From an uncultured virus (IMG/VR IMGVR_UViG_3300046321_000078) (lineage: Duplodnaviria; Heunggongvirae; Uroviricota; Caudoviricetes): 64,000 nt of DNA. The notes below the pieces were generated by a model. The model saw nothing but the letters and a program-made list of their open reading frames with translations. It was not told the origin of the DNA and made no database searches. Each line of letters begins with the position of its first letter. Positions within the stretch are counted from its first letter, which is position 1. The stretch lies in the IMG/VR virus record IMGVR_UViG_3300046321_000078; one strand, 5' to 3'. Both the position numbers and the translations under genes were made by a program. Positions 1 to 64,000 of the stretch are shown here, in pieces.

Positions 1-1018
1 TAACTACACAGTCTACCATATAAGAAGGATCTTTTGAACTAGAGCTTAATAAACTATTTAAAAAGCCTTGGCTTAAATCTTTTGGGATAACTGTTAAAAA
101 GTTGCGAGCATTATCAAACTGATCAGGCTTCATTTTTTTATAGTTAGTAGCTAAGTAATCCGATAAGTTATTTAAACTAGCTTGTAGTACGTCGTGACGT
201 CCAGATGTCGGATCTGTATATTTTTTTACCTTATCCAAAATCTTAGAGTACTTCTTCGTAACTTCTTCTCCAGAGAAAGGAGCTACGTCACTTTCTTTCT
301 TCCAAGTTTGGTAAGCTAAAGAATTAACCATACCAATTAATCCACCAACGCCTTCGATAACTAAATGTTCAGGCATGTCTAAGTTTAATAGTTTACCGGC
401 CATAATATTACTACGTCGAGAAGGACTTCTTTCAATAGTAAAAGTATTAAGCTTATTATTCTCTAATTTATCTTCATTTAATTGTAAGTAGTCCATGAAT
501 GAAGTACTTACGTCTTTCATAGAACGTCCGTAAGAGAAGAATTCTTCTGCTGTAGGTACTAATTTAAGATGTAAGAAGCGATCCATAAGGGCAGCGTCAA
601 AAACATTAGTGACATCGTAATCGTCTGTATTCGGATTTACAGCACTAACAACTACCCAACCTTTAGGTAAAGTATAATCACCTAACTGACGATCTAATAC
701 AAGCTGGAATACGCCTTGTAAAACATCTCGACGAGCACGATTTAATTCATCCAAGAAAAGAATACCTTTTGATTTTGGATCAGTTGGTAGCCAGTTTGGT
801 AATTTATATCGAGTCACTTCTCCTGACACGTCAGGTAAACCTAACAAGTCACCTGATTCAATTTGAGACAAACGTCGATCAATGAACTGCATGCCATTTT
901 CTTCGGCAAACTGTTTTACGACTTGGGATTTTCCAATACCGTGAAGTCCGTGAATCATCACAGAAGCGTTAACTTTGAAAGCATACGGCAAGAACTCTTT
1001 TAATTGTTTGATATTCAT
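1..1018 (-). CDS. MoxR-like AAA+ ATPase, truncated by the left window edge (not in the ORF track)
   Basis: Manual translation from ATG 1018: MNIKQLKEFLPYAFKVNASVMIHGLHGIGKSQ (Walker A), GILFLDELNRA (Walker B), DAALMDRF. Open to position 2; AGGAGA RBS upstream. Confidence 0.85.
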   Translation of the reverse strand, partial: MNIKQLKEFLPYAFKVNASVMIHGLHGIGKSQVVKQFAEENGMQFIDRRLSQIESGDLLGLPDVSGEVTRYKLPNWLPTDPKSKGILFLDELNRARRDVLQGVFQLVLDRQLGDYTLPKGWVVVSAVNPNTDDYDVTNVFDAALMDRFLHLKLVPTAEEFFSYGRSMKDVSTSFMDYLQLNEDKLENNKLNTFTIERSPSRRSNIMAGKLLNLDMPEHLVIEGVGGLIGMVNSLAYQTWKKESDVAPFSGEEVTKKYSKILDKVKKYTDPTSGRHDVLQASLNNLSDYLATNYKKMKPDQFDNARNFLTVIPKDLSQGFLNSLLSSSSKDPSYMVDCVV

Positions 1019-1057
1019 TATTTATTCTCCTATTAGTAATGAATTGGTTGTTTTATT

Positions 1058-1086
1058 AATATATAACAGTAATATTCAGATGTCAA
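1058..1086 (-). promoter_or_regulatory. sigma70-type promoter TTGACA-17-TATATT
   Basis: Near-consensus elements with 17-bp spacer upstream of the AAA ATPase. Confidence 0.75.
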
Positions 1087-1089
1087 CTA

Positions 1090-1302
1090 TTATTTTTTTA
1101 AATATTCCTCAATATAATCATCAGCTTCCATACCACAATCAATTATAGTTTTATTTGCGTTCTCAACACAAGCATAGCGATAAGCAGCATAAACTTCAGT
1201 TTTCATGTGAAAATACTGACTATCTACTGCAATATTAGCTTGAATCAGTAGGAATACTAATGTTCCACAAGTCACTACTAAAAGTGATGTAAATAAATTC
1301 AT
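1090..1302 (-). CDS. small membrane-anchored hypothetical protein
   Basis: N-terminal hydrophobic helix; AGGAGA RBS. Confidence 0.6.
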   Translation of the reverse strand: MNLFTSLLVVTCGTLVFLLIQANIAVDSQYFHMKTEVYAAYRYACVENANKTIIDCGMEADDYIEEYLKK

Positions 1303-1311
1303 AATTGTCTC

Positions 1312-3714
1312 CTAGTTAAAGTTTTTTTGTCCAGTATAATTTGAAGTTACTCCAGCATCTTTTTGTTTTTTAAATAAGTCTTTAGGATTTTTAATTACTA
1401 AAGCATTAATCAAAACCTGATCAACATGATCTACTAAAATGATTTTTAATTTCTTTAAAATCTCCTTTGGAATGTCAGCTAAATCTTCTTCGTTTTCTTT
1501 TGGGCAGATGATAGTTTTAATTCCACCACGTTGAGCAGCTAAAATCTTCTCCTTTAATCCACCAATTGGTAATACTTTACCACGTAATGAAATTTCACCA
1601 GTCATTGATAATGTCCGCCTAACTGGAATATTTAATAATGCAGATACGATTGATGTCGTAAGAGCAATACCAGCAGAAGGTCCATCTTTAGGTGTTGATC
1701 CATCTGGAAAGTGGATGTGAATATCTACGTCACTAAATTTTTCTTTTGCTAATCCAAACAATGGTCCCCGAGATCGGACGTAAGACATAGCCGCAGAGCA
1801 TGACTCTTTCATCACATCCCCCAATTGACCCGTTACCGTGAACTTACCGCTTCCAGGAACCGCGCTGACTTCAACAGCTAGCAGATCTCCACCGACTTCA
1901 GTCCATGCCATACCATTTGTCAGACCAATTTCATCTTGCTTTTCAATCTCACCGTGTTTATTTTTATGAGGACCAATTAACTCGATAATTTTTTTAGGAG
2001 TAATGGTGTATTTTGCTTTTTTAAACTTAGTAATAGAGTTAGACATTACAATATCTTTCGCTACTTTACGAAATACATTAGCGAACTGACGCTCTAAATT
2101 ACGAACTCCAGACTCTCTTGTGTAATATCGAACAACATCTAAAATAGCAGAGTCTTCGATTGTGATTTTAAAGTCTTTTAATCCATGATTCTCAATTTGC
2201 TTAGGGACTAAATACTTCTTAGCAATCTGAAATTTCTCTTGTTCAATATAACCTTCTAAATTAATAATTTCCATTCTATCCAACAAAGGACGTGGAACAT
2301 TACTAAGATCATTAGCTGTTGCTATAAACATAACATTAGATAAGTCATACTCAACTTCTAAGAAGTGATCAACAAACGTAGCATTTTGTTCCGGATCTAA
2401 TACTTCAAGCATAGCTGAGGCTGGATCTCCTCGTTGATCTGAGGACATCTTATCAATTTCGTCTAATAAAATAACAGGATTATTTGTATTTACTTTCTTT
2501 AATGCTTGTAAAATCTTACCAGGCATAGCACCTACGTATGTTTTACGATGACCGCGAATTTCAGCTTCATCACGCACTCCGCCTAAAGAGATTCTAGTGA
2601 AGGGTCTATTTAACGATGCGGCAATAGAACGCGCTAACGTCGATTTACCAACCCCAGGAGGACCGGCTAAACAGATGATGGAGCCCTTCATATTCTTTGA
2701 TAATGATAATACAGCCAAATACTCCAAGATACGATCTTTAACCTTATCCAAACCAAAGTGATCATCATCCAATATCTTCTTAGCATTCGGTACGTCATGA
2801 CGATCTTCAGAATATGACAACCACGGTAATGATAATACGTTATCAATGTAGTTTCTCACTACACCAGACTCTGCTGACATAGGAGACATTGACTTTAGTT
2901 TCTTGATTTCTTTGTTTACTCGATCTTTTACAGCTTGAGGCATGTTTTTTTCTTTACAAGCCTTAGTCAAGTCCTCAATTTCAGAAACTCCGTCATCTTT
3001 ATCACCAAGTTCTTTTTGAATAGCACTCATCTGTTCATTTAAGTAGTATTCTTTCTGAGACTTTTCCATTTGCTTCTTAACTCTGTTGCTAATCTTCTTC
3101 TCAACCTCAAGAATTTCCACTTCATTTGCGATTAGCTTGATTAATTTTTCTAATCTAACAGAAGTATCCATGATTTCTAACACTTCCTGCTTTTCTTCTA
3201 ACTTTAAAGTCAAGTTAGAAGCAATGACGTCGGCCAACTCACCAGCGGAGTCCGCAGTTGCCACTCTCATTAGGATTTCTGTTGGAAGTTTTGTGTTTAA
3301 TTTGACATAAGAATCTACAATACCTTTAGCTGATCTAATTAAGGCTGAAGATTCTACAATAGTTGAATTTTTCTCTGTGATCACTTCAAAATCTACAACA
3401 AAGTGTGTAGAGTTAGGTACGAATTTCTTAATTTTAATGCGACTTTTACCTTCCACCAATACTTTTACTGTTCCATCAGGTAATCGAACAAGTTGGACAA
3501 TAGAACATAAAGTTCCTACAGAATAAATGTCTTTTTCGTCTGGATTGTTGTTTTTAGCGTCTTTTTGTGCAGCCAGAACAATGTCAGTTTGTTTACTCAT
3601 GGCATATTCTAAAGCACTGATGCTTTTCTCTCTACCAACAAATAAAGATAGTGTTGTGTGTGGAAATATGATGAGATCTCGTAACGGAAGAAGTGGAAGT
3701 TTTGTATTTGACAT
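1312..3714 (-). CDS. lon: ATP-dependent Lon protease (LonA), full length
   Basis: LPLLPLRD N-domain, Walker A GPPGVGKS, Walker B ILLDEIDK, catalytic KDGPSAG (Ser) and GGLKEK (Lys). Start moved to ATG 3714 after the AGGAGA RBS. Confidence 0.97.
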   Translation of the reverse strand: MSNTKLPLLPLRDLIIFPHTTLSLFVGREKSISALEYAMSKQTDIVLAAQKDAKNNNPDEKDIYSVGTLCSIVQLVRLPDGTVKVLVEGKSRIKIKKFVPNSTHFVVDFEVITEKNSTIVESSALIRSAKGIVDSYVKLNTKLPTEILMRVATADSAGELADVIASNLTLKLEEKQEVLEIMDTSVRLEKLIKLIANEVEILEVEKKISNRVKKQMEKSQKEYYLNEQMSAIQKELGDKDDGVSEIEDLTKACKEKNMPQAVKDRVNKEIKKLKSMSPMSAESGVVRNYIDNVLSLPWLSYSEDRHDVPNAKKILDDDHFGLDKVKDRILEYLAVLSLSKNMKGSIICLAGPPGVGKSTLARSIAASLNRPFTRISLGGVRDEAEIRGHRKTYVGAMPGKILQALKKVNTNNPVILLDEIDKMSSDQRGDPASAMLEVLDPEQNATFVDHFLEVEYDLSNVMFIATANDLSNVPRPLLDRMEIINLEGYIEQEKFQIAKKYLVPKQIENHGLKDFKITIEDSAILDVVRYYTRESGVRNLERQFANVFRKVAKDIVMSNSITKFKKAKYTITPKKIIELIGPHKNKHGEIEKQDEIGLTNGMAWTEVGGDLLAVEVSAVPGSGKFTVTGQLGDVMKESCSAAMSYVRSRGPLFGLAKEKFSDVDIHIHFPDGSTPKDGPSAGIALTTSIVSALLNIPVRRTLSMTGEISLRGKVLPIGGLKEKILAAQRGGIKTIICPKENEEDLADIPKEILKKLKIILVDHVDQVLINALVIKNPKDLFKKQKDAGVTSNYTGQKNFN

Positions 3715-3735
3715 TGTATATCTCCTATTTAATTT

Positions 3736-3764
3736 AATGTACCACATTATTTTTGGAATGTAAA
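3736..3764 (-). promoter_or_regulatory. sigma70-type promoter TTTACA-17-TACATT for lon
   Basis: 17-bp spacer, TG upstream of -10. Confidence 0.6.
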
Positions 3765-3773
3765 GCTTTTATT

Positions 3774-3944
3774 TTAAAGTTTTCCTAAATATACTAAATT
3801 ATAATCTCCTGGATAAGTAGGCTAGTCAGACCAGCTAATATATGAAAATACAATTTCATCTGATACATAATCATAATACACGTAATCTAGACTAAGTCGC
3901 ATTTGCTCGTCTAGTAAAACAGAAGCTGTAGATTTATAATTCAC
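3774..3944 (-). pseudogene. 56-codon small gene with an in-frame TAG at 3822-3824
   Basis: Reads VNYKST...ISWSD*PTYPGDYNLVYLGKL; the C-terminus resembles YLGEL of 55770..55994. Confidence 0.45.
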
Positions 3945-4063
3945 TTAGTCCGCCAAAAGCTAAAACGACTACAACCACTTCTACTAACGGCCTTAGTATT
4001 GGAAATAGCAGGAATAAGATTAGGGGAGACATTAGTAAGATGGGTAGTATTTTTTTCATTTTA

Positions 4064-4273
4064 CTATCCTATTAAATTATGTTTAAGGTTATAGCTTATC
4101 TCTTTTACCATCGCTATAATAGCTACAGAGAACAGGCTTGTAGTAAGTATTGCCAATATAACCGCAAAATAAAAGTGTCCAGACTCATATGCTATGTATG
4201 GGATTACAAATGCACCAAGCAGTATTAATAGTATCTGAAGACTAACTAAGGATATTACAAAAAACTTTTTCAT
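4064..4273 (-). CDS. small two-TM membrane protein
   Basis: Two hydrophobic segments; packed operon. Confidence 0.55.
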   Translation of the reverse strand: MKKFFVISLVSLQILLILLGAFVIPYIAYESGHFYFAVILAILTTSLFSVAIIAMVKEISYNLKHNLIG

Positions 4274-4280
4274 TTTACAC

Positions 4281-4670
4281 CTATTTACTTTTCTTATATA
4301 CTACAACTTCTAAATCTGACAGTCTAGCTTTTATACTAAACATATCACAATTGTCACTAAATCCTTGTTTTTTCATGGCTTCCTCAAATATATCTACTGA
4401 ATAAGCTTCTATAATTATGTGTTTTTGAGGAAATACTAAGTGTTGACCTGAATGTATTGCGATAAAATTGGCTTCGTCTTTTGCTATTGTATATAAGTTA
4501 TAAGCAACCTTACTTATAGTTATTACCTTATACTGATAGTCCTGAGACACTTCAACTATTTTATAGTTTTTATTACAGGCGTACTCATACTCACTTGAAA
4601 GTTTTTGCGGCTTATCAGCTTCTTTTGAGCAAGAGCAGATTAGTAAGATTACTGGTAATAAATATTTCAT
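4281..4670 (-). CDS. putative lipoprotein
   Basis: MKYLLPVILLICSC, a lipobox-like signal. Confidence 0.55.
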   Translation of the reverse strand: MKYLLPVILLICSCSKEADKPQKLSSEYEYACNKNYKIVEVSQDYQYKVITISKVAYNLYTIAKDEANFIAIHSGQHLVFPQKHIIIEAYSVDIFEEAMKKQGFSDNCDMFSIKARLSDLEVVVYKKSK

Positions 4671-4924
4671 TTTAAAAACTCCTCAAATTTGTTTAATGCG
4701 TCGTCTGCTGGATATGTCTCTGCGTAGCCAAAACCTTTGTATTTTTTCAAAGCATCAACCATTTCCAAAAGAAGCGGAGCTAATATTTCATTAGCAGAAT
4801 ACTTTGATGCAATACGAGCAATCATTCTGTCGCCATCATCACAAGAATCTGTGAATCTTTGTTCAACATATTCGTTGCACGTTTTCTCAATCTTACTTTC
4901 CAGCCGTTGTTTTGTGGTGGTCAT
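4667..4924 (-). CDS. hypothetical protein
   Basis: 4-nt overlap with the downstream gene. Confidence 0.55.
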   Translation of the reverse strand: MTTTKQRLESKIEKTCNEYVEQRFTDSCDDGDRMIARIASKYSANEILAPLLLEMVDALKKYKGFGYAETYPADDALNKFEEFLK

Positions 4925-5081
4925 AAATCACCTATATAAATAAATCTTTTAACATAATCTAGACTGCAATTTACTGTTCCACCAAAGGGTAAGTCATTAA
5001 ACATAAATTTTCTAAAGTTTGTCATGCTTGACATTCCTAAATATATGAGGATTTCATTTTCTTCTGCGTTATAATATATTT

Positions 5082-5300
5082 TCATACACACCCCAATTTA
5101 ATTTTTATTTGTTTGATTGCTTTGTATGCTCTTATCTCAGCTATAGAAGCATCGCACATCAGTCCATTTTCAGATTCAATTTCACTCAGCGCACTCACGG
5201 CAATTTCAAACGCATCAATGAGTGAAAAAAATTCGTCGTTGTCAATACCATGATAAACATATTCGTATTTCAAATTTTTTAATTTATCTTGTAGGTTCAT
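5082..5300 (-). CDS. hypothetical protein
   Basis: In a packed early gene array. Confidence 0.5.
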   Translation of the reverse strand: MNLQDKLKNLKYEYVYHGIDNDEFFSLIDAFEIAVSALSEIESENGLMCDASIAEIRAYKAIKQIKIKLGCV

Positions 5301-5465
5301 TTTAAAACCTTGTTTGCTTTTAAAATTAATCCAAGATAGTCATATATTTTCTTACAGCTTTTTAAATCATCTCTGTCTAAGAACATTATCATCTGCCCCT
5401 CGTGCTCAAGTCTAAAATAAAATCCAATAAAAGCTAGTACTGGAATAATACAAATTAAAAACATT

Positions 5466-5654
5466 CTACTTTTCCATTTCCATACGTATAAGTATAGATA
5501 CGATAAAGATAAGGAAAGTTATAACTATACTAAACATTTGACATTCTTTGGGATTAGTAGAAAATAGAGATAGCGATAAGTATATTCCACATAGAAAAAG
5601 ACCTATAATTAGAAATATAATTAAGGAAGTAATCATAGCCGCTATATATTTCAT
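5466..5654 (-). CDS. small two-TM membrane protein
   Basis: Hydrophobic; start/stop overlap. Confidence 0.5.
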   Translation of the reverse strand: MKYIAAMITSLIIFLIIGLFLCGIYLSLSLFSTNPKECQMFSIVITFLIFIVSILIRMEMEK

Positions 5655-5941
5655 TACTTATCTCCAGCAGTTTCGTAGTTATTGGGGTTTGAACAAATAT
5701 CTATGACTTCTAATCCTCGCTCTTCTCCAGGATAAACATTCTTAGTGAGAGTTCTATAACAAATCTTAGCTGCTAACTTAAAACCTTGGTATTTGTCAGC
5801 AGCATTTACTTTTACTACAGTATTCTCTTTGTACTTAAATTCGTATGTTGCCGCTTTTGCTGGTGACGCCAGTGTGAACATTAGAATAATAAAAGCTCCC
5901 CAACCCAATGATATTAAAAATGCTACTGTAAGTTCTTTCAT
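5654..5941 (-). CDS. secreted hypothetical protein
   Basis: Signal peptide with AKA cleavage-like site; two Cys. Confidence 0.55.
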   Translation of the reverse strand: MKELTVAFLISLGWGAFIILMFTLASPAKAATYEFKYKENTVVKVNAADKYQGFKLAAKICYRTLTKNVYPGEERGLEVIDICSNPNNYETAGDK

Positions 5942-6261
5942 TATCGTTTCCCCTTTTTAATTTTGTCAATCTTACGTTTTAATTTAAAATTACGAGCAAT
6001 AGCCTTTTTAAAAGCAAGAGTTAAAGGTGTTGTATCAAATGTAAATTCAATACCATTAACATTCTTTAGTTTACCAAATTTATCATAGTTAAATGCTAAA
6101 TTAAAGTCATTATTTCTAGAACTAAAAGGAGATACAGATCTTCCGTCTAACCTACCAGAAACTAATATTCTAGTATCTTCCCTGTAATCATCTAGTCGGA
6201 TATCTTCAGGATAATCCTCAATATACTTAATTATATGGTACATTAATTCTTCATCGAACAT
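5941..6261 (-). CDS. hypothetical protein
   Basis: GGAGG RBS; overlap coupling. Confidence 0.6.
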   Translation of the reverse strand: MFDEELMYHIIKYIEDYPEDIRLDDYREDTRILVSGRLDGRSVSPFSSRNNDFNLAFNYDKFGKLKNVNGIEFTFDTTPLTLAFKKAIARNFKLKRKIDKIKKGKR

Positions 6262-6269
6262 AAAACCTC

Positions 6270-6482
6270 CTAGATGGGTACATAGTACATTATTTGATCT
6301 TTTGGTACATGGAATTCACCACTTATACCTATACTAACATACCTTCCACCATTTGTCAACTTAAACCATGTAACAATTAAATCTGCCCCATAACTATTCT
6401 CAGATAGGATCTGATCTACAGTAAAAGCTACGTCTTCATCTTTAAAAAGGTTTTTATACATATCATCTTTACGAAAATTCAT
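6270..6482 (-). CDS. hypothetical protein
   Basis: Packed array. Confidence 0.5.
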   Translation of the reverse strand: MNFRKDDMYKNLFKDEDVAFTVDQILSENSYGADLIVTWFKLTNGGRYVSIGISGEFHVPKDQIMYYVPI

Positions 6483-6483
6483 A

Positions 6484-7062
6484 TTAATCCCAAAATTCCA
6501 AATAATGATTGTACATTATTTTAAAGAAGATCTTTTTATACCGCTTCTTCATTCTCTTCTCGTACTTAATAGCTTCTCTAGTTTGTTCCTTGACTGCAAG
6601 CTCGAGGATAGGTCCTATCGGTGTTTTAGTACCTTTAAATACCTTTACTAAATACTGCTGATCCATGTCATACTCGAATTTTACAACAAAATGTCTTCGG
6701 TCATATTCACAAGCAAAGTCATACCTGTGCCATTGTTTTAAGGCTTTACTAGCAACTCGCATACGTTTAGCATTTATATCACTACTTTCTGCATGTCCGC
6801 ATTTAATAAAGTATTCAGACATAGTTTCTAGCTTGTATGTAATCAGATTAGAAATATATTCACTATCATAGTCTTCATCATTCCATCCAAGTTTGATAAA
6901 GTCAAGCAATTTCTTAGCTCTATAGACAAATCTTTTAATGTCATATTTAATAGTATATGGTAGTTCTTTTACATCTTCAATAAGATCTGTTAGATATTCT
7001 TTAATCTTAACTGAAAGTGGTCTAGCTTTTCTTTTTGCTATTATTTCTGCAAGTAATCCCAT
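6484..7062 (-). CDS. phage hypothetical protein
   Basis: 192 aa; GAGG RBS. Confidence 0.6.
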   Translation of the reverse strand: MGLLAEIIAKRKARPLSVKIKEYLTDLIEDVKELPYTIKYDIKRFVYRAKKLLDFIKLGWNDEDYDSEYISNLITYKLETMSEYFIKCGHAESSDINAKRMRVASKALKQWHRYDFACEYDRRHFVVKFEYDMDQQYLVKVFKGTKTPIGPILELAVKEQTREAIKYEKRMKKRYKKIFFKIMYNHYLEFWD

Positions 7063-7292
7063 TTAGCACCTCTCAGGGGTAGATTGTTATCTAGTACTTC
7101 TTTATAATTATTACACGCCTGCCAACCTTTGTCAAGAAATACTTTCATCATAGGTATCTTCAGGCATTCATTATCAATTTGATACGAAGAGTTCTGACCT
7201 AAGTTCCAAGCATAGCAGAAATAGTCCATATCATCAGATGCGAATATTTCGTAACATACGTCCATACTGTTTTCATGTTTAATAAACTTCAT
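7041..7292 (-). CDS. hypothetical protein
   Basis: Packed array. Confidence 0.5.
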   Translation of the reverse strand: MKFIKHENSMDVCYEIFASDDMDYFCYAWNLGQNSSYQIDNECLKIPMMKVFLDKGWQACNNYKEVLDNNLPLRGAKWDYLQK

Positions 7293-7540
7293 TTGTTTCT
7301 CTCTTTATTATTCTTTAATTCAATAGATCTTCTTTGCAGTAATTCAACTATCGGATCAGTATTACCACGCTCCACAAGCTCACTAGGACGTGCTTTCTTT
7401 AAGTTAGCATTCTCTTTGTTGTACCAGGATAATATCTTCTTATAAGACCAACCAAATGCATCCATAGCCATAACTATGATTTCTTCTTGAGATAATCCAC
7501 CATCGTATTCCAGTTTATTCTTTCTTTTTGGCAAAATCAT
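7289..7540 (-). CDS. orphan MbcA/ParS/Xre antitoxin C-terminal-like (DUF2384-like) protein
   Basis: AMDAFG...ILSWYNKENANLKKARPSELVERGNTDPIVELL fits the A..FG..W....N..L....P.EL...G....V..LL pattern. Confidence 0.65.
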   Translation of the reverse strand: MILPKRKNKLEYDGGLSQEEIIVMAMDAFGWSYKKILSWYNKENANLKKARPSELVERGNTDPIVELLQRRSIELKNNKERNK

Positions 7541-7850
7541 ACCTCAATCGTAAATAAAATCCTACAAACCAACCTAACATAGAATAGTAAGCATGTCTAG
7601 CTTTATTTTTACGTAGTCTTTGTATAGTAATTTCGGTCCATAGAGGATTACCGAATCTTTGAAATCCATTGTCAGCTTGCCATGAACCTATAAATATATA
7701 TCTGTCATCAGATTCGAGAAATGGAAAACAATTATCCATATCATCATAATAAGTGCTTACGAAGTGCTTAACTGCCGTATCTTCTTCTTTTTTAGCAAGA
7801 TATAAACCTGTGTATTGATATATTTTAGCTTTTAATTTTAATAGGGTCAT
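7515..7850 (-). CDS. hypothetical protein
   Basis: Packed array. Confidence 0.5.
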   Translation of the reverse strand: MTLLKLKAKIYQYTGLYLAKKEEDTAVKHFVSTYYDDMDNCFPFLESDDRYIFIGSWQADNGFQRFGNPLWTEITIQRLRKNKARHAYYSMLGWFVGFYLRLRYDFAKKKE

Positions 7851-8599
7851 TTAGATACCTTAACAACAAAATTATGATAAATATTAGTAATAAGTTCTTT
7901 GAAAAATTCAATAGAGTATGTATGTTTTGCTATGTTGCAGCTTCTACAGCAAGGTACTACGTTTTCAGTTAAGTAACCGATATCATTATTTACTCGATCA
8001 ATTCCATTATAAATTAATACTTTTTCTCCAGAAACACGCCTATCTGTTTTTACATTTTTAGGAACTGATCCGCAATAATGACAATTTTGTTTTATAAGTT
8101 CTTTAAATTCATCAAAAGTTAATTCAAAAGGATAACCTCGGTCTCTTTTATACCCAGCAAAAAGATTTCTCATGACAGGCTCTAACCCTCTCTCAACACA
8201 CTTAGAGTTTTGTTTAGAGAAATTATAACATCCGCAACTTTTTATTTTGCCAACTTTTATATCGCTTCCTTGGGTTATGATAGTTCCACCACAATCACAA
8301 GTTGATTCATATATATTATTCTTGTAATTATCTTTACCTAAGTATTTAGAAACTGTGAGATGGTTATATTTGTTTCCAGTTAAATCAATAAAATGAGTCT
8401 TCTTTAAACACCCGCAAGATTTTGTAGAAGTTCCGTTCTTTTTGCTACCTTTCAAACTAGCTTTAGCTACTGAACACTTATTACCACAGTCGCAAATGCA
8501 ATTTACTTTTATTTTAAAGCCTCTGGAATCCAGTTCTTCACAGTCTGATACTACCATAAGTTTACCAAATCTTAGACCATCTAAACGTTCTCTTTTCAT
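7847..8599 (-). CDS. HNH-family homing endonuclease with repeated CDCG/SCGC domains
   Basis: Two CDCG...KSCGC repeats; CHYCG...GIDRVNNDIGY...NVVPCCRSCNIAK. Confidence 0.85.
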   Translation of the reverse strand: MKRERLDGLRFGKLMVVSDCEELDSRGFKIKVNCICDCGNKCSVAKASLKGSKKNGTSTKSCGCLKKTHFIDLTGNKYNHLTVSKYLGKDNYKNNIYESTCDCGGTIITQGSDIKVGKIKSCGCYNFSKQNSKCVERGLEPVMRNLFAGYKRDRGYPFELTFDEFKELIKQNCHYCGSVPKNVKTDRRVSGEKVLIYNGIDRVNNDIGYLTENVVPCCRSCNIAKHTYSIEFFKELITNIYHNFVVKVSK

Positions 8600-10569
8600 T
8601 ATAGGTCATCCATTCCATTTTTCTCTGCTAATTTCTTTTCTTTTAATTCTTGGAGAAAGTCTTTAAATAATCTTTGTTGTTCAGAAGTCATATCGGAAAT
8701 GTGACCTCTAGCACCGTCCCACATATAATCAAAACGACCAAGCTTCCCCATATTTTGCTTTAAGATAGAGATAGACATGTAACGATCTCTCATGAAATCT
8801 TCAGGACTATAGCCTGGTCTATGAATTCCTATGATAGCCCTAGCATCTTGTTCAATTAGTGACGCACCCTTAATTGATCTGTATGATTTAAATTCATCAG
8901 CAGGGCTGCCCGAAATCTTACTTGGCTGTAATAATAACCCTATACAAGTATCGTGTTTCTTTGCCATATTTGCTAAATTAGATGCTATAAAGCCTGAGTT
9001 AGCAGTAGCATCTGAAAACGGTCCATTCACTTTCTCAAGGTAGTCCACTGCAACCATGGAAATACGCTGACCTATTCGATCTTGATGTCTCTCAATTTCG
9101 TCAGATATTTTGTCAACCGTATAACCGTTCTCAAAACAAAAACCAACATTTTTATAGTCTTCGCTAAATCTCTCTACAGCATCTAAGTATATTTTATCAT
9201 AAGTTCCGTGTAAAATCATATCCTCTAGTTTTTCCAAAGAATACCCTGTATATCTTTGTATAATTTTAGTTCCTAGTAAATCCTTAGACATATCCATAGA
9301 AAAATATAAAACCGGACCGTGATTTTTGGAAGTATTTTCTGCAAATACATTTAAAAATGAAGTCTTACCGGAACCAGGACAACCGAGTACACCAAACAAC
9401 ATACCTTTTGTTAAGATTAAATTCTTATCTAAACTTTCAAGTCCGGTGTAAATTCTATTTTCTTTTAAATGTTTAAGAAAACTTTCAGTAGCATCTTTTA
9501 ATTCAGAAATACTAACAATAGTTGCTGGCTTATCTTTTATTCCGTATCGCTCTTTTGTTTTTATAAGAAGACCATTAGTGTCCTCGGAATACATTCCACC
9601 TTTCCAGTGTTCAGAGAATACACCCTCTACCTCACGCCATACTTCGCTTTTCACATCATCACTAACATCCTGTAAACCCAATCGTCTAGCTCGTAGTCGC
9701 AAAGTAGCCTTGATGTTATTATAAGCAAGCTCCTTGTGCCATCCAAGGCCGAGGTAAGTGGCAGCTAATATCATAACAGCCTCGTGTCGTTCACCTTCTT
9801 CAAAGTAACCCTCACTTAAAGCGTACTTAGCATTTGTGAGTCCTGTTTTATTTTTATTAAAATCAGGTTTATCAGTATTTTCAACCTTTACTTCTTTTTT
9901 CTTTTCTTTCACATTCTTCATGTTAATAATATCAATAGGTAATGGAATACGTTTGTTCATATTCTGATCTACCATATCATAATGGCTATCTGTCAATTCT
10001 TTAGCAGATTCTGCAATTTGTTCCACAGATAGGCTAGAAAGCTCATCTACTGTAAGTGGTATCTTGTATAGTCCGGACTTATTATGTCTCGACAGCGGGG
10101 CTCTAATGACTCGCTGCATATCAGAAATGGACGTATCGTTAGATTCTAAATCACCCGCTAATGTTTTACGGATGCTATTAGCTTCTGTTTGAGAAAAGTC
10201 TTGATCAGTAGTTACTTCAATATGTAAACCTTTTAGGCCAGAAAAATACACGCTAATATTTTCTTTACTAATTCCCTTTTGTGTAAGCCGCCCAATAAGA
10301 GTAAGTGCATCTTGCTTAGCAATTTCAACGTTAGATTTGCTATCAAAATCAAATACTAAAGTATTAGTCTTAATATCAGAAATACCAGCTAAGCTATTTG
10401 ATATCTTGAAATCATCGTAATGCTTCTGATTGTATTTATAAATTGAATAATAATAATCCTGTTTATGATCTTTATTATATAAATTAGATAATTCTGTAAT
10501 TAATTCAGACTCAGGAACTAACTTACGTTTATTGAGTCCTGTAGAAATAGCTTTATACATTTGTGTCAT
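8599..10569 (-). CDS. primase-helicase fusion (AEP-type primase plus DnaB/RecA-type helicase)
   Basis: LVFDFD, YFSGLKGLHI, EGERH; Walker A GCPGSGKT, YFSMDMS, VAVDYL, GASLIEQDA. Confidence 0.88.
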   Translation of the reverse strand: MTQMYKAISTGLNKRKLVPESELITELSNLYNKDHKQDYYYSIYKYNQKHYDDFKISNSLAGISDIKTNTLVFDFDSKSNVEIAKQDALTLIGRLTQKGISKENISVYFSGLKGLHIEVTTDQDFSQTEANSIRKTLAGDLESNDTSISDMQRVIRAPLSRHNKSGLYKIPLTVDELSSLSVEQIAESAKELTDSHYDMVDQNMNKRIPLPIDIINMKNVKEKKKEVKVENTDKPDFNKNKTGLTNAKYALSEGYFEEGERHEAVMILAATYLGLGWHKELAYNNIKATLRLRARRLGLQDVSDDVKSEVWREVEGVFSEHWKGGMYSEDTNGLLIKTKERYGIKDKPATIVSISELKDATESFLKHLKENRIYTGLESLDKNLILTKGMLFGVLGCPGSGKTSFLNVFAENTSKNHGPVLYFSMDMSKDLLGTKIIQRYTGYSLEKLEDMILHGTYDKIYLDAVERFSEDYKNVGFCFENGYTVDKISDEIERHQDRIGQRISMVAVDYLEKVNGPFSDATANSGFIASNLANMAKKHDTCIGLLLQPSKISGSPADEFKSYRSIKGASLIEQDARAIIGIHRPGYSPEDFMRDRYMSISILKQNMGKLGRFDYMWDGARGHISDMTSEQQRLFKDFLQELKEKKLAEKNGMDDL

Positions 10570-10751
10570 GTTGTCTCCTCAACGTGAATTATTAATTTCC
10601 TGAAATATTATGTTGATAATTATCTCTCATTTGCTGATTTAAATATACACCATCTTTAAATCTTGAACATATCAATCCATAAATAGCACCAAATCCAACT
10701 ATAGGTAGTGTAATGCATACTAATACCAGATAAAGTATTGAAGATATAATT

Positions 10752-11192
10752 TTATTTAACATACTTATCCTTATCTGCTTGTAATCTATCGTCCATCTCT
10801 GGATGTGTTTTTAAATTATAGATAGCCATTGCTAAACTTGCCATAGCATGTCCTAAATGAGTCGTAGTTCCCGTCTCTCCATCAATAGTCTGACCATCTA
10901 TATGTTGATAAATATGCCGTATTGCTGCTGCCAACTGTCTACTTACTAACATACCGCTATTTCTAAAATTATTTTTTTGGTATTTTTTCTGTCCGTAAGT
11001 AAATGCTGCGCCCATTTGCCACATCGCTTCTAATGGAATATCCGTTAAGTCAGGCTTACCGATGTCAGCTTTTACTGATACTTCACTTCTAGGAGTAGCA
11101 CGTAACGTATCTGCTAAAGATAATACATCTGTTGTTTGTTTTTTACTCACTTCATCTCCTATTAAAATGGAATTGGAATGGCCTGTCTCCAA
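10752..11192 (-). CDS. dATP/dGTP diphosphohydrolase domain protein (DUF5664-like)
   Basis: KADIGKP..IP...FTYGQKKY..NNFR..AAIRH...D.ETG..HLGHA. Confidence 0.85.
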   Translation of the reverse strand: METGHSNSILIGDEVSKKQTTDVLSLADTLRATPRSEVSVKADIGKPDLTDIPLEAMWQMGAAFTYGQKKYQKNNFRNSGMLVSRQLAAAIRHIYQHIDGQTIDGETGTTTHLGHAMASLAMAIYNLKTHPEMDDRLQADKDKYVK

Positions 11193-11437
11193 TAATTTTG
11201 TATAGTCTTCTTTGTTTGTTTTATCTTAAACTCATTATCGTCCGTAATAGGCTCACTATCGAGATAATTCAAGGTATCCTCGTACAAACCTATAAACTCC
11301 ATAAAAGTATCATATTGAATAGCCAAGGCTTGCACCCTAGCTGATTCTGGAATAATAGGACACGTCAATTTAGCATTCAACTCAGTCAATTTACTATTAA
11401 GTTCTTTGAGCTTATCTAAGCTTTTATCAGTGTCCAT
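11162..11437 (-). CDS. hypothetical protein
   Basis: AGGAGA RBS. Confidence 0.55.
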   Translation of the reverse strand: MDTDKSLDKLKELNSKLTELNAKLTCPIIPESARVQALAIQYDTFMEFIGLYEDTLNYLDSEPITDDNEFKIKQTKKTIQNYWRQAIPIPF

Positions 11438-11446
11438 TATATCTCC

Positions 11447-12274
11447 TTATTTAATATCTAAAATGTAACCACGAATCTTCAGCATGTCATCATTCCACTT
11501 GTTAGTTTTCTTTAGACGATCCATAACATTCTGTTGAATATCCGAACCAAAGGTATTAAATCCACCGATTACCTCTAAGTGAACAACGCCATCGGCTAAT
11601 CCTAATGCTAAAGCTTCTGGAGTCTCTACCCAAATATTATCAGATACCATTCGTTTGAATTTATTATATTCAATACCTGATCTTTTAGCAACATCAGCAT
11701 CCATACGATCAACGTATAATTTATACATCTTAATGAGTTCCAGCATGTTTTCAATTGTACCCTGAGCCCCCCCTGATGCGGGATGCGCCATTAAGATTGC
11801 CTTCTCAGTCATTAACCTACGACTACCTAGTTCAAACAACTGGAACGCCATAGACGCGCATAAGTTGTCACAAACTGTAATAATATTCTTACCTGAGTTC
11901 TTAATATACTCACCCAACCTCGCACCAGCTAAGACGCTACCACCTGGACTACTCAAAACTAAGTATACAGTCTTACTTGAAGTAGCCTGTAACATAGCAA
12001 TAGCAATATCGACAGACTCTTCCATTACTGGAACATTAAATAATACTATAGAGTTATTTGTTGTTCTAATATTTTCAACTTTAAACGATTGAGCTTTAAT
12101 GACTACATCATTCGTAGGTGAGTTTACCGTTGTTGTTACCGCTGAAGTCAGATCGGCAGGTGTCGTTGTTACTGTAGACTTAGTGGTTGTGTCTGTAGTC
12201 CAACTACGCACTCCTACAGATACTCCGGTAACTAGAACAATTGTCAGGGCTAGATAGATAAATCCTTTTTTCAA
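11447..12274 (-). CDS. ClpP-family serine protease with an N-terminal membrane anchor/signal and Thr-rich linker
   Basis: SSPGGSV, CASMA (Ser), LMAHP (His), DNIW...EALALGLAD; TTG start with AAGGAG RBS. Confidence 0.85.
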   Translation of the reverse strand: MKKGFIYLALTIVLVTGVSVGVRSWTTDTTTKSTVTTTPADLTSAVTTTVNSPTNDVVIKAQSFKVENIRTTNNSIVLFNVPVMEESVDIAIAMLQATSSKTVYLVLSSPGGSVLAGARLGEYIKNSGKNIITVCDNLCASMAFQLFELGSRRLMTEKAILMAHPASGGAQGTIENMLELIKMYKLYVDRMDADVAKRSGIEYNKFKRMVSDNIWVETPEALALGLADGVVHLEVIGGFNTFGSDIQQNVMDRLKKTNKWNDDMLKIRGYILDIK

Positions 12275-12287
12275 AATAACTCCTTTG

Positions 12288-12557
12288 TTATTGGTTACGA
12301 TTAGTTAAACACAATTCTTCTAATTTGTCAACAAAATTATACAATACTGCTATTTTATATAAACTTTTTACTGAGATATATCTACTACCAATATTTAGTC
12401 CTACAACTTTAGCTTCCTGAATGGAAGAAGATTGCAAATTCCTCACGTGTAAATATCTAGGACCATAATACTGACCCAGATCTTCATATTTGAAAATAAA
12501 CATCACATTACACTCTATATTAATCTTATACACGCTCCACCTCTGTAATGTACTCAT
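12288..12557 (-). CDS. hypothetical protein
   Basis: Overlap coupling. Confidence 0.45.
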   Translation of the reverse strand: MSTLQRWSVYKINIECNVMFIFKYEDLGQYYGPRYLHVRNLQSSSIQEAKVVGLNIGSRYISVKSLYKIAVLYNFVDKLEELCLTNRNQ

Positions 12558-12738
12558 AAGGAATTCCTAATAATACTAAAGCTTTGATATATGTTTTAAA
12601 ATCTTTGTATTGTATACTATTTGAAAAAGGTTCATCCTTCGTAAAAGTATCTGAAACTCCATCGGATCTTATTAGTCTGTAAGTATATGAAGATACTTTA
12701 AATCTAATAATGGTAAAATCTTGCTGAATCCAATACAT
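12526..12738 (-). CDS. hypothetical protein, first gene of the leftward early unit
   Basis: Directly after a sigma70 promoter. Confidence 0.5.
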   Translation of the reverse strand: MYWIQQDFTIIRFKVSSYTYRLIRSDGVSDTFTKDEPFSNSIQYKDFKTYIKALVLLGIPYEYITEVERV

Positions 12739-12740
12739 AT

Positions 12741-12775
12741 TAACATATATTAATAGATAGTAAGTGATATGTCAA
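12741..12775. promoter_or_regulatory. overlapping control region: leftward sigma70 TTGACA-17-TAATAT (12775-12747) over a rightward TAACATATATT motif (12741-12751)
   Basis: Sits at the strand switch between early and virion modules. Confidence 0.65.
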
Positions 12776-12858
12776 GTGTTATTTGGTGTTACCAAGAAGC
12801 TTTTTAAGCAAATTAGACACAGTACAGCATAAGTTATCTACAACTATTAAGGATTATT

Positions 12859-13131
12859 ATGGAATATATTAAAAAAACTAATGTTCCTATGTTGCTTCTT
12901 TGTCTTGTTGCTGTCCGTATGTTATTTAGCGATGCTTCTATAGCGTTAGCTATTTTTGGACTAGCTACTACAGGATTATATGCTTATAAGATGTACTTAA
13001 ATTCTAAAGTTACAGAGCCTTTATCAGACGAAGTTAAGCAAGAACTTAGTGAAATGCGTAGTATTATATCAAATGTTTCAGTTAAAGCTGGATTTAAGCC
13101 TTCAGTTAAAGAAAATCAAAGGTATTTCTAA
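12859..13131 (+). CDS. two-TM membrane protein at the head of the late operon
   Basis: Two hydrophobic helices; AAGGA RBS. Confidence 0.6.
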   Translation: MEYIKKTNVPMLLLCLVAVRMLFSDASIALAIFGLATTGLYAYKMYLNSKVTEPLSDEVKQELSEMRSIISNVSVKAGFKPSVKENQRYF

Positions 13132-13544
13132 TGGCCGACATTATATCTATTGAAGAGCTGAGACGAGAGTTCTTAGCTAAATCAAAACCCGCTGATATAA
13201 AAGAATTTGTACACAAACAACAAGAACTTCTTGAGAAGTATATTCGTATGTCTCAAGATTTAGAGAAGCAGTTAAATCATGCTAATGAAATAATTAAAAC
13301 GATGGGTAGCCCACTTCTTATTGGTAATACAAATAATAATGACCAAGAATCTATTTGTGTAGAACAAATTAAAATATTAAAAGAACGTTCTCAAACAAGA
13401 GAATTAGACATTAATGAGGTTAAGAAATTAGATTTACTTATTAAAAATATCAGACTTATTAGATCTCAACCTACCGAAAATTCTAACACAACAGTAAGAG
13501 ATGTCTCTGAGACAGATTTATTGATTGCTGCTAGAGGTGAATAA
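13131..13544 (+). CDS. probable terminase small subunit
   Basis: Position only: helical 137-aa ORF coupled to terL. Confidence 0.45.
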   Translation: MADIISIEELRREFLAKSKPADIKEFVHKQQELLEKYIRMSQDLEKQLNHANEIIKTMGSPLLIGNTNNNDQESICVEQIKILKERSQTRELDINEVKKLDLLIKNIRLIRSQPTENSNTTVRDVSETDLLIAARGE

Positions 13545-15058
13545 TGTCTTCTCCTATTGCTCCTAGAAAGTTAACTAAAACTGAGGCTATTGCTAAGCTT
13601 TGGGATATGGGTAATCTTACTTATAAGATGCACTCAGCTCAAGTTGACATGTATAAACGTATTCAAGAAGGTGATGATATCATTCGAGTCATTGCATGTT
13701 CTCGCGGTTGGGGTAAATCGTTTGCTCTACTCACTATCGCGTTTGAAACATGTCTTAATAAACCAAATGCCATTGTTAAGTACGCGGCTCCTACTGCTAA
13801 GGATTTAAAATCTATTGTCATGGATAACTATAAAAAGGTTATGGAAGATTGTCCTAAGAAGTATGCTGATAAAATTAAATGGAAAGTACAAGAGAATAAA
13901 ATTGTATTTGAACATAACGGTAGTGAAATACATTTAGCCGGTGTTGAAAAAGGTAACTTCGAGAAACTTCGGGGAGCTACAGCAGACTTGTGTATTATCG
14001 ACGAGGCTGGCTTCTGTGATAAGTTAGACTATATTGTGAAGTCTGTAATGTTCCCAATGATTGCTCGTGGTAAAGGTGATATTAGAGCTAAACGTATAGT
14101 AATGGCATCAACTCCTTCTAAGAGTAATGATCATGATTTTATTAGTTACATGCGTGACTATGAGTTTAAGGAAAAATTAGTTAAGTATACGATTCATGAA
14201 AATCCTTTAATGGAATTCCAAGCTAAAAATTCAGGATTTGCTACTACTCAAGCTTTTATTGATACAGTTATTCTTGCTCCTTACCCTGACGGGGTAAATT
14301 CCACAGCTTATATGCGTGAGTTTTTGTGCATTATAATTAACGAAGACGACGATGCTGTTATTCCTGAATTTAGTAAAAAAGAAGTTCAAGATTTAGTCAT
14401 CAGAGAGTGGGCAGAACCTCTTTATTATGACATTTATATTGCAATGGATATAGGTTTTACTGATTTAACCGTTGCTTTATTTGGATACTATGACTTTCAA
14501 AATGCTAAGCTTGTCATTAAAGATGAATTAGTATTATCGGGTACTAAAATGCTCACAGACAACTTAGCACTTGAAATAAAAATGAAAGAGTCAACTAACT
14601 TCTACAATAAATATACGGGAGAAGGTTTAAAGCCTTACCTTCGCATTGCTGATAATAATAATCCAATTCTTCTACAAGATTTATCTATTAAGCATGATCT
14701 ACATTTTAATGCTACCGATAAAGACAATAAAGAGGCAGCATTAAATAATATGCGTATGATGTTGAAGTCGGGTAAGATAGTCATTGATCCTAAGTGTAAG
14801 GTGTTAATATCACACTTAAAAGGTGCAGTTTGGAATGCAGCAAGAACTAGTTACGCTCGGAGTCCAGATAAAGGACATTACGATGCATGCGATGCACTTG
14901 TGTACCTATGTCGTAATATTAACTTCCAAAGAAATCCATTCCCAAACAATAGTTATAGTCCCTCTAATCACTATATTAACCCAACAACTAATAACGCCGA
15001 GACTCCAGCAGAGAAGGCTATTATGGGTATGAAGTTAGGTATTAAACGTCGTAGGTAA
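13544..15058 (+). CDS. terL: terminase large subunit
   Basis: SRGWGKS Walker A, IIDEAG Walker B, ASTP, AMDIGFTD nuclease motif, GHYDACDAL. Confidence 0.93.
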   Translation: MSSPIAPRKLTKTEAIAKLWDMGNLTYKMHSAQVDMYKRIQEGDDIIRVIACSRGWGKSFALLTIAFETCLNKPNAIVKYAAPTAKDLKSIVMDNYKKVMEDCPKKYADKIKWKVQENKIVFEHNGSEIHLAGVEKGNFEKLRGATADLCIIDEAGFCDKLDYIVKSVMFPMIARGKGDIRAKRIVMASTPSKSNDHDFISYMRDYEFKEKLVKYTIHENPLMEFQAKNSGFATTQAFIDTVILAPYPDGVNSTAYMREFLCIIINEDDDAVIPEFSKKEVQDLVIREWAEPLYYDIYIAMDIGFTDLTVALFGYYDFQNAKLVIKDELVLSGTKMLTDNLALEIKMKESTNFYNKYTGEGLKPYLRIADNNNPILLQDLSIKHDLHFNATDKDNKEAALNNMRMMLKSGKIVIDPKCKVLISHLKGAVWNAARTSYARSPDKGHYDACDALVYLCRNINFQRNPFPNNSYSPSNHYINPTTNNAETPAEKAIMGMKLGIKRRR

Positions 15059-15069
15059 CATACGGCATT

Positions 15070-15080
15070 TAACATATATT
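15070..15080 (+). promoter_or_regulatory. TAACATATATT repeated motif (candidate late promoter)
   Basis: One of nine intergenic + strand copies; upstream of portal. Confidence 0.7.
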
Positions 15081-15100
15081 ATTATAGGATGTGGTAATAT

Positions 15101-17107
15101 ATGTCAGAGAATCAATATTTTGCTGCCCAAGAATCAAAGAAAACAGCAACCGATTTATTACGTAGAGCAAACGACTGGTATCAAGGGTTATATTCTAATA
15201 ACTATTTTGACACTATCCAACGGTCTTTTTTAGCATATCACGGTTTGTTTGGTGGTCAAGACGGTCATAAGATCACTTTTGGCGGTGAACAAGGTGAATT
15301 GACTAATATTGACATTAACCACTATGCAAATATAGCTCAACATATGCATGTTATGATTACGGCTAATAAGCCAGCATTCGTAGCTAAAGCAACAAACTCA
15401 GATAACAAATCTATCATCCAATCAAAATTAGCCAGTTCACTACTTGAGTACTACATGAGAGATAAGAACTTAGAGAAGTATTTATCAAAAGCAGTTGAAT
15501 ATGCTCTTATTTTAGGTAGCGGTTACATCAAAATGGAGTGGAATGCTACTCGTGGTGAAGTTTATGAAGTTGATCAAGAAACTGGTGCTCCTATTCATGC
15601 TGGTGATGTAGAATTTAAAAATCTTACTCCTTTCAATATTATGTTTGATACGTCTCGTACATCAGAAGAGCATGACTGGGTATTATGTCGTACATTTAAA
15701 AATAAGCATGATCTAGCTGCTAAATATCCAGACTTAGCTGATAAGATAAAAGCTTTGTCCCCTGCTAGTGAGTATTTCAATGCTGGTATGGATATGTTCT
15801 CTGGTACTAAATCTGATGACGTTCCAGTTTACGAATTTATTCATAATAAAACTGAAGCATTACCTGATGGTAGGTATTTATTATTTTTAGATAATGATAT
15901 TGTTCTTATTGATCAAGCTAATCCTTATCCAGAACTTCCGGTATTTAGAATCGCAGCTCGTGATGTCATGGGTACATCTTTTGGATATTCTCCGATGTTC
16001 GCATTATTACCAGTACAAGACGCTTTAAATGCTACGTACTCAGCAATTCTATCGAATCAGTCCGCATTTGGTGTTCAATCAATCTTCGTAAAAGAAGGTA
16101 GTAATATTAAGCCTAAGTCTTTAGAGGGCGGTATGAACATCATAGAAGGTCGTGAGAAGCCTGAACCGATTAACTTCACAAACACACCAGCTGAAGTATT
16201 CAACTTCGCCAAAGCCTTAGAAACTCAAATGGAGACTATATCAGGTATATCTTCAGTTACTCGAGGTAATCCAGAAGCGTCTTTACGTTCTGGTACGGCA
16301 TTAGCGATGGTTCAGTCCACATCTTTACAATATATGTCAGGACTTCAACAGCAGTATTCTCGCTTAATGGAAGATGTCGGCACAGGTTTAATTAACTTAC
16401 TTAAAGCATTCGCACACACTCCGCGTATTGTAATGCTTGCTGGTATTGCTAATAAAAATTATATTGAAAAAGAATTTACATCTGATGATTTAATTAATAT
16501 TAATCGTATCACAGTAGAAGTAGCCAATCCATTATCACAAACACACGCAGGCCGTCTACAGATTGCATCAGACTTAATGCAGTATGGATTAGTTAAATCC
16601 CCAGAAGAGTACATGACTGTTTTAACTTCTGGACGATTAGATACTATTATTGATCCGGTAATGAGACATACTAATTTATCTAGATCTGAAAATGAGAAGA
16701 TGACCTTAGGTATTCCAGTTAGAGCTATCGCTTTAGATGATCATGCTTTACATATTAAAGAACATCAGTCTGTTATTGCTGATCCGGATTTAAGAGATGG
16801 TCCAGTAGCCGATTTAGTTTATCAGCATATTTTAGAACATGTTGATTTAATGAAAAATACAGATCCTGGATTGTTAAGTATATTAGGAATTCCTAGTTTA
16901 CAGCAACCTCCAATGCCTCCAGAACAACAAGTTCTAGAAGGTGATGTAACGCAGTCTCAAGAACAAGGACCTGCTAGTCAGGCTCCTATGGGTGCTGACG
17001 GTATGAATGTTCCAGATCCCGCTCAAGTCCCTGCGAGTTTTATCGGATCTGAAAGTCAGCAGCAAGCACAAGAAGCATCTCAAGGTAATGTTAATTTTAA
17101 TAAATAG
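15101..17107 (+). CDS. portal protein (P22-like)
   Basis: Follows terL; G.GYIK..W, ME.ISGIS...RG...SGTAL; Gln/Pro-rich tail. Confidence 0.88.
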   Translation: MSENQYFAAQESKKTATDLLRRANDWYQGLYSNNYFDTIQRSFLAYHGLFGGQDGHKITFGGEQGELTNIDINHYANIAQHMHVMITANKPAFVAKATNSDNKSIIQSKLASSLLEYYMRDKNLEKYLSKAVEYALILGSGYIKMEWNATRGEVYEVDQETGAPIHAGDVEFKNLTPFNIMFDTSRTSEEHDWVLCRTFKNKHDLAAKYPDLADKIKALSPASEYFNAGMDMFSGTKSDDVPVYEFIHNKTEALPDGRYLLFLDNDIVLIDQANPYPELPVFRIAARDVMGTSFGYSPMFALLPVQDALNATYSAILSNQSAFGVQSIFVKEGSNIKPKSLEGGMNIIEGREKPEPINFTNTPAEVFNFAKALETQMETISGISSVTRGNPEASLRSGTALAMVQSTSLQYMSGLQQQYSRLMEDVGTGLINLLKAFAHTPRIVMLAGIANKNYIEKEFTSDDLININRITVEVANPLSQTHAGRLQIASDLMQYGLVKSPEEYMTVLTSGRLDTIIDPVMRHTNLSRSENEKMTLGIPVRAIALDDHALHIKEHQSVIADPDLRDGPVADLVYQHILEHVDLMKNTDPGLLSILGIPSLQQPPMPPEQQVLEGDVTQSQEQGPASQAPMGADGMNVPDPAQVPASFIGSESQQQAQEASQGNVNFNK

Positions 17108-17115
17108 AGGTACTA

Positions 17116-20100
17116 ATGTCTAATCCAGGTAAATATCTAAATTTAGAAAACATAATTCGTAAAGTATTTGACCATACTACAGATTCTTTACGTATGTCAA
17201 ACTCTGGAGCACCTGTTGGTATTATTATCAGCTCATCTGATGATAGTATCGCTATTGGTAACGTTGCGGGGGATTTACTCACTATAAATCCAGATGGCTC
17301 TTTAAATAGTAATATTAATGGCGTGACCCCGGTACTAGGTAGAATTCCTGTAGACATCGGCGGAGCTACTGTCAACATTACAGGACCTGTAAATATCACA
17401 AATGAAGTTGAGATAAAAAATGATGCAGGAAGTCCAATTCCGATCAATGGTACAGTTACTGTTACTGGTGTTTCAACACTTGCTGAACAACAATCTCAAA
17501 CTACTAAATTAAATACTATTGATTCTAGTCTGGTAAATATAGATACTAATACTCTTGATATTTATTCAGAAACACAAACTCACACTGGTATTTTAAATTC
17601 TATAGATAGTAAGTTAACTTCACCTTTAAGTATTACAGGCTCTACTGTAGCTTTAGACGCTACAACATTAGCAGCGTTAGAGAATACTAACGTTACTATC
17701 AGTAATGCTTCTATTGCTGTTACGGGACCTTTGACTGACACTCAATTAAGAGCTTCTGCCGTTCCTGTATCTGTATCAGGTGTCTCAACTTTAGCTGAGC
17801 AGCAAACACAAACGACATCATTACAATCAATTGACACGCAGGTAGGATCATTACTTACAGAGCTACAATTAAAAGCCGATTTGACAGAAACTCAACCCGT
17901 GTCATTAGCTTCTATACCGCTGCCAACGGGTGCAGCAACTAGTGCTAATCAGGTAACCACCAATTCTAGTTTGTCATCTATTGATACTAAATTAAATAAT
18001 TTAGATATTAGAGATTTAGTTTTTGCTACAGATAAAGTTGATGCAACCGGATCTATTGTTGGTCTAGACGCTACTTCTTTAGCCGCACTTGAAAATATTA
18101 CTGCAACAGTTTCTGGTGATATAAATTTAAGTACATCAACTCTAGCTGCGTTAGAAAATGTAAGTATTGATAACTTTCCGGCTTCGCAAGCGGTCACCGG
18201 TTCTTTCTTAACAGATGCACAACTTAGAGCTTCGGCTGTTCCAGTAAGCGGTTCAGTTTCAGTTACTGGAGTCGCAACTGCTGCTAATCAAGCAACAGAA
18301 ATAGCATCTTTAAATTCAATTGATACAAAAACTCCAGCATTAGGTCAAGCTTTAGCTGCTGCGTCTACACCTGTCGTACTAACAGCAGCACAAGTTTCAA
18401 CTTTAACACCACTATCTACCGTTACTGCTAATATTGGAACAACAAACGGTTTAGCTTTAGATACATCTGTGAATACGTTATTGAAACCTGCATCAACTTT
18501 GTCGGCAGTTACAACGTTAGGCTCTATTACAAATACTGTGGTTATCAAAGCTGATACATTAGTTAATCAAACTAACGCACTAAAAGTTGATGGTTCCGCA
18601 GTAACTCAGCCTATTTCTGGAAATGTAGGAATTACTGGTACACCTAACGTCAATGTAACAAATGCATCTTTAGCTATTACAGCAGCGTCTTTACCACTTC
18701 CGGCAAGTGCTTCTACCAGTGCTCTTCAAACAACAGGCAACAGTAGCTTATCTTCTATTGATTCTAAAATTCCAACAGGATTAACAGTCACAACTGGAAG
18801 ACTACAAGTTGAGTTACCTTCTGGAAGTGGTGGACTAACTGATGCAGAACTTCGAGCTACACCTGTTGCTGTTTCTTTATCGGGAGTTTCTACTTTATTA
18901 GAACAGCAATCTCAAACTACATTACTAACATCAATTGATACAGAAGTTCAGTCAATAAACGCTAGTTTAGACACACAATTGAGTAATGTCGCCACAGAAG
19001 CAACGTTAGCAGCCTTAGATACTAAAATTACAACAACAAATGTTAAATTAGATAGTTTGTTAACGGAATTACAACTAAAGGCTGATTTATCTGAGACTCA
19101 ACCCGTATCTGTATCAGGAGTAGCAACATCTGCTCTACAAACAGCAGGCAATGCTTCTTTATCTTCTATTGATACAAAACTTACATCACCGCTAACTACC
19201 GATTTATCTGCATCCACTCTAGCTGCTCTGGAGAATATATCTGTTAATAATTTTCCAGTTAATCAGAATGTTACTGTTACTTCTACGGTAGGTTTGACAG
19301 ATGTAGAATTAAGAGCTTCTGATATATCTACAATAGCTAAGAATGAACTGTATGCTTCATTTTCTCCAGACCCTTCAAATATATCAACAGGTACATTCTT
19401 CGCTCCAGCTATGGATGCCAGAGGTCGAGTTGAGACACATTCTACAGTTCTTACTGACGAAGGTTCTTTCCGCGATGATTTCATTGGAGCATCTTTAACT
19501 AGCACTATAACAGGAACTGCGTCTTTCATTAATGGAAGTACTCAATTGTTAGGTGTTGGCACTCTATTCTCTACTGAAATAAAAGCAGGTCAGTACCTTA
19601 AAAAAACAACAGATAGCGAAACTTTATACGTAAAAGTATCTGCTATCATAAGCGATACCGAAGTCGAGTTAGTTAGTGCATATACTGGAACTACTGCTAC
19701 CTCAGCATTACACGTATCTAACTGGATAACATCAACAGGAACTGGTTCCATTTCTATAGTAAACTCAGAAATGGTAGTCGGTTCTGGAACTGCTATTAAT
19801 ACTACAATTATTGAGAGAACCGCTGACTATGGTCCGTTAAATTTAGCATTTAAAGCTACTATTTCTCAACGTATAGCAAATCAAACTATTATTTTAGGCT
19901 TGAGAGACAACGTTGCTTCTCCCGTTTTTAGAGCTGAGTTTGTATTTACCGGAACAAATAGTAGTTCAATTACTTGTATAAGCTCATCAGGCACTACTGC
20001 TAATGATGTACAGACAACTATAATTACATTACCTAATGGTGTAAGTACTATAATGTCTAATAGATACCAGGTATTTTTATCTAACGATAGAGTATCTTTC

Positions 20101-21153
20101 TTGATTAATGGTGTAGTGGAAGCAGAGCATTTCGACCATATTCCAGGTAATTATGATATTTTACAAATGTGTTCGATTGTTCAGAATACGGCGGTTGTTA
20201 CAAATACAAATATTAATACTGACTGGGCGGCTTTATATAATATAAATCAAGTAGAAGTTCAAAACTCATTTGGTGCAAAACCTTTATTTGTTGAAACTAC
20301 TGATGCAAATGCCAATGCTGAAATAAGTGCCGTTTCTCAGGTCGCGGCTTTGGATGTTACTGAAAAATCATCTGTTGTTTTTAATATACAAGGAACTTGG
20401 GTTGGAACCTTAGCATTACAAGCATCTACTGATAATGTTAACTGGACTTCTTTGAATGGTATATATGACATTACAGGTCAGGTTGTTTCAGATGCAACTA
20501 CTAACGGAGCAATCGTGTGTCCAGTCGGTGGTTATAAGTATTGTCGTATCACAAGTACCACATGGACTTCTGGCTCTGCTCAAATTAATATTAATGCAAG
20601 TACTGGGGTAAATACAGTTCAACCTTTCAATACAATAAATGCACCTCTATATATTAGTAATGTAGGTCAAACTCGACGGGTTTATTCAGCAGCTAATACG
20701 GCATTTACTGCTGCAAATTTAGCTACAGATTTTTTCACTATTACAGGAAGTGCAACTAGAATTGTTCGAGTTTTGCGAATAGGCTTTTCAGCAACACAAA
20801 CTGTATTGTCTAACGTTAATATTCAACTACTTAAACGTAGTACTGCGAATACTGGTGGAACCTCTACTTTAAGAACTGCCGTACCTAGTGATAGTTTGCA
20901 GATTGCAGCTACTGCTGAAGTTAGAACTTATACAGCTAACCCAACGCAAGGTACTCTAGTCGGCGTAATGAAAGCGACTCGCGTTACAATACCGGCCCCC
21001 GCTTCTGCGGTTGTTAACGAGGAGAGACTGTACGACTTTACTGATAGACCTATCGTATTGCGTGGAATTAATGAAGTACTTGCTTTGAATTTAAACGGCG
21101 TTACAGTAACTGGCAATATATTCAGTTGCTTTATAGAATTTACAGAGGAGTAA
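17116..21153 (+). CDS. large repeat-rich fibre-like virion protein (1345 aa)
   Basis: Thr/Ser/Ala-rich with internal repeats (LAALEN, LTDxxLRA, LLTELQLKADL.ETQPVS); beta-rich C-terminal half. Confidence 0.7.
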   Translation: MSNPGKYLNLENIIRKVFDHTTDSLRMSNSGAPVGIIISSSDDSIAIGNVAGDLLTINPDGSLNSNINGVTPVLGRIPVDIGGATVNITGPVNITNEVEIKNDAGSPIPINGTVTVTGVSTLAEQQSQTTKLNTIDSSLVNIDTNTLDIYSETQTHTGILNSIDSKLTSPLSITGSTVALDATTLAALENTNVTISNASIAVTGPLTDTQLRASAVPVSVSGVSTLAEQQTQTTSLQSIDTQVGSLLTELQLKADLTETQPVSLASIPLPTGAATSANQVTTNSSLSSIDTKLNNLDIRDLVFATDKVDATGSIVGLDATSLAALENITATVSGDINLSTSTLAALENVSIDNFPASQAVTGSFLTDAQLRASAVPVSGSVSVTGVATAANQATEIASLNSIDTKTPALGQALAAASTPVVLTAAQVSTLTPLSTVTANIGTTNGLALDTSVNTLLKPASTLSAVTTLGSITNTVVIKADTLVNQTNALKVDGSAVTQPISGNVGITGTPNVNVTNASLAITAASLPLPASASTSALQTTGNSSLSSIDSKIPTGLTVTTGRLQVELPSGSGGLTDAELRATPVAVSLSGVSTLLEQQSQTTLLTSIDTEVQSINASLDTQLSNVATEATLAALDTKITTTNVKLDSLLTELQLKADLSETQPVSVSGVATSALQTAGNASLSSIDTKLTSPLTTDLSASTLAALENISVNNFPVNQNVTVTSTVGLTDVELRASDISTIAKNELYASFSPDPSNISTGTFFAPAMDARGRVETHSTVLTDEGSFRDDFIGASLTSTITGTASFINGSTQLLGVGTLFSTEIKAGQYLKKTTDSETLYVKVSAIISDTEVELVSAYTGTTATSALHVSNWITSTGTGSISIVNSEMVVGSGTAINTTIIERTADYGPLNLAFKATISQRIANQTIILGLRDNVASPVFRAEFVFTGTNSSSITCISSSGTTANDVQTTIITLPNGVSTIMSNRYQVFLSNDRVSFLINGVVEAEHFDHIPGNYDILQMCSIVQNTAVVTNTNINTDWAALYNINQVEVQNSFGAKPLFVETTDANANAEISAVSQVAALDVTEKSSVVFNIQGTWVGTLALQASTDNVNWTSLNGIYDITGQVVSDATTNGAIVCPVGGYKYCRITSTTWTSGSAQININASTGVNTVQPFNTINAPLYISNVGQTRRVYSAANTAFTAANLATDFFTITGSATRIVRVLRIGFSATQTVLSNVNIQLLKRSTANTGGTSTLRTAVPSDSLQIAATAEVRTYTANPTQGTLVGVMKATRVTIPAPASAVVNEERLYDFTDRPIVLRGINEVLALNLNGVTVTGNIFSCFIEFTEE

Positions 21154-21156
21154 TAT

Positions 21157-21567
21157 ATGGTAAGCTCAAGCTACAAACCGTTAAAAGTTTCGGACTTTCA
21201 ATCAGATTGTGTTAATTTTAATGGAATGTCAAGCTCAGGCTCGGCTATCGAGAACCAAACGATAGCGTCAGATATCACTATGACTGATGTCCATTTATTA
21301 ACTGGCGGTAATTTACTGGTTAAGGGTGGGAAGTTTGGAGATAAAATTAAGTTACAGGTCGTACATCCCACAGCTGGCGTAGTAGGTCAATATGTTACTG
21401 ATTATGGAGTTCAATCTGATAATGAGTTTCAGTTCGCATTAGAACTGACATATCCAGCTAAGATTGAAACAGGCTTGAAGTTAAGATTGACTTATGTTTC
21501 TACCGCAGAGGTTGGAACTCGTCAATTCTGTATTAACTATTCTTTACATAAGATTATAATAGCTTAA
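21157..21567 (+). CDS. virion structural/hypothetical protein
   Basis: GAGGAG RBS; beta-rich. Confidence 0.55.
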   Translation: MVSSSYKPLKVSDFQSDCVNFNGMSSSGSAIENQTIASDITMTDVHLLTGGNLLVKGGKFGDKIKLQVVHPTAGVVGQYVTDYGVQSDNEFQFALELTYPAKIETGLKLRLTYVSTAEVGTRQFCINYSLHKIIIA

Positions 21568-21605
21568 TATTTTTAATTAGTATAAACAAACACATAGAGG
21601 TTTAC

Positions 21606-22100
21606 GTGAAAATTATAGTAGGATTCTCAAGAGCTAAGAGTATATTTAAGTTCGGAAGTACTGCTATACAATTAGCAGAGAAACGTAACTTTGGTCACGC
21701 TTACATTAGATATTATTCTGAAGAAAAGCAAACAGAGATTGTTGCCCAAGCTTCTCACGGCTTTGTAAATGAAATGAATTTTGATATATTTAAAGATACA
21801 AATATTGTTGTAAAAGAGTATAAACTAGAATGCTCACGGGATACCTTTGATGTAATAATGAAGTTTATAGGTTCAAAGCTAGGTACTAAATATTCTCAAA
21901 TGCAGATTATACTTATAGCTATTAAGAAGGTATTAAGATTTGAAGTTAAGCAGTACAATCAGGATAAATATTTTATATGCTCTGAGTTTGCTGCTATTAT
22001 TTGTCACACTCTAGGCGTGGATGTTCCTACCGAATTAGACTACTTTACGCCATCAGATTTAGATACATTATTACATGAAAATAAAGTAGAGCTTCTATAA
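21606..22100 (+). CDS. permuted papain-like (NlpC/P60, YiiX-type) amidase
   Basis: N-terminal GHAYI, G.KY, C-terminal YFICSEF, TPSDL. Confidence 0.8.
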   Translation: MKIIVGFSRAKSIFKFGSTAIQLAEKRNFGHAYIRYYSEEKQTEIVAQASHGFVNEMNFDIFKDTNIVVKEYKLECSRDTFDVIMKFIGSKLGTKYSQMQIILIAIKKVLRFEVKQYNQDKYFICSEFAAIICHTLGVDVPTELDYFTPSDLDTLLHENKVELL

Positions 22101-22537
22101 TGAGTCAATTAAAAGAATTTCTTAAAGTTATGTCGCAATTGGAAAGTAACGGTGGTAAGAATACTAACCACGATAAACTATCTGATGGTACTAATGCTGT
22201 AGGTCAGTATGGAATAAAACCTATGACAGCTAAGGATGTGCTTAAGAAGTCTCCGGATAATGTTAACGACTTAGACTTACAAGAAGTGCAGCAGCAACTA
22301 GAATCCAGTCCAGAGATGCAACAAAAAGTTGCTGAGATACTAGGACAGAAGATCTTGAATAACAATAAAGGTCAAATGAGTCCCTCTGCCGTTGGTTGGA
22401 GAGATGGTCAGAATAAGTCACTAGACGCTAATACAGATAAATTAAACGTTGATACTGAATATGCAGATAAGATTGAGCAAGTGAAGCAGAAATTAGGTAT
22501 CATGCCTACACTTTTCAATTCAATGAAAGCTAGATAA
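22100..22537 (+). CDS. lytic transglycosylase/lysozyme-like protein
   Basis: QLESNGG (catalytic Glu), AVGQYGI.P.TA. Confidence 0.7.
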   Translation: MSQLKEFLKVMSQLESNGGKNTNHDKLSDGTNAVGQYGIKPMTAKDVLKKSPDNVNDLDLQEVQQQLESSPEMQQKVAEILGQKILNNNKGQMSPSAVGWRDGQNKSLDANTDKLNVDTEYADKIEQVKQKLGIMPTLFNSMKAR

Positions 22538-22544
22538 TAATAAA

Positions 22545-22555
22545 TAACATATATT
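22545..22555 (+). promoter_or_regulatory. TAACATATATT motif
   Basis: Upstream of scaffold gene. Confidence 0.7.
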
Positions 22556-22632
22556 TATGAGACTACTCCTATTTTAGGAATGCTCACTTTAACTTGTATC
22601 TAGCAAAGTCTAGACCAACAAAGGAATAATAA

Positions 22633-23550
22633 ATGTCAGAAGAACAAGGTAATGCTACGCCTGAAGTAGTAGAAACAGCTCCAGTAGCTGAAGTATCAGA
22701 AGAAAATGCAGTAGAAGGTCAACCTGAAGCTGAAGTAACTCCCCAAGAAGCCAAGAAGCAAGAAGCAGAAATTAAGAAAGCTTTAAAGTCTTACGAAGTT
22801 AAAGTTAATGGTAAAAGTAAAACTATTGATCTGGATATGGATAATGACGAAGAAGTTAAGAAGTATATTCAGAAAGCTATGGCTTCTGATGAGCGTTTCC
22901 AAGAAGCATCTAATTATAAAAAACAAGCAGAACAATTAGTCGACATGTTGCAGAAAGATCCTTTGTCTATTCTTCGTAATCCAGCATTGGGTCTTGATAT
23001 TCGTAAGTTAGCCGAACAGGTTTTGTTACAGGACTTAGAAGAGCAACAGAAGTCTCCAGAGCAAAAGAAGCTTGAAGACTACGAACGCCGTTTAAAAGAA
23101 TATGAAGATAATAAGAAAAAAGATGAAGATACACTACGTAATCAGCAGATTGAGGCTGCTACAGCTCGTAATCAGCAAGAAATTGAGAATAGCATGATGC
23201 AAGCACTTGAGAAGAGTGATTTTCCTGCTGAACCGTTCTTTATTCGTCGAGTAGCTGATGCTATGGCTTCTGCTATTGAAAATGGATGGGAAGATGTCAC
23301 AGTAGAAGACATTATGCCTTATGTTGAAGGTCGGATGAAGAGTGACTTTGGTAGTTTAATTGGTAAACATAAAGATCCAGTAAAGCTAGAGAAGTTATTA
23401 GGTAAAGACGTATTAAATGACTATAGAAAGCATAGTGTTGCTAAAGTTAAAGCTGCTCCTAGTACAACCGCTAAGTCTACAGCTAAACCTGAGGAACCTA
23501 AAGAAGTAAAACCTCGCAGAATGCGCATAGACGATATAGGTGGGTGGTAG
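22633..23550 (+). CDS. capsid scaffolding protein
   Basis: Acidic N-terminus, VKVNG motif, coiled coil; directly before the capsid gene. Confidence 0.8.
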   Translation: MSEEQGNATPEVVETAPVAEVSEENAVEGQPEAEVTPQEAKKQEAEIKKALKSYEVKVNGKSKTIDLDMDNDEEVKKYIQKAMASDERFQEASNYKKQAEQLVDMLQKDPLSILRNPALGLDIRKLAEQVLLQDLEEQQKSPEQKKLEDYERRLKEYEDNKKKDEDTLRNQQIEAATARNQQEIENSMMQALEKSDFPAEPFFIRRVADAMASAIENGWEDVTVEDIMPYVEGRMKSDFGSLIGKHKDPVKLEKLLGKDVLNDYRKHSVAKVKAAPSTTAKSTAKPEEPKEVKPRRMRIDDIGGW

Positions 23551-23570
23551 TTATTAAACTACCTCTTTAT

Positions 23571-23581
23571 TAACATATACT
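23571..23581 (+). promoter_or_regulatory. TAACATATACT motif
   Basis: Upstream of capsid exon 1. Confidence 0.7.
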
Positions 23582-23643
23582 TATAGGACATGGATAATTA
23601 GCATACTATTATTTGCTAGGCTCTTGGACAAGCTAACGCCTCT

Positions 23644-23672
23644 AAGATACCACAAAATAACAGATATGTCAA
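23644..23672 (-). promoter_or_regulatory. antisense sigma70-type promoter TTGACA-17-TATCTT
   Basis: Perfect -35, 17-bp spacer, TG extension; no minus-strand gene downstream. Confidence 0.55.
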
Positions 23673-23719
23673 GTAAAATGTTACTACTAAACTAAACAAC
23701 TAAAAAAAGGATATATAAA

Positions 23720-25884
23720 ATGGCAAATTTTCCAGGAGCAAATGACATCGTAACAGCAAATGGTCTCTTTAGCTAAGCTTTTTTGAAGAGATGAGGTGAG
23801 ACTCCTCCGTATAAACCATACGAAAATTGTGTGAATTGCTGGAACTCCATAAAAAAGATGGACAATCAGCAGCCAAGCTGCTAAAGTAAGCAGAAGGTTC
23901 AGAGACTAGATAACTAAATAAATTTCCTGAAGGTTTCGACCAGTTGGAAGGTAAGAATGGAACGAAAAGAAAAACGAGATTTAATTCTCTCAATGTGTTT
24001 AGGTGACGGCTGTTTAGCTTACACTTCAAATAGAATTTCAGCGGCTATTACGATAGGTCATTGTAAAGAACAACAAGACTATTTACAGTTAAAGGCTGAT
24101 TTCCTAGAGCGAGCATTTGATCAAAAGGTAAGAGTACGAAAAGGTCAAGATACTAAAGTACAACTATCTTTATGTAAGAAGAGATTTAAAGCGTGGAGAA
24201 AGTTTATATATAGAAATGGTAAAAAAGATTTATCTTTATTATTACCTTTCATAATAAATCCACAGAGAGCTATTTCTTTTTGGTTGATGGATGATGGGTA
24301 TACAGAACCTAGTTTTGATAGAAATAAAGCTGGTGAAAATATATTCTACAGTGCATGTTTAAGAATATTTACATGCGATCAATCTCTCCAAACTCATGAA
24401 TATATGATAGATTGGTTTTATAAAAACTTTTCTGTAACTCCTAAAGTGTTATACAATAAGAGTACGAAAAGAAATAAAACTTATCCTTTCTTGAAATTCA
24501 ATACCGTGGATAGTTTAATTATATGGGAACAGATTAGAACTTTTGTAATGATTACAGATTCTATGAAACATAAATTTAGATATATGGAACAGTATTACCA
24601 AAAAAAGTTATCACAGCGCACAACAAGCAAATAGCTTGATGATATAGTCCGACACTCCTAGTAATAGGAGACAACAGTACGAAAACAGTTTATGGCGATT
24701 TAGAAAATATTATACCAATCGGTAAAAAGATTGCAGAAATGATTGCATTCTCAGCTAAAGCTAAAACGGGATCAGCATATAATACTGCTATCATTTTAGG
24801 TTTAGAGCACGGCGTTACTTATGAAGGATCTGATGCTGGAGCATTCTTGTTGAATGATGCAGTTTCTGGTGCAGTAAAACAAGCTACTATTAAAGGAAAT
24901 CAGATTGTATTACGTTCAGCAATGTCGTATGAATCAATTTTCCGTTCTGAGGGTAAGGATCAATCTTTTGAAGAGACTGGTAAATATGTAATCCAGAACA
25001 TGATGGATTCTTTATTTAAAAAATTAGAAGTTGAATTACTTTATGGTCAAGATGGTTTGTCTGTAGTTGAGTTCGCAGCTCCAGCAGTTCCTAATACAAC
25101 TTTAGCGGTTGAATTACAAGAAGCTGAGTTTGCAGCTGGTATTTGGTCAGGTTCTCGTGGTATGAAAGTTGACTTCTACAACGGCGTTACACCTGTTGCT
25201 GGCGGTTTAGCTCGTATCATCCAGAAAGTAGATTTGAATACTCATGTTATGACTTTAGATCCAACTACTCCATTAGCAGCAGCTCCAACGGCGGCTTTCA
25301 CTATCTACCCAGCAGGTGCTTATGGTAAGCAAATGTTAGGTATGAAGAAGATTATGGAAAATACTGGAGTTATGTTCGGTATTGACGCAGCTCAATATGA
25401 GATGTGGGAAGGTACTCAGTATGCTTTACCGGTTGCTGACGTATTATCGTTCGCAGTAGTTCAACAGGCTATCACTAAAGGTGTTGAAAAAGGTTTAGAT
25501 AAGGACGTTGTTGTTCTTTGTAATCCTGGACACTGGGATGATTTGTTAACTGAGCAAGCGGCTACTCGCATGACTGACAGCTCTTACTCTTCTGAGTTAG
25601 CTGAAAACGGTTCTAAATCAATCAAATTCCATTCTCAAAATGGTATGGTTGAAATTGTTCCTTACATCCATATCAAACAAGGTCACGCGTTTGTTATTTG
25701 TAAGAGCGATTGGAAACGTATCGGTTCTACTGACGTTACTTTTAAACGTCCAGGTCAGCCTGATAAGTACTTCCTGGAACTACAATCACACGCTGGAGTT
25801 GAGCTAAGAGCTTATACTGACCAGGCGATAATTTGTAGAAAACCAGGTGCTCAAATTCTTATCACGAACTTAAAAGTTTCTTAA
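23720..25884 (+). CDS. major capsid protein, spliced: join(23720..23770,24682..25884), 417 aa
   Basis: Exon 1 MANFPGANDIVTANGLF joins in frame to KTVYGDLENIIPIGKKIAE-MIAFS (ORF 24739); follows scaffold; strong terminator after. Confidence 0.88.
23771..24681 (+). mobile_element. group I intron (911 nt) in the major capsid gene
   Basis: Exon ends in U, intron ends in G. P1 CUCUUU/GAAGAG with U-G at the splice site; P AATTGCTGGAA, Q AATCAGCAG, R GTTCAGAGACTA, S GATATAGTCC; P9 CTCCTA-GTAA-TAGGAG. Confidence 0.93.
23957..24634 (+). CDS. intron-encoded LAGLIDADG homing endonuclease
   Basis: Two motifs: LILSMCLGDGCL and AISFWLMDDGY. Confidence 0.88.
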   Translation: MERKEKRDLILSMCLGDGCLAYTSNRISAAITIGHCKEQQDYLQLKADFLERAFDQKVRVRKGQDTKVQLSLCKKRFKAWRKFIYRNGKKDLSLLLPFIINPQRAISFWLMDDGYTEPSFDRNKAGENIFYSACLRIFTCDQSLQTHEYMIDWFYKNFSVTPKVLYNKSTKRNKTYPFLKFNTVDSLIIWEQIRTFVMITDSMKHKFRYMEQYYQKKLSQRTTSK

Positions 25885-25905
25885 TCAAAACTTTAATAAA
25901 GATTC

Positions 25906-26694
25906 TTAAAGGGAGCCTTCCGGCTCCCTTTTTTTGTATGGTACTATAAGATGTTGTATGTTTTTAATATACTGTTTCTTCTTTCTTTTATCACAGTTAA
26001 AGTAAAAATACCTATGTTTAGATTTTTGTTTTATAAACTTAGCATCAGGATATCTAGCTAATATGTCTGCCTTTTTTTGACTACCAACTTTAACTCTCAT
26101 AGCTCTAGATCCATATATTTTACCATCAATTTCAACAGCAAACCTTAGTCTATCATTTCTACCCATAGCTCCTACATAATAAAAGTTACAAGATTGATAT
26201 ATAGTTCCGACTTCCCCAGCAGTGTGATCTACTGTGCAAGTAATAATTTCATATTGTTTTGGAAGCATTTTTATAGCCGCCATTATTAAAAAAGAACCTG
26301 TATTTTTAGGTGTCCAGTGAAGACATACACCTCGATTTAATAGTATTATTTTATTAGAGAAATTATACTTATCCCAAACTCCTAGATTTTCAGAGTACTC
26401 ACTTCCGAATACAACTACTCCTCCGCATATTAAGTTTTTTGTCTTCTTATCTTCAAAGTAAATTCCGTAGGCATGTTTGTTTACGGCAGCCATAGTTCCT
26501 AACCACTCATACTTTTCTATAATAGGTCTAGCCTCTACTATACTCATCTCTTTTACTATACTGTTAGATAAATTTATATCTAAATCTTTCCAGTACTCAT
26601 TGTTACATTCTAGATTTGCAGCCTCAATTCTACGCTTGTACTGCCACGCGACCCCAATATTAGAGTTTATTTTTTTAACATCAAATCTACTCAT
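25906..26694 (-). CDS. Mom-like (GNAT-fold) DNA base modification protein
   Basis: GVVVFG, LLNRGVC...PKNTGSFLI, D..AGEVGTIYQSCNFYYVG, SKHRYFYF, as in Mu Mom-family proteins. Confidence 0.75.
   Translation of the reverse strand: MSRFDVKKINSNIGVAWQYKRRIEAANLECNNEYWKDLDINLSNSIVKEMSIVEARPIIEKYEWLGTMAAVNKHAYGIYFEDKKTKNLICGGVVVFGSEYSENLGVWDKYNFSNKIILLNRGVCLHWTPKNTGSFLIMAAIKMLPKQYEIITCTVDHTAGEVGTIYQSCNFYYVGAMGRNDRLRFAVEIDGKIYGSRAMRVKVGSQKKADILARYPDAKFIKQKSKHRYFYFNCDKRKKKQYIKNIQHLIVPYKKREPEGSL
25908..25935 (+). terminator. intrinsic terminator after the capsid gene (possibly bidirectional)
   Basis: AAAGGGAGCC-TTCC-GGCTCCCTTTTTTT. Confidence 0.85.
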
Positions 26695-27487
26695 TTTCTA
26701 TAGCCTTTTTTATTTTTTCTAAATAGACTAAAACATCCTCAGGTATACTATCTAGTTTAGCAAAATTGTCCTTTGACCACATAGGTCTTAGGTTTAATGG
26801 ATGATTGATTATACGCTGATTCATAGGGTCTAACATTTGATCGTCATCAAAATAAGCAAATGGTATGTAGTGGTCCGTATTCCAACTGTCCTCACCTTGT
26901 CCATAGTTATCCCAAGTCATACCTTTGGTCCACTGTCTTTCAAAATGATTCATTAATTCTTTGTCATCTTTTAATAATTTATGTACAGCGGAGGTTAGTC
27001 TAGCTACTGAAATTCTACCACAAGCATTCCTAATTCTACCTCTTAAATTTTTTCTTATTCTATAAGCTGGGTTAGTTTCTAGTTCGTTTTTCTCCCACTT
27101 ATATTGAGTCTCTCTTATTGTATCTTTATTTTCTACTCTATAGACAACTTGGTATTGCTTATTTTTTTCCTTGTGTGACTTTCTATACTCTTCAGCATAA
27201 GCTTTTTTAGCTGTTACGTTTTTTACGTAATTTTCTTTCATCTTAAGATTAATGATATCTTTATTTTTTAAATTATACTCTTTCTTTTTTGCTATATTAC
27301 TAGATTGATTTGCATAGTATTGTTGTTTTTTTTTAATGCTAATTTCTGATTTATTTAAGTCTCTATAAATAGTTCCTGCTATTTTTTTACACAGCTTACA
27401 ACTTTTAGACTTCATATCAGGCTGACTTTTATCAGTGTGAAAGTGATCTAATTCTTTTTCTACTTTACATTTACTACAAGTTTTCAT
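26687..27487 (-). CDS. HNH/endonuclease VII-like endonuclease
   Basis: CSKC...CKLC zinc finger; GMTWDNYG..WNTDHYIP...NLRPMW..DN..K. Confidence 0.8.
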   Translation of the reverse strand: MKTCSKCKVEKELDHFHTDKSQPDMKSKSCKLCKKIAGTIYRDLNKSEISIKKKQQYYANQSSNIAKKKEYNLKNKDIINLKMKENYVKNVTAKKAYAEEYRKSHKEKNKQYQVVYRVENKDTIRETQYKWEKNELETNPAYRIRKNLRGRIRNACGRISVARLTSAVHKLLKDDKELMNHFERQWTKGMTWDNYGQGEDSWNTDHYIPFAYFDDDQMLDPMNQRIINHPLNLRPMWSKDNFAKLDSIPEDVLVYLEKIKKAIENE

Positions 27488-27499
27488 ATTCCTAATATA

Positions 27500-28132
27500 T
27501 CATACATTTTTTAGCTTGTCAAGATTTATCCAGCTTTCTATAGTACTTAAACTAACTGGTGTATATTTGTTTGCAACTATTCCGACGTCGTACTGTTTAT
27601 CCAGTATTTTTACTGATTGACTCTTGTCTATATGACTGTGGATGTGGCCGTGAAGGTGGTATTGCCCTTCATTATTTATTGAAGACTTCTGATGCTTTAA
27701 CCTACTCTCTCCATGCCAATTTTCAAAAGGAGTATCTACAGATTTTCTCATATTAGAAGTATCTTCCCTAAGTACTCCCCTTAGTGGACAATGCGACATA
27801 GTTACTAGGTTATTTCCAATATATATGCTAGCATGATATAATACAACATCAAACTTACAATTGTACATTGTAATCATACCTTTATCATGATTACCTAATA
27901 GTAATACTTTAATACCATTCAATCTACTTATCACCTTGCGGATATCTTCTGTTTTGTTTCCCATATCACCCAAAAAGTAGCATATACCAGTTTTAGGCAC
28001 CGTAGCGTTATACCTAGCTATAAGAGTTTCGTGCATTTCGTGTAAACTTCCAAACGGTCTATTATCAAACTTAATAGCATTTTCGTGTCCACAATGCCAA
28101 TCTGAAGTAAAAAACGTAGGCTTATTATTCAT
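27500..28132 (-). CDS. calcineurin-like metallophosphoesterase
   Basis: SDWH, LGD, GNHD, SH.P, HGHIH, DVG. Confidence 0.9.
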   Translation of the reverse strand: MNNKPTFFTSDWHCGHENAIKFDNRPFGSLHEMHETLIARYNATVPKTGICYFLGDMGNKTEDIRKVISRLNGIKVLLLGNHDKGMITMYNCKFDVVLYHASIYIGNNLVTMSHCPLRGVLREDTSNMRKSVDTPFENWHGESRLKHQKSSINNEGQYHLHGHIHSHIDKSQSVKILDKQYDVGIVANKYTPVSLSTIESWINLDKLKNV

Positions 28133-28138
28133 ATTATC

Positions 28139-28167
28139 AACATATCACACCAGTACCGGAATGTCAA
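28139..28167 (-). promoter_or_regulatory. sigma70 promoter TTGACA-17-TATGTT, predicted start at the ATG (leaderless)
   Basis: ATG 28132 lies 7 bp from the -10 element. Confidence 0.7.
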
Positions 28168-28174
28168 CATTAAA

Positions 28175-28185
28175 TAACATATATC
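28175..28185 (+). promoter_or_regulatory. TAACATATATC motif
   Basis: 3 nt before the endolysin ATG. Confidence 0.65.
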
Positions 28186-28188
28186 TAT

Positions 28189-28593
28189 ATGATAACAATG
28201 TCTGAATTACTAAAAAATACTAAGTTTGAAGATATACCAAAAGAGCATCAGGAGAACCTTTTAAAGCTCCTAGACATGCTCAATTTACTGAGAAGAGCCT
28301 ACGGTAAGCCCTTAATTGTCTCGAGTGGGTATCGCTCAATGACGGACCACTTGAGAATTTACAAGGAGAAGGGTATTACTGATAAGTCTAAAATACCTAT
28401 GAAATCGGCACATTTAAGTGGTATGTCATGTGACTTCTCTGATCCTGATGGGTTATTAAAGGACTGGGTTAATAAGAACCTCCAGATTATGGTAGATATA
28501 GGCTTTTATATGGAAGATTTCTCAGCAACGAAAACGTGGCTTCATGTCCAATTTAGAAAACCAGCTTCTGGTAAGCGTTTTTTTATGCCTTAA
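28189..28593 (+). CDS. peptidase M15A-family endolysin
   Basis: SSGYRS, SAHLSG.SCD, WLHV zinc ligands. Confidence 0.85.
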   Translation: MITMSELLKNTKFEDIPKEHQENLLKLLDMLNLLRRAYGKPLIVSSGYRSMTDHLRIYKEKGITDKSKIPMKSAHLSGMSCDFSDPDGLLKDWVNKNLQIMVDIGFYMEDFSATKTWLHVQFRKPASGKRFFMP

Positions 28594-28653
28594 AAAAGGA
28601 CAACAGTAGTCGAAGTCCTGTTGTCCTATGGGACTTGTTATGGCTAATAACTT
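28592..28653 (-). ncRNA. candidate ~62-nt sRNA A
   Basis: Promoter TTGACA(28688-83)-17-TATTGT; hairpin GTTAT/ATAAC; terminator GGACAACAG/CTGTTGTCC plus T6; no ORF. Confidence 0.55.
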
Positions 28654-28698
28654 ATACACACAATAGCACAATATTCGATTATTGTCAAGTCCTTTGTT

Positions 28699-28709
28699 TA
28701 ACATATATT
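28699..28709 (+). promoter_or_regulatory. TAACATATATT motif
   Basis: Upstream of the tail fibre operon. Confidence 0.7.
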
Positions 28710-28731
28710 AATATAGGGAGATTATGACTGC

Positions 28732-29238
28732 ATGAGTGATTTGAAGGTCAATAATAAAGTATTCAACATCCCAGATCCAGGTGCTTCTCCTAATTGGGCT
28801 AAAGATGTTACAAATTGGATAAAAGAAGTGACTGCTGTACTGTCGAGTATTGCAGGTCTTGGTACGATTACTGAGACACAATCTATCATTGAAAACGGTA
28901 TAAACGTTCTCACTCCAAAGCTTGTTCCAGGTCTTATCTTTAATAATAATCTAACTAAGTCTGCTACTATTGCTTATCGTATTTATCGTAAGACACAGAA
29001 TACAACAGCTGTTACTGAAACTGGAATTATGACCGTTCAATATAGCGATATAGATCCACTGAATAAATGGTCTTTACAACGTGAACTTACTAATGGTGAG
29101 CCTACTTTTGTCTATTTTGACATTGATAATTTAGGTCAGATTAAGTACTCCTCTACTCTTATAAATAACAATATTCCTACTGCTGATACAAATTATGAAG
29201 GGTATATTCGTTTTAAAACTACGAATATAATTAAGTAA
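28732..29238 (+). CDS. virion structural protein (fibre adaptor-like)
   Basis: IP.PG.SPNW N-terminus; the C-terminal YRI...G...V pattern recurs in 31850..33295. Confidence 0.6.
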   Translation: MSDLKVNNKVFNIPDPGASPNWAKDVTNWIKEVTAVLSSIAGLGTITETQSIIENGINVLTPKLVPGLIFNNNLTKSATIAYRIYRKTQNTTAVTETGIMTVQYSDIDPLNKWSLQRELTNGEPTFVYFDIDNLGQIKYSSTLINNNIPTADTNYEGYIRFKTTNIIK

Positions 29239-31301
29239 TGATAAATATAAAAAAGCTATTAAAAGGTTTAAGAATATTAAATGATGTAGATCAATCTAAG
29301 GCTGTAGAAATTACAGTAGACGCAACTGCAACATCTAATACTAAAACTACTTTAGTTGTTAAGCAGACAGCAGATCGGACTATTGCTTTACCAGATGTTA
29401 CTGGGACGCTTATTGCTAATATCAATAATAATGCCAACATTTCCGGAGTCACTGTTAATCTTACCAATACTACTGAAAATAAATTACTAGTAGCAGGTGC
29501 TATTACTGGAAACAGTTTGGTTCAGGACAGTTCTATCACTCATGTCGAAGATCCTACTTCAGTAACTTTATCTGTAACTAAAGATTTAATTTTAAGTTCT
29601 CCAAATAAAGAAGTTGTTATAGACGGTAAAGCTATTCGTTTACCTATAGTAGCTTTTAATCCTATGACACCACCCTCTGGTAATGCTGGTGATTTCTTGT
29701 TTAACTCAACATCCCAGAGTGTTTGGTTATGTGATAATTCTGGCTTTTATCTAGAGCAGTTATCCGCTAGTGGAGCTAATAGAACTCTATCTAACTTACT
29801 AGCTCCTACATCTATCAATCAGGATTTAATTCCTAATGGTACTAAAGAATTGGGTAATATTTCTAATAAATTCAACGCAACTTTAGGTGCGGCGGCTGTA
29901 GATTCTTTAACCGTAGCCACTACTGCAATAATTATGGGAAATATAACCGCAGATAAAGTTATATGTAATGAGGTAGATATACTTGGATCTACTACTTTAA
30001 TTAATGCTACTACTATTGATAGTTTAGATCCTAATGTAACGTTAAATAAAGGCGGTAACAATACAACAGCTCAAGGTTCTGGGTTAACAATAGAGCGTGT
30101 TGGTACTAACGGATCATTGGTGTACGATTCGACGCTAGCCTCTAGATTTAAAATTGGAGATCTATCTGTAGAGTCTGAAATTATGACAGTAGATACTAAT
30201 CAATTCATTTCTGCTAATAAATTCTTTAATGGTATTACAAGTTTTGGACAAACTAATGCTAATGAATCTGGAGCTGATGTTACAATTAGTGCTACTAGAA
30301 ATTTATTAATATTAAGTAATGCTTCTTTGATCTCTATCGGTAAGATATCCTATACGGCCGGAATTAATAATGTTAAAGGTACGATTGTTAATACTTTAAC
30401 TACACCGGTGACTTTAAAGCATCAAATTAATTCTGGAACTACAGATGGTGAGTTGTATATACCTGGTGCGACTGATTACGTATTATCTCCAGGTACTTCA
30501 GTTACTTTTAACTCAGTTACCTCAGGCCCTATTAGAATTTATTATTTTGAATGCAAAGTTGATGCTAGTCGCGTCGGAATGATTGAATCTTTTGGTGGCG
30601 ACTTAAACAAAGTGCCAGAAGGTTATCTACTATGTGATGGAAATACCGTCCTAAAAACTGATTATCCGGTTTTATATTCTAAAATTGTTGATAATTGGAG
30701 TAAGTTTAATCAAACGATCGCAGTAGGTACATTTCTTTTACCTGATTTACGTGGATCTTTTTTGAGAGGTTCGTCCGCTATCTATAATCTATCTGGATTT
30801 GTCATAGGTTCTCCATCAGTTCTAGGGAATCAATCTGGCGCAGGTTGGTCAAAAGCTAAACTAGGTGATAGAGTTTATATTACTGGAGGTGGTAGAACTG
30901 GGTATTGGTTTATTGATCCTATTACCTTCGGTGGATCTTTTATGATATTTAATACAAAATCTGATGCTTTGACTGGCGTATCTCCGGTACAGTTTACATC
31001 TAACGGTGTTATTAGTGTTACCTTAGATACTGACCGGAATTTTGGATCTCGTTACGGTTTTAATACTACAATCACAGACAGCACTTCTAATGTGGGTTCT
31101 GAACAAATTCAACAAATACAGGCACATGCGCATAGTATACCGTTAGGTACCGGATCTGTAGTTGCGTCTTCAAATGTAGCTCCTATATCTTCTGCGACGC
31201 CTGGTGGAACTGCTACAACATCAAGTACAAGCGGTTTAGAGACTAGACCAGAAAATAAATCAGTAACATACATTATAAAAGCATTTCCAGATTATTACTA
31301 G
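29238..31301 (+). CDS. tail fibre protein with phage tail collar domain
   Basis: VGMIESFGG..PEGYLLCDG..YPVLY..FLLPDLRGSFLRG; AHAH; ETRPENKSVTYIIKA. Confidence 0.88.
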   Translation: MINIKKLLKGLRILNDVDQSKAVEITVDATATSNTKTTLVVKQTADRTIALPDVTGTLIANINNNANISGVTVNLTNTTENKLLVAGAITGNSLVQDSSITHVEDPTSVTLSVTKDLILSSPNKEVVIDGKAIRLPIVAFNPMTPPSGNAGDFLFNSTSQSVWLCDNSGFYLEQLSASGANRTLSNLLAPTSINQDLIPNGTKELGNISNKFNATLGAAAVDSLTVATTAIIMGNITADKVICNEVDILGSTTLINATTIDSLDPNVTLNKGGNNTTAQGSGLTIERVGTNGSLVYDSTLASRFKIGDLSVESEIMTVDTNQFISANKFFNGITSFGQTNANESGADVTISATRNLLILSNASLISIGKISYTAGINNVKGTIVNTLTTPVTLKHQINSGTTDGELYIPGATDYVLSPGTSVTFNSVTSGPIRIYYFECKVDASRVGMIESFGGDLNKVPEGYLLCDGNTVLKTDYPVLYSKIVDNWSKFNQTIAVGTFLLPDLRGSFLRGSSAIYNLSGFVIGSPSVLGNQSGAGWSKAKLGDRVYITGGGRTGYWFIDPITFGGSFMIFNTKSDALTGVSPVQFTSNGVISVTLDTDRNFGSRYGFNTTITDSTSNVGSEQIQQIQAHAHSIPLGTGSVVASSNVAPISSATPGGTATTSSTSGLETRPENKSVTYIIKAFPDYY

Positions 31302-31309
31302 GAGTTTAC

Positions 31310-31834
31310 ATGACAGACGCTAGAAATTTAAGTTCCGATAATATATTTAGAAAAGTGTTCGATGGAACTACTGACACACTAAAAGTATCAGGTACGTTCT
31401 CGGCCTTACCTCCAGTAGGTGCTTCTACTGAGGCTAAACAAGACACACAAATAACAGCTTTAAGTAGCATTGATAGTAAGCTTACTTCACCTATAGCAGT
31501 TACGGGATCTTTAGTTATAGCTCCTCCTCAAATTTATGTAACGTCGGCTTTAATTGATGCGGCGGTTACTAATATTCCAGGTAATGCTTCTTTACCTTTA
31601 CAATTAATTGCATCTACTTCACAAGTTACGGTTGAGATTCAGAGCATTGATGATATCGGTGAGTACATGGCTTTATACACAGGTCCAGCTAGTTCTGAAG
31701 TATTACTTTGTGCATTACCTTTAGGTGGTGGTGAAGTTAAGGTAAGCATCCCGTTAGCTACTCGTATTTCAATAAAGTCGCTGAAGTCAGCAGCTATTAC
31801 AAATTCAAATTTAATTATTAATTTATTAAAATAA
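31310..31834 (+). CDS. virion protein sharing modules with 17116..21153
   Basis: NIFRKVFDGTTDTL vs NIIRKVFDHTTDSL; SIDSKLTSP in both. Confidence 0.65.
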   Translation: MTDARNLSSDNIFRKVFDGTTDTLKVSGTFSALPPVGASTEAKQDTQITALSSIDSKLTSPIAVTGSLVIAPPQIYVTSALIDAAVTNIPGNASLPLQLIASTSQVTVEIQSIDDIGEYMALYTGPASSEVLLCALPLGGGEVKVSIPLATRISIKSLKSAAITNSNLIINLLK

Positions 31835-31849
31835 CAATAGGAGAAATAG

Positions 31850-33295
31850 ATGGCAAGTACAGTTTTTAACTTAGGTGCGGTAAAGCTTTTAAAAAAGATC
31901 TTACGTTTCCAGGATAGTGATGTTCAAATCATTACCGGTAACGCAGCAAACCCTACTGTAACAGCAGTAGACGCTGTTAGCGGTTCTATTTACATTCAGG
32001 CAGGTACTTCTAACCTATACATTAAACAGGACAATGGAAGTACTACAAACTTCGCATTAACTTCAACTAGTGCAACCTTAGCTAGTTATATCCTGACATC
32101 TCAAAAGGGAGTGGCTAATGGCGTTGCTTCTCTTGATTCTGGTGGTAAAATCCCATCTGCTCAATTACCAAGCACGGTTATGGATTACAAAGGTAATTAT
32201 GACGCATCTACTAATACACCAACTTTAGTTGATGGAACTGGTAATGCTGGAGATGTTTATCGAGTAAATGTTGCAGGTTCCCAAGACTTTGGCAGCGGTC
32301 CGCAAACTCTTGCAGTAGGTGACTGGGTTGTTTACAGTGGTACTATCTGGGAGAAGTCTTCTAATAGTAATGCGGTTATGTCTGTTAACGGCTTTACTGG
32401 AACTGTTGTTTTATCAACAACTGATATTGCTGAAGGTAGTAACTTATACTATACTACAGCTAGATTTAATACAGCGTTAGCATCTAAATCTACTACGGAT
32501 TTAGCAGAGGGTACTAACTTATATTACACAGCTGCTCGTTTTAATACAGCTTTCTCCGGTAAATCAACAAGCGATTTAGCTGAAGGATCTAATTTATATT
32601 TCACAGATGAGCGTGTTGATGATCGTGTTGCAGCATTAGTTCAAGCTGGTACAAACATCGCCGTAACTTATGATGATGTCGCTAATACTTTAACGATTGA
32701 TTCTACCGGATCTTATACTGATGAACAAGCTCAAGATGCGGTTGGTGGAATTCTTACAGATACAGCAACTATTGATTTAAATTACAATGATGTTGGAAAT
32801 ATTATTACAGCTAACGTTCAAGCTAATTCAATTGATGGAACTCACATCATGTCTGGATTGAATGTTAATAAATTATCGTCAGGTTCAGTTACTAATACTG
32901 AGTTTGATTATTTATCAGCAGCAACTAGTAATATCCAGGGTCAACTTAATGATAAAGAACCTATACATAATACAACTTTAACTCAAGACTATAATCTAAC
33001 ATTAGGTGCTAACGTTACTAATGAAGTCGTAACTGTATTGACTTTTGCACATGCTGCATACAACGGTTGTATCGTTGATTACCGTATTTCAAAAGGTACA
33101 TTAGTACGTGCTGGACGTTTGTTAGTGGCTTCTGATGGCACTAATGTTTCGTTGAATGACAGTTTTGTTGAAACAGTTGATAGTACTATTGTTTTTGAAG
33201 CAGTTATCAACGGTGCTAACATTAATATCAGACATACTAATACTGAATCAGGGACGATTCTTATTACTTATCAACAAAATAAGTTCAACGTATAA
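31850..33295 (+). CDS. tail fibre-like protein
   Basis: KGVANGVASLD, YKGNYDASTNTP, V.SVNG.TG.V.L, three TDLAEG.NLY repeats. Confidence 0.8.
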   Translation: MASTVFNLGAVKLLKKILRFQDSDVQIITGNAANPTVTAVDAVSGSIYIQAGTSNLYIKQDNGSTTNFALTSTSATLASYILTSQKGVANGVASLDSGGKIPSAQLPSTVMDYKGNYDASTNTPTLVDGTGNAGDVYRVNVAGSQDFGSGPQTLAVGDWVVYSGTIWEKSSNSNAVMSVNGFTGTVVLSTTDIAEGSNLYYTTARFNTALASKSTTDLAEGTNLYYTAARFNTAFSGKSTSDLAEGSNLYFTDERVDDRVAALVQAGTNIAVTYDDVANTLTIDSTGSYTDEQAQDAVGGILTDTATIDLNYNDVGNIITANVQANSIDGTHIMSGLNVNKLSSGSVTNTEFDYLSAATSNIQGQLNDKEPIHNTTLTQDYNLTLGANVTNEVVTVLTFAHAAYNGCIVDYRISKGTLVRAGRLLVASDGTNVSLNDSFVETVDSTIVFEAVINGANINIRHTNTESGTILITYQQNKFNV

Positions 33296-33303
33296 CATAT
33301 ACT
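33293..33303 (+). promoter_or_regulatory. TAACATATACT motif
   Basis: Upstream of 33323. Confidence 0.7.
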
Positions 33304-33322
33304 AACATAAGGAAAATGAATT

Positions 33323-35149
33323 ATGTCTAGAAATCATTTTAAAATAAGTAAAGGGGTGTCACTGAGTCCGGTGACTGCCCAACCATCTGATCCTGAGAAT
33401 GGCGATATAATTTATAATAGTACTACGACTAGGTTTGAAAAGTATGAAGCTGGCAGCTGGTCCACATTAGGTTCTGGTGCTAATCAAACTTTATCTAATT
33501 TAACTTCCCCAACAACTATCAATCAAAATTTAAATGCGGACTCTTTTACGTTAGCCACTTCTCGCTCTATCGGAGACTTAATTCCTTTCCTAAGAGTAGG
33601 TGCTTTACGGTACAGTAATCCAGGTATAGTTTACACAATGACTGGAGACTTTACCTCAGGTTCAAATCAAATTACTAATGTTACAGGGACCTTACCTACT
33701 TTTCAGACAGCTTCTTATTATTCGGTTTATGTTCAAGGTGTAACCAATTTCTTTACTATTACAACATTTAATTCAGCAACTTTGTTAACTATGTCAGCAA
33801 ACGCTTTAGCTACTTCTACTGGTGTTGCTTTTTATTTAGTTGCACCGTACTTAGCTCGCTCTGATGATGTCACCGTAGCCGGTCAACAATCCGGCTTATT
33901 CGGTATGAGATCTGGTAATGTTACTACAGGTATATCCGGACCAGTATCTTTAGTTTCCGGTAATGCTACAGGAGCTGCTGGAGTATCTGGTACTGTATTC
34001 TCAGGTTCAGGCTCTACTACTACAGGTACTTCTGGTACGAATTCAATGCGTACCGGCATTTCTTCTGGTGGTGGCAATTCTGGAGCTATATTTTCAGTTA
34101 CAGGATCTGTAACTACAGGTGTGTCGGGTGATCAATCTTTATTTACAGGTAATGCTTCGGGTACTGCCGGTATTTCTGGTGGTATAAACGTTACAAGTGG
34201 ATCGGCAACTACCGGAGTGTCTGGGAATACTAGCGTTGGTACTGGTTCTACTACTACATCGGTAAGTGGTTCTACTACGCTAAGAACTGGAAATTCTTCT
34301 TCTGGTGGAGCTTCTGGTAGTCTTACTGTTATCTCGGGAACTACAACCTCAGCTACTAGCGGTCAAATATCTATAAGCACTGGTGTTTCTTCTGCTAGTA
34401 ATTCAGGTCAAATAAATGTAAGTTCTGGATCAATTACTACAGGTAATTCCGGATCTATCAGTATAAATTCGGGTAATTCAACTTCTGGAGGTACTTCTGG
34501 TAGTGTGAATATTCAGTCTGGTATCACAACTACCGCAGCCTCAGGTAATGCAACCTTAGCTACTGGAGATTCAACATCAGGTTCAACTGGTTCTATATTT
34601 TTAAATGTAGGAACTACGTCTGGAACTAAAGGTATTGTTTCGACAAATACTAGTATTAATATGAACAGTAATAAGATTACAGCAGTTGCTGATCCTACTA
34701 CTTCTCAAGAGGTGGCTACTAAGAATTATGTTGATACTCGAGTTATTCAAGTTGTTGGAAATCTGCCTTCTGGTCAAAGTATCCCATCTAGTATGGCAAC
34801 TACTGTATTATTTTCAGAGTCTTCTGATGTTGGTAATATATATAATCCGTCAACAGGAGAAGCTGTGATGCCTAGAAATGGTATTCTGCATATTACAAGT
34901 TATGTTACTTTTCAATCAGGTGCAGCAGCAGATACTTGTAACGTAGCTTTACATATAAATGGGACGGCGGTAGCAGTATCTCCATCACAAGCTTTTACCA
35001 TAAGCGTTGCGACTCCATTTTTCGGATGTTATCCTCTGGTTGCATCTATTCCGGTACTAACTTCTGATGTAATTACTATAAGAACAACTCAATACGCAGC
35101 AACGGCTAGGATATTAAATGATGGTAATTTAGGATTAAGGTTAGAGTAA
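33323..35149 (+). CDS. tail fibre/adhesin with a Gly-Ser-Thr repeat shaft and C1q-like head
   Basis: 15-16-residue SG/TG repeats; KITAVADPT..QEVATKNYVD neck; YNPSTG.......G...I head. Confidence 0.75.
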   Translation: MSRNHFKISKGVSLSPVTAQPSDPENGDIIYNSTTTRFEKYEAGSWSTLGSGANQTLSNLTSPTTINQNLNADSFTLATSRSIGDLIPFLRVGALRYSNPGIVYTMTGDFTSGSNQITNVTGTLPTFQTASYYSVYVQGVTNFFTITTFNSATLLTMSANALATSTGVAFYLVAPYLARSDDVTVAGQQSGLFGMRSGNVTTGISGPVSLVSGNATGAAGVSGTVFSGSGSTTTGTSGTNSMRTGISSGGGNSGAIFSVTGSVTTGVSGDQSLFTGNASGTAGISGGINVTSGSATTGVSGNTSVGTGSTTTSVSGSTTLRTGNSSSGGASGSLTVISGTTTSATSGQISISTGVSSASNSGQINVSSGSITTGNSGSISINSGNSTSGGTSGSVNIQSGITTTAASGNATLATGDSTSGSTGSIFLNVGTTSGTKGIVSTNTSINMNSNKITAVADPTTSQEVATKNYVDTRVIQVVGNLPSGQSIPSSMATTVLFSESSDVGNIYNPSTGEAVMPRNGILHITSYVTFQSGAAADTCNVALHINGTAVAVSPSQAFTISVATPFFGCYPLVASIPVLTSDVITIRTTQYAATARILNDGNLGLRLE

Positions 35150-35385
35150 TGGCTATAATGTTATCAAATAAAGACAAAAAAAAAGCATTGGCTCAGATAT
35201 CCGATACTGGATCTCTTATTGTAGAGAAAACGGTTTATTTAGATTCTGATCAAAATGTTATAGAAATTACCGAGTTAAGACGTAAATCTATAGAGCTTGA
35301 GAAATATAAGAAGTATACAAAATTGACAGCAATTACCGCTGTTATCACCTTAACTATTGCCGGAGTGTTATTATGGACTATTTAA
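35149..35385 (+). CDS. hypothetical protein with C-terminal TM
   Basis: Overlap coupling; hydrophobic C-terminus. Confidence 0.55.
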   Translation: MAIMLSNKDKKKALAQISDTGSLIVEKTVYLDSDQNVIEITELRRKSIELEKYKKYTKLTAITAVITLTIAGVLLWTI

Positions 35386-35594
35386 AGAACAAACGAGCCG
35401 CAGCTAGCATTCAAGATACTTTTGGTGCTAAGTATAACCCTTTGGAAGATCTAGATCCCGCTGTAGCACAAGAAATCCAGAAGTATCCAGAACATGTGCA
35501 GCCTCGTATGATTAACGAAGCTTATGATAAAGCTGGTACATTTATGAAACTAAAGCGGATGCTTAAGGGTCTGAATGATGGGGAAGTTAAGTAG
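35373..35594 (+). CDS. hypothetical protein
   Basis: GGAG RBS. Confidence 0.55.
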   Translation: MDYLKNKRAAASIQDTFGAKYNPLEDLDPAVAQEIQKYPEHVQPRMINEAYDKAGTFMKLKRMLKGLNDGEVK

Positions 35595-35598
35595 AAAA

Positions 35599-35609
35599 TA
35601 ACATATATT
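35599..35609 (+). promoter_or_regulatory. TAACATATATT motif
   Basis: Upstream of 35629. Confidence 0.7.
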
Positions 35610-35628
35610 AATATATAGAGGAGTTAAT

Positions 35629-35964
35629 ATGAAAGATTTAAAAGAGTTATTAGGTGCTAAGAAGAAGATTGATCCGATCGAAAAAGAAGCTAAATTAGCT
35701 GCCGTTAGCGGTATGCGTAAAATGGCTGGAGATATGATGGCTGATGACATGAAGTCTATGAAAAAAGTCACAGTAGCCGCTCCTGATACAGAATCTTTAA
35801 AGCTTGGTTTGGAAAAAGCTGAAGATGTTATCGAAGATATGCCAGATACTGAAGAGACTCAAGATGAAATGGCTGAAGCTGTAAATTCTTGTGAAACTCC
35901 AGAAGACATTGATAAATTAATTGCTAAATTAAATGAGAAAAAATTAGAATTAACTAAGGTTTAA
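35629..35964 (+). CDS. acidic hypothetical protein
   Basis: GAGGAG RBS. Confidence 0.65.
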   Translation: MKDLKELLGAKKKIDPIEKEAKLAAVSGMRKMAGDMMADDMKSMKKVTVAAPDTESLKLGLEKAEDVIEDMPDTEETQDEMAEAVNSCETPEDIDKLIAKLNEKKLELTKV

Positions 35965-35966
35965 TT

Positions 35967-37286
35967 GTGGCTAACAGTAAATTGTTAACTACGAGAAAAC
36001 TAATTGATTTAGTTACTCTAAAGTCTTTAATCCCTACTACTCAAAATACTTTCCTAGAGAAAGACTTTCTTTCGTTTATTAACGAAGAAATGGACTTGGG
36101 TTTAATTCCACACATTATGATGTATAATGAGGACTATTTTCTGTTTACAGAAAGTATTCCTTTAGTAAATGGAGTTAACAGATACACCATACCAAGTAGA
36201 GCTATAGGTACAAAACTTAGAGATATATGCTATAATGATGGCACTAATCTACACGAGATGACTCGTATTTCTGTTGAAGATCTTGTGGATAACTGGACTA
36301 ATTTGTACTCTTCTAACTTAAGATCTTTTTATATAGAGGGTGATGAGATCGTCATTCCTAACGTCTCTGTTGCCGGATCTATTAATGTATCATATTACAT
36401 AAGACCAAATAGTATCGTCTCAGAAGATGATACATGTTCTGTTGTTTCTATTAATAAAAATAATGGACTAGTAACTGTAGATAAGTATCCTGAAAAATTC
36501 ATAGGTATTACATCTTTTGATATCACTTCATCTAAGTCTTCTTTTCGTTTAGTTTCAAAAGAGTTTATCCCTGATGGTATAGCTTCCGAGCTTAACCTTA
36601 ACTTTACGTTCGGCACAATTAAAAAATTATCTTTTGTAATGCCTTCTTTTATTTCCATTACCGGATCTTCTTATATTCAAGTTATAGATAATAGTCAAGG
36701 TCTTTCTCAAGTTAATGTTTTCTGGTTTGATAAGACTGGATTTGATATTGCTCCTATTATTTCAGGTGCGGCTTTATATAGAGTTGACATTGTGTCAGCA
36801 TTAACAGTTAGTGACGTTATATTATCTTTATTATCGTTATTTAATTCTTCTTTTTCCGATAATAGACTTATCATGCAACAAGTATCATCTTCTTCATTCT
36901 CTATTGAGAACGGCGGATTAGGCATTTCTGTTGGTGATAATTTCTACGTATCCGCTTCTTTTACTTTAGTTGAGAGTATTGTTCTTTCTGGAACAAATAC
37001 TGTCCCGTCGCGTTTGAATATTAATGATGTTATAGCGTTACCGGAAGAAACTACTATTCCACAAATACCAATTGAACTTCACGCAATGCTTGCTCAACGT
37101 GTCTCTATGAGATGTTTAGAAGCTTTGGGAGATGCTGCTGGATTACAAGCCGCAGCAGCTAAGCTTGTTGATATGGAGTCAAAGACCGCAGCTCTTATTG
37201 ATAATAGAGTTGAGTCTGCTCCCATTAAAATATCACCAAGACACACTCCGATAAAAAGAGCTACATCTACAAATAGAAGGGGATAG
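35967..37286 (+). CDS. head-tail adaptor-like protein
   Basis: Helical N- and C-termini, G..RYTIP, PQIP.ELH.ML; precedes the nozzle gene. Confidence 0.6.
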   Translation: MANSKLLTTRKLIDLVTLKSLIPTTQNTFLEKDFLSFINEEMDLGLIPHIMMYNEDYFLFTESIPLVNGVNRYTIPSRAIGTKLRDICYNDGTNLHEMTRISVEDLVDNWTNLYSSNLRSFYIEGDEIVIPNVSVAGSINVSYYIRPNSIVSEDDTCSVVSINKNNGLVTVDKYPEKFIGITSFDITSSKSSFRLVSKEFIPDGIASELNLNFTFGTIKKLSFVMPSFISITGSSYIQVIDNSQGLSQVNVFWFDKTGFDIAPIISGAALYRVDIVSALTVSDVILSLLSLFNSSFSDNRLIMQQVSSSSFSIENGGLGISVGDNFYVSASFTLVESIVLSGTNTVPSRLNINDVIALPEETTIPQIPIELHAMLAQRVSMRCLEALGDAAGLQAAAAKLVDMESKTAALIDNRVESAPIKISPRHTPIKRATSTNRRG

Positions 37287-37288
37287 TC

Positions 37289-40200
37289 ATGGCTACATCT
37301 TCCATAAATAAAGCTACAGGTCTTAAGACTTTCGCTAATTACATTGGTGAATCGGAAGGTGATCAATCTTTAGCGAGTAATGTTGTTATTGATCGAGATA
37401 ACATCATAGAACCTAGACGCGGTATGAAAGTTTTAGCTGAGTTACCCGAATATTCAAAACAATTACTTACTTATAAAGATAGAGTTCTTTGTCATTATGG
37501 TAACTCTATAGGTTATCTAAATACAGTAGATCCTGCTACTATGACTGTAATGAAAGGTACTTCTAATTTTACAATTACAACAGCATCTTATAATGTTTCA
37601 ATTATAGATCACGCTTTATCCGTTGGTGATGTTGTGTTTTTTGTCAAAACTAGAGATTATTCAACACCTTCCTCTTATTTTCCTTTCCCAACTGGAGTTA
37701 ATGAAGTATCAAGTTATGTTGTTTACCAAATTATTGATAAGGATACCATTACTATAGCTGACTCTTTAGATGGATCTCCTATTTTACTTGGAGCAAATTC
37801 AAAAGCAACTTTAGTGTACGACTTTATCACAAACGAAGTCAAATCTAAACTACGCATTAAGTATATTGAATTAAATAGTAATTTATATTTTACAACAAGT
37901 GATGGTGTTAAGAAAGTATCTCAATTAAATCCATACGCTATCTCTAGAGCTGGTGGAATTACATCTCTCGGTGTTGATCTATCTTTATCTTTCTCGGGTA
38001 CCGGTGGATTCTTTGGTCCTAATAGCTTCTCTCAAGATGTTGAAGTATCTTATCGTGTATTATGGGGAACTAAGGATGTTAATACTAATTTAATATTAGG
38101 TAAGCCTAGCGAAAGAGCTTTTGTTCAGAATTATACAAAACAAAATGCTGATGTAATTATTAGCTTTGGAGTACCTCAAGGTATTACCGTTGATAATTTC
38201 TTTCAAATATATCGAACTAACGTTTTCAATATAAACGGATCTGGCGATGAGATGCGTTTAATATATGAATCGCCTTATGATGGATTCTCTACAGTAATTA
38301 CCGTAACAGATAGTACTCCAGAAGTTATCAGAGATACAGGAACTCCTTTATATACAAATGAGTTATCTGGCGAAGGTATTTTACAGTCAAACGATAGACC
38401 TCCGGTGTGCGAAGATATTTGTGTTTATAAAAATAGAGCGTGGTTTGCAAATACTAAGACCACTCAGAAGTTAGACATGACTTTCTTGGGTTTTGATGGA
38501 TTTAAAGATCCTATTGATGCTCCAGTTGCTGTTGGAAATCCTGCAACAATTACTCTACCTTCTGGTCACGGAGTTCAAGTTGGTGAGTATGTGGCATTAG
38601 CTAATACAACTAGCGTAGACGGTCAGTATATCGTAACAGCAGTAACAGCTACCTCTATTACTATATCAGCAGACAGTGCTCAATTTGGTTTGAATTATGT
38701 ACTATATAGAACTTATGTTACTATTACTAAGAATACACAATCTAATAAATACTTCTTTGTAGGTAAGCCTGAAATAACTAACTTAGTAGCTAAGCCTTTC
38801 GGTCTTCAAGAAAAAACTAAAATTACTATAAATAATGTTGGAACTTTTTACAATGTAGTAGGTCCTGCCTTATATTTTACACTAGACTCACTTACTCAGC
38901 ATTATTTTTATTATAAGATTAATGTATCACAAACCGATCCAGCCATTGTTGGTAAGACGGGCCATGTCATTACAATTTTAACGACAGATGATGAGGCTTC
39001 AATTGCACTAAAAACACAAGTAGCGGTTGCCTCAGTCACTTCAGAGTTTACTGCCACAGTGTCTGGAGCTGATGTTACCGTTACTAACGTTGGTTATGGT
39101 CCAGCTGTTGATGCAACACCTGCTACTTCTGGAGTAAGTTTGGTAATTACTCAAGGTAGTGTTGGAGTTAATCCGTCAGAATATTTCAACCTTACTTCTA
39201 TAGACGATAAAATTAAATACTCTTTCTGGTTCGCTAAATCTGTAGCTGATGTTGCTCCGATTGTTAGTGGACGAGTTGTTTTCAAAATTGATTTATACTC
39301 TACACCTACTGTAACAGAAGATGAAGTTCGTGATCGCATTAAAGAAACTTTAGATGCTACCGGAGATTTTTTTACTATATTAGGCGGGACTACTGGGGAA
39401 CTTATAGTAACAACTATCACATCAGGAGCAGTTACTGATTTAATAAGTGCTTCACAAAGCGGTACATCACTTACTTCTATTAATAAAACACAAGATGGAT
39501 TTGGTGAGAATGTAGCTTTAGGTTTTGCGAAATTATCAAGCTATGTATCTCCGGCGGCGGCCATTGAAGATACAGCTAAGTCTTTAGTTAAGCTTATAAA
39601 CTTCACAACTAATAGTCCCGTTTATGCTTACTACTTAGCTACTACAAATAGTTTACCTGGTCAGTTTTATTTAGAAGAGAAGAATTTCTCAGCTACATCT
39701 TTCAGTATTATCGGAACTGGAATGCAATCAAACGTAAGCTTTAATCCGGTAATAACATCTTTGGTAAATTCAACAAACAACGTTGGAAACAATGTTCTCA
39801 TGTTCTCTAAAGAACAACAACCGGAAGCGGTTCCAGTTGTTAATTCTTTTAAAATTGGTCCACAGGATAAAGCTATTAAACGTATCTTAGGACTACGTGA
39901 TAGTCTATTCATCTTTAAAGAAGAAGGTCTTTACCGACTTACTGGTGAGAATGAATCTAATTTTAACGTAGCATTCTTTGATAACTCTGGTGTAATTATA
40001 GCACCTGATAGCGCAGTAGTTCTCAATAATCAAATTTACTTCCTAGGTATTCAAGGCGTTTCAACTGCTTCTGAGACAGGAGTGGGTGTTATCTCTAGGC
40101 CAATAGAGGATATATTCAATAGAGCTTCATCTGAGGATTTTACAAATTTCTCCACTTCAACGTTTGGAATTAGCTACGAGGCTGATAGATCTTATATAGT

Positions 40201-41755
40201 ATTTACTGTTGATAACAAAACAGATACGGTTGCAACCATAGCGTATAGATATAATTCATTTACTAGAACTTGGACATCGTTTGATAAATCAGCACTGTGT
40301 GGTGTTGTTGGTATTAATAATAAGATGCACCTTGGTATGGACGATGTTATGTCTATTGAAGTGGAACGCAAGAAGTTAAACTCAAGAGATTATGTTGACA
40401 GAAATTATGATAGATCTATTTCAGCACTTTCAGGATCTAAAGTTTATATGGATAACGTTGCAGATATTGAAGTTGGTGATAGCATTACTCAAGAGCAATA
40501 TTTATCAATTGATGAATTTAATGATCTCGTTGAGAGGTTAAAGACTGATCCGCAACTTGGATTTTCGCAATCATTTTCAAAAGTAACCTTATTAGGCGGT
40601 GCTGATTTTACTGATGCGATGTTGGATTTAGTTATAGAATTAAATGCTAAGGATGTGAGTAGGGTATCTGCTTCTTTTACGTCTAGCATAGCTAATGTTA
40701 TTACAATACCTAACCACGGTTTTGAAGAAAATGATATTGTATTATTTACTTCTGTAGCTCCAAATAATTTAGTAAGTAATACTTATTATAGATTAGTTAA
40801 CGTCACTTTAAATACATTCAATATTACTAACTTAAAACCTAATGTTTTTATTCAGAATATATCAACTCTAGGTATTGGTATATTAACTGGAGTTAGTAGA
40901 GTATTAAACTTTAATTTAGTTAGAGATATTGATTATGCTACTTCTGAAATTGTTTTTCCAGAGCATGGTTTAGTCGATGGGGACGTTGTTACTTATTCAA
41001 ACAGTACGACACCGCTATTAGCTATTCCACCTACTGGTATGCAGGATAGCAGAATATATAAGGTGATAAACTCAACAGCGTCTAGATTTCAACTTATAGA
41101 ACAAACTTTAGATTTGGATATCGCCGAACATGGAACTGTAACTGAAGTTTATTACTACAGCGGTGAAACTATCAATAAACGAGTTCAACGAGAGTACAAT
41201 GATATCATTACTTCATTAAATGCTTCAAGTTTTGTGTTCTTTTCTAACTATGAATTATCAGTTGGTATGGAGGAGTTGGATTTAATTGTAAGTTCGGTAA
41301 ACCCGTCTCAAAATTATATTACTATTCCCTATAAATCTCCGTTTTATGTCGGATCTGTTATTCACTATAAGAGTATTAAATCTGAGATAGTTTGGGATTA
41401 CTTTACGATGGGAGACCCTTCTATGTTGAAACATGTCTCCGAAGGTACTGTGATGGTTGAGCAGAATAGTTTAAATAGATTAACTGTTGGATATGCCAGT
41501 GACTTATCTGGTGATTTTGAAAATGTGACTTTTACTCTAGACGGTGACGGTAACTTTGGTAAAGCTTTATTCGGTGAAACTGCTTTTGGTGGTAACGGAA
41601 CTTCTTACCCATTAAGAACTCTTATTCCTAAAATGAAGCAACGTTGTAGACATATTCGATGTCGTGTATTTCATGATAGTGCGTGGATGAAATATAATAT
41701 ATTAGGCATTAGTTACAAATTTGAAATCACAAGCGATAGAGCTTACAGGAGATAA
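37289..41755 (+). CDS. tail nozzle/stabilisation protein (P22 gp10/T7 gp12-like) with inserted beta-domains
   Basis: N-terminal NVV...I..RRG; LFIFKEEG; repeated HG...GD.V inserts; C-terminal K...EG...ILGI. Confidence 0.65.
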   Translation: MATSSINKATGLKTFANYIGESEGDQSLASNVVIDRDNIIEPRRGMKVLAELPEYSKQLLTYKDRVLCHYGNSIGYLNTVDPATMTVMKGTSNFTITTASYNVSIIDHALSVGDVVFFVKTRDYSTPSSYFPFPTGVNEVSSYVVYQIIDKDTITIADSLDGSPILLGANSKATLVYDFITNEVKSKLRIKYIELNSNLYFTTSDGVKKVSQLNPYAISRAGGITSLGVDLSLSFSGTGGFFGPNSFSQDVEVSYRVLWGTKDVNTNLILGKPSERAFVQNYTKQNADVIISFGVPQGITVDNFFQIYRTNVFNINGSGDEMRLIYESPYDGFSTVITVTDSTPEVIRDTGTPLYTNELSGEGILQSNDRPPVCEDICVYKNRAWFANTKTTQKLDMTFLGFDGFKDPIDAPVAVGNPATITLPSGHGVQVGEYVALANTTSVDGQYIVTAVTATSITISADSAQFGLNYVLYRTYVTITKNTQSNKYFFVGKPEITNLVAKPFGLQEKTKITINNVGTFYNVVGPALYFTLDSLTQHYFYYKINVSQTDPAIVGKTGHVITILTTDDEASIALKTQVAVASVTSEFTATVSGADVTVTNVGYGPAVDATPATSGVSLVITQGSVGVNPSEYFNLTSIDDKIKYSFWFAKSVADVAPIVSGRVVFKIDLYSTPTVTEDEVRDRIKETLDATGDFFTILGGTTGELIVTTITSGAVTDLISASQSGTSLTSINKTQDGFGENVALGFAKLSSYVSPAAAIEDTAKSLVKLINFTTNSPVYAYYLATTNSLPGQFYLEEKNFSATSFSIIGTGMQSNVSFNPVITSLVNSTNNVGNNVLMFSKEQQPEAVPVVNSFKIGPQDKAIKRILGLRDSLFIFKEEGLYRLTGENESNFNVAFFDNSGVIIAPDSAVVLNNQIYFLGIQGVSTASETGVGVISRPIEDIFNRASSEDFTNFSTSTFGISYEADRSYIVFTVDNKTDTVATIAYRYNSFTRTWTSFDKSALCGVVGINNKMHLGMDDVMSIEVERKKLNSRDYVDRNYDRSISALSGSKVYMDNVADIEVGDSITQEQYLSIDEFNDLVERLKTDPQLGFSQSFSKVTLLGGADFTDAMLDLVIELNAKDVSRVSASFTSSIANVITIPNHGFEENDIVLFTSVAPNNLVSNTYYRLVNVTLNTFNITNLKPNVFIQNISTLGIGILTGVSRVLNFNLVRDIDYATSEIVFPEHGLVDGDVVTYSNSTTPLLAIPPTGMQDSRIYKVINSTASRFQLIEQTLDLDIAEHGTVTEVYYYSGETINKRVQREYNDIITSLNASSFVFFSNYELSVGMEELDLIVSSVNPSQNYITIPYKSPFYVGSVIHYKSIKSEIVWDYFTMGDPSMLKHVSEGTVMVEQNSLNRLTVGYASDLSGDFENVTFTLDGDGNFGKALFGETAFGGNGTSYPLRTLIPKMKQRCRHIRCRVFHDSAWMKYNILGISYKFEITSDRAYRR

Positions 41756-41756
41756 T

Positions 41757-42254
41757 ATGGCGTATAAAATTGATCCTATTACTGGACAAATTATAAAACA
41801 AAAAACTGATGAAGCGATTCCAACTAATAAACCTTTTAATTCTAGGGAGTATGTCGGATATAGTAAAGATTTCAATAGGCCGAACTCTATAGTAGATTCT
41901 ATTGTTCCTATCGAAAATAGACAAATAGAACCTGAAGTCGGCGGATATGCTAACTTGGCCTCACTTCTAAAAGGTATACCTAGCTCTATGCCTGCGGTTG
42001 AAAAAGAAAAGACTTTAATTGAGCCTCAATTAATGGGTAGATATAAACAAGGTACTCCAGAATATAGTAAGAATGTTCTAGCGGAAGGTCTTGAATTTGA
42101 CGATGATCAGGATAGTCAGTTGCAAAAAATACAAGAGCAGGCGACTAGTGCTTCAGTTAATGACAATGAGGCTTCCGCACTTGATGATAAGTACGACCAA
42201 TTATATAACTCTTTTCGTCAAGCCAATAAACTGAAGTATCGTGGTGGAAACTAG
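41757..42254 (+). CDS. hypothetical virion protein
   Basis: Start moved to ATG 41757 after the AGGAGA RBS. Confidence 0.55.
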   Translation: MAYKIDPITGQIIKQKTDEAIPTNKPFNSREYVGYSKDFNRPNSIVDSIVPIENRQIEPEVGGYANLASLLKGIPSSMPAVEKEKTLIEPQLMGRYKQGTPEYSKNVLAEGLEFDDDQDSQLQKIQEQATSASVNDNEASALDDKYDQLYNSFRQANKLKYRGGN

Positions 42255-42661
42255 TGAAAATATCAGCTTTTAAACGAATTGTAAAAGAAGATTATGATGA
42301 GAAAGATCAGCCATTAGTCGAAAAATTAGCGTCTGTGTTCAATTTGTTCCAAGAACAGGTTTACTACGCTTTCAATAATAATATAACCATAGATGAGAAT
42401 CTGAGTGCAGTTACTGCGACTTTCAAAGCTAAGGTTGATACCACTGGAAAACCTATAGGTAATAACCAGGTCAAGTATACTTTAAAGACTAAAACTAAAG
42501 GTGCTATGGTGATTAACGTTAGGAGTTACGACGGTAGTATGTTGTCAGGTGCTCCTTTTATTACATACACATTGAATGGTGAAATTATAACAATTACACA
42601 AATTACAGGGTTATTAGCTAATAAAGATTACGATGTTACGGTTGTCTTTTTTGCTTCTTAA
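42254..42661 (+). CDS. virion structural/hypothetical protein
   Basis: GTG start coupled to the upstream stop. Confidence 0.6.
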   Translation: MKISAFKRIVKEDYDEKDQPLVEKLASVFNLFQEQVYYAFNNNITIDENLSAVTATFKAKVDTTGKPIGNNQVKYTLKTKTKGAMVINVRSYDGSMLSGAPFITYTLNGEIITITQITGLLANKDYDVTVVFFAS

Positions 42662-42671
42662 TACCCCTTAT

Positions 42672-42682
42672 TAACATATACT
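42672..42682 (+). promoter_or_regulatory. TAACATATACT motif
   Basis: Upstream of the ejection-protein block. Confidence 0.7.
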
Positions 42683-42701
42683 AGTATAGGGAGAATATAC
42701 T

Positions 42702-44651
42702 TTGGCTACCATTTCTAACCCAACCGATCCAAATAAAGTAGTAGCTACTACGTCTAATGTGACCCCTCAAGTTGCTCAGCCTCAAGCTGCTAGTAATACT
42801 ACAGGTCAGTATTCTACGCTACAAAAGTATCTAGGAGCTAATCAGAATAGTGGTCAACGTTTAGCTGGTGCTATTAATAATAATCTTACTGCTGAATCTA
42901 AGTCTTTAACTGATACGACTAATCGAGAATTAAATGAATCCGATGTTTCTAATAAGAAAATTGGAGATCTTACAGGTCAAACGAATGTATTTACTGGCAA
43001 ATTAAATAGCGCGAATGATTCTGCGGAAACTTGGGATAAAGGATTAGCATCTTTTTCTAAGGGTAGAGTCCACAACACGCTAGCATACAAAGATCCTATA
43101 GAAAGAGATAAAGCTTTCTCAGCCAGTGATAAATCTGCCTATGAGAAAGAGTATGGAGTTAGGCCAGGAACTACAAACGGCGGATATGATGCCGCTAAGT
43201 ATTCTAGTAACTTATCTGGAACTCAAGCTGCTGCCGATATTGCTGCTAATCGTAATGATTTAAACTCTTTCAGAAATATAGCAACTGGTAATACTTCTGA
43301 TAAATTACGTACTGATTCAGAAGCAGAGGCTAAGCAAGCGTTAAGTGCTTCACAGAGAGCTTATGATACAAATAAAAATAGACAGTCTCAATTGAGTAAC
43401 TTTAATGATAGGTCTTCTTTATTGCAGAACGCTATCAATAGTAAAAATCAAAGAGCTGGATTACAGAATCTAGATAATGCTTTATTATCACAAGATAAAT
43501 CTGGAGAATTAAATCGAGTTAATGCTGGGCTACAAACTAATACAAAGAATTTACAAGAGTATAAGAATTTGGCAGATGCTAGATCTCGTGATGTTATATC
43601 ACTAGCTTCAACACAGAATGCCGCAGAGTCTGGTCTTAATAATAGACTTACCGATATGAATAAGGAACAACAGGCCGATTTAGAGGCTCGTAAGATGTCT
43701 ATCAACGAAGCTAAAGCTACTCAAGTTGCATCTCTTAATGATAAGTTTAGTAAATTTAAAAGTTCTGGTGACGTGGATGATGAACTTTATAATGCTTTGG
43801 AACTTGCTAATGTTAGAGACGTCGACGCGATTGCTAAGAAGTCTTTAGGTATTAATGATCCAAGTAAAATGACAAATCCCGATTTACAACCTATTCGCAT
43901 GTTTAATGCTATGGATGGGTATGATAAGTTATCTAATGTTGCTAATATGGATTTATTACAACGTAATGCTTTGACTGGATCTGAGGTAGCTAATCAACAG
44001 GATATTGATAGACTAGGTATTTTAAATACTTTGTCTGGTGGTAATATTAAGAATGATTTAAAGTTATCTGATTTTACTGGAACACAATTAGGCCCTTCTT
44101 CTTTGGATGATACAATTAATCAACAAGGTCAGAACTTTCTCGATACTATGAACAACCAGAAGTTTATCCGAGGTCAGTCTGACAGTAAGCATAATGGTAC
44201 ATGGTATGGAGGTGACGTTTATGCTTCAGCTAGTAATGCAGATAAGTTATATAATAATACTATTAAAAAGGGGTTGGAATACCGACCGACCGCTAGAAGT
44301 GGTAATGGATACCATAATCAAGCTTTTGAATCAAATGAATTTGCGCCTAATACTGGAAATCCTTTAGATAATTTCCAACAAGGGTACAGCGAAGGTGATG
44401 TTACTAGAGGTCAATTTGATATAGGTAAAGGCGAGGCTCAGCAGATCTATAGAACATTAGTTAATCAAGGTTTTGATCAACGAGCAAATAGACAAGCTGC
44501 TCCAGATGCAGACTTCAGTACTGGCGGTGCGGGGGAAGCCTTAGCTAGAGCTGAAGATAATGCAGTAGAGAATATTTCATCACGGATTGATCAAGATCTT
44601 AAGAATCAAGGTTATCAACGTCTTATTAAAAGAATGAAGCAGGGGACATAA
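42702..44651 (+). CDS. probable internal virion (DNA ejection) protein
   Basis: Asn/Gln/Ala-rich, helical; position. Confidence 0.55.
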   Translation: MATISNPTDPNKVVATTSNVTPQVAQPQAASNTTGQYSTLQKYLGANQNSGQRLAGAINNNLTAESKSLTDTTNRELNESDVSNKKIGDLTGQTNVFTGKLNSANDSAETWDKGLASFSKGRVHNTLAYKDPIERDKAFSASDKSAYEKEYGVRPGTTNGGYDAAKYSSNLSGTQAAADIAANRNDLNSFRNIATGNTSDKLRTDSEAEAKQALSASQRAYDTNKNRQSQLSNFNDRSSLLQNAINSKNQRAGLQNLDNALLSQDKSGELNRVNAGLQTNTKNLQEYKNLADARSRDVISLASTQNAAESGLNNRLTDMNKEQQADLEARKMSINEAKATQVASLNDKFSKFKSSGDVDDELYNALELANVRDVDAIAKKSLGINDPSKMTNPDLQPIRMFNAMDGYDKLSNVANMDLLQRNALTGSEVANQQDIDRLGILNTLSGGNIKNDLKLSDFTGTQLGPSSLDDTINQQGQNFLDTMNNQKFIRGQSDSKHNGTWYGGDVYASASNADKLYNNTIKKGLEYRPTARSGNGYHNQAFESNEFAPNTGNPLDNFQQGYSEGDVTRGQFDIGKGEAQQIYRTLVNQGFDQRANRQAAPDADFSTGGAGEALARAEDNAVENISSRIDQDLKNQGYQRLIKRMKQGT

Positions 44652-45724
44652 TGGCTAAAAATGATAAAGCATTAAGTGGGGCAGCTAGCGGAGCAGCGAC
44701 AGGTACGGCTATTATGCCTGGATGGGGTACAGCTATTGGTGCTGTAGCCGGTGGACTTATGGGTGCTATGGGGGACTCTGCGTCGGAAGGTGATCAAAAA
44801 AGAATAGAAGAGGCTCAAGCTCGTAATTTAGCTTTATATAACAATTTATTAGTTCCAAATCAACAAGTTAATTATGAGAATTTAACTGAAGGTGTTCAAT
44901 TAGATCCTCGTCTTCAAGTTGCAGATCAATTACAAGGTCGTGATAATTTACAAGATATTAATTTAGATCCTCGTTTAGCTCAAGCTAAAATGAATAGTTT
45001 AGAAGCTATGCAAAAAATTGCAGGTGGTGGATTTACTCCTCAGGAATTAAATGCTTTACAAGAACAGCGTTCTAATCGTGAAGCAGATCTTACTTCAAAA
45101 CTTAAAGCGTTACAACAGAATCAAGATATGCGTGGGGTTGGTAATAGTGATATGGCCTTAGCTCAGCGTATGATGGAAGCTCAAGGAAGTGCTAATAGAG
45201 GTGCTCAAGATGCTCGTAGTCTTCAAGCTCAGGGTATGCAGCGTTCTATGCAAGCTATTATAGACGGTGGTAATTTAGCTAATCAATATGAAAATACAGA
45301 CTACTCTCGACAAGGTAATTTAGCACAAGCTAAGAATGCTCGTGAGTTGACAAACTTTAGAGAAACTGCTAGTGTTAATCAAGGTAATGTTGATAGATTT
45401 AATAATGCATTAGCTAATAATGTAGCTCGTAGTAGATCAGTTGCTGATCAAAATGCCGGTATTAATAATACTCAACAGGACATGAGGAATACTTTGGCTC
45501 AACGTGCATTTCAGAATAATGTTACTAAGATTACCGGTCAGTCTGGTGCTAATGCTAATGATGCAGCAGCTGCTCAGAATAATATTAATGCTAGTAATTC
45601 TCAATGGGGAGGCTTAATGAGTGGTGCTATGCAGGCAGGTGCTGCTTATATGGGTAGTAATGATAATGATAAAAAGATGGCTAATGACTTGAAAATTGCT
45701 CAAGTAAAAGCCGGTAAAGGATAG
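44651..45724 (+). CDS. DNA ejection/pilot protein
   Basis: GAASGAATGTAIMPGWGTAIGAVAGGLMG glycine zipper; Q/N/A-rich. Confidence 0.7.
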   Translation: MAKNDKALSGAASGAATGTAIMPGWGTAIGAVAGGLMGAMGDSASEGDQKRIEEAQARNLALYNNLLVPNQQVNYENLTEGVQLDPRLQVADQLQGRDNLQDINLDPRLAQAKMNSLEAMQKIAGGGFTPQELNALQEQRSNREADLTSKLKALQQNQDMRGVGNSDMALAQRMMEAQGSANRGAQDARSLQAQGMQRSMQAIIDGGNLANQYENTDYSRQGNLAQAKNARELTNFRETASVNQGNVDRFNNALANNVARSRSVADQNAGINNTQQDMRNTLAQRAFQNNVTKITGQSGANANDAAAAQNNINASNSQWGGLMSGAMQAGAAYMGSNDNDKKMANDLKIAQVKAGKG

Positions 45725-45727
45725 ATA

Positions 45728-47122
45728 ATGAATAGCGATTTAATGAAAAAACTATTACAAGGTCTACCTCAACAAAACGAACTGGTTGATCAGATTGGTA
45801 ATAGCCCAGCTTACGAAGTTGCTCCAAATTTAGACCCCAGTATTTACCCATCTCCTATGGCATACCCTGAACGCACTATGGTTCCAATTGATTTCTCTAA
45901 AGAAGACGAAGTAATAAACGCCGACGTTGTTTCTCAACCTGCAAAACTGAATGCTGGATTACCTTTTACACCAAAGAGTACACCGTTACCAATTACTCCA
46001 GAGATTCCAGTAGAAGCTAAGAAACCTTCTTTAGCTGATATTTTAGCTGGTTTAAAAAAACCACAAGATAATGATGATCTGAAGAATGCTCAAGCTAGTC
46101 GTGATGACATGCTTACTAACTTATTATATATGAAAGCTGCTAATACAGCGGCTCAAGCTATGGTGCATCAAAAAGCTGATCCGGACTTCTTAAAGGATCA
46201 CATGGCTCTAAATGAAAATAAGGTAACTAATGTTAAAGATCAAACTAAAGCTAATATTGATGCTGAGAAATTAGGCTTTGAACGTAGTAAGAATGCTATT
46301 GATGAAAATAAAGCAGTTTTTGAGATGGGTGATAAAGAAAAAGAAAATGACCCAGCTAGTAATCTTTCTAAGTCTTTCCGAGATTTTAAGAATAAGTATT
46401 ACGAGGAAATGGGATCTAAGGTTAGAGTTGGAGAAGGTTTATCTTATTCTGATTTAGCTAAAGCTACTGGAGCGTTAGATCAGTCTATCATGGTTGCTTA
46501 CAATACTAAATTAAGAAATGAAGATCGAGCTATAGCTAGACAAGAATCTGCTGGTATTAAAGCTGACAATAAAAATCAATCAAACAAAGAGTTTAATGCT
46601 AAGTTGGGAAATCAATTTGCGGAACAATTGAAACCTGCAATTAAAATAAAAGAAAACGCGCTTAGTCTTAAGCGTACACTATCCGATGCTATGAAAGATC
46701 CTTCTGGACTAAAGGATATCTCAGCAATTTACCAGTATATTAAAGCATTAGACGCTGACTCTGCGGTAAAAGAGGGTGAAGTACAGCTTATTCAATCCGC
46801 TATTCCCAAATTTAACACAATCGCTAATCAGGTTGAAGGTCAATTTGGTGGAGATGTTAAGAAGTTGACTCCAGAATCTCGTAAACGATTATTAGAGATA
46901 GCAGGGCAATATGTTCAAGCTGGTGACGCAGCTTACGATAGAGCTTATAGAACAAAGAATGCTATAGCTACCGCCATGGGTGTTCCTGATGAATATTATA
47001 ATCCTTACGCTAAGTCTTTTGAGAAACAAACACAGGCGGAGCCGGTTAAAACTATGAAAGCTCCTGAAGTTGGTGCTGATCAAGACTTTGAAGAATTTCT
47101 AAAGAAAAACAAAGGTAAATAA
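45728..47122 (+). CDS. internal virion (ejection) protein
   Basis: DISAIYQYIKALDADSAVKEGE motif, recalled from phage internal proteins. Confidence 0.6.
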   Translation: MNSDLMKKLLQGLPQQNELVDQIGNSPAYEVAPNLDPSIYPSPMAYPERTMVPIDFSKEDEVINADVVSQPAKLNAGLPFTPKSTPLPITPEIPVEAKKPSLADILAGLKKPQDNDDLKNAQASRDDMLTNLLYMKAANTAAQAMVHQKADPDFLKDHMALNENKVTNVKDQTKANIDAEKLGFERSKNAIDENKAVFEMGDKEKENDPASNLSKSFRDFKNKYYEEMGSKVRVGEGLSYSDLAKATGALDQSIMVAYNTKLRNEDRAIARQESAGIKADNKNQSNKEFNAKLGNQFAEQLKPAIKIKENALSLKRTLSDAMKDPSGLKDISAIYQYIKALDADSAVKEGEVQLIQSAIPKFNTIANQVEGQFGGDVKKLTPESRKRLLEIAGQYVQAGDAAYDRAYRTKNAIATAMGVPDEYYNPYAKSFEKQTQAEPVKTMKAPEVGADQDFEEFLKKNKGK

Positions 47123-48702
47123 TGAGCAGTCGCGACGAGTTATATAAAGAATATTTAGCACAGAAGTCCGCAGCGGTGGAACCTTCTAGAGACGATGCTT
47201 ATCAGGAGTATTTGTCTCAAAAAGATATGTCAGTTGATAATATATCTAAACTAGATAGTTTATTGAGAGGATCTTCTCAAGGCGTTACTTTTGGATTTGC
47301 TGATGAACTTGCTGGAGCTGGTGAATCGACTTTAGGTTCTCTTGGGTTGGTTCCTGATAAAACTTATGAACAAGCTCGTGATGAGTCAAGAAATTCTTAT
47401 GAAGCAGCTAAGACTGCTAACCCTGGATCATATCTTACTGGACAAGTTGCTGGCGGTGTTGCATCTTCTTTTTTACCAGGAGGAGCCATTCTTAATGCTG
47501 GTAAAGGTTTAAAAGGTGCAGCATTGGTTGGAGCGGGTTTAGGTGGTTTATCTGCCGCTGGTGAGTCTGAGGCCGGAGTTACAGATGCAGCATTATATAA
47601 AGATATTGGTTCAGGTTTAGCAGTTGGTGGAGCTACTGGTGGTGCTGTTAATGTATTAGGATCTGTATTAAATGCCGTAGCTAACACAAAAACTGCGGAT
47701 ACTTTAAGTCGTTTATTTTCTAATGCTAAAGGTGGTAATAGTTTGTTATCTCAAGATGCAACAACTCTTTTGAATAATAAAATAATGAGTCAAGCTGATG
47801 ATTTATCATCGAGTGTTATTGGTAAACTAAAAACTGCCGGTAAAGAGTTAGGTGCTGCTAAAAAAGAAATTATGCCGGAGAACGTAAGAGCTACTCAAGA
47901 AGGTTTAGAGAGTTTAGCTAAGGATATAACTAGAAACGATATAAATGCCGGATCTATGAATGGTGTTGTTGAAAAAATAACGAATATGTCAGCAAATTTA
48001 GACAACATGTCAGCAAAAGAAATAGAGAACCAATTAGCTAGAATTCGTAAGGACTCTTTAGCATTCTCATCTCCGTCTGAAACCGAAGAACTTATGCAAG
48101 TTATTGACAGTGTGATCGGTAAGAATAATCCTAAATATTCATCAGCATTGGATGCTGCTAAGATTCCTTACAAAGACGCCGCGACAGCAAATAAAGCAAT
48201 AGGTGATGTGTCTGAACGTAATTTCTCAGATGATATTGTCGATCTGGAAAATACTAAAAATAGACTTACTCAATTAACTAAGAATGCTTCAAAAAAAGAA
48301 ACTAACGACTCAGCCAATAGACTATCATCTATTGGTAAATTTACTGGAGAAGAGAATTCTCTGAACAATATGATTAGTGATGCTACAAATATGAATATAG
48401 CTGAAGACGCTAGTAACATGTTAAAGTCTGTTAATATAACAAATCCAGTTAGTATATTAAAACCTTTAGCTTTCGGTTCTGCGGATGCTACTGGTAGGGT
48501 TGTAGGTGCTTTTAATAAGAGTACCGAACCTTTGCAAAAGGCAGCAGCTTTTGTTAAAAAAGTTGGAGTCGAATCTTCATTAGGTAAGAAAGTTTCAGAT
48601 ATGCTGCAAATGGTACCTACTGCTAGAGATAGAGCTTTATTTACTCTATCACAGCAGCCGTGGTTTAGAACTGTAACTAAAGATGACGAGAATAAGAAAT
48701 AA
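47122..48702 (+). CDS. internal virion (ejection) protein
   Basis: QGVTFGFADELAG, ANPGSY..G..AGG; Gly-rich hydrophobic helices. Confidence 0.65.
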   Translation: MSSRDELYKEYLAQKSAAVEPSRDDAYQEYLSQKDMSVDNISKLDSLLRGSSQGVTFGFADELAGAGESTLGSLGLVPDKTYEQARDESRNSYEAAKTANPGSYLTGQVAGGVASSFLPGGAILNAGKGLKGAALVGAGLGGLSAAGESEAGVTDAALYKDIGSGLAVGGATGGAVNVLGSVLNAVANTKTADTLSRLFSNAKGGNSLLSQDATTLLNNKIMSQADDLSSSVIGKLKTAGKELGAAKKEIMPENVRATQEGLESLAKDITRNDINAGSMNGVVEKITNMSANLDNMSAKEIENQLARIRKDSLAFSSPSETEELMQVIDSVIGKNNPKYSSALDAAKIPYKDAATANKAIGDVSERNFSDDIVDLENTKNRLTQLTKNASKKETNDSANRLSSIGKFTGEENSLNNMISDATNMNIAEDASNMLKSVNITNPVSILKPLAFGSADATGRVVGAFNKSTEPLQKAAAFVKKVGVESSLGKKVSDMLQMVPTARDRALFTLSQQPWFRTVTKDDENKK

Positions 48703-48718
48703 TACTTAAGGGGTACTT

Positions 48719-48979
48719 ATGTCAGATATTAAACGTGTTATAGAAAAATTGGATATGATGGATTCTAGAATGGATAATATTGACATTACTCTTGCTAAAC
48801 AGCATGTATCTTTAGATGAGCATATTAGACGTACCGAACTTTTAGAAATAGCTAGAGAGAAATCTGACGAGAAGATTTCTAACTTAGAGTCCCACAAGGA
48901 CAAAGTAATCGGTGGTATTGCTATTCTTGGTATTCTTGGTAGTTTTATTTTAGGTCTTAAACAATTAGGATTATTCTAG
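48719..48979 (+). CDS. coiled-coil plus C-terminal TM protein (holin-like)
   Basis: Heptad N-terminus, single C-terminal TM; last late gene. Confidence 0.5.
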   Translation: MSDIKRVIEKLDMMDSRMDNIDITLAKQHVSLDEHIRRTELLEIAREKSDEKISNLESHKDKVIGGIAILGILGSFILGLKQLGLF

Positions 48980-49516
48980 TTTATAAAAATCAATGTAAAA
49001 TGCTACCATTTCAAAAGGTAATACAGCTCCGCTGGACATCAGTCGTATAAATTCTCGTTTACTCATCAACTCTGGAACTTCTTTTTCTTTTAAAATAGCT
49101 TCTTCAAAATTCATATCCATATAACGCTCTTGCCACATGTCCATAGCAACTTCAGGATCTATGTCTACTTTACGTCCTGATGCCCTACCTTGAGCATATA
49201 CGTCGCGCTGCCTTGCATTATTCTCGGTGTATATCTCACGCTTACTAGTCTTTGACTTGTGGTGTACTTTACCGCCGTGATTAAATCTAGCACCTAGTTT
49301 CTCTTCCATAAATGAAGATAAGTATTCTTTATCTTTAGGGGATAAGTCGTCAATATAGTCTATGTCGTGGAATTCTTGTTTTACTTTTGAGAAGAGTCGG
49401 GGATTGAGCCCTGGATACTTAGCATTCTCTCTAGCTGTTCTTTTTCCCTTTGGTTTATCTTTCTGGCCTTGTGTGACTTCTTTGCTCCGAGTATTCTTGA
49501 TAGTTTTTGTTGCCAT
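48971..49516 (-). CDS. basic hypothetical protein
   Basis: Likely start MATKT after an AAGGA RBS. Confidence 0.55.
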   Translation of the reverse strand: MATKTIKNTRSKEVTQGQKDKPKGKRTARENAKYPGLNPRLFSKVKQEFHDIDYIDDLSPKDKEYLSSFMEEKLGARFNHGGKVHHKSKTSKREIYTENNARQRDVYAQGRASGRKVDIDPEVAMDMWQERYMDMNFEEAILKEKEVPELMSKREFIRLMSSGAVLPFEMVAFYIDFYKLE

Positions 49517-49848
49517 TCTGGTGCATCCTTCTTGAATTGCAGATATGCTATTTTGAAAGCAACAGAACATTTAAGTCCCCATGCTAACTTTGTAGTTCCT
49601 GGATAACGTTGTCTTAATCTGTATAATTTAGCAGCTCCGCTACCTTCGGTAAAAGAACTTCGATGTGGTACTTTTTTGTATTTAGTAAAATACCACTTTG
49701 AATAGAATACAAACAAATCATTATATAAAATACGTTTAGATAGATCGTCTTCTGAATAGCCGTTTTGTTTTAAGAATGTATCAAAAGGACAATCTGTTAA
49801 ATTGCTAGCCGAAGAAGCTATGTCTAATAAATCTTTAAAGTCATCCAT
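49381..49848 (-). CDS. hypothetical protein (possibly winged-helix-like N-terminus)
   Basis: Coupled to the upstream stop; overlaps the next gene. Confidence 0.5.
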   Translation of the reverse strand: MDDFKDLLDIASSASNLTDCPFDTFLKQNGYSEDDLSKRILYNDLFVFYSKWYFTKYKKVPHRSSFTEGSGAAKLYRLRQRYPGTTKLAWGLKCSVAFKIAYLQFKKDAPEWQQKLSRILGAKKSHKARKINQREKEQLERMLSIQGSIPDSSQK

Positions 49849-50234
49849 TAGAAGCTGACTCCGATAGTTGCTCCTATTTGTTTATCAGTATTTATAGAAG
49901 CACCTAAATATAAATTACCGATAATTCTACGTTCAACTTGCAAGCCATATACCAAAGTAGGATCAGTTATAGTACGAGATCCTTTAATAGATACGTGCCA
50001 ATTTGTTGCAGCGATAACTTTAGTATTAGTCTTGCTTTCTTTGGAACGATCTACGATAGTTGTTACTTCTTCTTTCGTCCCATCTGGTTTAGTGATGATA
50101 CGAGTTACGGTCTGTATATCTTTTACTATCTTCTCAACTTCAACAGTCTTTTCTTTTACTTTAGGAAATAGTTGAGATCCGGCAGCCAATCCTAGTAATA
50201 TACAAATACATCCTGTAATAATATAATTTTTCAT
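49848..50234 (-). CDS. envelope protein: N-terminal TM, C-terminal amphipathic beta-strands (spanin-like candidate)
   Basis: AGGAGA RBS; ends QIGATIGVSF. Confidence 0.55.
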   Translation of the reverse strand: MKNYIITGCICILLGLAAGSQLFPKVKEKTVEVEKIVKDIQTVTRIITKPDGTKEEVTTIVDRSKESKTNTKVIAATNWHVSIKGSRTITDPTLVYGLQVERRIIGNLYLGASINTDKQIGATIGVSF

Positions 50235-50348
50235 TTAATCTCCTGTAGTGTAACAATAATTTCTTTTAGTAATTGGTTTTGTTTGTATTGTTGATATAAA
50301 TGCAAACCGCCAGCCAAGAAGTATATAATAGAAAAAATAACATAAATG

Positions 50349-50618
50349 TCACGCATCCTTACCTTCATCTTTTTGATTTACGGAAATGCTACGATCATCC
50401 ATATCAATCGAGAAGCTATCTAGTTTTCTGAGGCGGTACATTAATAGACAACCAAAGAATAACATTAAAGCTCCTACAGATCCAGCTAAGACATCTTTTA
50501 CTGTCAGGTAAATAATCACACCTAAAGACAAAAGAAATGAAACATAGGCAAATAGAAGCGTTACAGATGGTTTATTAGTTACCTTGTCTGTAGCAAATGG
50601 AAAGTTAAAATCTTTCAT
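50349..50618 (-). CDS. two-TM membrane protein (holin-like candidate)
   Basis: Two TM helices, charged tail; ATG 50618 after AAAGGA. Confidence 0.55.
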   Translation of the reverse strand: MKDFNFPFATDKVTNKPSVTLLFAYVSFLLSLGVIIYLTVKDVLAGSVGALMLFFGCLLMYRLRKLDSFSIDMDDRSISVNQKDEGKDA

Positions 50619-50628
50619 AGGTCCTTTC

Positions 50629-50691
50629 AAAAAAGAAAGGTAGCTAGGTGAGGTATTCTAGCTACCAGTAATATTAGGAGAAATACTACAT
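50629..50691 (-). ncRNA. candidate ~63-nt sRNA B or attenuated leader with an anti-SD loop
   Basis: Promoter TTGACT(50726-21)-17-TATATC; hairpin GTAGTATT-TCTCCT-AATATTAC; terminator GGTAGCTAG/CTAGCTACC plus TTTCTTTTTT. Confidence 0.55.
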
Positions 50692-50733
50692 GCAATAGAT
50701 ATACCACACTTAATCATAAAAGTCAACTAGTTA

Positions 50734-51195
50734 TTATATATCATCTTCTGGCAATTTTATACCACACTCAACTAAGAAATCATCTAGAGATTGTCCGGTA
50801 TGTTTATTCGTCTTTGGGTCTTTTTTCTTCTTCTTTGTTCTTACTTCTTTACGGGCAGCATTAGCTTCTGCTCTTGTTTGCTTACGTACTTTGTTCTCAC
50901 CGATAGATTTGATATCATGACACTCGTTGCAAATTGCTTGAAATCCGGACTCGTCGCATAGTAGTCTATTTGCAAAATCATCTAATGTTGTCCATCCAGT
51001 TTTGGGGTCCACACAGGGCTCTATGTGATCCATTTTTATGGTATGCCTGTCCACTATAGCTTTACATAGTTCACATTGGTATTGACCTCTGGCGACTCTA
51101 GCACGTTTTAATACTGAGTTTCGATGCGGCCATCTGTAACTCGCTCTACGAAGAGTCTGAATTAAAAAAGCTTTTCTATCTATCGGTTTCTTCAC
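50734..51195 (-). CDS. HNH endonuclease
   Basis: CELC, DHIEP, QAICNECHDIKS. Confidence 0.85.
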   Translation of the reverse strand: MKKPIDRKAFLIQTLRRASYRWPHRNSVLKRARVARGQYQCELCKAIVDRHTIKMDHIEPCVDPKTGWTTLDDFANRLLCDESGFQAICNECHDIKSIGENKVRKQTRAEANAARKEVRTKKKKKDPKTNKHTGQSLDDFLVECGIKLPEDDI

Positions 51196-51400
51196 TAAAA
51201 GGTTTTCCTTTTGTTATAGTTTTACCTACTGTTACAGTTACTTCTGTTATACCACACTCTTCGTGACATTTACTGTTGCGTTTCAAGCTAGAAATACTTG
51301 GATATACTCGTATGTCAGTTTCTCCAAGTTCCCAATTAATTGCCGTTGTACAAACATAGCATGTGATTTTTTTAGTTTCCATTTTGTTCACCGTTGTCAT
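51176..51400 (-). CDS. hypothetical protein
   Basis: Packed array. Confidence 0.5.
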   Translation of the reverse strand: MTTVNKMETKKITCYVCTTAINWELGETDIRVYPSISSLKRNSKCHEECGITEVTVTVGKTITKGKPFSEETDR

Positions 51401-51566
51401 CTATATTGAAATCTTTGTTCTTAATTTTACCAGCTCTGTACAGTTGTCGTATTGTTTCTAGCAATTGAAATCTAGGTATCTCCATCGGTATATTGAAGCC
51501 TTTCTTTTTCAAGGCTGATACCAATTCTAAGTTGCTCATCTTTGCTAATTTTTCCATACTTATCAT
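51372..51566 (-). CDS. small protein resembling Rho-N/HeH nucleic-acid-binding helices
   Basis: LAKMSNLELVSALKKKGF.IP....R.QLLETI. Confidence 0.4.
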   Translation of the reverse strand: MISMEKLAKMSNLELVSALKKKGFNIPMEIPRFQLLETIRQLYRAGKIKNKDFNIDDNGEQNGN

Positions 51567-51771
51567 TAGACTTACTCCAGTCTGTATGTAGCGTACTTTT
51601 ATTTACATTTAACTCTATTTGTCCGTATGTAAAAAACAAACCTGTTACTTTTACGTAATCAAATCCGCCATCAATAGAACAATGATTGCAGGAACACGAG
51701 TGGAAGTCATGCGTAGTCCTTGAATATATAATATCATCGCACTGTCCGCATTGAATAGCTTTAATTTTCAT
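51472..51771 (-). CDS. Cys/His zinc-binding phage protein
   Basis: CGQCDDIIYSRTTHDFHSCSC...IDGG.DY. Confidence 0.65.
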   Translation of the reverse strand: MKIKAIQCGQCDDIIYSRTTHDFHSCSCNHCSIDGGFDYVKVTGLFFTYGQIELNVNKSTLHTDWSKSNDKYGKISKDEQLRIGISLEKERLQYTDGDT

Positions 51772-52076
51772 TTAATTCTTTTCCTGTGCCCGCAGCTGTT
51801 ACAAGTTCCAATAACTTTATCCATAATTTCAAACTCTTCCATTACTCCAGAGAAGCATTTCTCACAACTCTTCATTTTACTCTTCTTCTCGACTACAACT
51901 TCCTGTGCTTGCTCTTCGGCAATAATTTCTTCGTAGTCGCTAATTACTTCGTGGTATATATGCTTTGACTTCTCGAACTGGTGAACTTGTCTTTTTAACT
52001 TTCGTATTGTCTTAGTTAATTCTCTGTTTTCGCCTCTAAGATGTTCTAACTCACTCTTGTCCTTTTGTCTAGCCAA
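51768..52076 (-). CDS. coiled-coil plus zinc-ribbon protein
   Basis: CEKC...CNSCGH; AGGAGA RBS with TTG start. Confidence 0.6.
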   Translation of the reverse strand: MARQKDKSELEHLRGENRELTKTIRKLKRQVHQFEKSKHIYHEVISDYEEIIAEEQAQEVVVEKKSKMKSCEKCFSGVMEEFEIMDKVIGTCNSCGHRKRIK

Positions 52077-52085
52077 CCGCGTCTC

Positions 52086-52751
52086 CTATGTTAGTAAGTA
52101 TTCAATTGTTGTATCCTGAATATTACCGTAGTATTTATATTTTGTAAAGTATAATCTTTGTGCTAGTTTTGACAGCCAACTTGAGTTGTGCTCTTTTGAT
52201 ACAATTAGCTGAGGTATTTGCAACTCTGGTTTATTTTTGTTTAAAATACTTAATACTAGTAACGAGTCCATGCAGAATGTTTTCAGTTTACTTGTCCGAC
52301 CTTTCATAAGTTGTCGGTACAGCATAGGTATGTTATCCTGTCCAATTACAGTATCAAATCCAAATAATTTCAAACATGCAAGCATAGGTACTAAATTTAA
52401 GTTATCTATTGACCTACCAAGTTGCGGATGAGTACAGATACTATCAGCATACAATAATCCATTTAATTTGTCATGAAAGTGGACATCAGAATCCTGCACG
52501 TATTCGGCTTTTTGTTTTGAAAGTAAATCTCGATATGCGTGTAAATGCTGGGTAAGGTATACATTATACTCTTCAATACCTTCATCAAAGTTTCGAGGTC
52601 TTTGTGGATAGTCCTGTTTAAATTTATAATCAAAATACTTTTTATAGCAATATACATTAATAAAATAAATGGCTAAGTCTTTGCATGACTCTCCTTGGTA
52701 TCCATTTTCTTTTACCGGCAATCCCCAACTATCCCACTGTAAATTAGACAT
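52086..52751 (-). CDS. hypothetical protein
   Basis: 221-aa ORF coupled to the upstream gene. Confidence 0.55.
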   Translation of the reverse strand: MSNLQWDSWGLPVKENGYQGESCKDLAIYFINVYCYKKYFDYKFKQDYPQRPRNFDEGIEEYNVYLTQHLHAYRDLLSKQKAEYVQDSDVHFHDKLNGLLYADSICTHPQLGRSIDNLNLVPMLACLKLFGFDTVIGQDNIPMLYRQLMKGRTSKLKTFCMDSLLVLSILNKNKPELQIPQLIVSKEHNSSWLSKLAQRLYFTKYKYYGNIQDTTIEYLLT

Positions 52752-53247
52752 GTTTAATCCTTAACTCTTTAAACTTGGTTTTACGATCTTTTTTCAAAGG
52801 CCATTTATTATTTTTATAGAAATACTCATACATCCAAATATCAAATTCGATTTGTAGTGATAGTCGGTTCAATGGTATCTTACTCTGAACTTCTTTGTGA
52901 ATTATCTTTTGAAATTCACTGTCAGACTTTTCCATCTCATACAAAGCTTTTCTTTGTTTCTTTGTTAAGGCACTATCTGTTTCTAATTTGCCAAGAATAT
53001 TATCTATATAGTCATTAGTCTTTTTACCACGATGGATATAATCTAAGTGATGAGCTAGTTCATGAATAAAGTCCAGACAAACAGACATAGGACCTTTTTT
53101 ACTCTTATTATAGATTATTATCTCACTACCGTCATTAAGCCAAGCCGCAGCACTGTCTATAGTCATATCCTCAATAAACGTTACCTTGACTCCAAGTCCT
53201 TCAGTATACTTAACTAGTCTTTGGAATTCTTTTTCAAGGTAGTGCAT
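52744..53247 (-). CDS. HExxH metallopeptidase (ImmA/IrrE-like)
   Basis: LGVKV.F...A.W.....I.I...FIHELAH...E. Confidence 0.6.
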   Translation of the reverse strand: MHYLEKEFQRLVKYTEGLGVKVTFIEDMTIDSAAAWLNDGSEIIIYNKSKKGPMSVCLDFIHELAHHLDYIHRGKKTNDYIDNILGKLETDSALTKKQRKALYEMEKSDSEFQKIIHKEVQSKIPLNRLSLQIEFDIWMYEYFYKNNKWPLKKDRKTKFKELRIKHV

Positions 53248-53257
53248 TTGATCCTGT

Positions 53258-53286
53258 AATGTATCATAAAAAACAAATTAAGTCAA
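53258..53286 (-). promoter_or_regulatory. sigma70 promoter TTGACT-17-TACATT
   Basis: Intergenic; 17-bp spacer. Confidence 0.65.
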
Positions 53287-53290
53287 TAGG

Positions 53291-53521
53291 TTAATAAGAG
53301 TATTGTCTAGTAATACAAAACCCAAATCCCAGAAGTTTAATGTTCAGTGCCCAGCAGATATTATCTTCTTTGCTATATAATAACATAGTCGGAGCATCTA
53401 GTCCTGTCGTAATCACATCTCCGAATGGTTCAAAATGTGCTGTATTGTATGTGATCTTAGGAAACGAAAAGTCCACAACTAAGAAATTAAAATCTGACCA
53501 TTCTTTTTTATATATAGTCAT
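53291..53521 (-). CDS. hypothetical protein
   Basis: AGGGA RBS. Confidence 0.5.
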   Translation of the reverse strand: MTIYKKEWSDFNFLVVDFSFPKITYNTAHFEPFGDVITTGLDAPTMLLYSKEDNICWALNIKLLGFGFCITRQYSY

Positions 53522-53680
53522 CAGTTCATTCCTCTATAATATTCTCTTTGTTTTTCCTGTATGTTCTTATTCATTTCAATTATTAACATTTTTATAAGAG
53601 TTGATGTATTCTTTGGTAATACAAATAACGCTAAGTTAAGAAATGTGCTACCAACGATAACTCTAAAAAATGTCCAGTAT

Positions 53681-54952
53681 TTACTCATAGTTTAATGCTC
53701 CATCATAAGTTGGAATAATTTTATCTAGTGTTGTATCTTTATCCGCAAGTAATACATTTACCAACCGGCTATCGCCATAGATATGATTCTTAGTACTTTC
53801 GAAGATAGGCTGGGCAGCTTGGTTAGTATTAATACCTAAACTGTATGCGTAGTTATCTAATCCTGACATGCTAGGAGATACTAGCACCCTTACTCCGTCA
53901 AACGTCGTAAACTCAGCATGACAGTGTGTGTGGCCGAATATAACCAGGTTAGCCTTTGGTCTGCCCATTGCCACTTCTCCAGTATTCCAGCGATTAATAC
54001 TATCACTTAATCCTTTAACATTAATACTAGTTCCAGTGCTACCTAATTGCTTAGAAAATATAGTGTGACCGTGAAGCACTACAGCTCGCCCTGCCGGTAG
54101 ATTGATGTCCAGGTGTAATCCTTTAGACATATTGAATTTGATGTTCTTATTGCCTCTAAACGCTAATGAGAGGCCGTAGTATACTGGAGTAAGGAAGCTA
54201 TCTTTCATAGCATGTGACGTAATGCGGCCACCTTCTCGACGCGTGACATTTTCATCATGATTTCCCACATTACAATGTACTGTTACGTTTTTATAGAATT
54301 GAGCAACGTGTGAGATGAAGTGTGTAAAAATGTGCATAGCTCCAGTTTGTTGTACACCTAATAACTCTTGTGTACGATCAGATAATCCGTGGATTAAGCC
54401 TTGTAAGTGATCTCCATTCAGGATTACGTGTAGATTTTTTACATCATTACGTCTACGAATCTTATACTCTGCTGTTTGTTTTGCCATGAATGCAGTTCTT
54501 CGACAAGCAATCTTCCAGTTGTATTCGTTTAGCCCGCCAATTTCAGAAGGGTCTACATTCAAACCGAAGTGTGTGTCTGTCAACATTACTACAACATCTC
54601 GGTCAAGCTTTGTTTTATTATTAAAATTAAGTACAGCTTTAGGTACTTTAATAGGAGCTATTACATTTTTCAATGTAGCAATGATGCGGTCTTCAAATAA
54701 CTCTTTAGTTCCTACTGAATTTTCAAGCTTACGAATATATCCTGAAGTTTCTTTTAAAGAAGCAATGTCTTTTAAAGATTTCTCAGTTTCTGGAAAATAT
54801 GTTTTTTTAATAGCAGTATAGCCGCCATACTTTAATAATTGACGCTCCGAGATACCCATATCTTTTAAGTCTCTATTTTTAAGGTCTTGCGGATTAGTTC
54901 CTGTGTCTGCACATACTTCTTTTATCTGTTTAACTATTTCTTTTAACGTCAT
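53681..54952 (-). CDS. metallophosphoesterase (calcineurin-like, DNA pol II small subunit/Mre11-like)
   Basis: DTH, GD, GNHD, HGH, GHTH; start moved to MTLKE after GGAGA. Confidence 0.82.
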   Translation of the reverse strand: MTLKEIVKQIKEVCADTGTNPQDLKNRDLKDMGISERQLLKYGGYTAIKKTYFPETEKSLKDIASLKETSGYIRKLENSVGTKELFEDRIIATLKNVIAPIKVPKAVLNFNNKTKLDRDVVVMLTDTHFGLNVDPSEIGGLNEYNWKIACRRTAFMAKQTAEYKIRRRNDVKNLHVILNGDHLQGLIHGLSDRTQELLGVQQTGAMHIFTHFISHVAQFYKNVTVHCNVGNHDENVTRREGGRITSHAMKDSFLTPVYYGLSLAFRGNKNIKFNMSKGLHLDINLPAGRAVVLHGHTIFSKQLGSTGTSINVKGLSDSINRWNTGEVAMGRPKANLVIFGHTHCHAEFTTFDGVRVLVSPSMSGLDNYAYSLGINTNQAAQPIFESTKNHIYGDSRLVNVLLADKDTTLDKIIPTYDGALNYE

Positions 54953-55247
54953 GTTTTCTCCAGTGTAAGTACTCAGCTTGAGTAGTATATGGCATTTTAC
55001 CGATCTTGAAACTAGCATGAAATTGCCAGTATGTCAAGTAAAATATAACTTTTAATACTTTATTATAATCTTTCTTATTATTAGTATCTTCTTTTAAATA
55101 TTTTGGCACATACCGAGGTCGTTCGTTGTATGTATACCAATCTATACCTAGTAGAAATAATAACTTTGGGCCAATATCCTCACTTACTTCGTGATCTTCT
55201 GGATATTCTAACCATAGTGATTTTGTTTTACACCAGTAGGAAGTCAT
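54930..55247 (-). CDS. hypothetical protein
   Basis: Packed array. Confidence 0.45.
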   Translation of the reverse strand: MTSYWCKTKSLWLEYPEDHEVSEDIGPKLLFLLGIDWYTYNERPRYVPKYLKEDTNNKKDYNKVLKVIFYLTYWQFHASFKIGKMPYTTQAEYLHWRKHDVKRNS

Positions 55248-55456
55248 AAATCTCTCACATATTTATAAGGTTGTCTTTTTTTAATTAACTCATTAACCCA
55301 TCTGATAGCATCCACTTCGTTAGAAAAAGACATAAGGTCTTCCCAATCTTTAGAGAAAAAAAAGTATAAGTACTGCTCTTGTACTTTAAAATCGTAACCA
55401 TTTCCAACTATTCTAAACTTATTTAAGCTCTTCATGTGATCTCCCGTAATTATCAT
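55244..55456 (-). CDS. small protein, apparent paralog of 55591..55773
   Basis: KFRIV...F.V....L.FF..W....F.....A. Confidence 0.55.
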   Translation of the reverse strand: MIITGDHMKSLNKFRIVGNGYDFKVQEQYLYFFFSKDWEDLMSFSNEVDAIRWVNELIKKRQPYKYVRDL

Positions 55457-55590
55457 CTATATCGTATTCAGCAGTAGCTGTAACTCTTAGTATAGGCTCT
55501 GTACATTGTTTTAGCATAACCTCATGAAACTTTCTACTAAGGAGATATTTATATACTTCATCGTAGGTTAATTTATCAACTAACTCTTTA

Positions 55591-55773
55591 TTACTCATAA
55601 GTTCTGACTACGAGTGGACAGGGTGTTACGTTTTGTTTAAACACATAATTTTCAGCACTATATATGTCGTTAAATGTACCTATTTGTTTCCAAAAAAACA
55701 ATAAGAATCTGCGTTCAACTATAAATATTGGAGCAATATAGTAATCATCATATTTGACTATTCTAAATTTCAT
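55591..55773 (-). CDS. small protein, apparent paralog of 55244..55456
   Basis: Same KFRIV...FFW pattern. Confidence 0.55.
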   Translation of the reverse strand: MKFRIVKYDDYYIAPIFIVERRFLLFFWKQIGTFNDIYSAENYVFKQNVTPCPLVVRTYE

Positions 55774-55994
55774 AATTCTCCCAAATATGCAAATCTTTTT
55801 AAATGCTCTTCTGTTAACAAAGTTCTTTTGTATTTCTTACTTCTTTTGTTATTACCTTTGTACTCATATGTAACCACCCAAAATATCACTTTATTATCCA
55901 CATCATAACTCTGTTTAACATCTGATAGTAATACTATATATGCTTGATTTTTGGTTATGTAAACTCCGTCAGTAAATGTCATTAGGTCTCCCAC
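55770..55994 (-). CDS. hypothetical protein (YLGEL C-terminus)
   Basis: Packed array. Confidence 0.5.
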   Translation of the reverse strand: MGDLMTFTDGVYITKNQAYIVLLSDVKQSYDVDNKVIFWVVTYEYKGNNKRSKKYKRTLLTEEHLKRFAYLGEL

Positions 55995-56188
55995 TTATTT
56001 ATGTATATATCTTGACTTCCTTCTTCTATACAACCTGTGTCGCTATCTGGAATTTCTACTGCTATTTCTGGCGGTAACATGCCTAATTTTTCAAATAGGT
56101 CGATAGCATTAGCAACTTGGTCTGCATTTACGAATACCGTATTATCTTTTGATTTTAATACTTGTTTTATAAACTTACTTTTTTTCAT
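55982..56188 (-). CDS. hypothetical protein
   Basis: GMLPP motif; overlap coupling. Confidence 0.55.
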   Translation of the reverse strand: MKKSKFIKQVLKSKDNTVFVNADQVANAIDLFEKLGMLPPEIAVEIPDSDTGCIEEGSQDIYINKWET

Positions 56189-56562
56189 AAATTTTCCCTA
56201 TACTTATCAAACATTTTAGCTAATCTGTGTTCTGGATTTATTCTTTTCATGTAAGCTGAGAACTCCAACATTGTCATATCTGATTTCATTCTATTACAAT
56301 CCCAACAACAACCCGCTATATTAAATTCGGTATACCCTTTTTTGTTATTCAATCTATCAATACCTAATTCATTTTTTCTACCATCGAGTCCACAAATATA
56401 ACATTTAGCTGTAATTAGTGAATAGAATCGTTCAAATGATATTAAAAACTTTAGACCTTTAAACTTAGCTCTTTTTTTATATTCATCAAATTTATCACAA
56501 TATTTTAAAAATAGATTAGTCTCAATGCCAACAATATCTTCAAATTTTTTAAGTTGATTCAT
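56185..56562 (-). CDS. HNH endonuclease
   Basis: CYICG..GIDRLNNKKGY...N...CCWDCNRMK. Confidence 0.85.
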   Translation of the reverse strand: MNQLKKFEDIVGIETNLFLKYCDKFDEYKKRAKFKGLKFLISFERFYSLITAKCYICGLDGRKNELGIDRLNNKKGYTEFNIAGCCWDCNRMKSDMTMLEFSAYMKRINPEHRLAKMFDKYRENL

Positions 56563-57368
56563 TACAATTCCTCCAATGCTTTCTTATTCTTGTTTAAACT
56601 ATAATTTAAGTACTGAGACATGTCAAGTATTGTCTTAAATATATTAAGGGTTGCGTGAACCCGTTTAACCAGATGTTCGGTATCAGCATCATTGTTATAA
56701 TTTGATACAAGTTTTAAACCATACTTAATTTTAATCTCTTCCTTATATCCCTTTGTTTCATGTTCATCAGTTGCTTTGTTTTTTCGCATAATTGGAGCTT
56801 GTATCACTTGTTTACTTAATATAGCTGGATATAGTTGTACTCTATCACCCTCCTGAACATGAATATTAGCAATAGCATCGTATACCTCAGTTTCATTTCT
56901 ACGTATTTTCTTATCTAAGATGTCCTGTTCAACATAACCTTTACAGTTAAGTATTGGCTTTGTTATTGTTGCTTTCTTTGACCATTGCATTATGTCAGTT
57001 GGAGCTTTAGCCATTTTTACATATTTCTTATATATAACATCAATATCTTCTAGTCTATGTTCAATCAAAGCTTTTACAATTTCTTGTATCATGTCTTTCA
57101 TAATACTTTCAGTCTTTAGGGACTTCATGCTTGAACCTTTTATTTTTAACGTACCTTTATCATCTAGCATAATATAATTTTTAGCTTTAACAACAACAAA
57201 AGATGGAAAATATCCATCATGCTCAAATTTAATATTTTCTGGATATAGGGAGTTTAGCTCGTCCAATAAGAAATCCTGTTCATCTTTAGATATAACACTA
57301 CCATCAGCTTTAGAGAAAGTAATACTATCCGTATCACAGTTGATGAGTGTAAAATTATGTGTCTTCAT
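56562..57368 (-). CDS. family B DNA polymerase, C-terminal part (motif C onward)
   Basis: NCDTDS, KAKNYI, KIKGSS; ATG 57368 after GAGGA. Confidence 0.85.
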   Translation of the reverse strand: MKTHNFTLINCDTDSITFSKADGSVISKDEQDFLLDELNSLYPENIKFEHDGYFPSFVVVKAKNYIMLDDKGTLKIKGSSMKSLKTESIMKDMIQEIVKALIEHRLEDIDVIYKKYVKMAKAPTDIMQWSKKATITKPILNCKGYVEQDILDKKIRRNETEVYDAIANIHVQEGDRVQLYPAILSKQVIQAPIMRKNKATDEHETKGYKEEIKIKYGLKLVSNYNNDADTEHLVKRVHATLNIFKTILDMSQYLNYSLNKNKKALEEL

Positions 57369-59052
57369 TTTCTTCTTCCTCAACTTTAGGATTTATCTCT
57401 TGATATGTTTTACTCGTTGCCCATAGTATACTCTTCTCCAGCACTTCGCGTCCATATCTAGTAACACTACTTCCCGCATCCATATCGTTGAAGTTAAGAC
57501 CTTTTGTTGTTAGGAAACCGTATGAACTGTTAATAAATATTTTTTGGGTTCCTTGTAAATCATCATAATATTTATCTCCAGTTATTTTGGCAAGTTTTTT
57601 ATTTTCAAATCGCTGTAGAGTAAAGTATTCCAACATCTTTAAAAAATTACCTAGATAGTCAGATGCAGGTTTAACTTCGTATTGTCTCATGATACTTGGA
57701 TAGAGAGATGAAACATCGACTTTCATTGCGTTCTTATACAGTCCAGGATTACCGTAACTAATCGCACCTTGAAACTCTGATGTTTCTTGTCCCTTTGGTA
57801 TTGACCATCCATCCTGTAGATAGCTGCGTACTATTAAGCTATTAATCTGTCCGCCAGTGTTTGTTTCTGTTACTATTTGAAATGGTTTAGGTATATATGC
57901 AGTAATTAAGAAAAACGGTGTAGCCATCAAATCAAATAGTTTTATCGGATCTTCACTATCGTCGATACAATACTGACAAATATCTTTACGTTTATTTAAA
58001 TCAAACCAGTCATCTTTAATTTTAGAAGCATCATAGTGTGTTCTGCCTTCTTTTTCTAGTCCCTCAACTTTAATTACAGATTTAAGAGCATAGCTATCAT
58101 ATTTCTTTGTCGCCTGATCAGCTTTCAGTGTGACAATCCACATATCCACAATATCTCTTCCCCATACTTCAGGACGTTGATAGTCATACTCTTGACTACC
58201 ATCTTTACGTATCTTCCTGGGTGTTCGTCTATTTTCTAGAGCAAGTGATGATCCATCTCTTCCAATATTAATATTAAAATCATGTTTATTAGCAATTCCT
58301 AATAGGTAAGGAATGTCAAATAAATAAATATTATATCCAGTTATGATACTTGGATTCTTTTCCATAACCCATTTAGCCCAGGCTTGAATTAATTCCTTTT
58401 GTGAAGAATAATTATCCTCAGAGAAAAGCTTACGCTCATACTTATCATTATTTCGATAAGTACTACCAATGCATAGAACCTTAGCCTCCGATGCTGCCGG
58501 ATCTATTGATGTAGTCTCTAAGTCAAATGATAAAATTGAGACATCTTTTAATTTTAAATTCTTATAGTATGTTATTCCTGTATCAATCATAAATGATTCA
58601 ACATTATTAGGAATAAAGTAAAAGTCATTCTTGTATAGTTTAGGCTTTATATCTTTAAATTCATTCTCTGAATAGTACTTTCGATACCTGTAGTGACCAG
58701 GCCCCTTTAGTTTATCAAATGAAGTGTTAACTTTACTAGGTGATAAAACAAACTGTTTGAATGTTTGCTTTTGCTCAGATATAATACCTAAATGTTCTTT
58801 AAATATATGAATATTATTATTTTTATACGCGATATTAACTATATTGGTTTGTTTATCTTTACCATTGATAACATCGTCAATTTTAGCCGGTAATAATGAA
58901 TTAACTGAATTATATATATCAAACTCTATATCTTGACCATTCATTGTTCCATATATAGTATTATTAATTTGTTTTTTGATTTTCAATGTACCATCATCTA
59001 AACATGATACATATTCATTAATAGATTCACTAGTATCTAATATATATTTCAA
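57355..59052 (-). CDS. family B DNA polymerase, N-terminal part (3'-5' exonuclease, motifs A and B)
   Basis: FDLET, GYNIYLFD, YCIDD; DVSSLYPS; KIFINSSYG; VTRYGRE. Confidence 0.9.
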   Translation of the reverse strand: MKYILDTSESINEYVSCLDDGTLKIKKQINNTIYGTMNGQDIEFDIYNSVNSLLPAKIDDVINGKDKQTNIVNIAYKNNNIHIFKEHLGIISEQKQTFKQFVLSPSKVNTSFDKLKGPGHYRYRKYYSENEFKDIKPKLYKNDFYFIPNNVESFMIDTGITYYKNLKLKDVSILSFDLETTSIDPAASEAKVLCIGSTYRNNDKYERKLFSEDNYSSQKELIQAWAKWVMEKNPSIITGYNIYLFDIPYLLGIANKHDFNINIGRDGSSLALENRRTPRKIRKDGSQEYDYQRPEVWGRDIVDMWIVTLKADQATKKYDSYALKSVIKVEGLEKEGRTHYDASKIKDDWFDLNKRKDICQYCIDDSEDPIKLFDLMATPFFLITAYIPKPFQIVTETNTGGQINSLIVRSYLQDGWSIPKGQETSEFQGAISYGNPGLYKNAMKVDVSSLYPSIMRQYEVKPASDYLGNFLKMLEYFTLQRFENKKLAKITGDKYYDDLQGTQKIFINSSYGFLTTKGLNFNDMDAGSSVTRYGREVLEKSILWATSKTYQEINPKVEEEENEDT

Positions 59053-59061
59053 TTAGGACTC

Positions 59062-59376
59062 CTATTGAAATGGATCACCAAATGGCTTCTTCTCTTCAAC
59101 TTCGGGAATATCTGCGTCTGTTATCATCATAACCTCAGACATAGGTATAGCAACCTGAACGTCAATACTCTCTCCAAGATAATAGAAGTTCTCATCACAG
59201 TCAAGTAAAACATTCTTTATGATAGGATTACCTCCCAATGATGAATTCTCTTTTAATACTACAGATACAAACTTACCACCTAAATGTTTCAATAACTTAT
59301 TTGTCTGTACTTTTTTTCTAATCTTTTTCATCAACTGCCTCGAGTAAGTATATACTGGTTTTCGTTTCAAGTTCAT
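59062..59376 (-). CDS. hypothetical protein (Sm/SH3-like beta pattern; start uncertain)
   Basis: Beta-rich ORF before the polymerase. Confidence 0.45.
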   Translation of the reverse strand: MNLKRKPVYTYSRQLMKKIRKKVQTNKLLKHLGGKFVSVVLKENSSLGGNPIIKNVLLDCDENFYYLGESIDVQVAIPMSEVMMITDADIPEVEEKKPFGDPFQ

Positions 59377-59590
59377 AACCTTTTATATGTCTTGTAATAT
59401 TTATAATAGGAGAGGTTGACAGTGCATCATCCCATCTTTTTCCTTGAATATGTACCCACATCTTATGTGAACGATGTATTAAAGACGCTTGACCTTGTTG
59501 GGTATATCCTACAGGTATACTTGAGTAATGATCATCTTTTATTTTAATCTTTGTTAGTTTATATGTCTTATTTTTGTGTATTTTCAACAT
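59318..59590 (-). CDS. hypothetical protein, leaderless
   Basis: TSPI...ETKTSIY.L motif; ATG 7 bp from the -10 element. Confidence 0.55.
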   Translation of the reverse strand: MLKIHKNKTYKLTKIKIKDDHYSSIPVGYTQQGQASLIHRSHKMWVHIQGKRWDDALSTSPIINITRHIKGYELETKTSIYLLEAVDEKD

Positions 59591-59596
59591 TGTTAT

Positions 59597-59625
59597 AATA
59601 TATCAGGTTTTCTGTGTATTGTCAA
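59597..59625 (-). promoter_or_regulatory. sigma70 promoter TTGACA-17-TATATT
   Basis: Near-consensus; heads the polymerase unit. Confidence 0.75.
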
Positions 59626-59630
59626 CAAAT

Positions 59631-59654
59631 AAAAAAGGGACAATTACGTTGCCC
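59631..59654 (-). terminator. intrinsic terminator
   Basis: GGGCAA-CGTAA-TTGTCCC-TTTTTT. Confidence 0.7.
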
Positions 59655-59874
59655 ACTCGGTTCACTTAAAATACGGTAGAACTCCCGCTATAGGTGGTGC
59701 GCTATTACCACTTCCTTGTACTTCGGAGCTAGAAAGACCTTCGTCACTTATATGACATGTTCGGCATGTTTCAAAGGAGAGGAAGTCTCAGTTCTAGTCT
59801 ATGCTATTTCCAGATGCTCGAGTTTAGCTTATTATCACTTCCTGAACAGCACCAGCTTACACAGCTCTATAGAT
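59631..59874 (-). ncRNA. candidate structured ncRNA (~240 nt)
   Basis: GC-enriched gap between genes with many complementary segments, ending in a terminator. Confidence 0.5.
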
Positions 59875-60129
59875 TTAAGATTTCATTGGGGGTAATTTTG
59901 ATACCTCATAAGTTTTCCAATCAGGAACAGAACTTAAGCGTTCTTCAGCTTTAGCTGCTGTTAAGAACCCTCGCTGCTCTAGTCCTTTAATTACATCTGC
60001 TGGTTTTTCTAAAATAAGCTTATCGCCCTTCTTTAAAACCATATCCTGTTCAACGGTAATAATAGACTTACCTGTTTTTGATTTAGACACATATCCAACT
60101 TTTCCAGCTGGTAACTTAAATTCGCTCAC
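59875..60129 (-). CDS. hypothetical protein
   Basis: GTG 60129 after AGGAGA. Confidence 0.55.
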   Translation of the reverse strand: MSEFKLPAGKVGYVSKSKTGKSIITVEQDMVLKKGDKLILEKPADVIKGLEQRGFLTAAKAEERLSSVPDWKTYEVSKLPPMKS

Positions 60130-60288
60130 TAGTTTCTCCTTCTTCAATCGCAGGTAATTCTGCTATTTCTTTTAATAATTCTTGTATAAACTTAGCTTCT
60201 TCACTATCTAAGTCTTCTGACAGTAATGTAACATTTCTAGCCTTTAGCAAAGGTGTGATACCTTTTAGATAAGTAGTAATGGCTTTCA

Positions 60289-60627
60289 TTACATCTCCTT
60301 TAATATTTTAGCCTTAGCCTCGTCAGACACTCCAGCAACACCTTCTGATAGCTTCTGCTTCATATCATTCTTCAACACTTCTTTTGCTTTTAAAACAACA
60401 CTAACAGCTTGGTATAGCTTCTGAGCTTTGACATTCTGAAAACGGTCAGCTTCATAAGACATATCGGTCATTACAGCATTAAACACTTTAGCTAAGGTTA
60501 CATTATCTTTATGAGAAACTGTAAACTCCTTAATTAAATCTGTTGCTGTAATTTGTAAATTCTTGTACAACACTAATGCTGTACGTACTTCATCTTCTTG
60601 TGTTGGTGCTTGTTGTTCTTCAGACAT
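60289..60627 (-). CDS. hypothetical protein
   Basis: 112 aa, helical. Confidence 0.55.
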   Translation of the reverse strand: MSEEQQAPTQEDEVRTALVLYKNLQITATDLIKEFTVSHKDNVTLAKVFNAVMTDMSYEADRFQNVKAQKLYQAVSVVLKAKEVLKNDMKQKLSEGVAGVSDEAKAKILKEM

Positions 60628-60795
60628 TTTATTTTGTACCTTTCTTATTTCTATAGTACATAGGCGTTACTATACTGTTTTTAATATAATCAAGTTCTTT
60701 TACAAGCTCTTTATGCTCTACTTTTGTTATTGGTAATCCTGTTCTAAATTTAGAGCCTAGACTTTTTAATTCTTTTATCATTTTATTTGATTTCA

Positions 60796-61359
60796 CTACA
60801 AATCATCTCCTGAGTTTGTTACTGTTGTAGCCGTTGGTTTTGTTGGTCTACGAAAAGATGGAGCAGGCTTGTTTACTTCAGCGGTTACTGGACTCAGATT
60901 CGTAGCGGGAGCAAATGCCGGATTAACTACTGGAGAGTTTGTCACAATTGTAACAGTTTCCATTTTACCGTGTGTATTTGTCGCATCCGCATCTTTTGTA
61001 TCGTCAATTAAGAATAAACCATTTAATGAATATTTTTTCGCGTAGGAGCTAGTTGAACCTGTAATTTGAGAACTACTCATTCCTTTAGCTTCGTCAGCTT
61101 CTCTAGCATAGGCAGAATTTGATAGTTTATTCTCTCCGTCGGTAATAGTTGACGTAGACTTTACATAAATTCTTCCGCCCAACTCAACCATCTCGTCATT
61201 AATAGTGAGAACCAGTCCTGACTCTTTTAATAACGGTTTTACTGCTTCTAGAATATCTTCACAGTTCCGGTAGTGGTAGTTTCCAAATTTATTGAATTGA
61301 GATTTTGGAGCCTTGAGGCTGACCTGTATCATTGCTACTTTTTTAATAAAATCTTTCAT
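60796..61359 (-). CDS. Erf-family single-strand annealing protein
   Basis: KAPKSQFNKFGNY.YR..EDIL..VKPLL; Q.TGSTSSYAKKY.L.GLF.I..DAD. Confidence 0.85.
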   Translation of the reverse strand: MKDFIKKVAMIQVSLKAPKSQFNKFGNYHYRNCEDILEAVKPLLKESGLVLTINDEMVELGGRIYVKSTSTITDGENKLSNSAYAREADEAKGMSSSQITGSTSSYAKKYSLNGLFLIDDTKDADATNTHGKMETVTIVTNSPVVNPAFAPATNLSPVTAEVNKPAPSFRRPTKPTATTVTNSGDDL

Positions 61360-61569
61360 TTAATTGCCCCCTCTACATAAAGATTCTAAATATAAATTTA
61401 CGTCCGTATCACTGGGGTCTATTTTTTTGTTCATCATAACACTAGCTACTTCTAATTGAAAAAAAGTATTATCTACAACTTCATCAAGTGCTTCTTGACT
61501 TAAATTGTAATATTGATCTTTTACAATAAAATTGACATCTTCTGATGTTAGTTTATATCTTTGCTGCAT
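61360..61569 (-). CDS. hypothetical protein
   Basis: AGGAGA RBS. Confidence 0.55.
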   Translation of the reverse strand: MQQRYKLTSEDVNFIVKDQYYNLSQEALDEVVDNTFFQLEVASVMMNKKIDPSDTDVNLYLESLCRGGN

Positions 61570-61577
61570 ATATTCTC

Positions 61578-61952
61578 CTATCGTTTTGGTTTATTCATAC
61601 CGCTTAAAGGTAATCCGTTTAATACTCTAGCAATAGCTTCTTGACATCTAGCCTGAGCAACAGCCTTACTAGATTCTGATCGTACAACACTATTGATTCG
61701 ACATTCATTTGTTTGAGGGTTATATAATACTTCAGTTACATCCCACTTACCATGCTCATTTTTATTTACACCAAAAGATTGTTGCCACTTTGTTGTAGTA
61801 TCTGCTAGTTTAGCTAAAGTATCTTTATGTGTTTCCATTACTTTCTTAGCTGCTTCTTTAAAATCTTCTTTTTTCTTTACTTCGATAGTAGAGGAAGCTT
61901 CTTTTAAAAGAGCCTCTAACTCATCGTCCTCAAACACATTATTCTTTGCCAT
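61578..61952 (-). CDS. hypothetical protein
   Basis: AAGGAG RBS. Confidence 0.6.
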   Translation of the reverse strand: MAKNNVFEDDELEALLKEASSTIEVKKKEDFKEAAKKVMETHKDTLAKLADTTTKWQQSFGVNKNEHGKWDVTEVLYNPQTNECRINSVVRSESSKAVAQARCQEAIARVLNGLPLSGMNKPKR

Positions 61953-62221
61953 TAAAACTCCTTCTTAAATGTTACAGATGTTGTATCTTTTATCTTTATG
62001 CTAAAATTTCTATTTAACTTTACTGATATATCTACACCACTAGATGCTGCTACCATTGGTAAAATATACTCATAAACATAAGTTGGTGCAATATCTCTAG
62101 CTTTTAATTCAACGTTAGTAATCAATTCTGTAATGGATGGTTTGTGATAAGCATAGCTAATATATGCTTCATTGCAACCTTTTCCATTTATACAAATTAA
62201 TGCTACTAACATTTCTTCCAC
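61952..62221 (-). CDS. hypothetical protein
   Basis: Overlap coupling. Confidence 0.5.
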   Translation of the reverse strand: MEEMLVALICINGKGCNEAYISYAYHKPSITELITNVELKARDIAPTYVYEYILPMVAASSGVDISVKLNRNFSIKIKDTTSVTFKKEF

Positions 62222-62454
62222 TATTTATACCTGCACTGTTTGTCTATATCTTGCTGTAGCATATCAGAGTTGGTGTAGTTTGTCAAGTAATCTTTTTTAT
62301 CAACAAACATACCAGCATACTTCTGTCCTTCTTTTGTATAAGTATAGGATAGATCCACACATGCCAGTTTTGTTTTAATAAAGCTTGGGTTATTGAAATC
62401 TGTTTTACTATTAATTAAAGCTGCCATGATTACAAATAAACCTGCGCTACTCAC
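62221..62454 (-). CDS. hypothetical protein (start uncertain)
   Basis: GGAGG RBS; hydrophobic N-terminus. Confidence 0.45.
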   Translation of the reverse strand: MSSAGLFVIMAALINSKTDFNNPSFIKTKLACVDLSYTYTKEGQKYAGMFVDKKDYLTNYTNSDMLQQDIDKQCRYK

Positions 62455-62762
62455 TATGTACCTCCGGTTTGTGAAATAATAGATTTTAACTTTTCTACTT
62501 GACGCTCTAAGTATTTAATTGTATTTTTAGCGTCTTCTACAAATCTTCGGTTCATTTGATATACTTTTTCAGTAGCTTTTAATTGGGTTTCAAGTTCAAA
62601 AATAATATCTTCTTTGCATATCCTCTGATGAGTAATCTCATTCTTAAGATATTCGTAAGCTGAGTATTCAATAACGTGTATGTCCGTAGGATTCACTTTT
62701 TCTTCTGAAAAAACATCTCCATATGCTGTATCATATTTGAGATAATATTCTTTTTTGCTCAT
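62454..62762 (-). CDS. hypothetical coiled-coil protein
   Basis: IHVIEYSAY motif; GGAGGAG RBS. Confidence 0.55.
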   Translation of the reverse strand: MSKKEYYLKYDTAYGDVFSEEKVNPTDIHVIEYSAYEYLKNEITHQRICKEDIIFELETQLKATEKVYQMNRRFVEDAKNTIKYLERQVEKLKSIISQTGGT

Positions 62763-63880
62763 TTTGACTCCTCCTCTTTACATAGACCTTTCATTGTTTT
62801 TCCACCAGACATACACAAATCTAAATATGGGCAGTTTCCTCCAAAGTGGTCACGGCACCTGTCTGTATTCTTTGGAAATATTCCAGTACCTATAGCCTGA
62901 GTCACTACATCAATATTTTCTATAGTCATAGTCTCAAATTGCTTCGGCATATCTTGTATAATTACTTGAAACTCGGCTTCCGGTGTTACCACTTCAGCCC
63001 AGTCTCCATTACATCTATAAGCTTTGCCTGTTCCAGGTCCTGTCATTGGAGGATCAATCATATTATCACAGGTCTTGTGACTACTTTTCCCAATGTGATT
63101 ACATTCTTTACAAGTTTTAACTCTGTTATAATTAAGATTCTTTTTCATAACTATAAAACCAGCTTTTCTAGTATTATAGTTATCACCTTCCATATGTACA
63201 TACAAGGCTAGTTGTGTTGACTTACTTGGACTATCCCATTCATAATCCCTAGCCGATGATTTATTATCAAGGATGACCGTGCCGTGACCTTCTACGTCTG
63301 CTATAAAGTCAATAAATCCTGAAAGCTCATCTCCAGATCCATTATCTGCTTTAATTTCTTTTTGAACGCAATGTACTTTTGTTATCTTTGGTAGTATTTT
63401 TGTTTTGTATCCTTCAATTATATACTTAGCTTTATTTTTCATACATAGCCAGTTATGTAGATTGAAGAATGACTTCTCGTCATCCGTAAGCTTATCCCAA
63501 GACTCTTCCTTCTTCTTTATTACTAATTCACTGAACTTGAATTGTTTGATTTCACCTGAAGCAATTCTTTTTGCAATTTCTTCGTAATCGCTCGGTGTAA
63601 GTAAACTAGACTCATAATCTTTGTTCGCGTATAATAATTTCGTAGTTGTCGGTATATAGATCGGAGCTTTGTTAATAACTCCATTTGTCCAACACTTAAG
63701 GAAAGTTTCATAGGGGTCATTCTCCGTTTTCATTAGTAATTCATTTATAGCTTTATCTAATGCATCACCAAAGATTAATGCTGATGATGTCCAAGTAGGT
63801 CGTATTTTCTTTATATAATGATACTCGTACATTTTTGGGCATTGTAAGAATTTAGAGGTGGAGCTGTGGCTAATTTTCAT
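62759..63880 (-). CDS. PD-(D/E)XK exonuclease (Cas4/AddB-like, probable Fe-S cluster)
   Basis: ISHS....FLQCP, GFIDFI...ILDNKS, QLALY, C...CPYLDLC. Confidence 0.85.
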   Translation of the reverse strand: MKISHSSTSKFLQCPKMYEYHYIKKIRPTWTSSALIFGDALDKAINELLMKTENDPYETFLKCWTNGVINKAPIYIPTTTKLLYANKDYESSLLTPSDYEEIAKRIASGEIKQFKFSELVIKKKEESWDKLTDDEKSFFNLHNWLCMKNKAKYIIEGYKTKILPKITKVHCVQKEIKADNGSGDELSGFIDFIADVEGHGTVILDNKSSARDYEWDSPSKSTQLALYVHMEGDNYNTRKAGFIVMKKNLNYNRVKTCKECNHIGKSSHKTCDNMIDPPMTGPGTGKAYRCNGDWAEVVTPEAEFQVIIQDMPKQFETMTIENIDVVTQAIGTGIFPKNTDRCRDHFGGNCPYLDLCMSGGKTMKGLCKEEESK

Positions 63881-63886
63881 AATTTT

Positions 63887-63915
63887 ACTATATCCTAGAT
63901 TTCAGTTATTGTCAA
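63887..63915 (-). promoter_or_regulatory. sigma70 promoter TTGACA-17-TATAGT (leaderless start at 63880)
   Basis: Near-consensus; ATG 7 bp from the -10 element. Confidence 0.75.
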
Positions 63916-64000
63916 GCGTTTCCATTGCAGCTTCAGATCTTTGTACTTTCCTGCTGACTTTCTTTTTCCGGATATGTGTTTGCTTAACATACTCACTGAT

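Follow-up and report, generated by a model that had tools for sequence, protein, structure and literature searches.

The minus strand of the 64,000-nt stretch of DNA analysed here (referred to as the window), which covers about 64 of the roughly 82 kb of an uncultured phage genome, carries at positions 50629-50726 a promoter followed by two hairpins, the second of which is an intrinsic terminator ending directly upstream of a gene for a small two-TM protein. By analogy to LhrC and RoxS we propose that this element gives rise to a promoter-proximal terminated RNA of the CU-rich anti-Shine-Dalgarno (anti-SD) design, which may act in trans on SD regions, and we assign a rough probability of 0.4 to this reading. 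The existence of a real structured RNA element is very probable, and the accumulation of a discrete short RNA, as predicted from the sequence, is likely. Since a related phage keeps the element, it probably represents a genuine regulatory RNA. It is at the same time positionally the leader of the two-TM operon, and both roles are compatible.

Layout, fold and strand of the element

The element is located between two genes of the same strand and consists of the following parts:

50734..51195, minus strand: HNH-like gene (153 aa), the upstream neighbour, from the list of open reading frames and a PHROG match
50698..50726, minus strand: promoter with the -35 hexamer TTGACT (50726-50721) and the -10 hexamer TATATC (50703-50698), from sequence
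50690..50697, minus strand: discriminator and start region UAUUGCAU, identical in the related phage G001
50668..50689, minus strand: hairpin 1 with an 8-bp stem GUAGUAUU/AAUAUUAC and the loop UCUCCU (50681-50676), from folding
50629..50666, minus strand: intrinsic terminator GGUAGCUAG/AAUACCUCAC/CUAGCUACC with U-tract, from folding and the terminator-hairpin script
50666-50658 with 50647-50639, minus strand: terminator stem of 9 bp, from folding
50657-50648, minus strand: terminator loop AAUACCUCAC of 10 nt, from folding
50638-50629, minus strand: U-tract UUUCUUUUUU, from sequence
50626-50622, minus strand: SD sequence AAGGA, from sequence
50349..50628, minus strand: SD sequence and gene of a conserved 89-aa two-TM protein (ATG 50618, 18 homologues)

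The sigma70 promoter, the hairpin with the UCUCCU loop and the terminator loop containing ACCUC, on which the original prediction had been built, were each confirmed at their position on the minus strand, and folding of both strands also recovered the single G.U pair that had been noted in the stem.

The TAATAA stops of the HNH-like gene lie 8 nt 5' of the -35 hexamer. The spacer between the -35 and -10 hexamers comprises 17 nt and ends in TGg, the TG at 50706-50705 forming an extended -10. Due to the lack of the final T in the -10 hexamer TATATC the site was not detected in a consensus promoter scan of the window. According to our own scan of TTGAC(A/T) sites, a promoter class of the type TTGAC(A/T)-17-TGn-TATAnT precedes the minus-strand genes of the phage, and the site at 50726 fits this class. 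Further sites of the class (TTGACA, 17 nt, often TGn, TATAnT) are found for example at 63915, 62286, 59625, 56626, 53286, 28167 and 27522. The promoters of G001 are also of the TTGAC(A/T)-17-TGnTATAnT build, and the 17 nt TGGTATATCTATTGCAT covering the -10 hexamer and the start region are identical in the window and G001. Among fragmentary DNA contigs, the variant contig X9, which reaches only 50692-50726 of the element, has no changes in 50692-50733 and eight changes in 50734-50842, the coding part of the HNH-like gene, and the contigs X2, X5 and X7, likewise fragmentary and covering the element in part, have no changes inside 50629-50726. Judged from its sequence the promoter seems credible and of the host type, and from the distance to the -10 hexamer alone we infer a transcription start at about A50691.

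The 65-nt RNA that begins at the presumed start and includes the U-tract region folds into exactly two hairpins, separated by a single U, with a minimum free energy (MFE) of -19.5 kcal/mol (z = -5.2), and none of 200 shuffles folds as well. For the G001 element a z of -6.5 was obtained, equalled by none of 200 shuffles. Since the MFE structure dominates the ensemble, with a share of 88% in the window and 59% in G001, there is no competing fold. The 22-nt sequence of hairpin 1 occurs once in the window compared to 0.01 expected occurrences. Strict terminator-like hairpins, defined in our own script by a perfect stem with a minimum of 7 pairs and of 3 G-C pairs and by a T-rich tail, are infrequent on both strands (5 in the 64-kb window, 10 in G001), and the terminator of the element is among the two strongest of the five in the window. 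The motif CCUC is found in the loop of one of the five and one of the ten hairpins, which correspond to the orthologous pair only. With 10 nt in the window and 8 nt in G001 the terminator loops exceed what termination requires.

The structure contains one G.U pair in the window and five in G001, and the sense strand folds with -19.5 compared to -17.8 kcal/mol for the antisense strand in the window, and with -30.4 compared to -18.0 kcal/mol in G001. Based on the six wobble pairs and the sense-strand MFE, the functional strand is that of the downstream gene.

No match to Rfam 15 at the gathering score was obtained for window positions 49500-52000, where a single irrelevant match (E = 3.7) was found. 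A search with positions 50600-50740 resulted in five matches that scored 12-16 bits where 50-74 bits are required, the best score on the element being 15.6 bits (threshold 70), and the G001 element gave zero matches at E values up to 10.

Occurrence of the element in related phages

G001 is an 81,942-bp viral contig (locus L005) with an estimated completeness of 98%. It is syntenic with the window across the whole neighbourhood of the element, and blastn alignments of about 32 kb revealed a nucleotide identity of 64-84%, mostly 70-78%. G001 has the same layout as the window and reads TTGACA, 17 nt, TGGTATATCTATTGCAT, hairpin, linker, terminator, UAAGGAU and ATG, with the following parts:

Hairpin 1, from folding: AUACGGUAUUU/UCUCCU/AAGUAUCGUGU
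Linker, single-stranded, containing an exposed CCCUCCA: CCCUCCACA
Terminator with a 12-bp stem, from folding: GGGCAGCUCAGU/UUACCUCC/ACUGGGUUGCCC
U-tract, from sequence: GAUUUUUAU

Hairpin 1 has an identical loop, UCUCCU, closed by the same two U-A pairs in the window and G001, and UACCUC is common to the terminator loops of the window (AAUACCUCAC) and G001 (UUACCUCC). Differences between the phages are found in the outer stem of hairpin 1 and at several positions of the terminator stem, with the loops being kept. At a background identity of 70-78% the conservation of one 6-nt loop would by itself provide modest evidence.

Base pairs were counted in an alignment (A8) for which a covariance model was generated from the window sequence alone and its predicted structure, and the G001 element was aligned to this model. 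The MAFFT alignments A2, A3 and A4 are not structure-aware and were excluded from the pair counts. In A8, which is fitted to the structure and comprises two independent sequences in all, 34 of the 34 cells of the 17 pairs hold standard pairs, with five double-sided changes and one one-sided change, and when the 3' partner was shifted by 1-3 columns as a control, no double changes occurred and 25-47% were paired. The double changes affect the three outer pairs of hairpin 1 (G-C to A-U, U-A to C-G and A-U to G-C) and two pairs of the terminator stem. Furthermore, an extra U on one arm of the G001 hairpin 1 faces an extra G on the other arm, forming a U.G pair. The shuffle control is weak at two sequences, 23 of 500 shuffles attaining the observed values. 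The covariation which the original prediction had named as a check in related phages is seen in one relative, with compensated stems around an invariant UCUCCU, and would represent good but not conclusive evidence for the structure.

The single-sequence covariance model finds the G001 orthologue at just 12.6 bits, and it revealed no convincing extra copy in the window, all of G001, L001, L002, L004 and L006 (166,547 bases).

A blastn search of positions 50300-51200 against 50,697 phage records and a tblastn search with the neighbouring 128-aa protein resulted in zero matches, and scans of IMG/VR with the two-TM protein and the exonuclease revealed no relatives. Scans based on a protein alignment (A1) of the window two-TM protein and 17 of its 18 matches, with the 60-aa fragment P0010 being omitted, retrieved four metagenome-contig loci (33-45% identity), one viral-contig locus (L005 in G001) and one genome-contig locus. 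The hairpins are present in one of these six loci, namely L005; L002 and L003 are alike over the compared stretch. In L002/L003, L004 and L006 (33-39% protein identity) the stop of the HNH-like gene is immediately followed by a TTGACA promoter, and neither the hairpins nor a terminator were detected ahead of the two-TM gene. Since the promoter of these distant relatives drives the gene directly, the two-hairpin module is an insertion into a formerly plain 5'UTR. In L001 a different gene is located upstream of the two-TM gene.

A scan for the exact 17-mer TGGTATATCTATTGCAT yielded nine loci, eight of them unrelated and mostly coding and the ninth being the G001 record. Among the 70 loci retrieved with a two-loop pattern, folding placed both motifs in hairpin loops only in G001.

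The downstream operon and the role of the terminator

The structural genes of the phage are encoded on the plus strand (13131-48979), and the minus strand encodes functions of the replication or early type, including a family-B polymerase, a primase-helicase, Erf, exonucleases and Lon. The G+C content amounts to 34.7% and zero tRNA genes were found in the window. The terminase shares no more than 27% identity with that of known phages, and judged by its sequence this is a phage without close relative in the phage collection; its DNA was found in freshwater metagenome runs.

The HNH-like gene upstream of the element matches PHROG HNH endonuclease families (best E = 6.4e-11), and a homologue was detected at the same place in G001, L002/L003, L004 and L006. 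The protein downstream, for which two membrane helices (TM) are predicted, has 18 homologues sharing 46-99% identity, the alignment of which places its start at MKDF, corresponding to the ATG at 50618. It could not be assigned to a Pfam or PHROG family, and its atlas neighbours are viral hypothetical proteins. The two-TM gene heads a short operon of five small genes that extends to 48971, and it lacks a separate promoter. The stretch from the U-tract to the start codon reads GAAAGGAC / GAAAGGACCU, followed by the ATG at 50618. As the gap between the U-tract and this ATG is only 10 nt, the two-TM gene is transcribed only by read-through of the terminator. A leader for the two-TM gene, which the original prediction had offered as its alternative, is therefore positionally unavoidable. 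Speaking against the favoured trans-acting RNA, the element lies where a leader or attenuator would stand, and the downstream gene needs read-through.

A serious rival, although in our view somewhat unlikely, is an element that acts in cis only. The terminator would then throttle the two-TM operon and the short RNA would be a by-product, as is the 6S RNA of phage lambda, with a logic similar either to N/boxB or to Q/tR'. The terminator might simply be leaky to adjust the dose of a sensitive membrane protein, or a phage or host factor acting on the loops might permit read-through. The arrangement resembles pR'-6S RNA-tR' of lambda in its succession of promoter, short terminated transcript and read-through-dependent genes, and the lambda nut sites in having a small hairpin with a conserved loop right after the promoter. 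The boxB loops, in contrast to those of the element, are purine-rich. As further differences from lambda, the set of scanned proteins contained none of the Q or N type, and the genes downstream are five small genes and not a late operon. A purely cis-acting element is consistent with the two-TM gene having no other promoter and beginning 10 nt from the U-tract, with the hairpins being inserted into the 5'UTR of a gene that the same promoter directly drives in L002/L003, L004 and L006, and with the order of promoter and terminator being kept in G001. Furthermore, a second promoter-terminator unit is present in both phages and in G001 lies directly 5' of a gene. The opposite order is also found in the same window, a terminator at 59654 being followed by the promoter at 59625.

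As in an attenuator, a terminator is placed between a promoter and a promoterless gene; however, the alternative folds and the leader peptide of an attenuator were not found. An antiterminator fold was not seen in addition to the MFE structure with its 88% and 59% of the ensemble, and a leader peptide is not conserved, as the AUG-UAG of the window is absent in G001. Nor was a Q-, N- or other antiterminator family identified among 17 proteins compared with Pfam and PHROGs and 56 more compared with PHROGs only, which is a weak argument considering that such proteins are small and diverse. Moreover, a role restricted to cis leaves the anti-SD character of both loops and of the G001 linker unexplained. 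If the element was only an attenuator, it would represent a clean conserved promoter-then-terminator unit in a phage group without cultured member.

We regard it as rather improbable that the second hairpin is an ordinary terminator of the upstream early operon, which comprises the HNH-like gene and its predecessors, combined with a 5' stabilising hairpin and with pyrimidine loops that are incidental. This terminator also lies in the path of transcripts that begin at promoters further upstream, for example at 53286, and since intrinsic terminators are rare in the genome it probably marks a true operon boundary. Hairpins at the 5' terminus are known RNA stabilisers, and a 6-nt match is not rare at a background identity of 70-78%. 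However, a promoter 5' of the terminator is an unusual order, which is nonetheless conserved, and the loops were retained despite changes in the outer stem of hairpin 1 and at several positions of the terminator stem. The oversized terminator loops of 8-10 nt and the third exposed motif CCCUCCA in G001 do not fit an ordinary terminator either.

Exposed pyrimidine motifs, candidate targets and known systems

The loops, and in G001 also the linker, are complementary to SD sequences of the AGGAG/GAGG type, which is the type preceding most genes of the phage (AGGAG-type), and we take the exposed motifs to resemble the 3' tail of the 16S rRNA. Duplexes were predicted between the loop segments and the translation-initiation regions of crude gene calls, 90 in the window and 152 in G001. 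Many RBSs were predicted as partners, as would be the case for any anti-SD sequence. The motif AGGAGA is present in 13 of the 90 regions of the window and in 13 of the 152 regions of G001. An indiscriminate SD blocker would strike the phage too, many of its own early genes bearing AGGAGA.

The RBS of gene 31850, which encodes a tail protein according to PHROG, is the top match in the window (-14.3 kcal/mol). The 11-nt complementarity for which it had been singled out is real, and its role as a specific target could not be upheld since the match is no better than in controls and is lost in G001, where the orthologous site AAAGGGAGACAUAAGUG reaches -8.9 kcal/mol. A match of at least 11 nt was attained by 37% (window) and 23% (G001) of the controls with the UCUCCU core kept and the A/U-rich flanks permuted, and by 7% of the controls with random flanks. 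No defined phage mRNA target with conserved pairing emerged from the duplex predictions for the window and G001, and according to these predictions a specific phage target for the loops is not supported.

Within the operon itself, the RBS of the two-TM gene (AAGGA in both phages) is predicted to pair poorly with both loops, reaching -4.4 kcal/mol in the window and -4.5 kcal/mol in G001, and ranks among their weakest predicted partners, the medians being -6.4 and -5.3 kcal/mol. The RBS of the second gene (49848-50234) reads ACAGGAGAUUAAAUG with an exact AGGAGA and reaches -8.8 kcal/mol in the window, and the corresponding site in G001, GAUGAGGAAAAC, is devoid of AGGAGA and reaches -6.1 kcal/mol. 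Complementarity of more than 6 nt to the RBSs of the operon was not seen. A hairpin CCUUUC/GAAAGG, considered as a candidate for sequestering the SD sequence, forms in the window and was rejected due to its lack of conservation in G001.

The favoured trans-acting RNA would be generated as follows. The host sigma70-type RNA polymerase would initiate at about 50691 from the extended -10 promoter, and the nascent RNA would form the 5'-terminal UCUCCU hairpin and subsequently the terminator, the unusually large loop of which would display UACCUC. The majority of the transcripts would stop in the U-tract, so that the RNA would measure about 62 nt in the window phage and about 76 nt in G001, and a minority of the polymerases would read through, leading to the expression of the two-TM operon. 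The pyrimidine motifs of the short RNA may then pair with AGGAG-type RBSs of phage and/or host mRNAs and hinder binding of the 30S subunit. An argument for the short RNA is provided by the conservation of the promoter together with a hairpin at the 5' terminus, a strong terminator and a single dominant fold. By sequence and conservation, its own promoter and a Rho-independent terminator bound a predicted transcript within the range of about 50-150 nt, and two exposed SD-complementary pyrimidine motifs (UCUCCU and UACCUC) are conserved in the two sequences. Due to the conservation of anti-SD motifs in the loop, the linker and the terminator loop and due to the precedent of LhrC, an action in trans that is directed at SD sequences is favoured.

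Cuckoo/CcsR-type and 6C-type sRNAs also carry hairpin loops with anti-SD-like pyrimidine runs. The element is similar to them in loop design, with the scores of the Rfam models of all families on the window element under one fifth of the gathering threshold. It further resembles LhrC1-5 of Listeria monocytogenes and the UCCC-motif sRNAs of low-GC bacteria (RsaE/RoxS, RNAIII, SprD and FsrA) in being a small RNA of two hairpins that is preceded by a promoter of its own and ends in a Rho-independent terminator. Passages of the LhrC study (PMC4132741) describe that any of three redundant CU-rich sites, located in loop A, the linker and the terminator loop, binds the SD region of lapB, that the SD binding was shown experimentally and blocks translation, and that RNAIII, RsaE, SprD and FsrA use a UCCC motif likewise. 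The phage element likewise has CU-rich motifs in the first loop, the terminator loop and, in G001, the linker. In contrast to LhrC, to which it shows no sequence or covariance-model similarity, its motifs are UCUCCU and ACCUC(C) instead of the CUCCC type, and it is phage-encoded, shorter (about 62-76 nt) and, not being free-standing, forms the leader of a protein-coding operon. The element is thus outside every described Rfam family and alike in design, and is classed here as a putative anti-SD RNA that is carried by a phage within an operon leader.

Regulatory RNAs of virulent or uncultured phages have rarely been described, and our literature search revealed no phage-encoded anti-SD sRNA. 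In passages of a review the literature on regulatory RNAs of phages appears to deal mostly with sRNAs of E. coli prophages and the c4 RNA (PMC12197685), and a multi-omics study on a lytic Listeria phage searched for phage sRNAs of the UCCC type without success, its abundant phage transcripts being devoid of UCCC motifs (PMC12282133). If the favoured trans-acting RNA proves true, phages would use the translational-masking design of their hosts, in the form of a compact 62-nt two-loop element for a global or temporal tuning of translation.

A broader action, in which the RNA would serve as an early decoy of the anti-SD tail of the ribosome and mask AGGAG-type RBSs by two to three exposed copies per molecule, appears quite doubtful. 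An abundant RNA from an early host-type promoter would in this case constitute a device for translational shut-off or timing, and the two-TM operon, the SD sequence of which is AAGGA without GGAG in both phages, would escape the block and be expressed only by read-through.

A scenario similar to the c4 RNA, which is released by processing, seems very unlikely. The leader RNA would in this scenario be released from the transcript of the operon by cleavage or termination and pair with RBSs further downstream in it, as does c4 in the c4-icd-ant operon of P1/P7. According to passages of two publications (PMC8198154, PMC12197685) the c4 RNA of P1 and P7 is located at the head of an operon on the same strand as its targets and acts near their RBSs via its loops, blocking translation. 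The element described here is likewise a phage RNA that precedes the protein genes of an operon on the same strand, and the exact AGGAGA in ACAGGAGAUUAAAUG of the second operon gene would be in line with such a role. However, c4 has specific extended complementarity in its own operon, whereas the predicted pairing of the element is weak and unconserved (two-TM gene -4.4 and -4.5 kcal/mol; second gene -8.8 in the window and -6.1 in G001), complementarity beyond 6 nt was not seen, and the 3' end of the element would be set by the terminator.

It is barely conceivable that the inverted repeat, which overlaps the start region of the promoter, acts as a protein-bound DNA palindrome (operator), or that the plus strand encodes an RNA similar to a CsrA or ribosome sponge that displays AGGAGA and GAGGUA in its loops, the former being followed by ATG-CAA-TAG in both phages, since the six wobble pairs (one in the window, five in G001) would turn into A.C mismatches both on the opposite strand and in DNA, the G001 element loses 12 kcal/mol when folded in antisense, the plus strand has neither promoter nor terminator, and a T-run is located 3' of the hairpin on the minus strand only.

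Host-type promoters and a second promoter-then-terminator unit

The host-type promoters of the phage belong to the extended -10 class (TTGACA, 14 nt, TGn, TATAnT), with examples on the minus strand of the window at 62286, 59625, 53286, 28167, 27522 and 23672. In most cases the leader behind the promoter is very short, with a distance of 10-40 nt from the -10 box to the ATG.

A second unit consisting of a promoter followed by a terminator was detected in the window and in G001, a related viral contig of 81,942 bp:

28596-28688, minus strand: second unit in the window
G001 54831-54930 (L020 14831-14930), plus strand: orthologous unit

In the window the promoter TTGACA-17-TATTGT is followed after approximately 35 nt by a hairpin with the stem AGGACAACAG/CUGUUGUCCU and a loop of 11 nt, and then by the run UUUUUU. 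The two units have the sequence UUAGCCA in common and differ in the sequence of the stem. In G001 a gene (GGAGGAAUAUG) is located directly 3' of the unit; no same-strand gene was found 3' of the unit in the window, where read-through would enter the endolysin-like gene at 28198-28593 (phrog_894) in antisense orientation.

Among the early genes of the phage, a full-length Lon protease is encoded at 1312-3747 on the minus strand (Lon_C, E = 3e-85; phrog_15585, 1046 bits).

A candidate late promoter

A conserved motif of about 21 nt, TTAACATATA(T/C)TA(A/G/T)TATAGGG(G)AG, immediately precedes plus-strand structural genes, with two copies in the window and three in G001:

28687-28722 and 42660-42695, plus strand: window copies
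about 67428, 53642 and 40769, minus strand: G001 copies

The motif may represent a phage-specific late promoter, and its TATAGGGAGA end is reminiscent of promoters of the T7 type. The analysis identified neither a phage RNA polymerase nor a sigma factor.

Surroundings of the UCUCCU hairpin element

At 50676-50697 on the plus strand, opposite the hairpin element, the conserved blocks are AGGAGA, 8-9 nt and ATG-CAA-TAG. The latter forms a start-Gln-stop mini-ORF preceded by a perfect Shine-Dalgarno sequence, as also in G001, and is probably a by-product of the element's conserved loop and start region.

The gene following that of the two-TM protein, and the end of the structural genes, are:

49848-50234, minus strand: 128-aa protein
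48719-48979, plus strand: last plus-strand gene, 86 aa, C-terminal membrane helix

The 128-aa protein has a membrane anchor at its N-terminus, and its sequence closes with ...GATIGVSF; a C-terminal aromatic residue is reminiscent of outer-membrane beta-barrel proteins. Together with the two-TM protein it could form a putative envelope- or lysis-related module, a role for which neither protein had a supporting family match.

The final gene on the minus strand, whose end lies at 48971, converges with the last plus-strand gene, and the two overlap by 9 nt (48971-48979). As there is no terminator between them, transcription of either operon would continue into the other.
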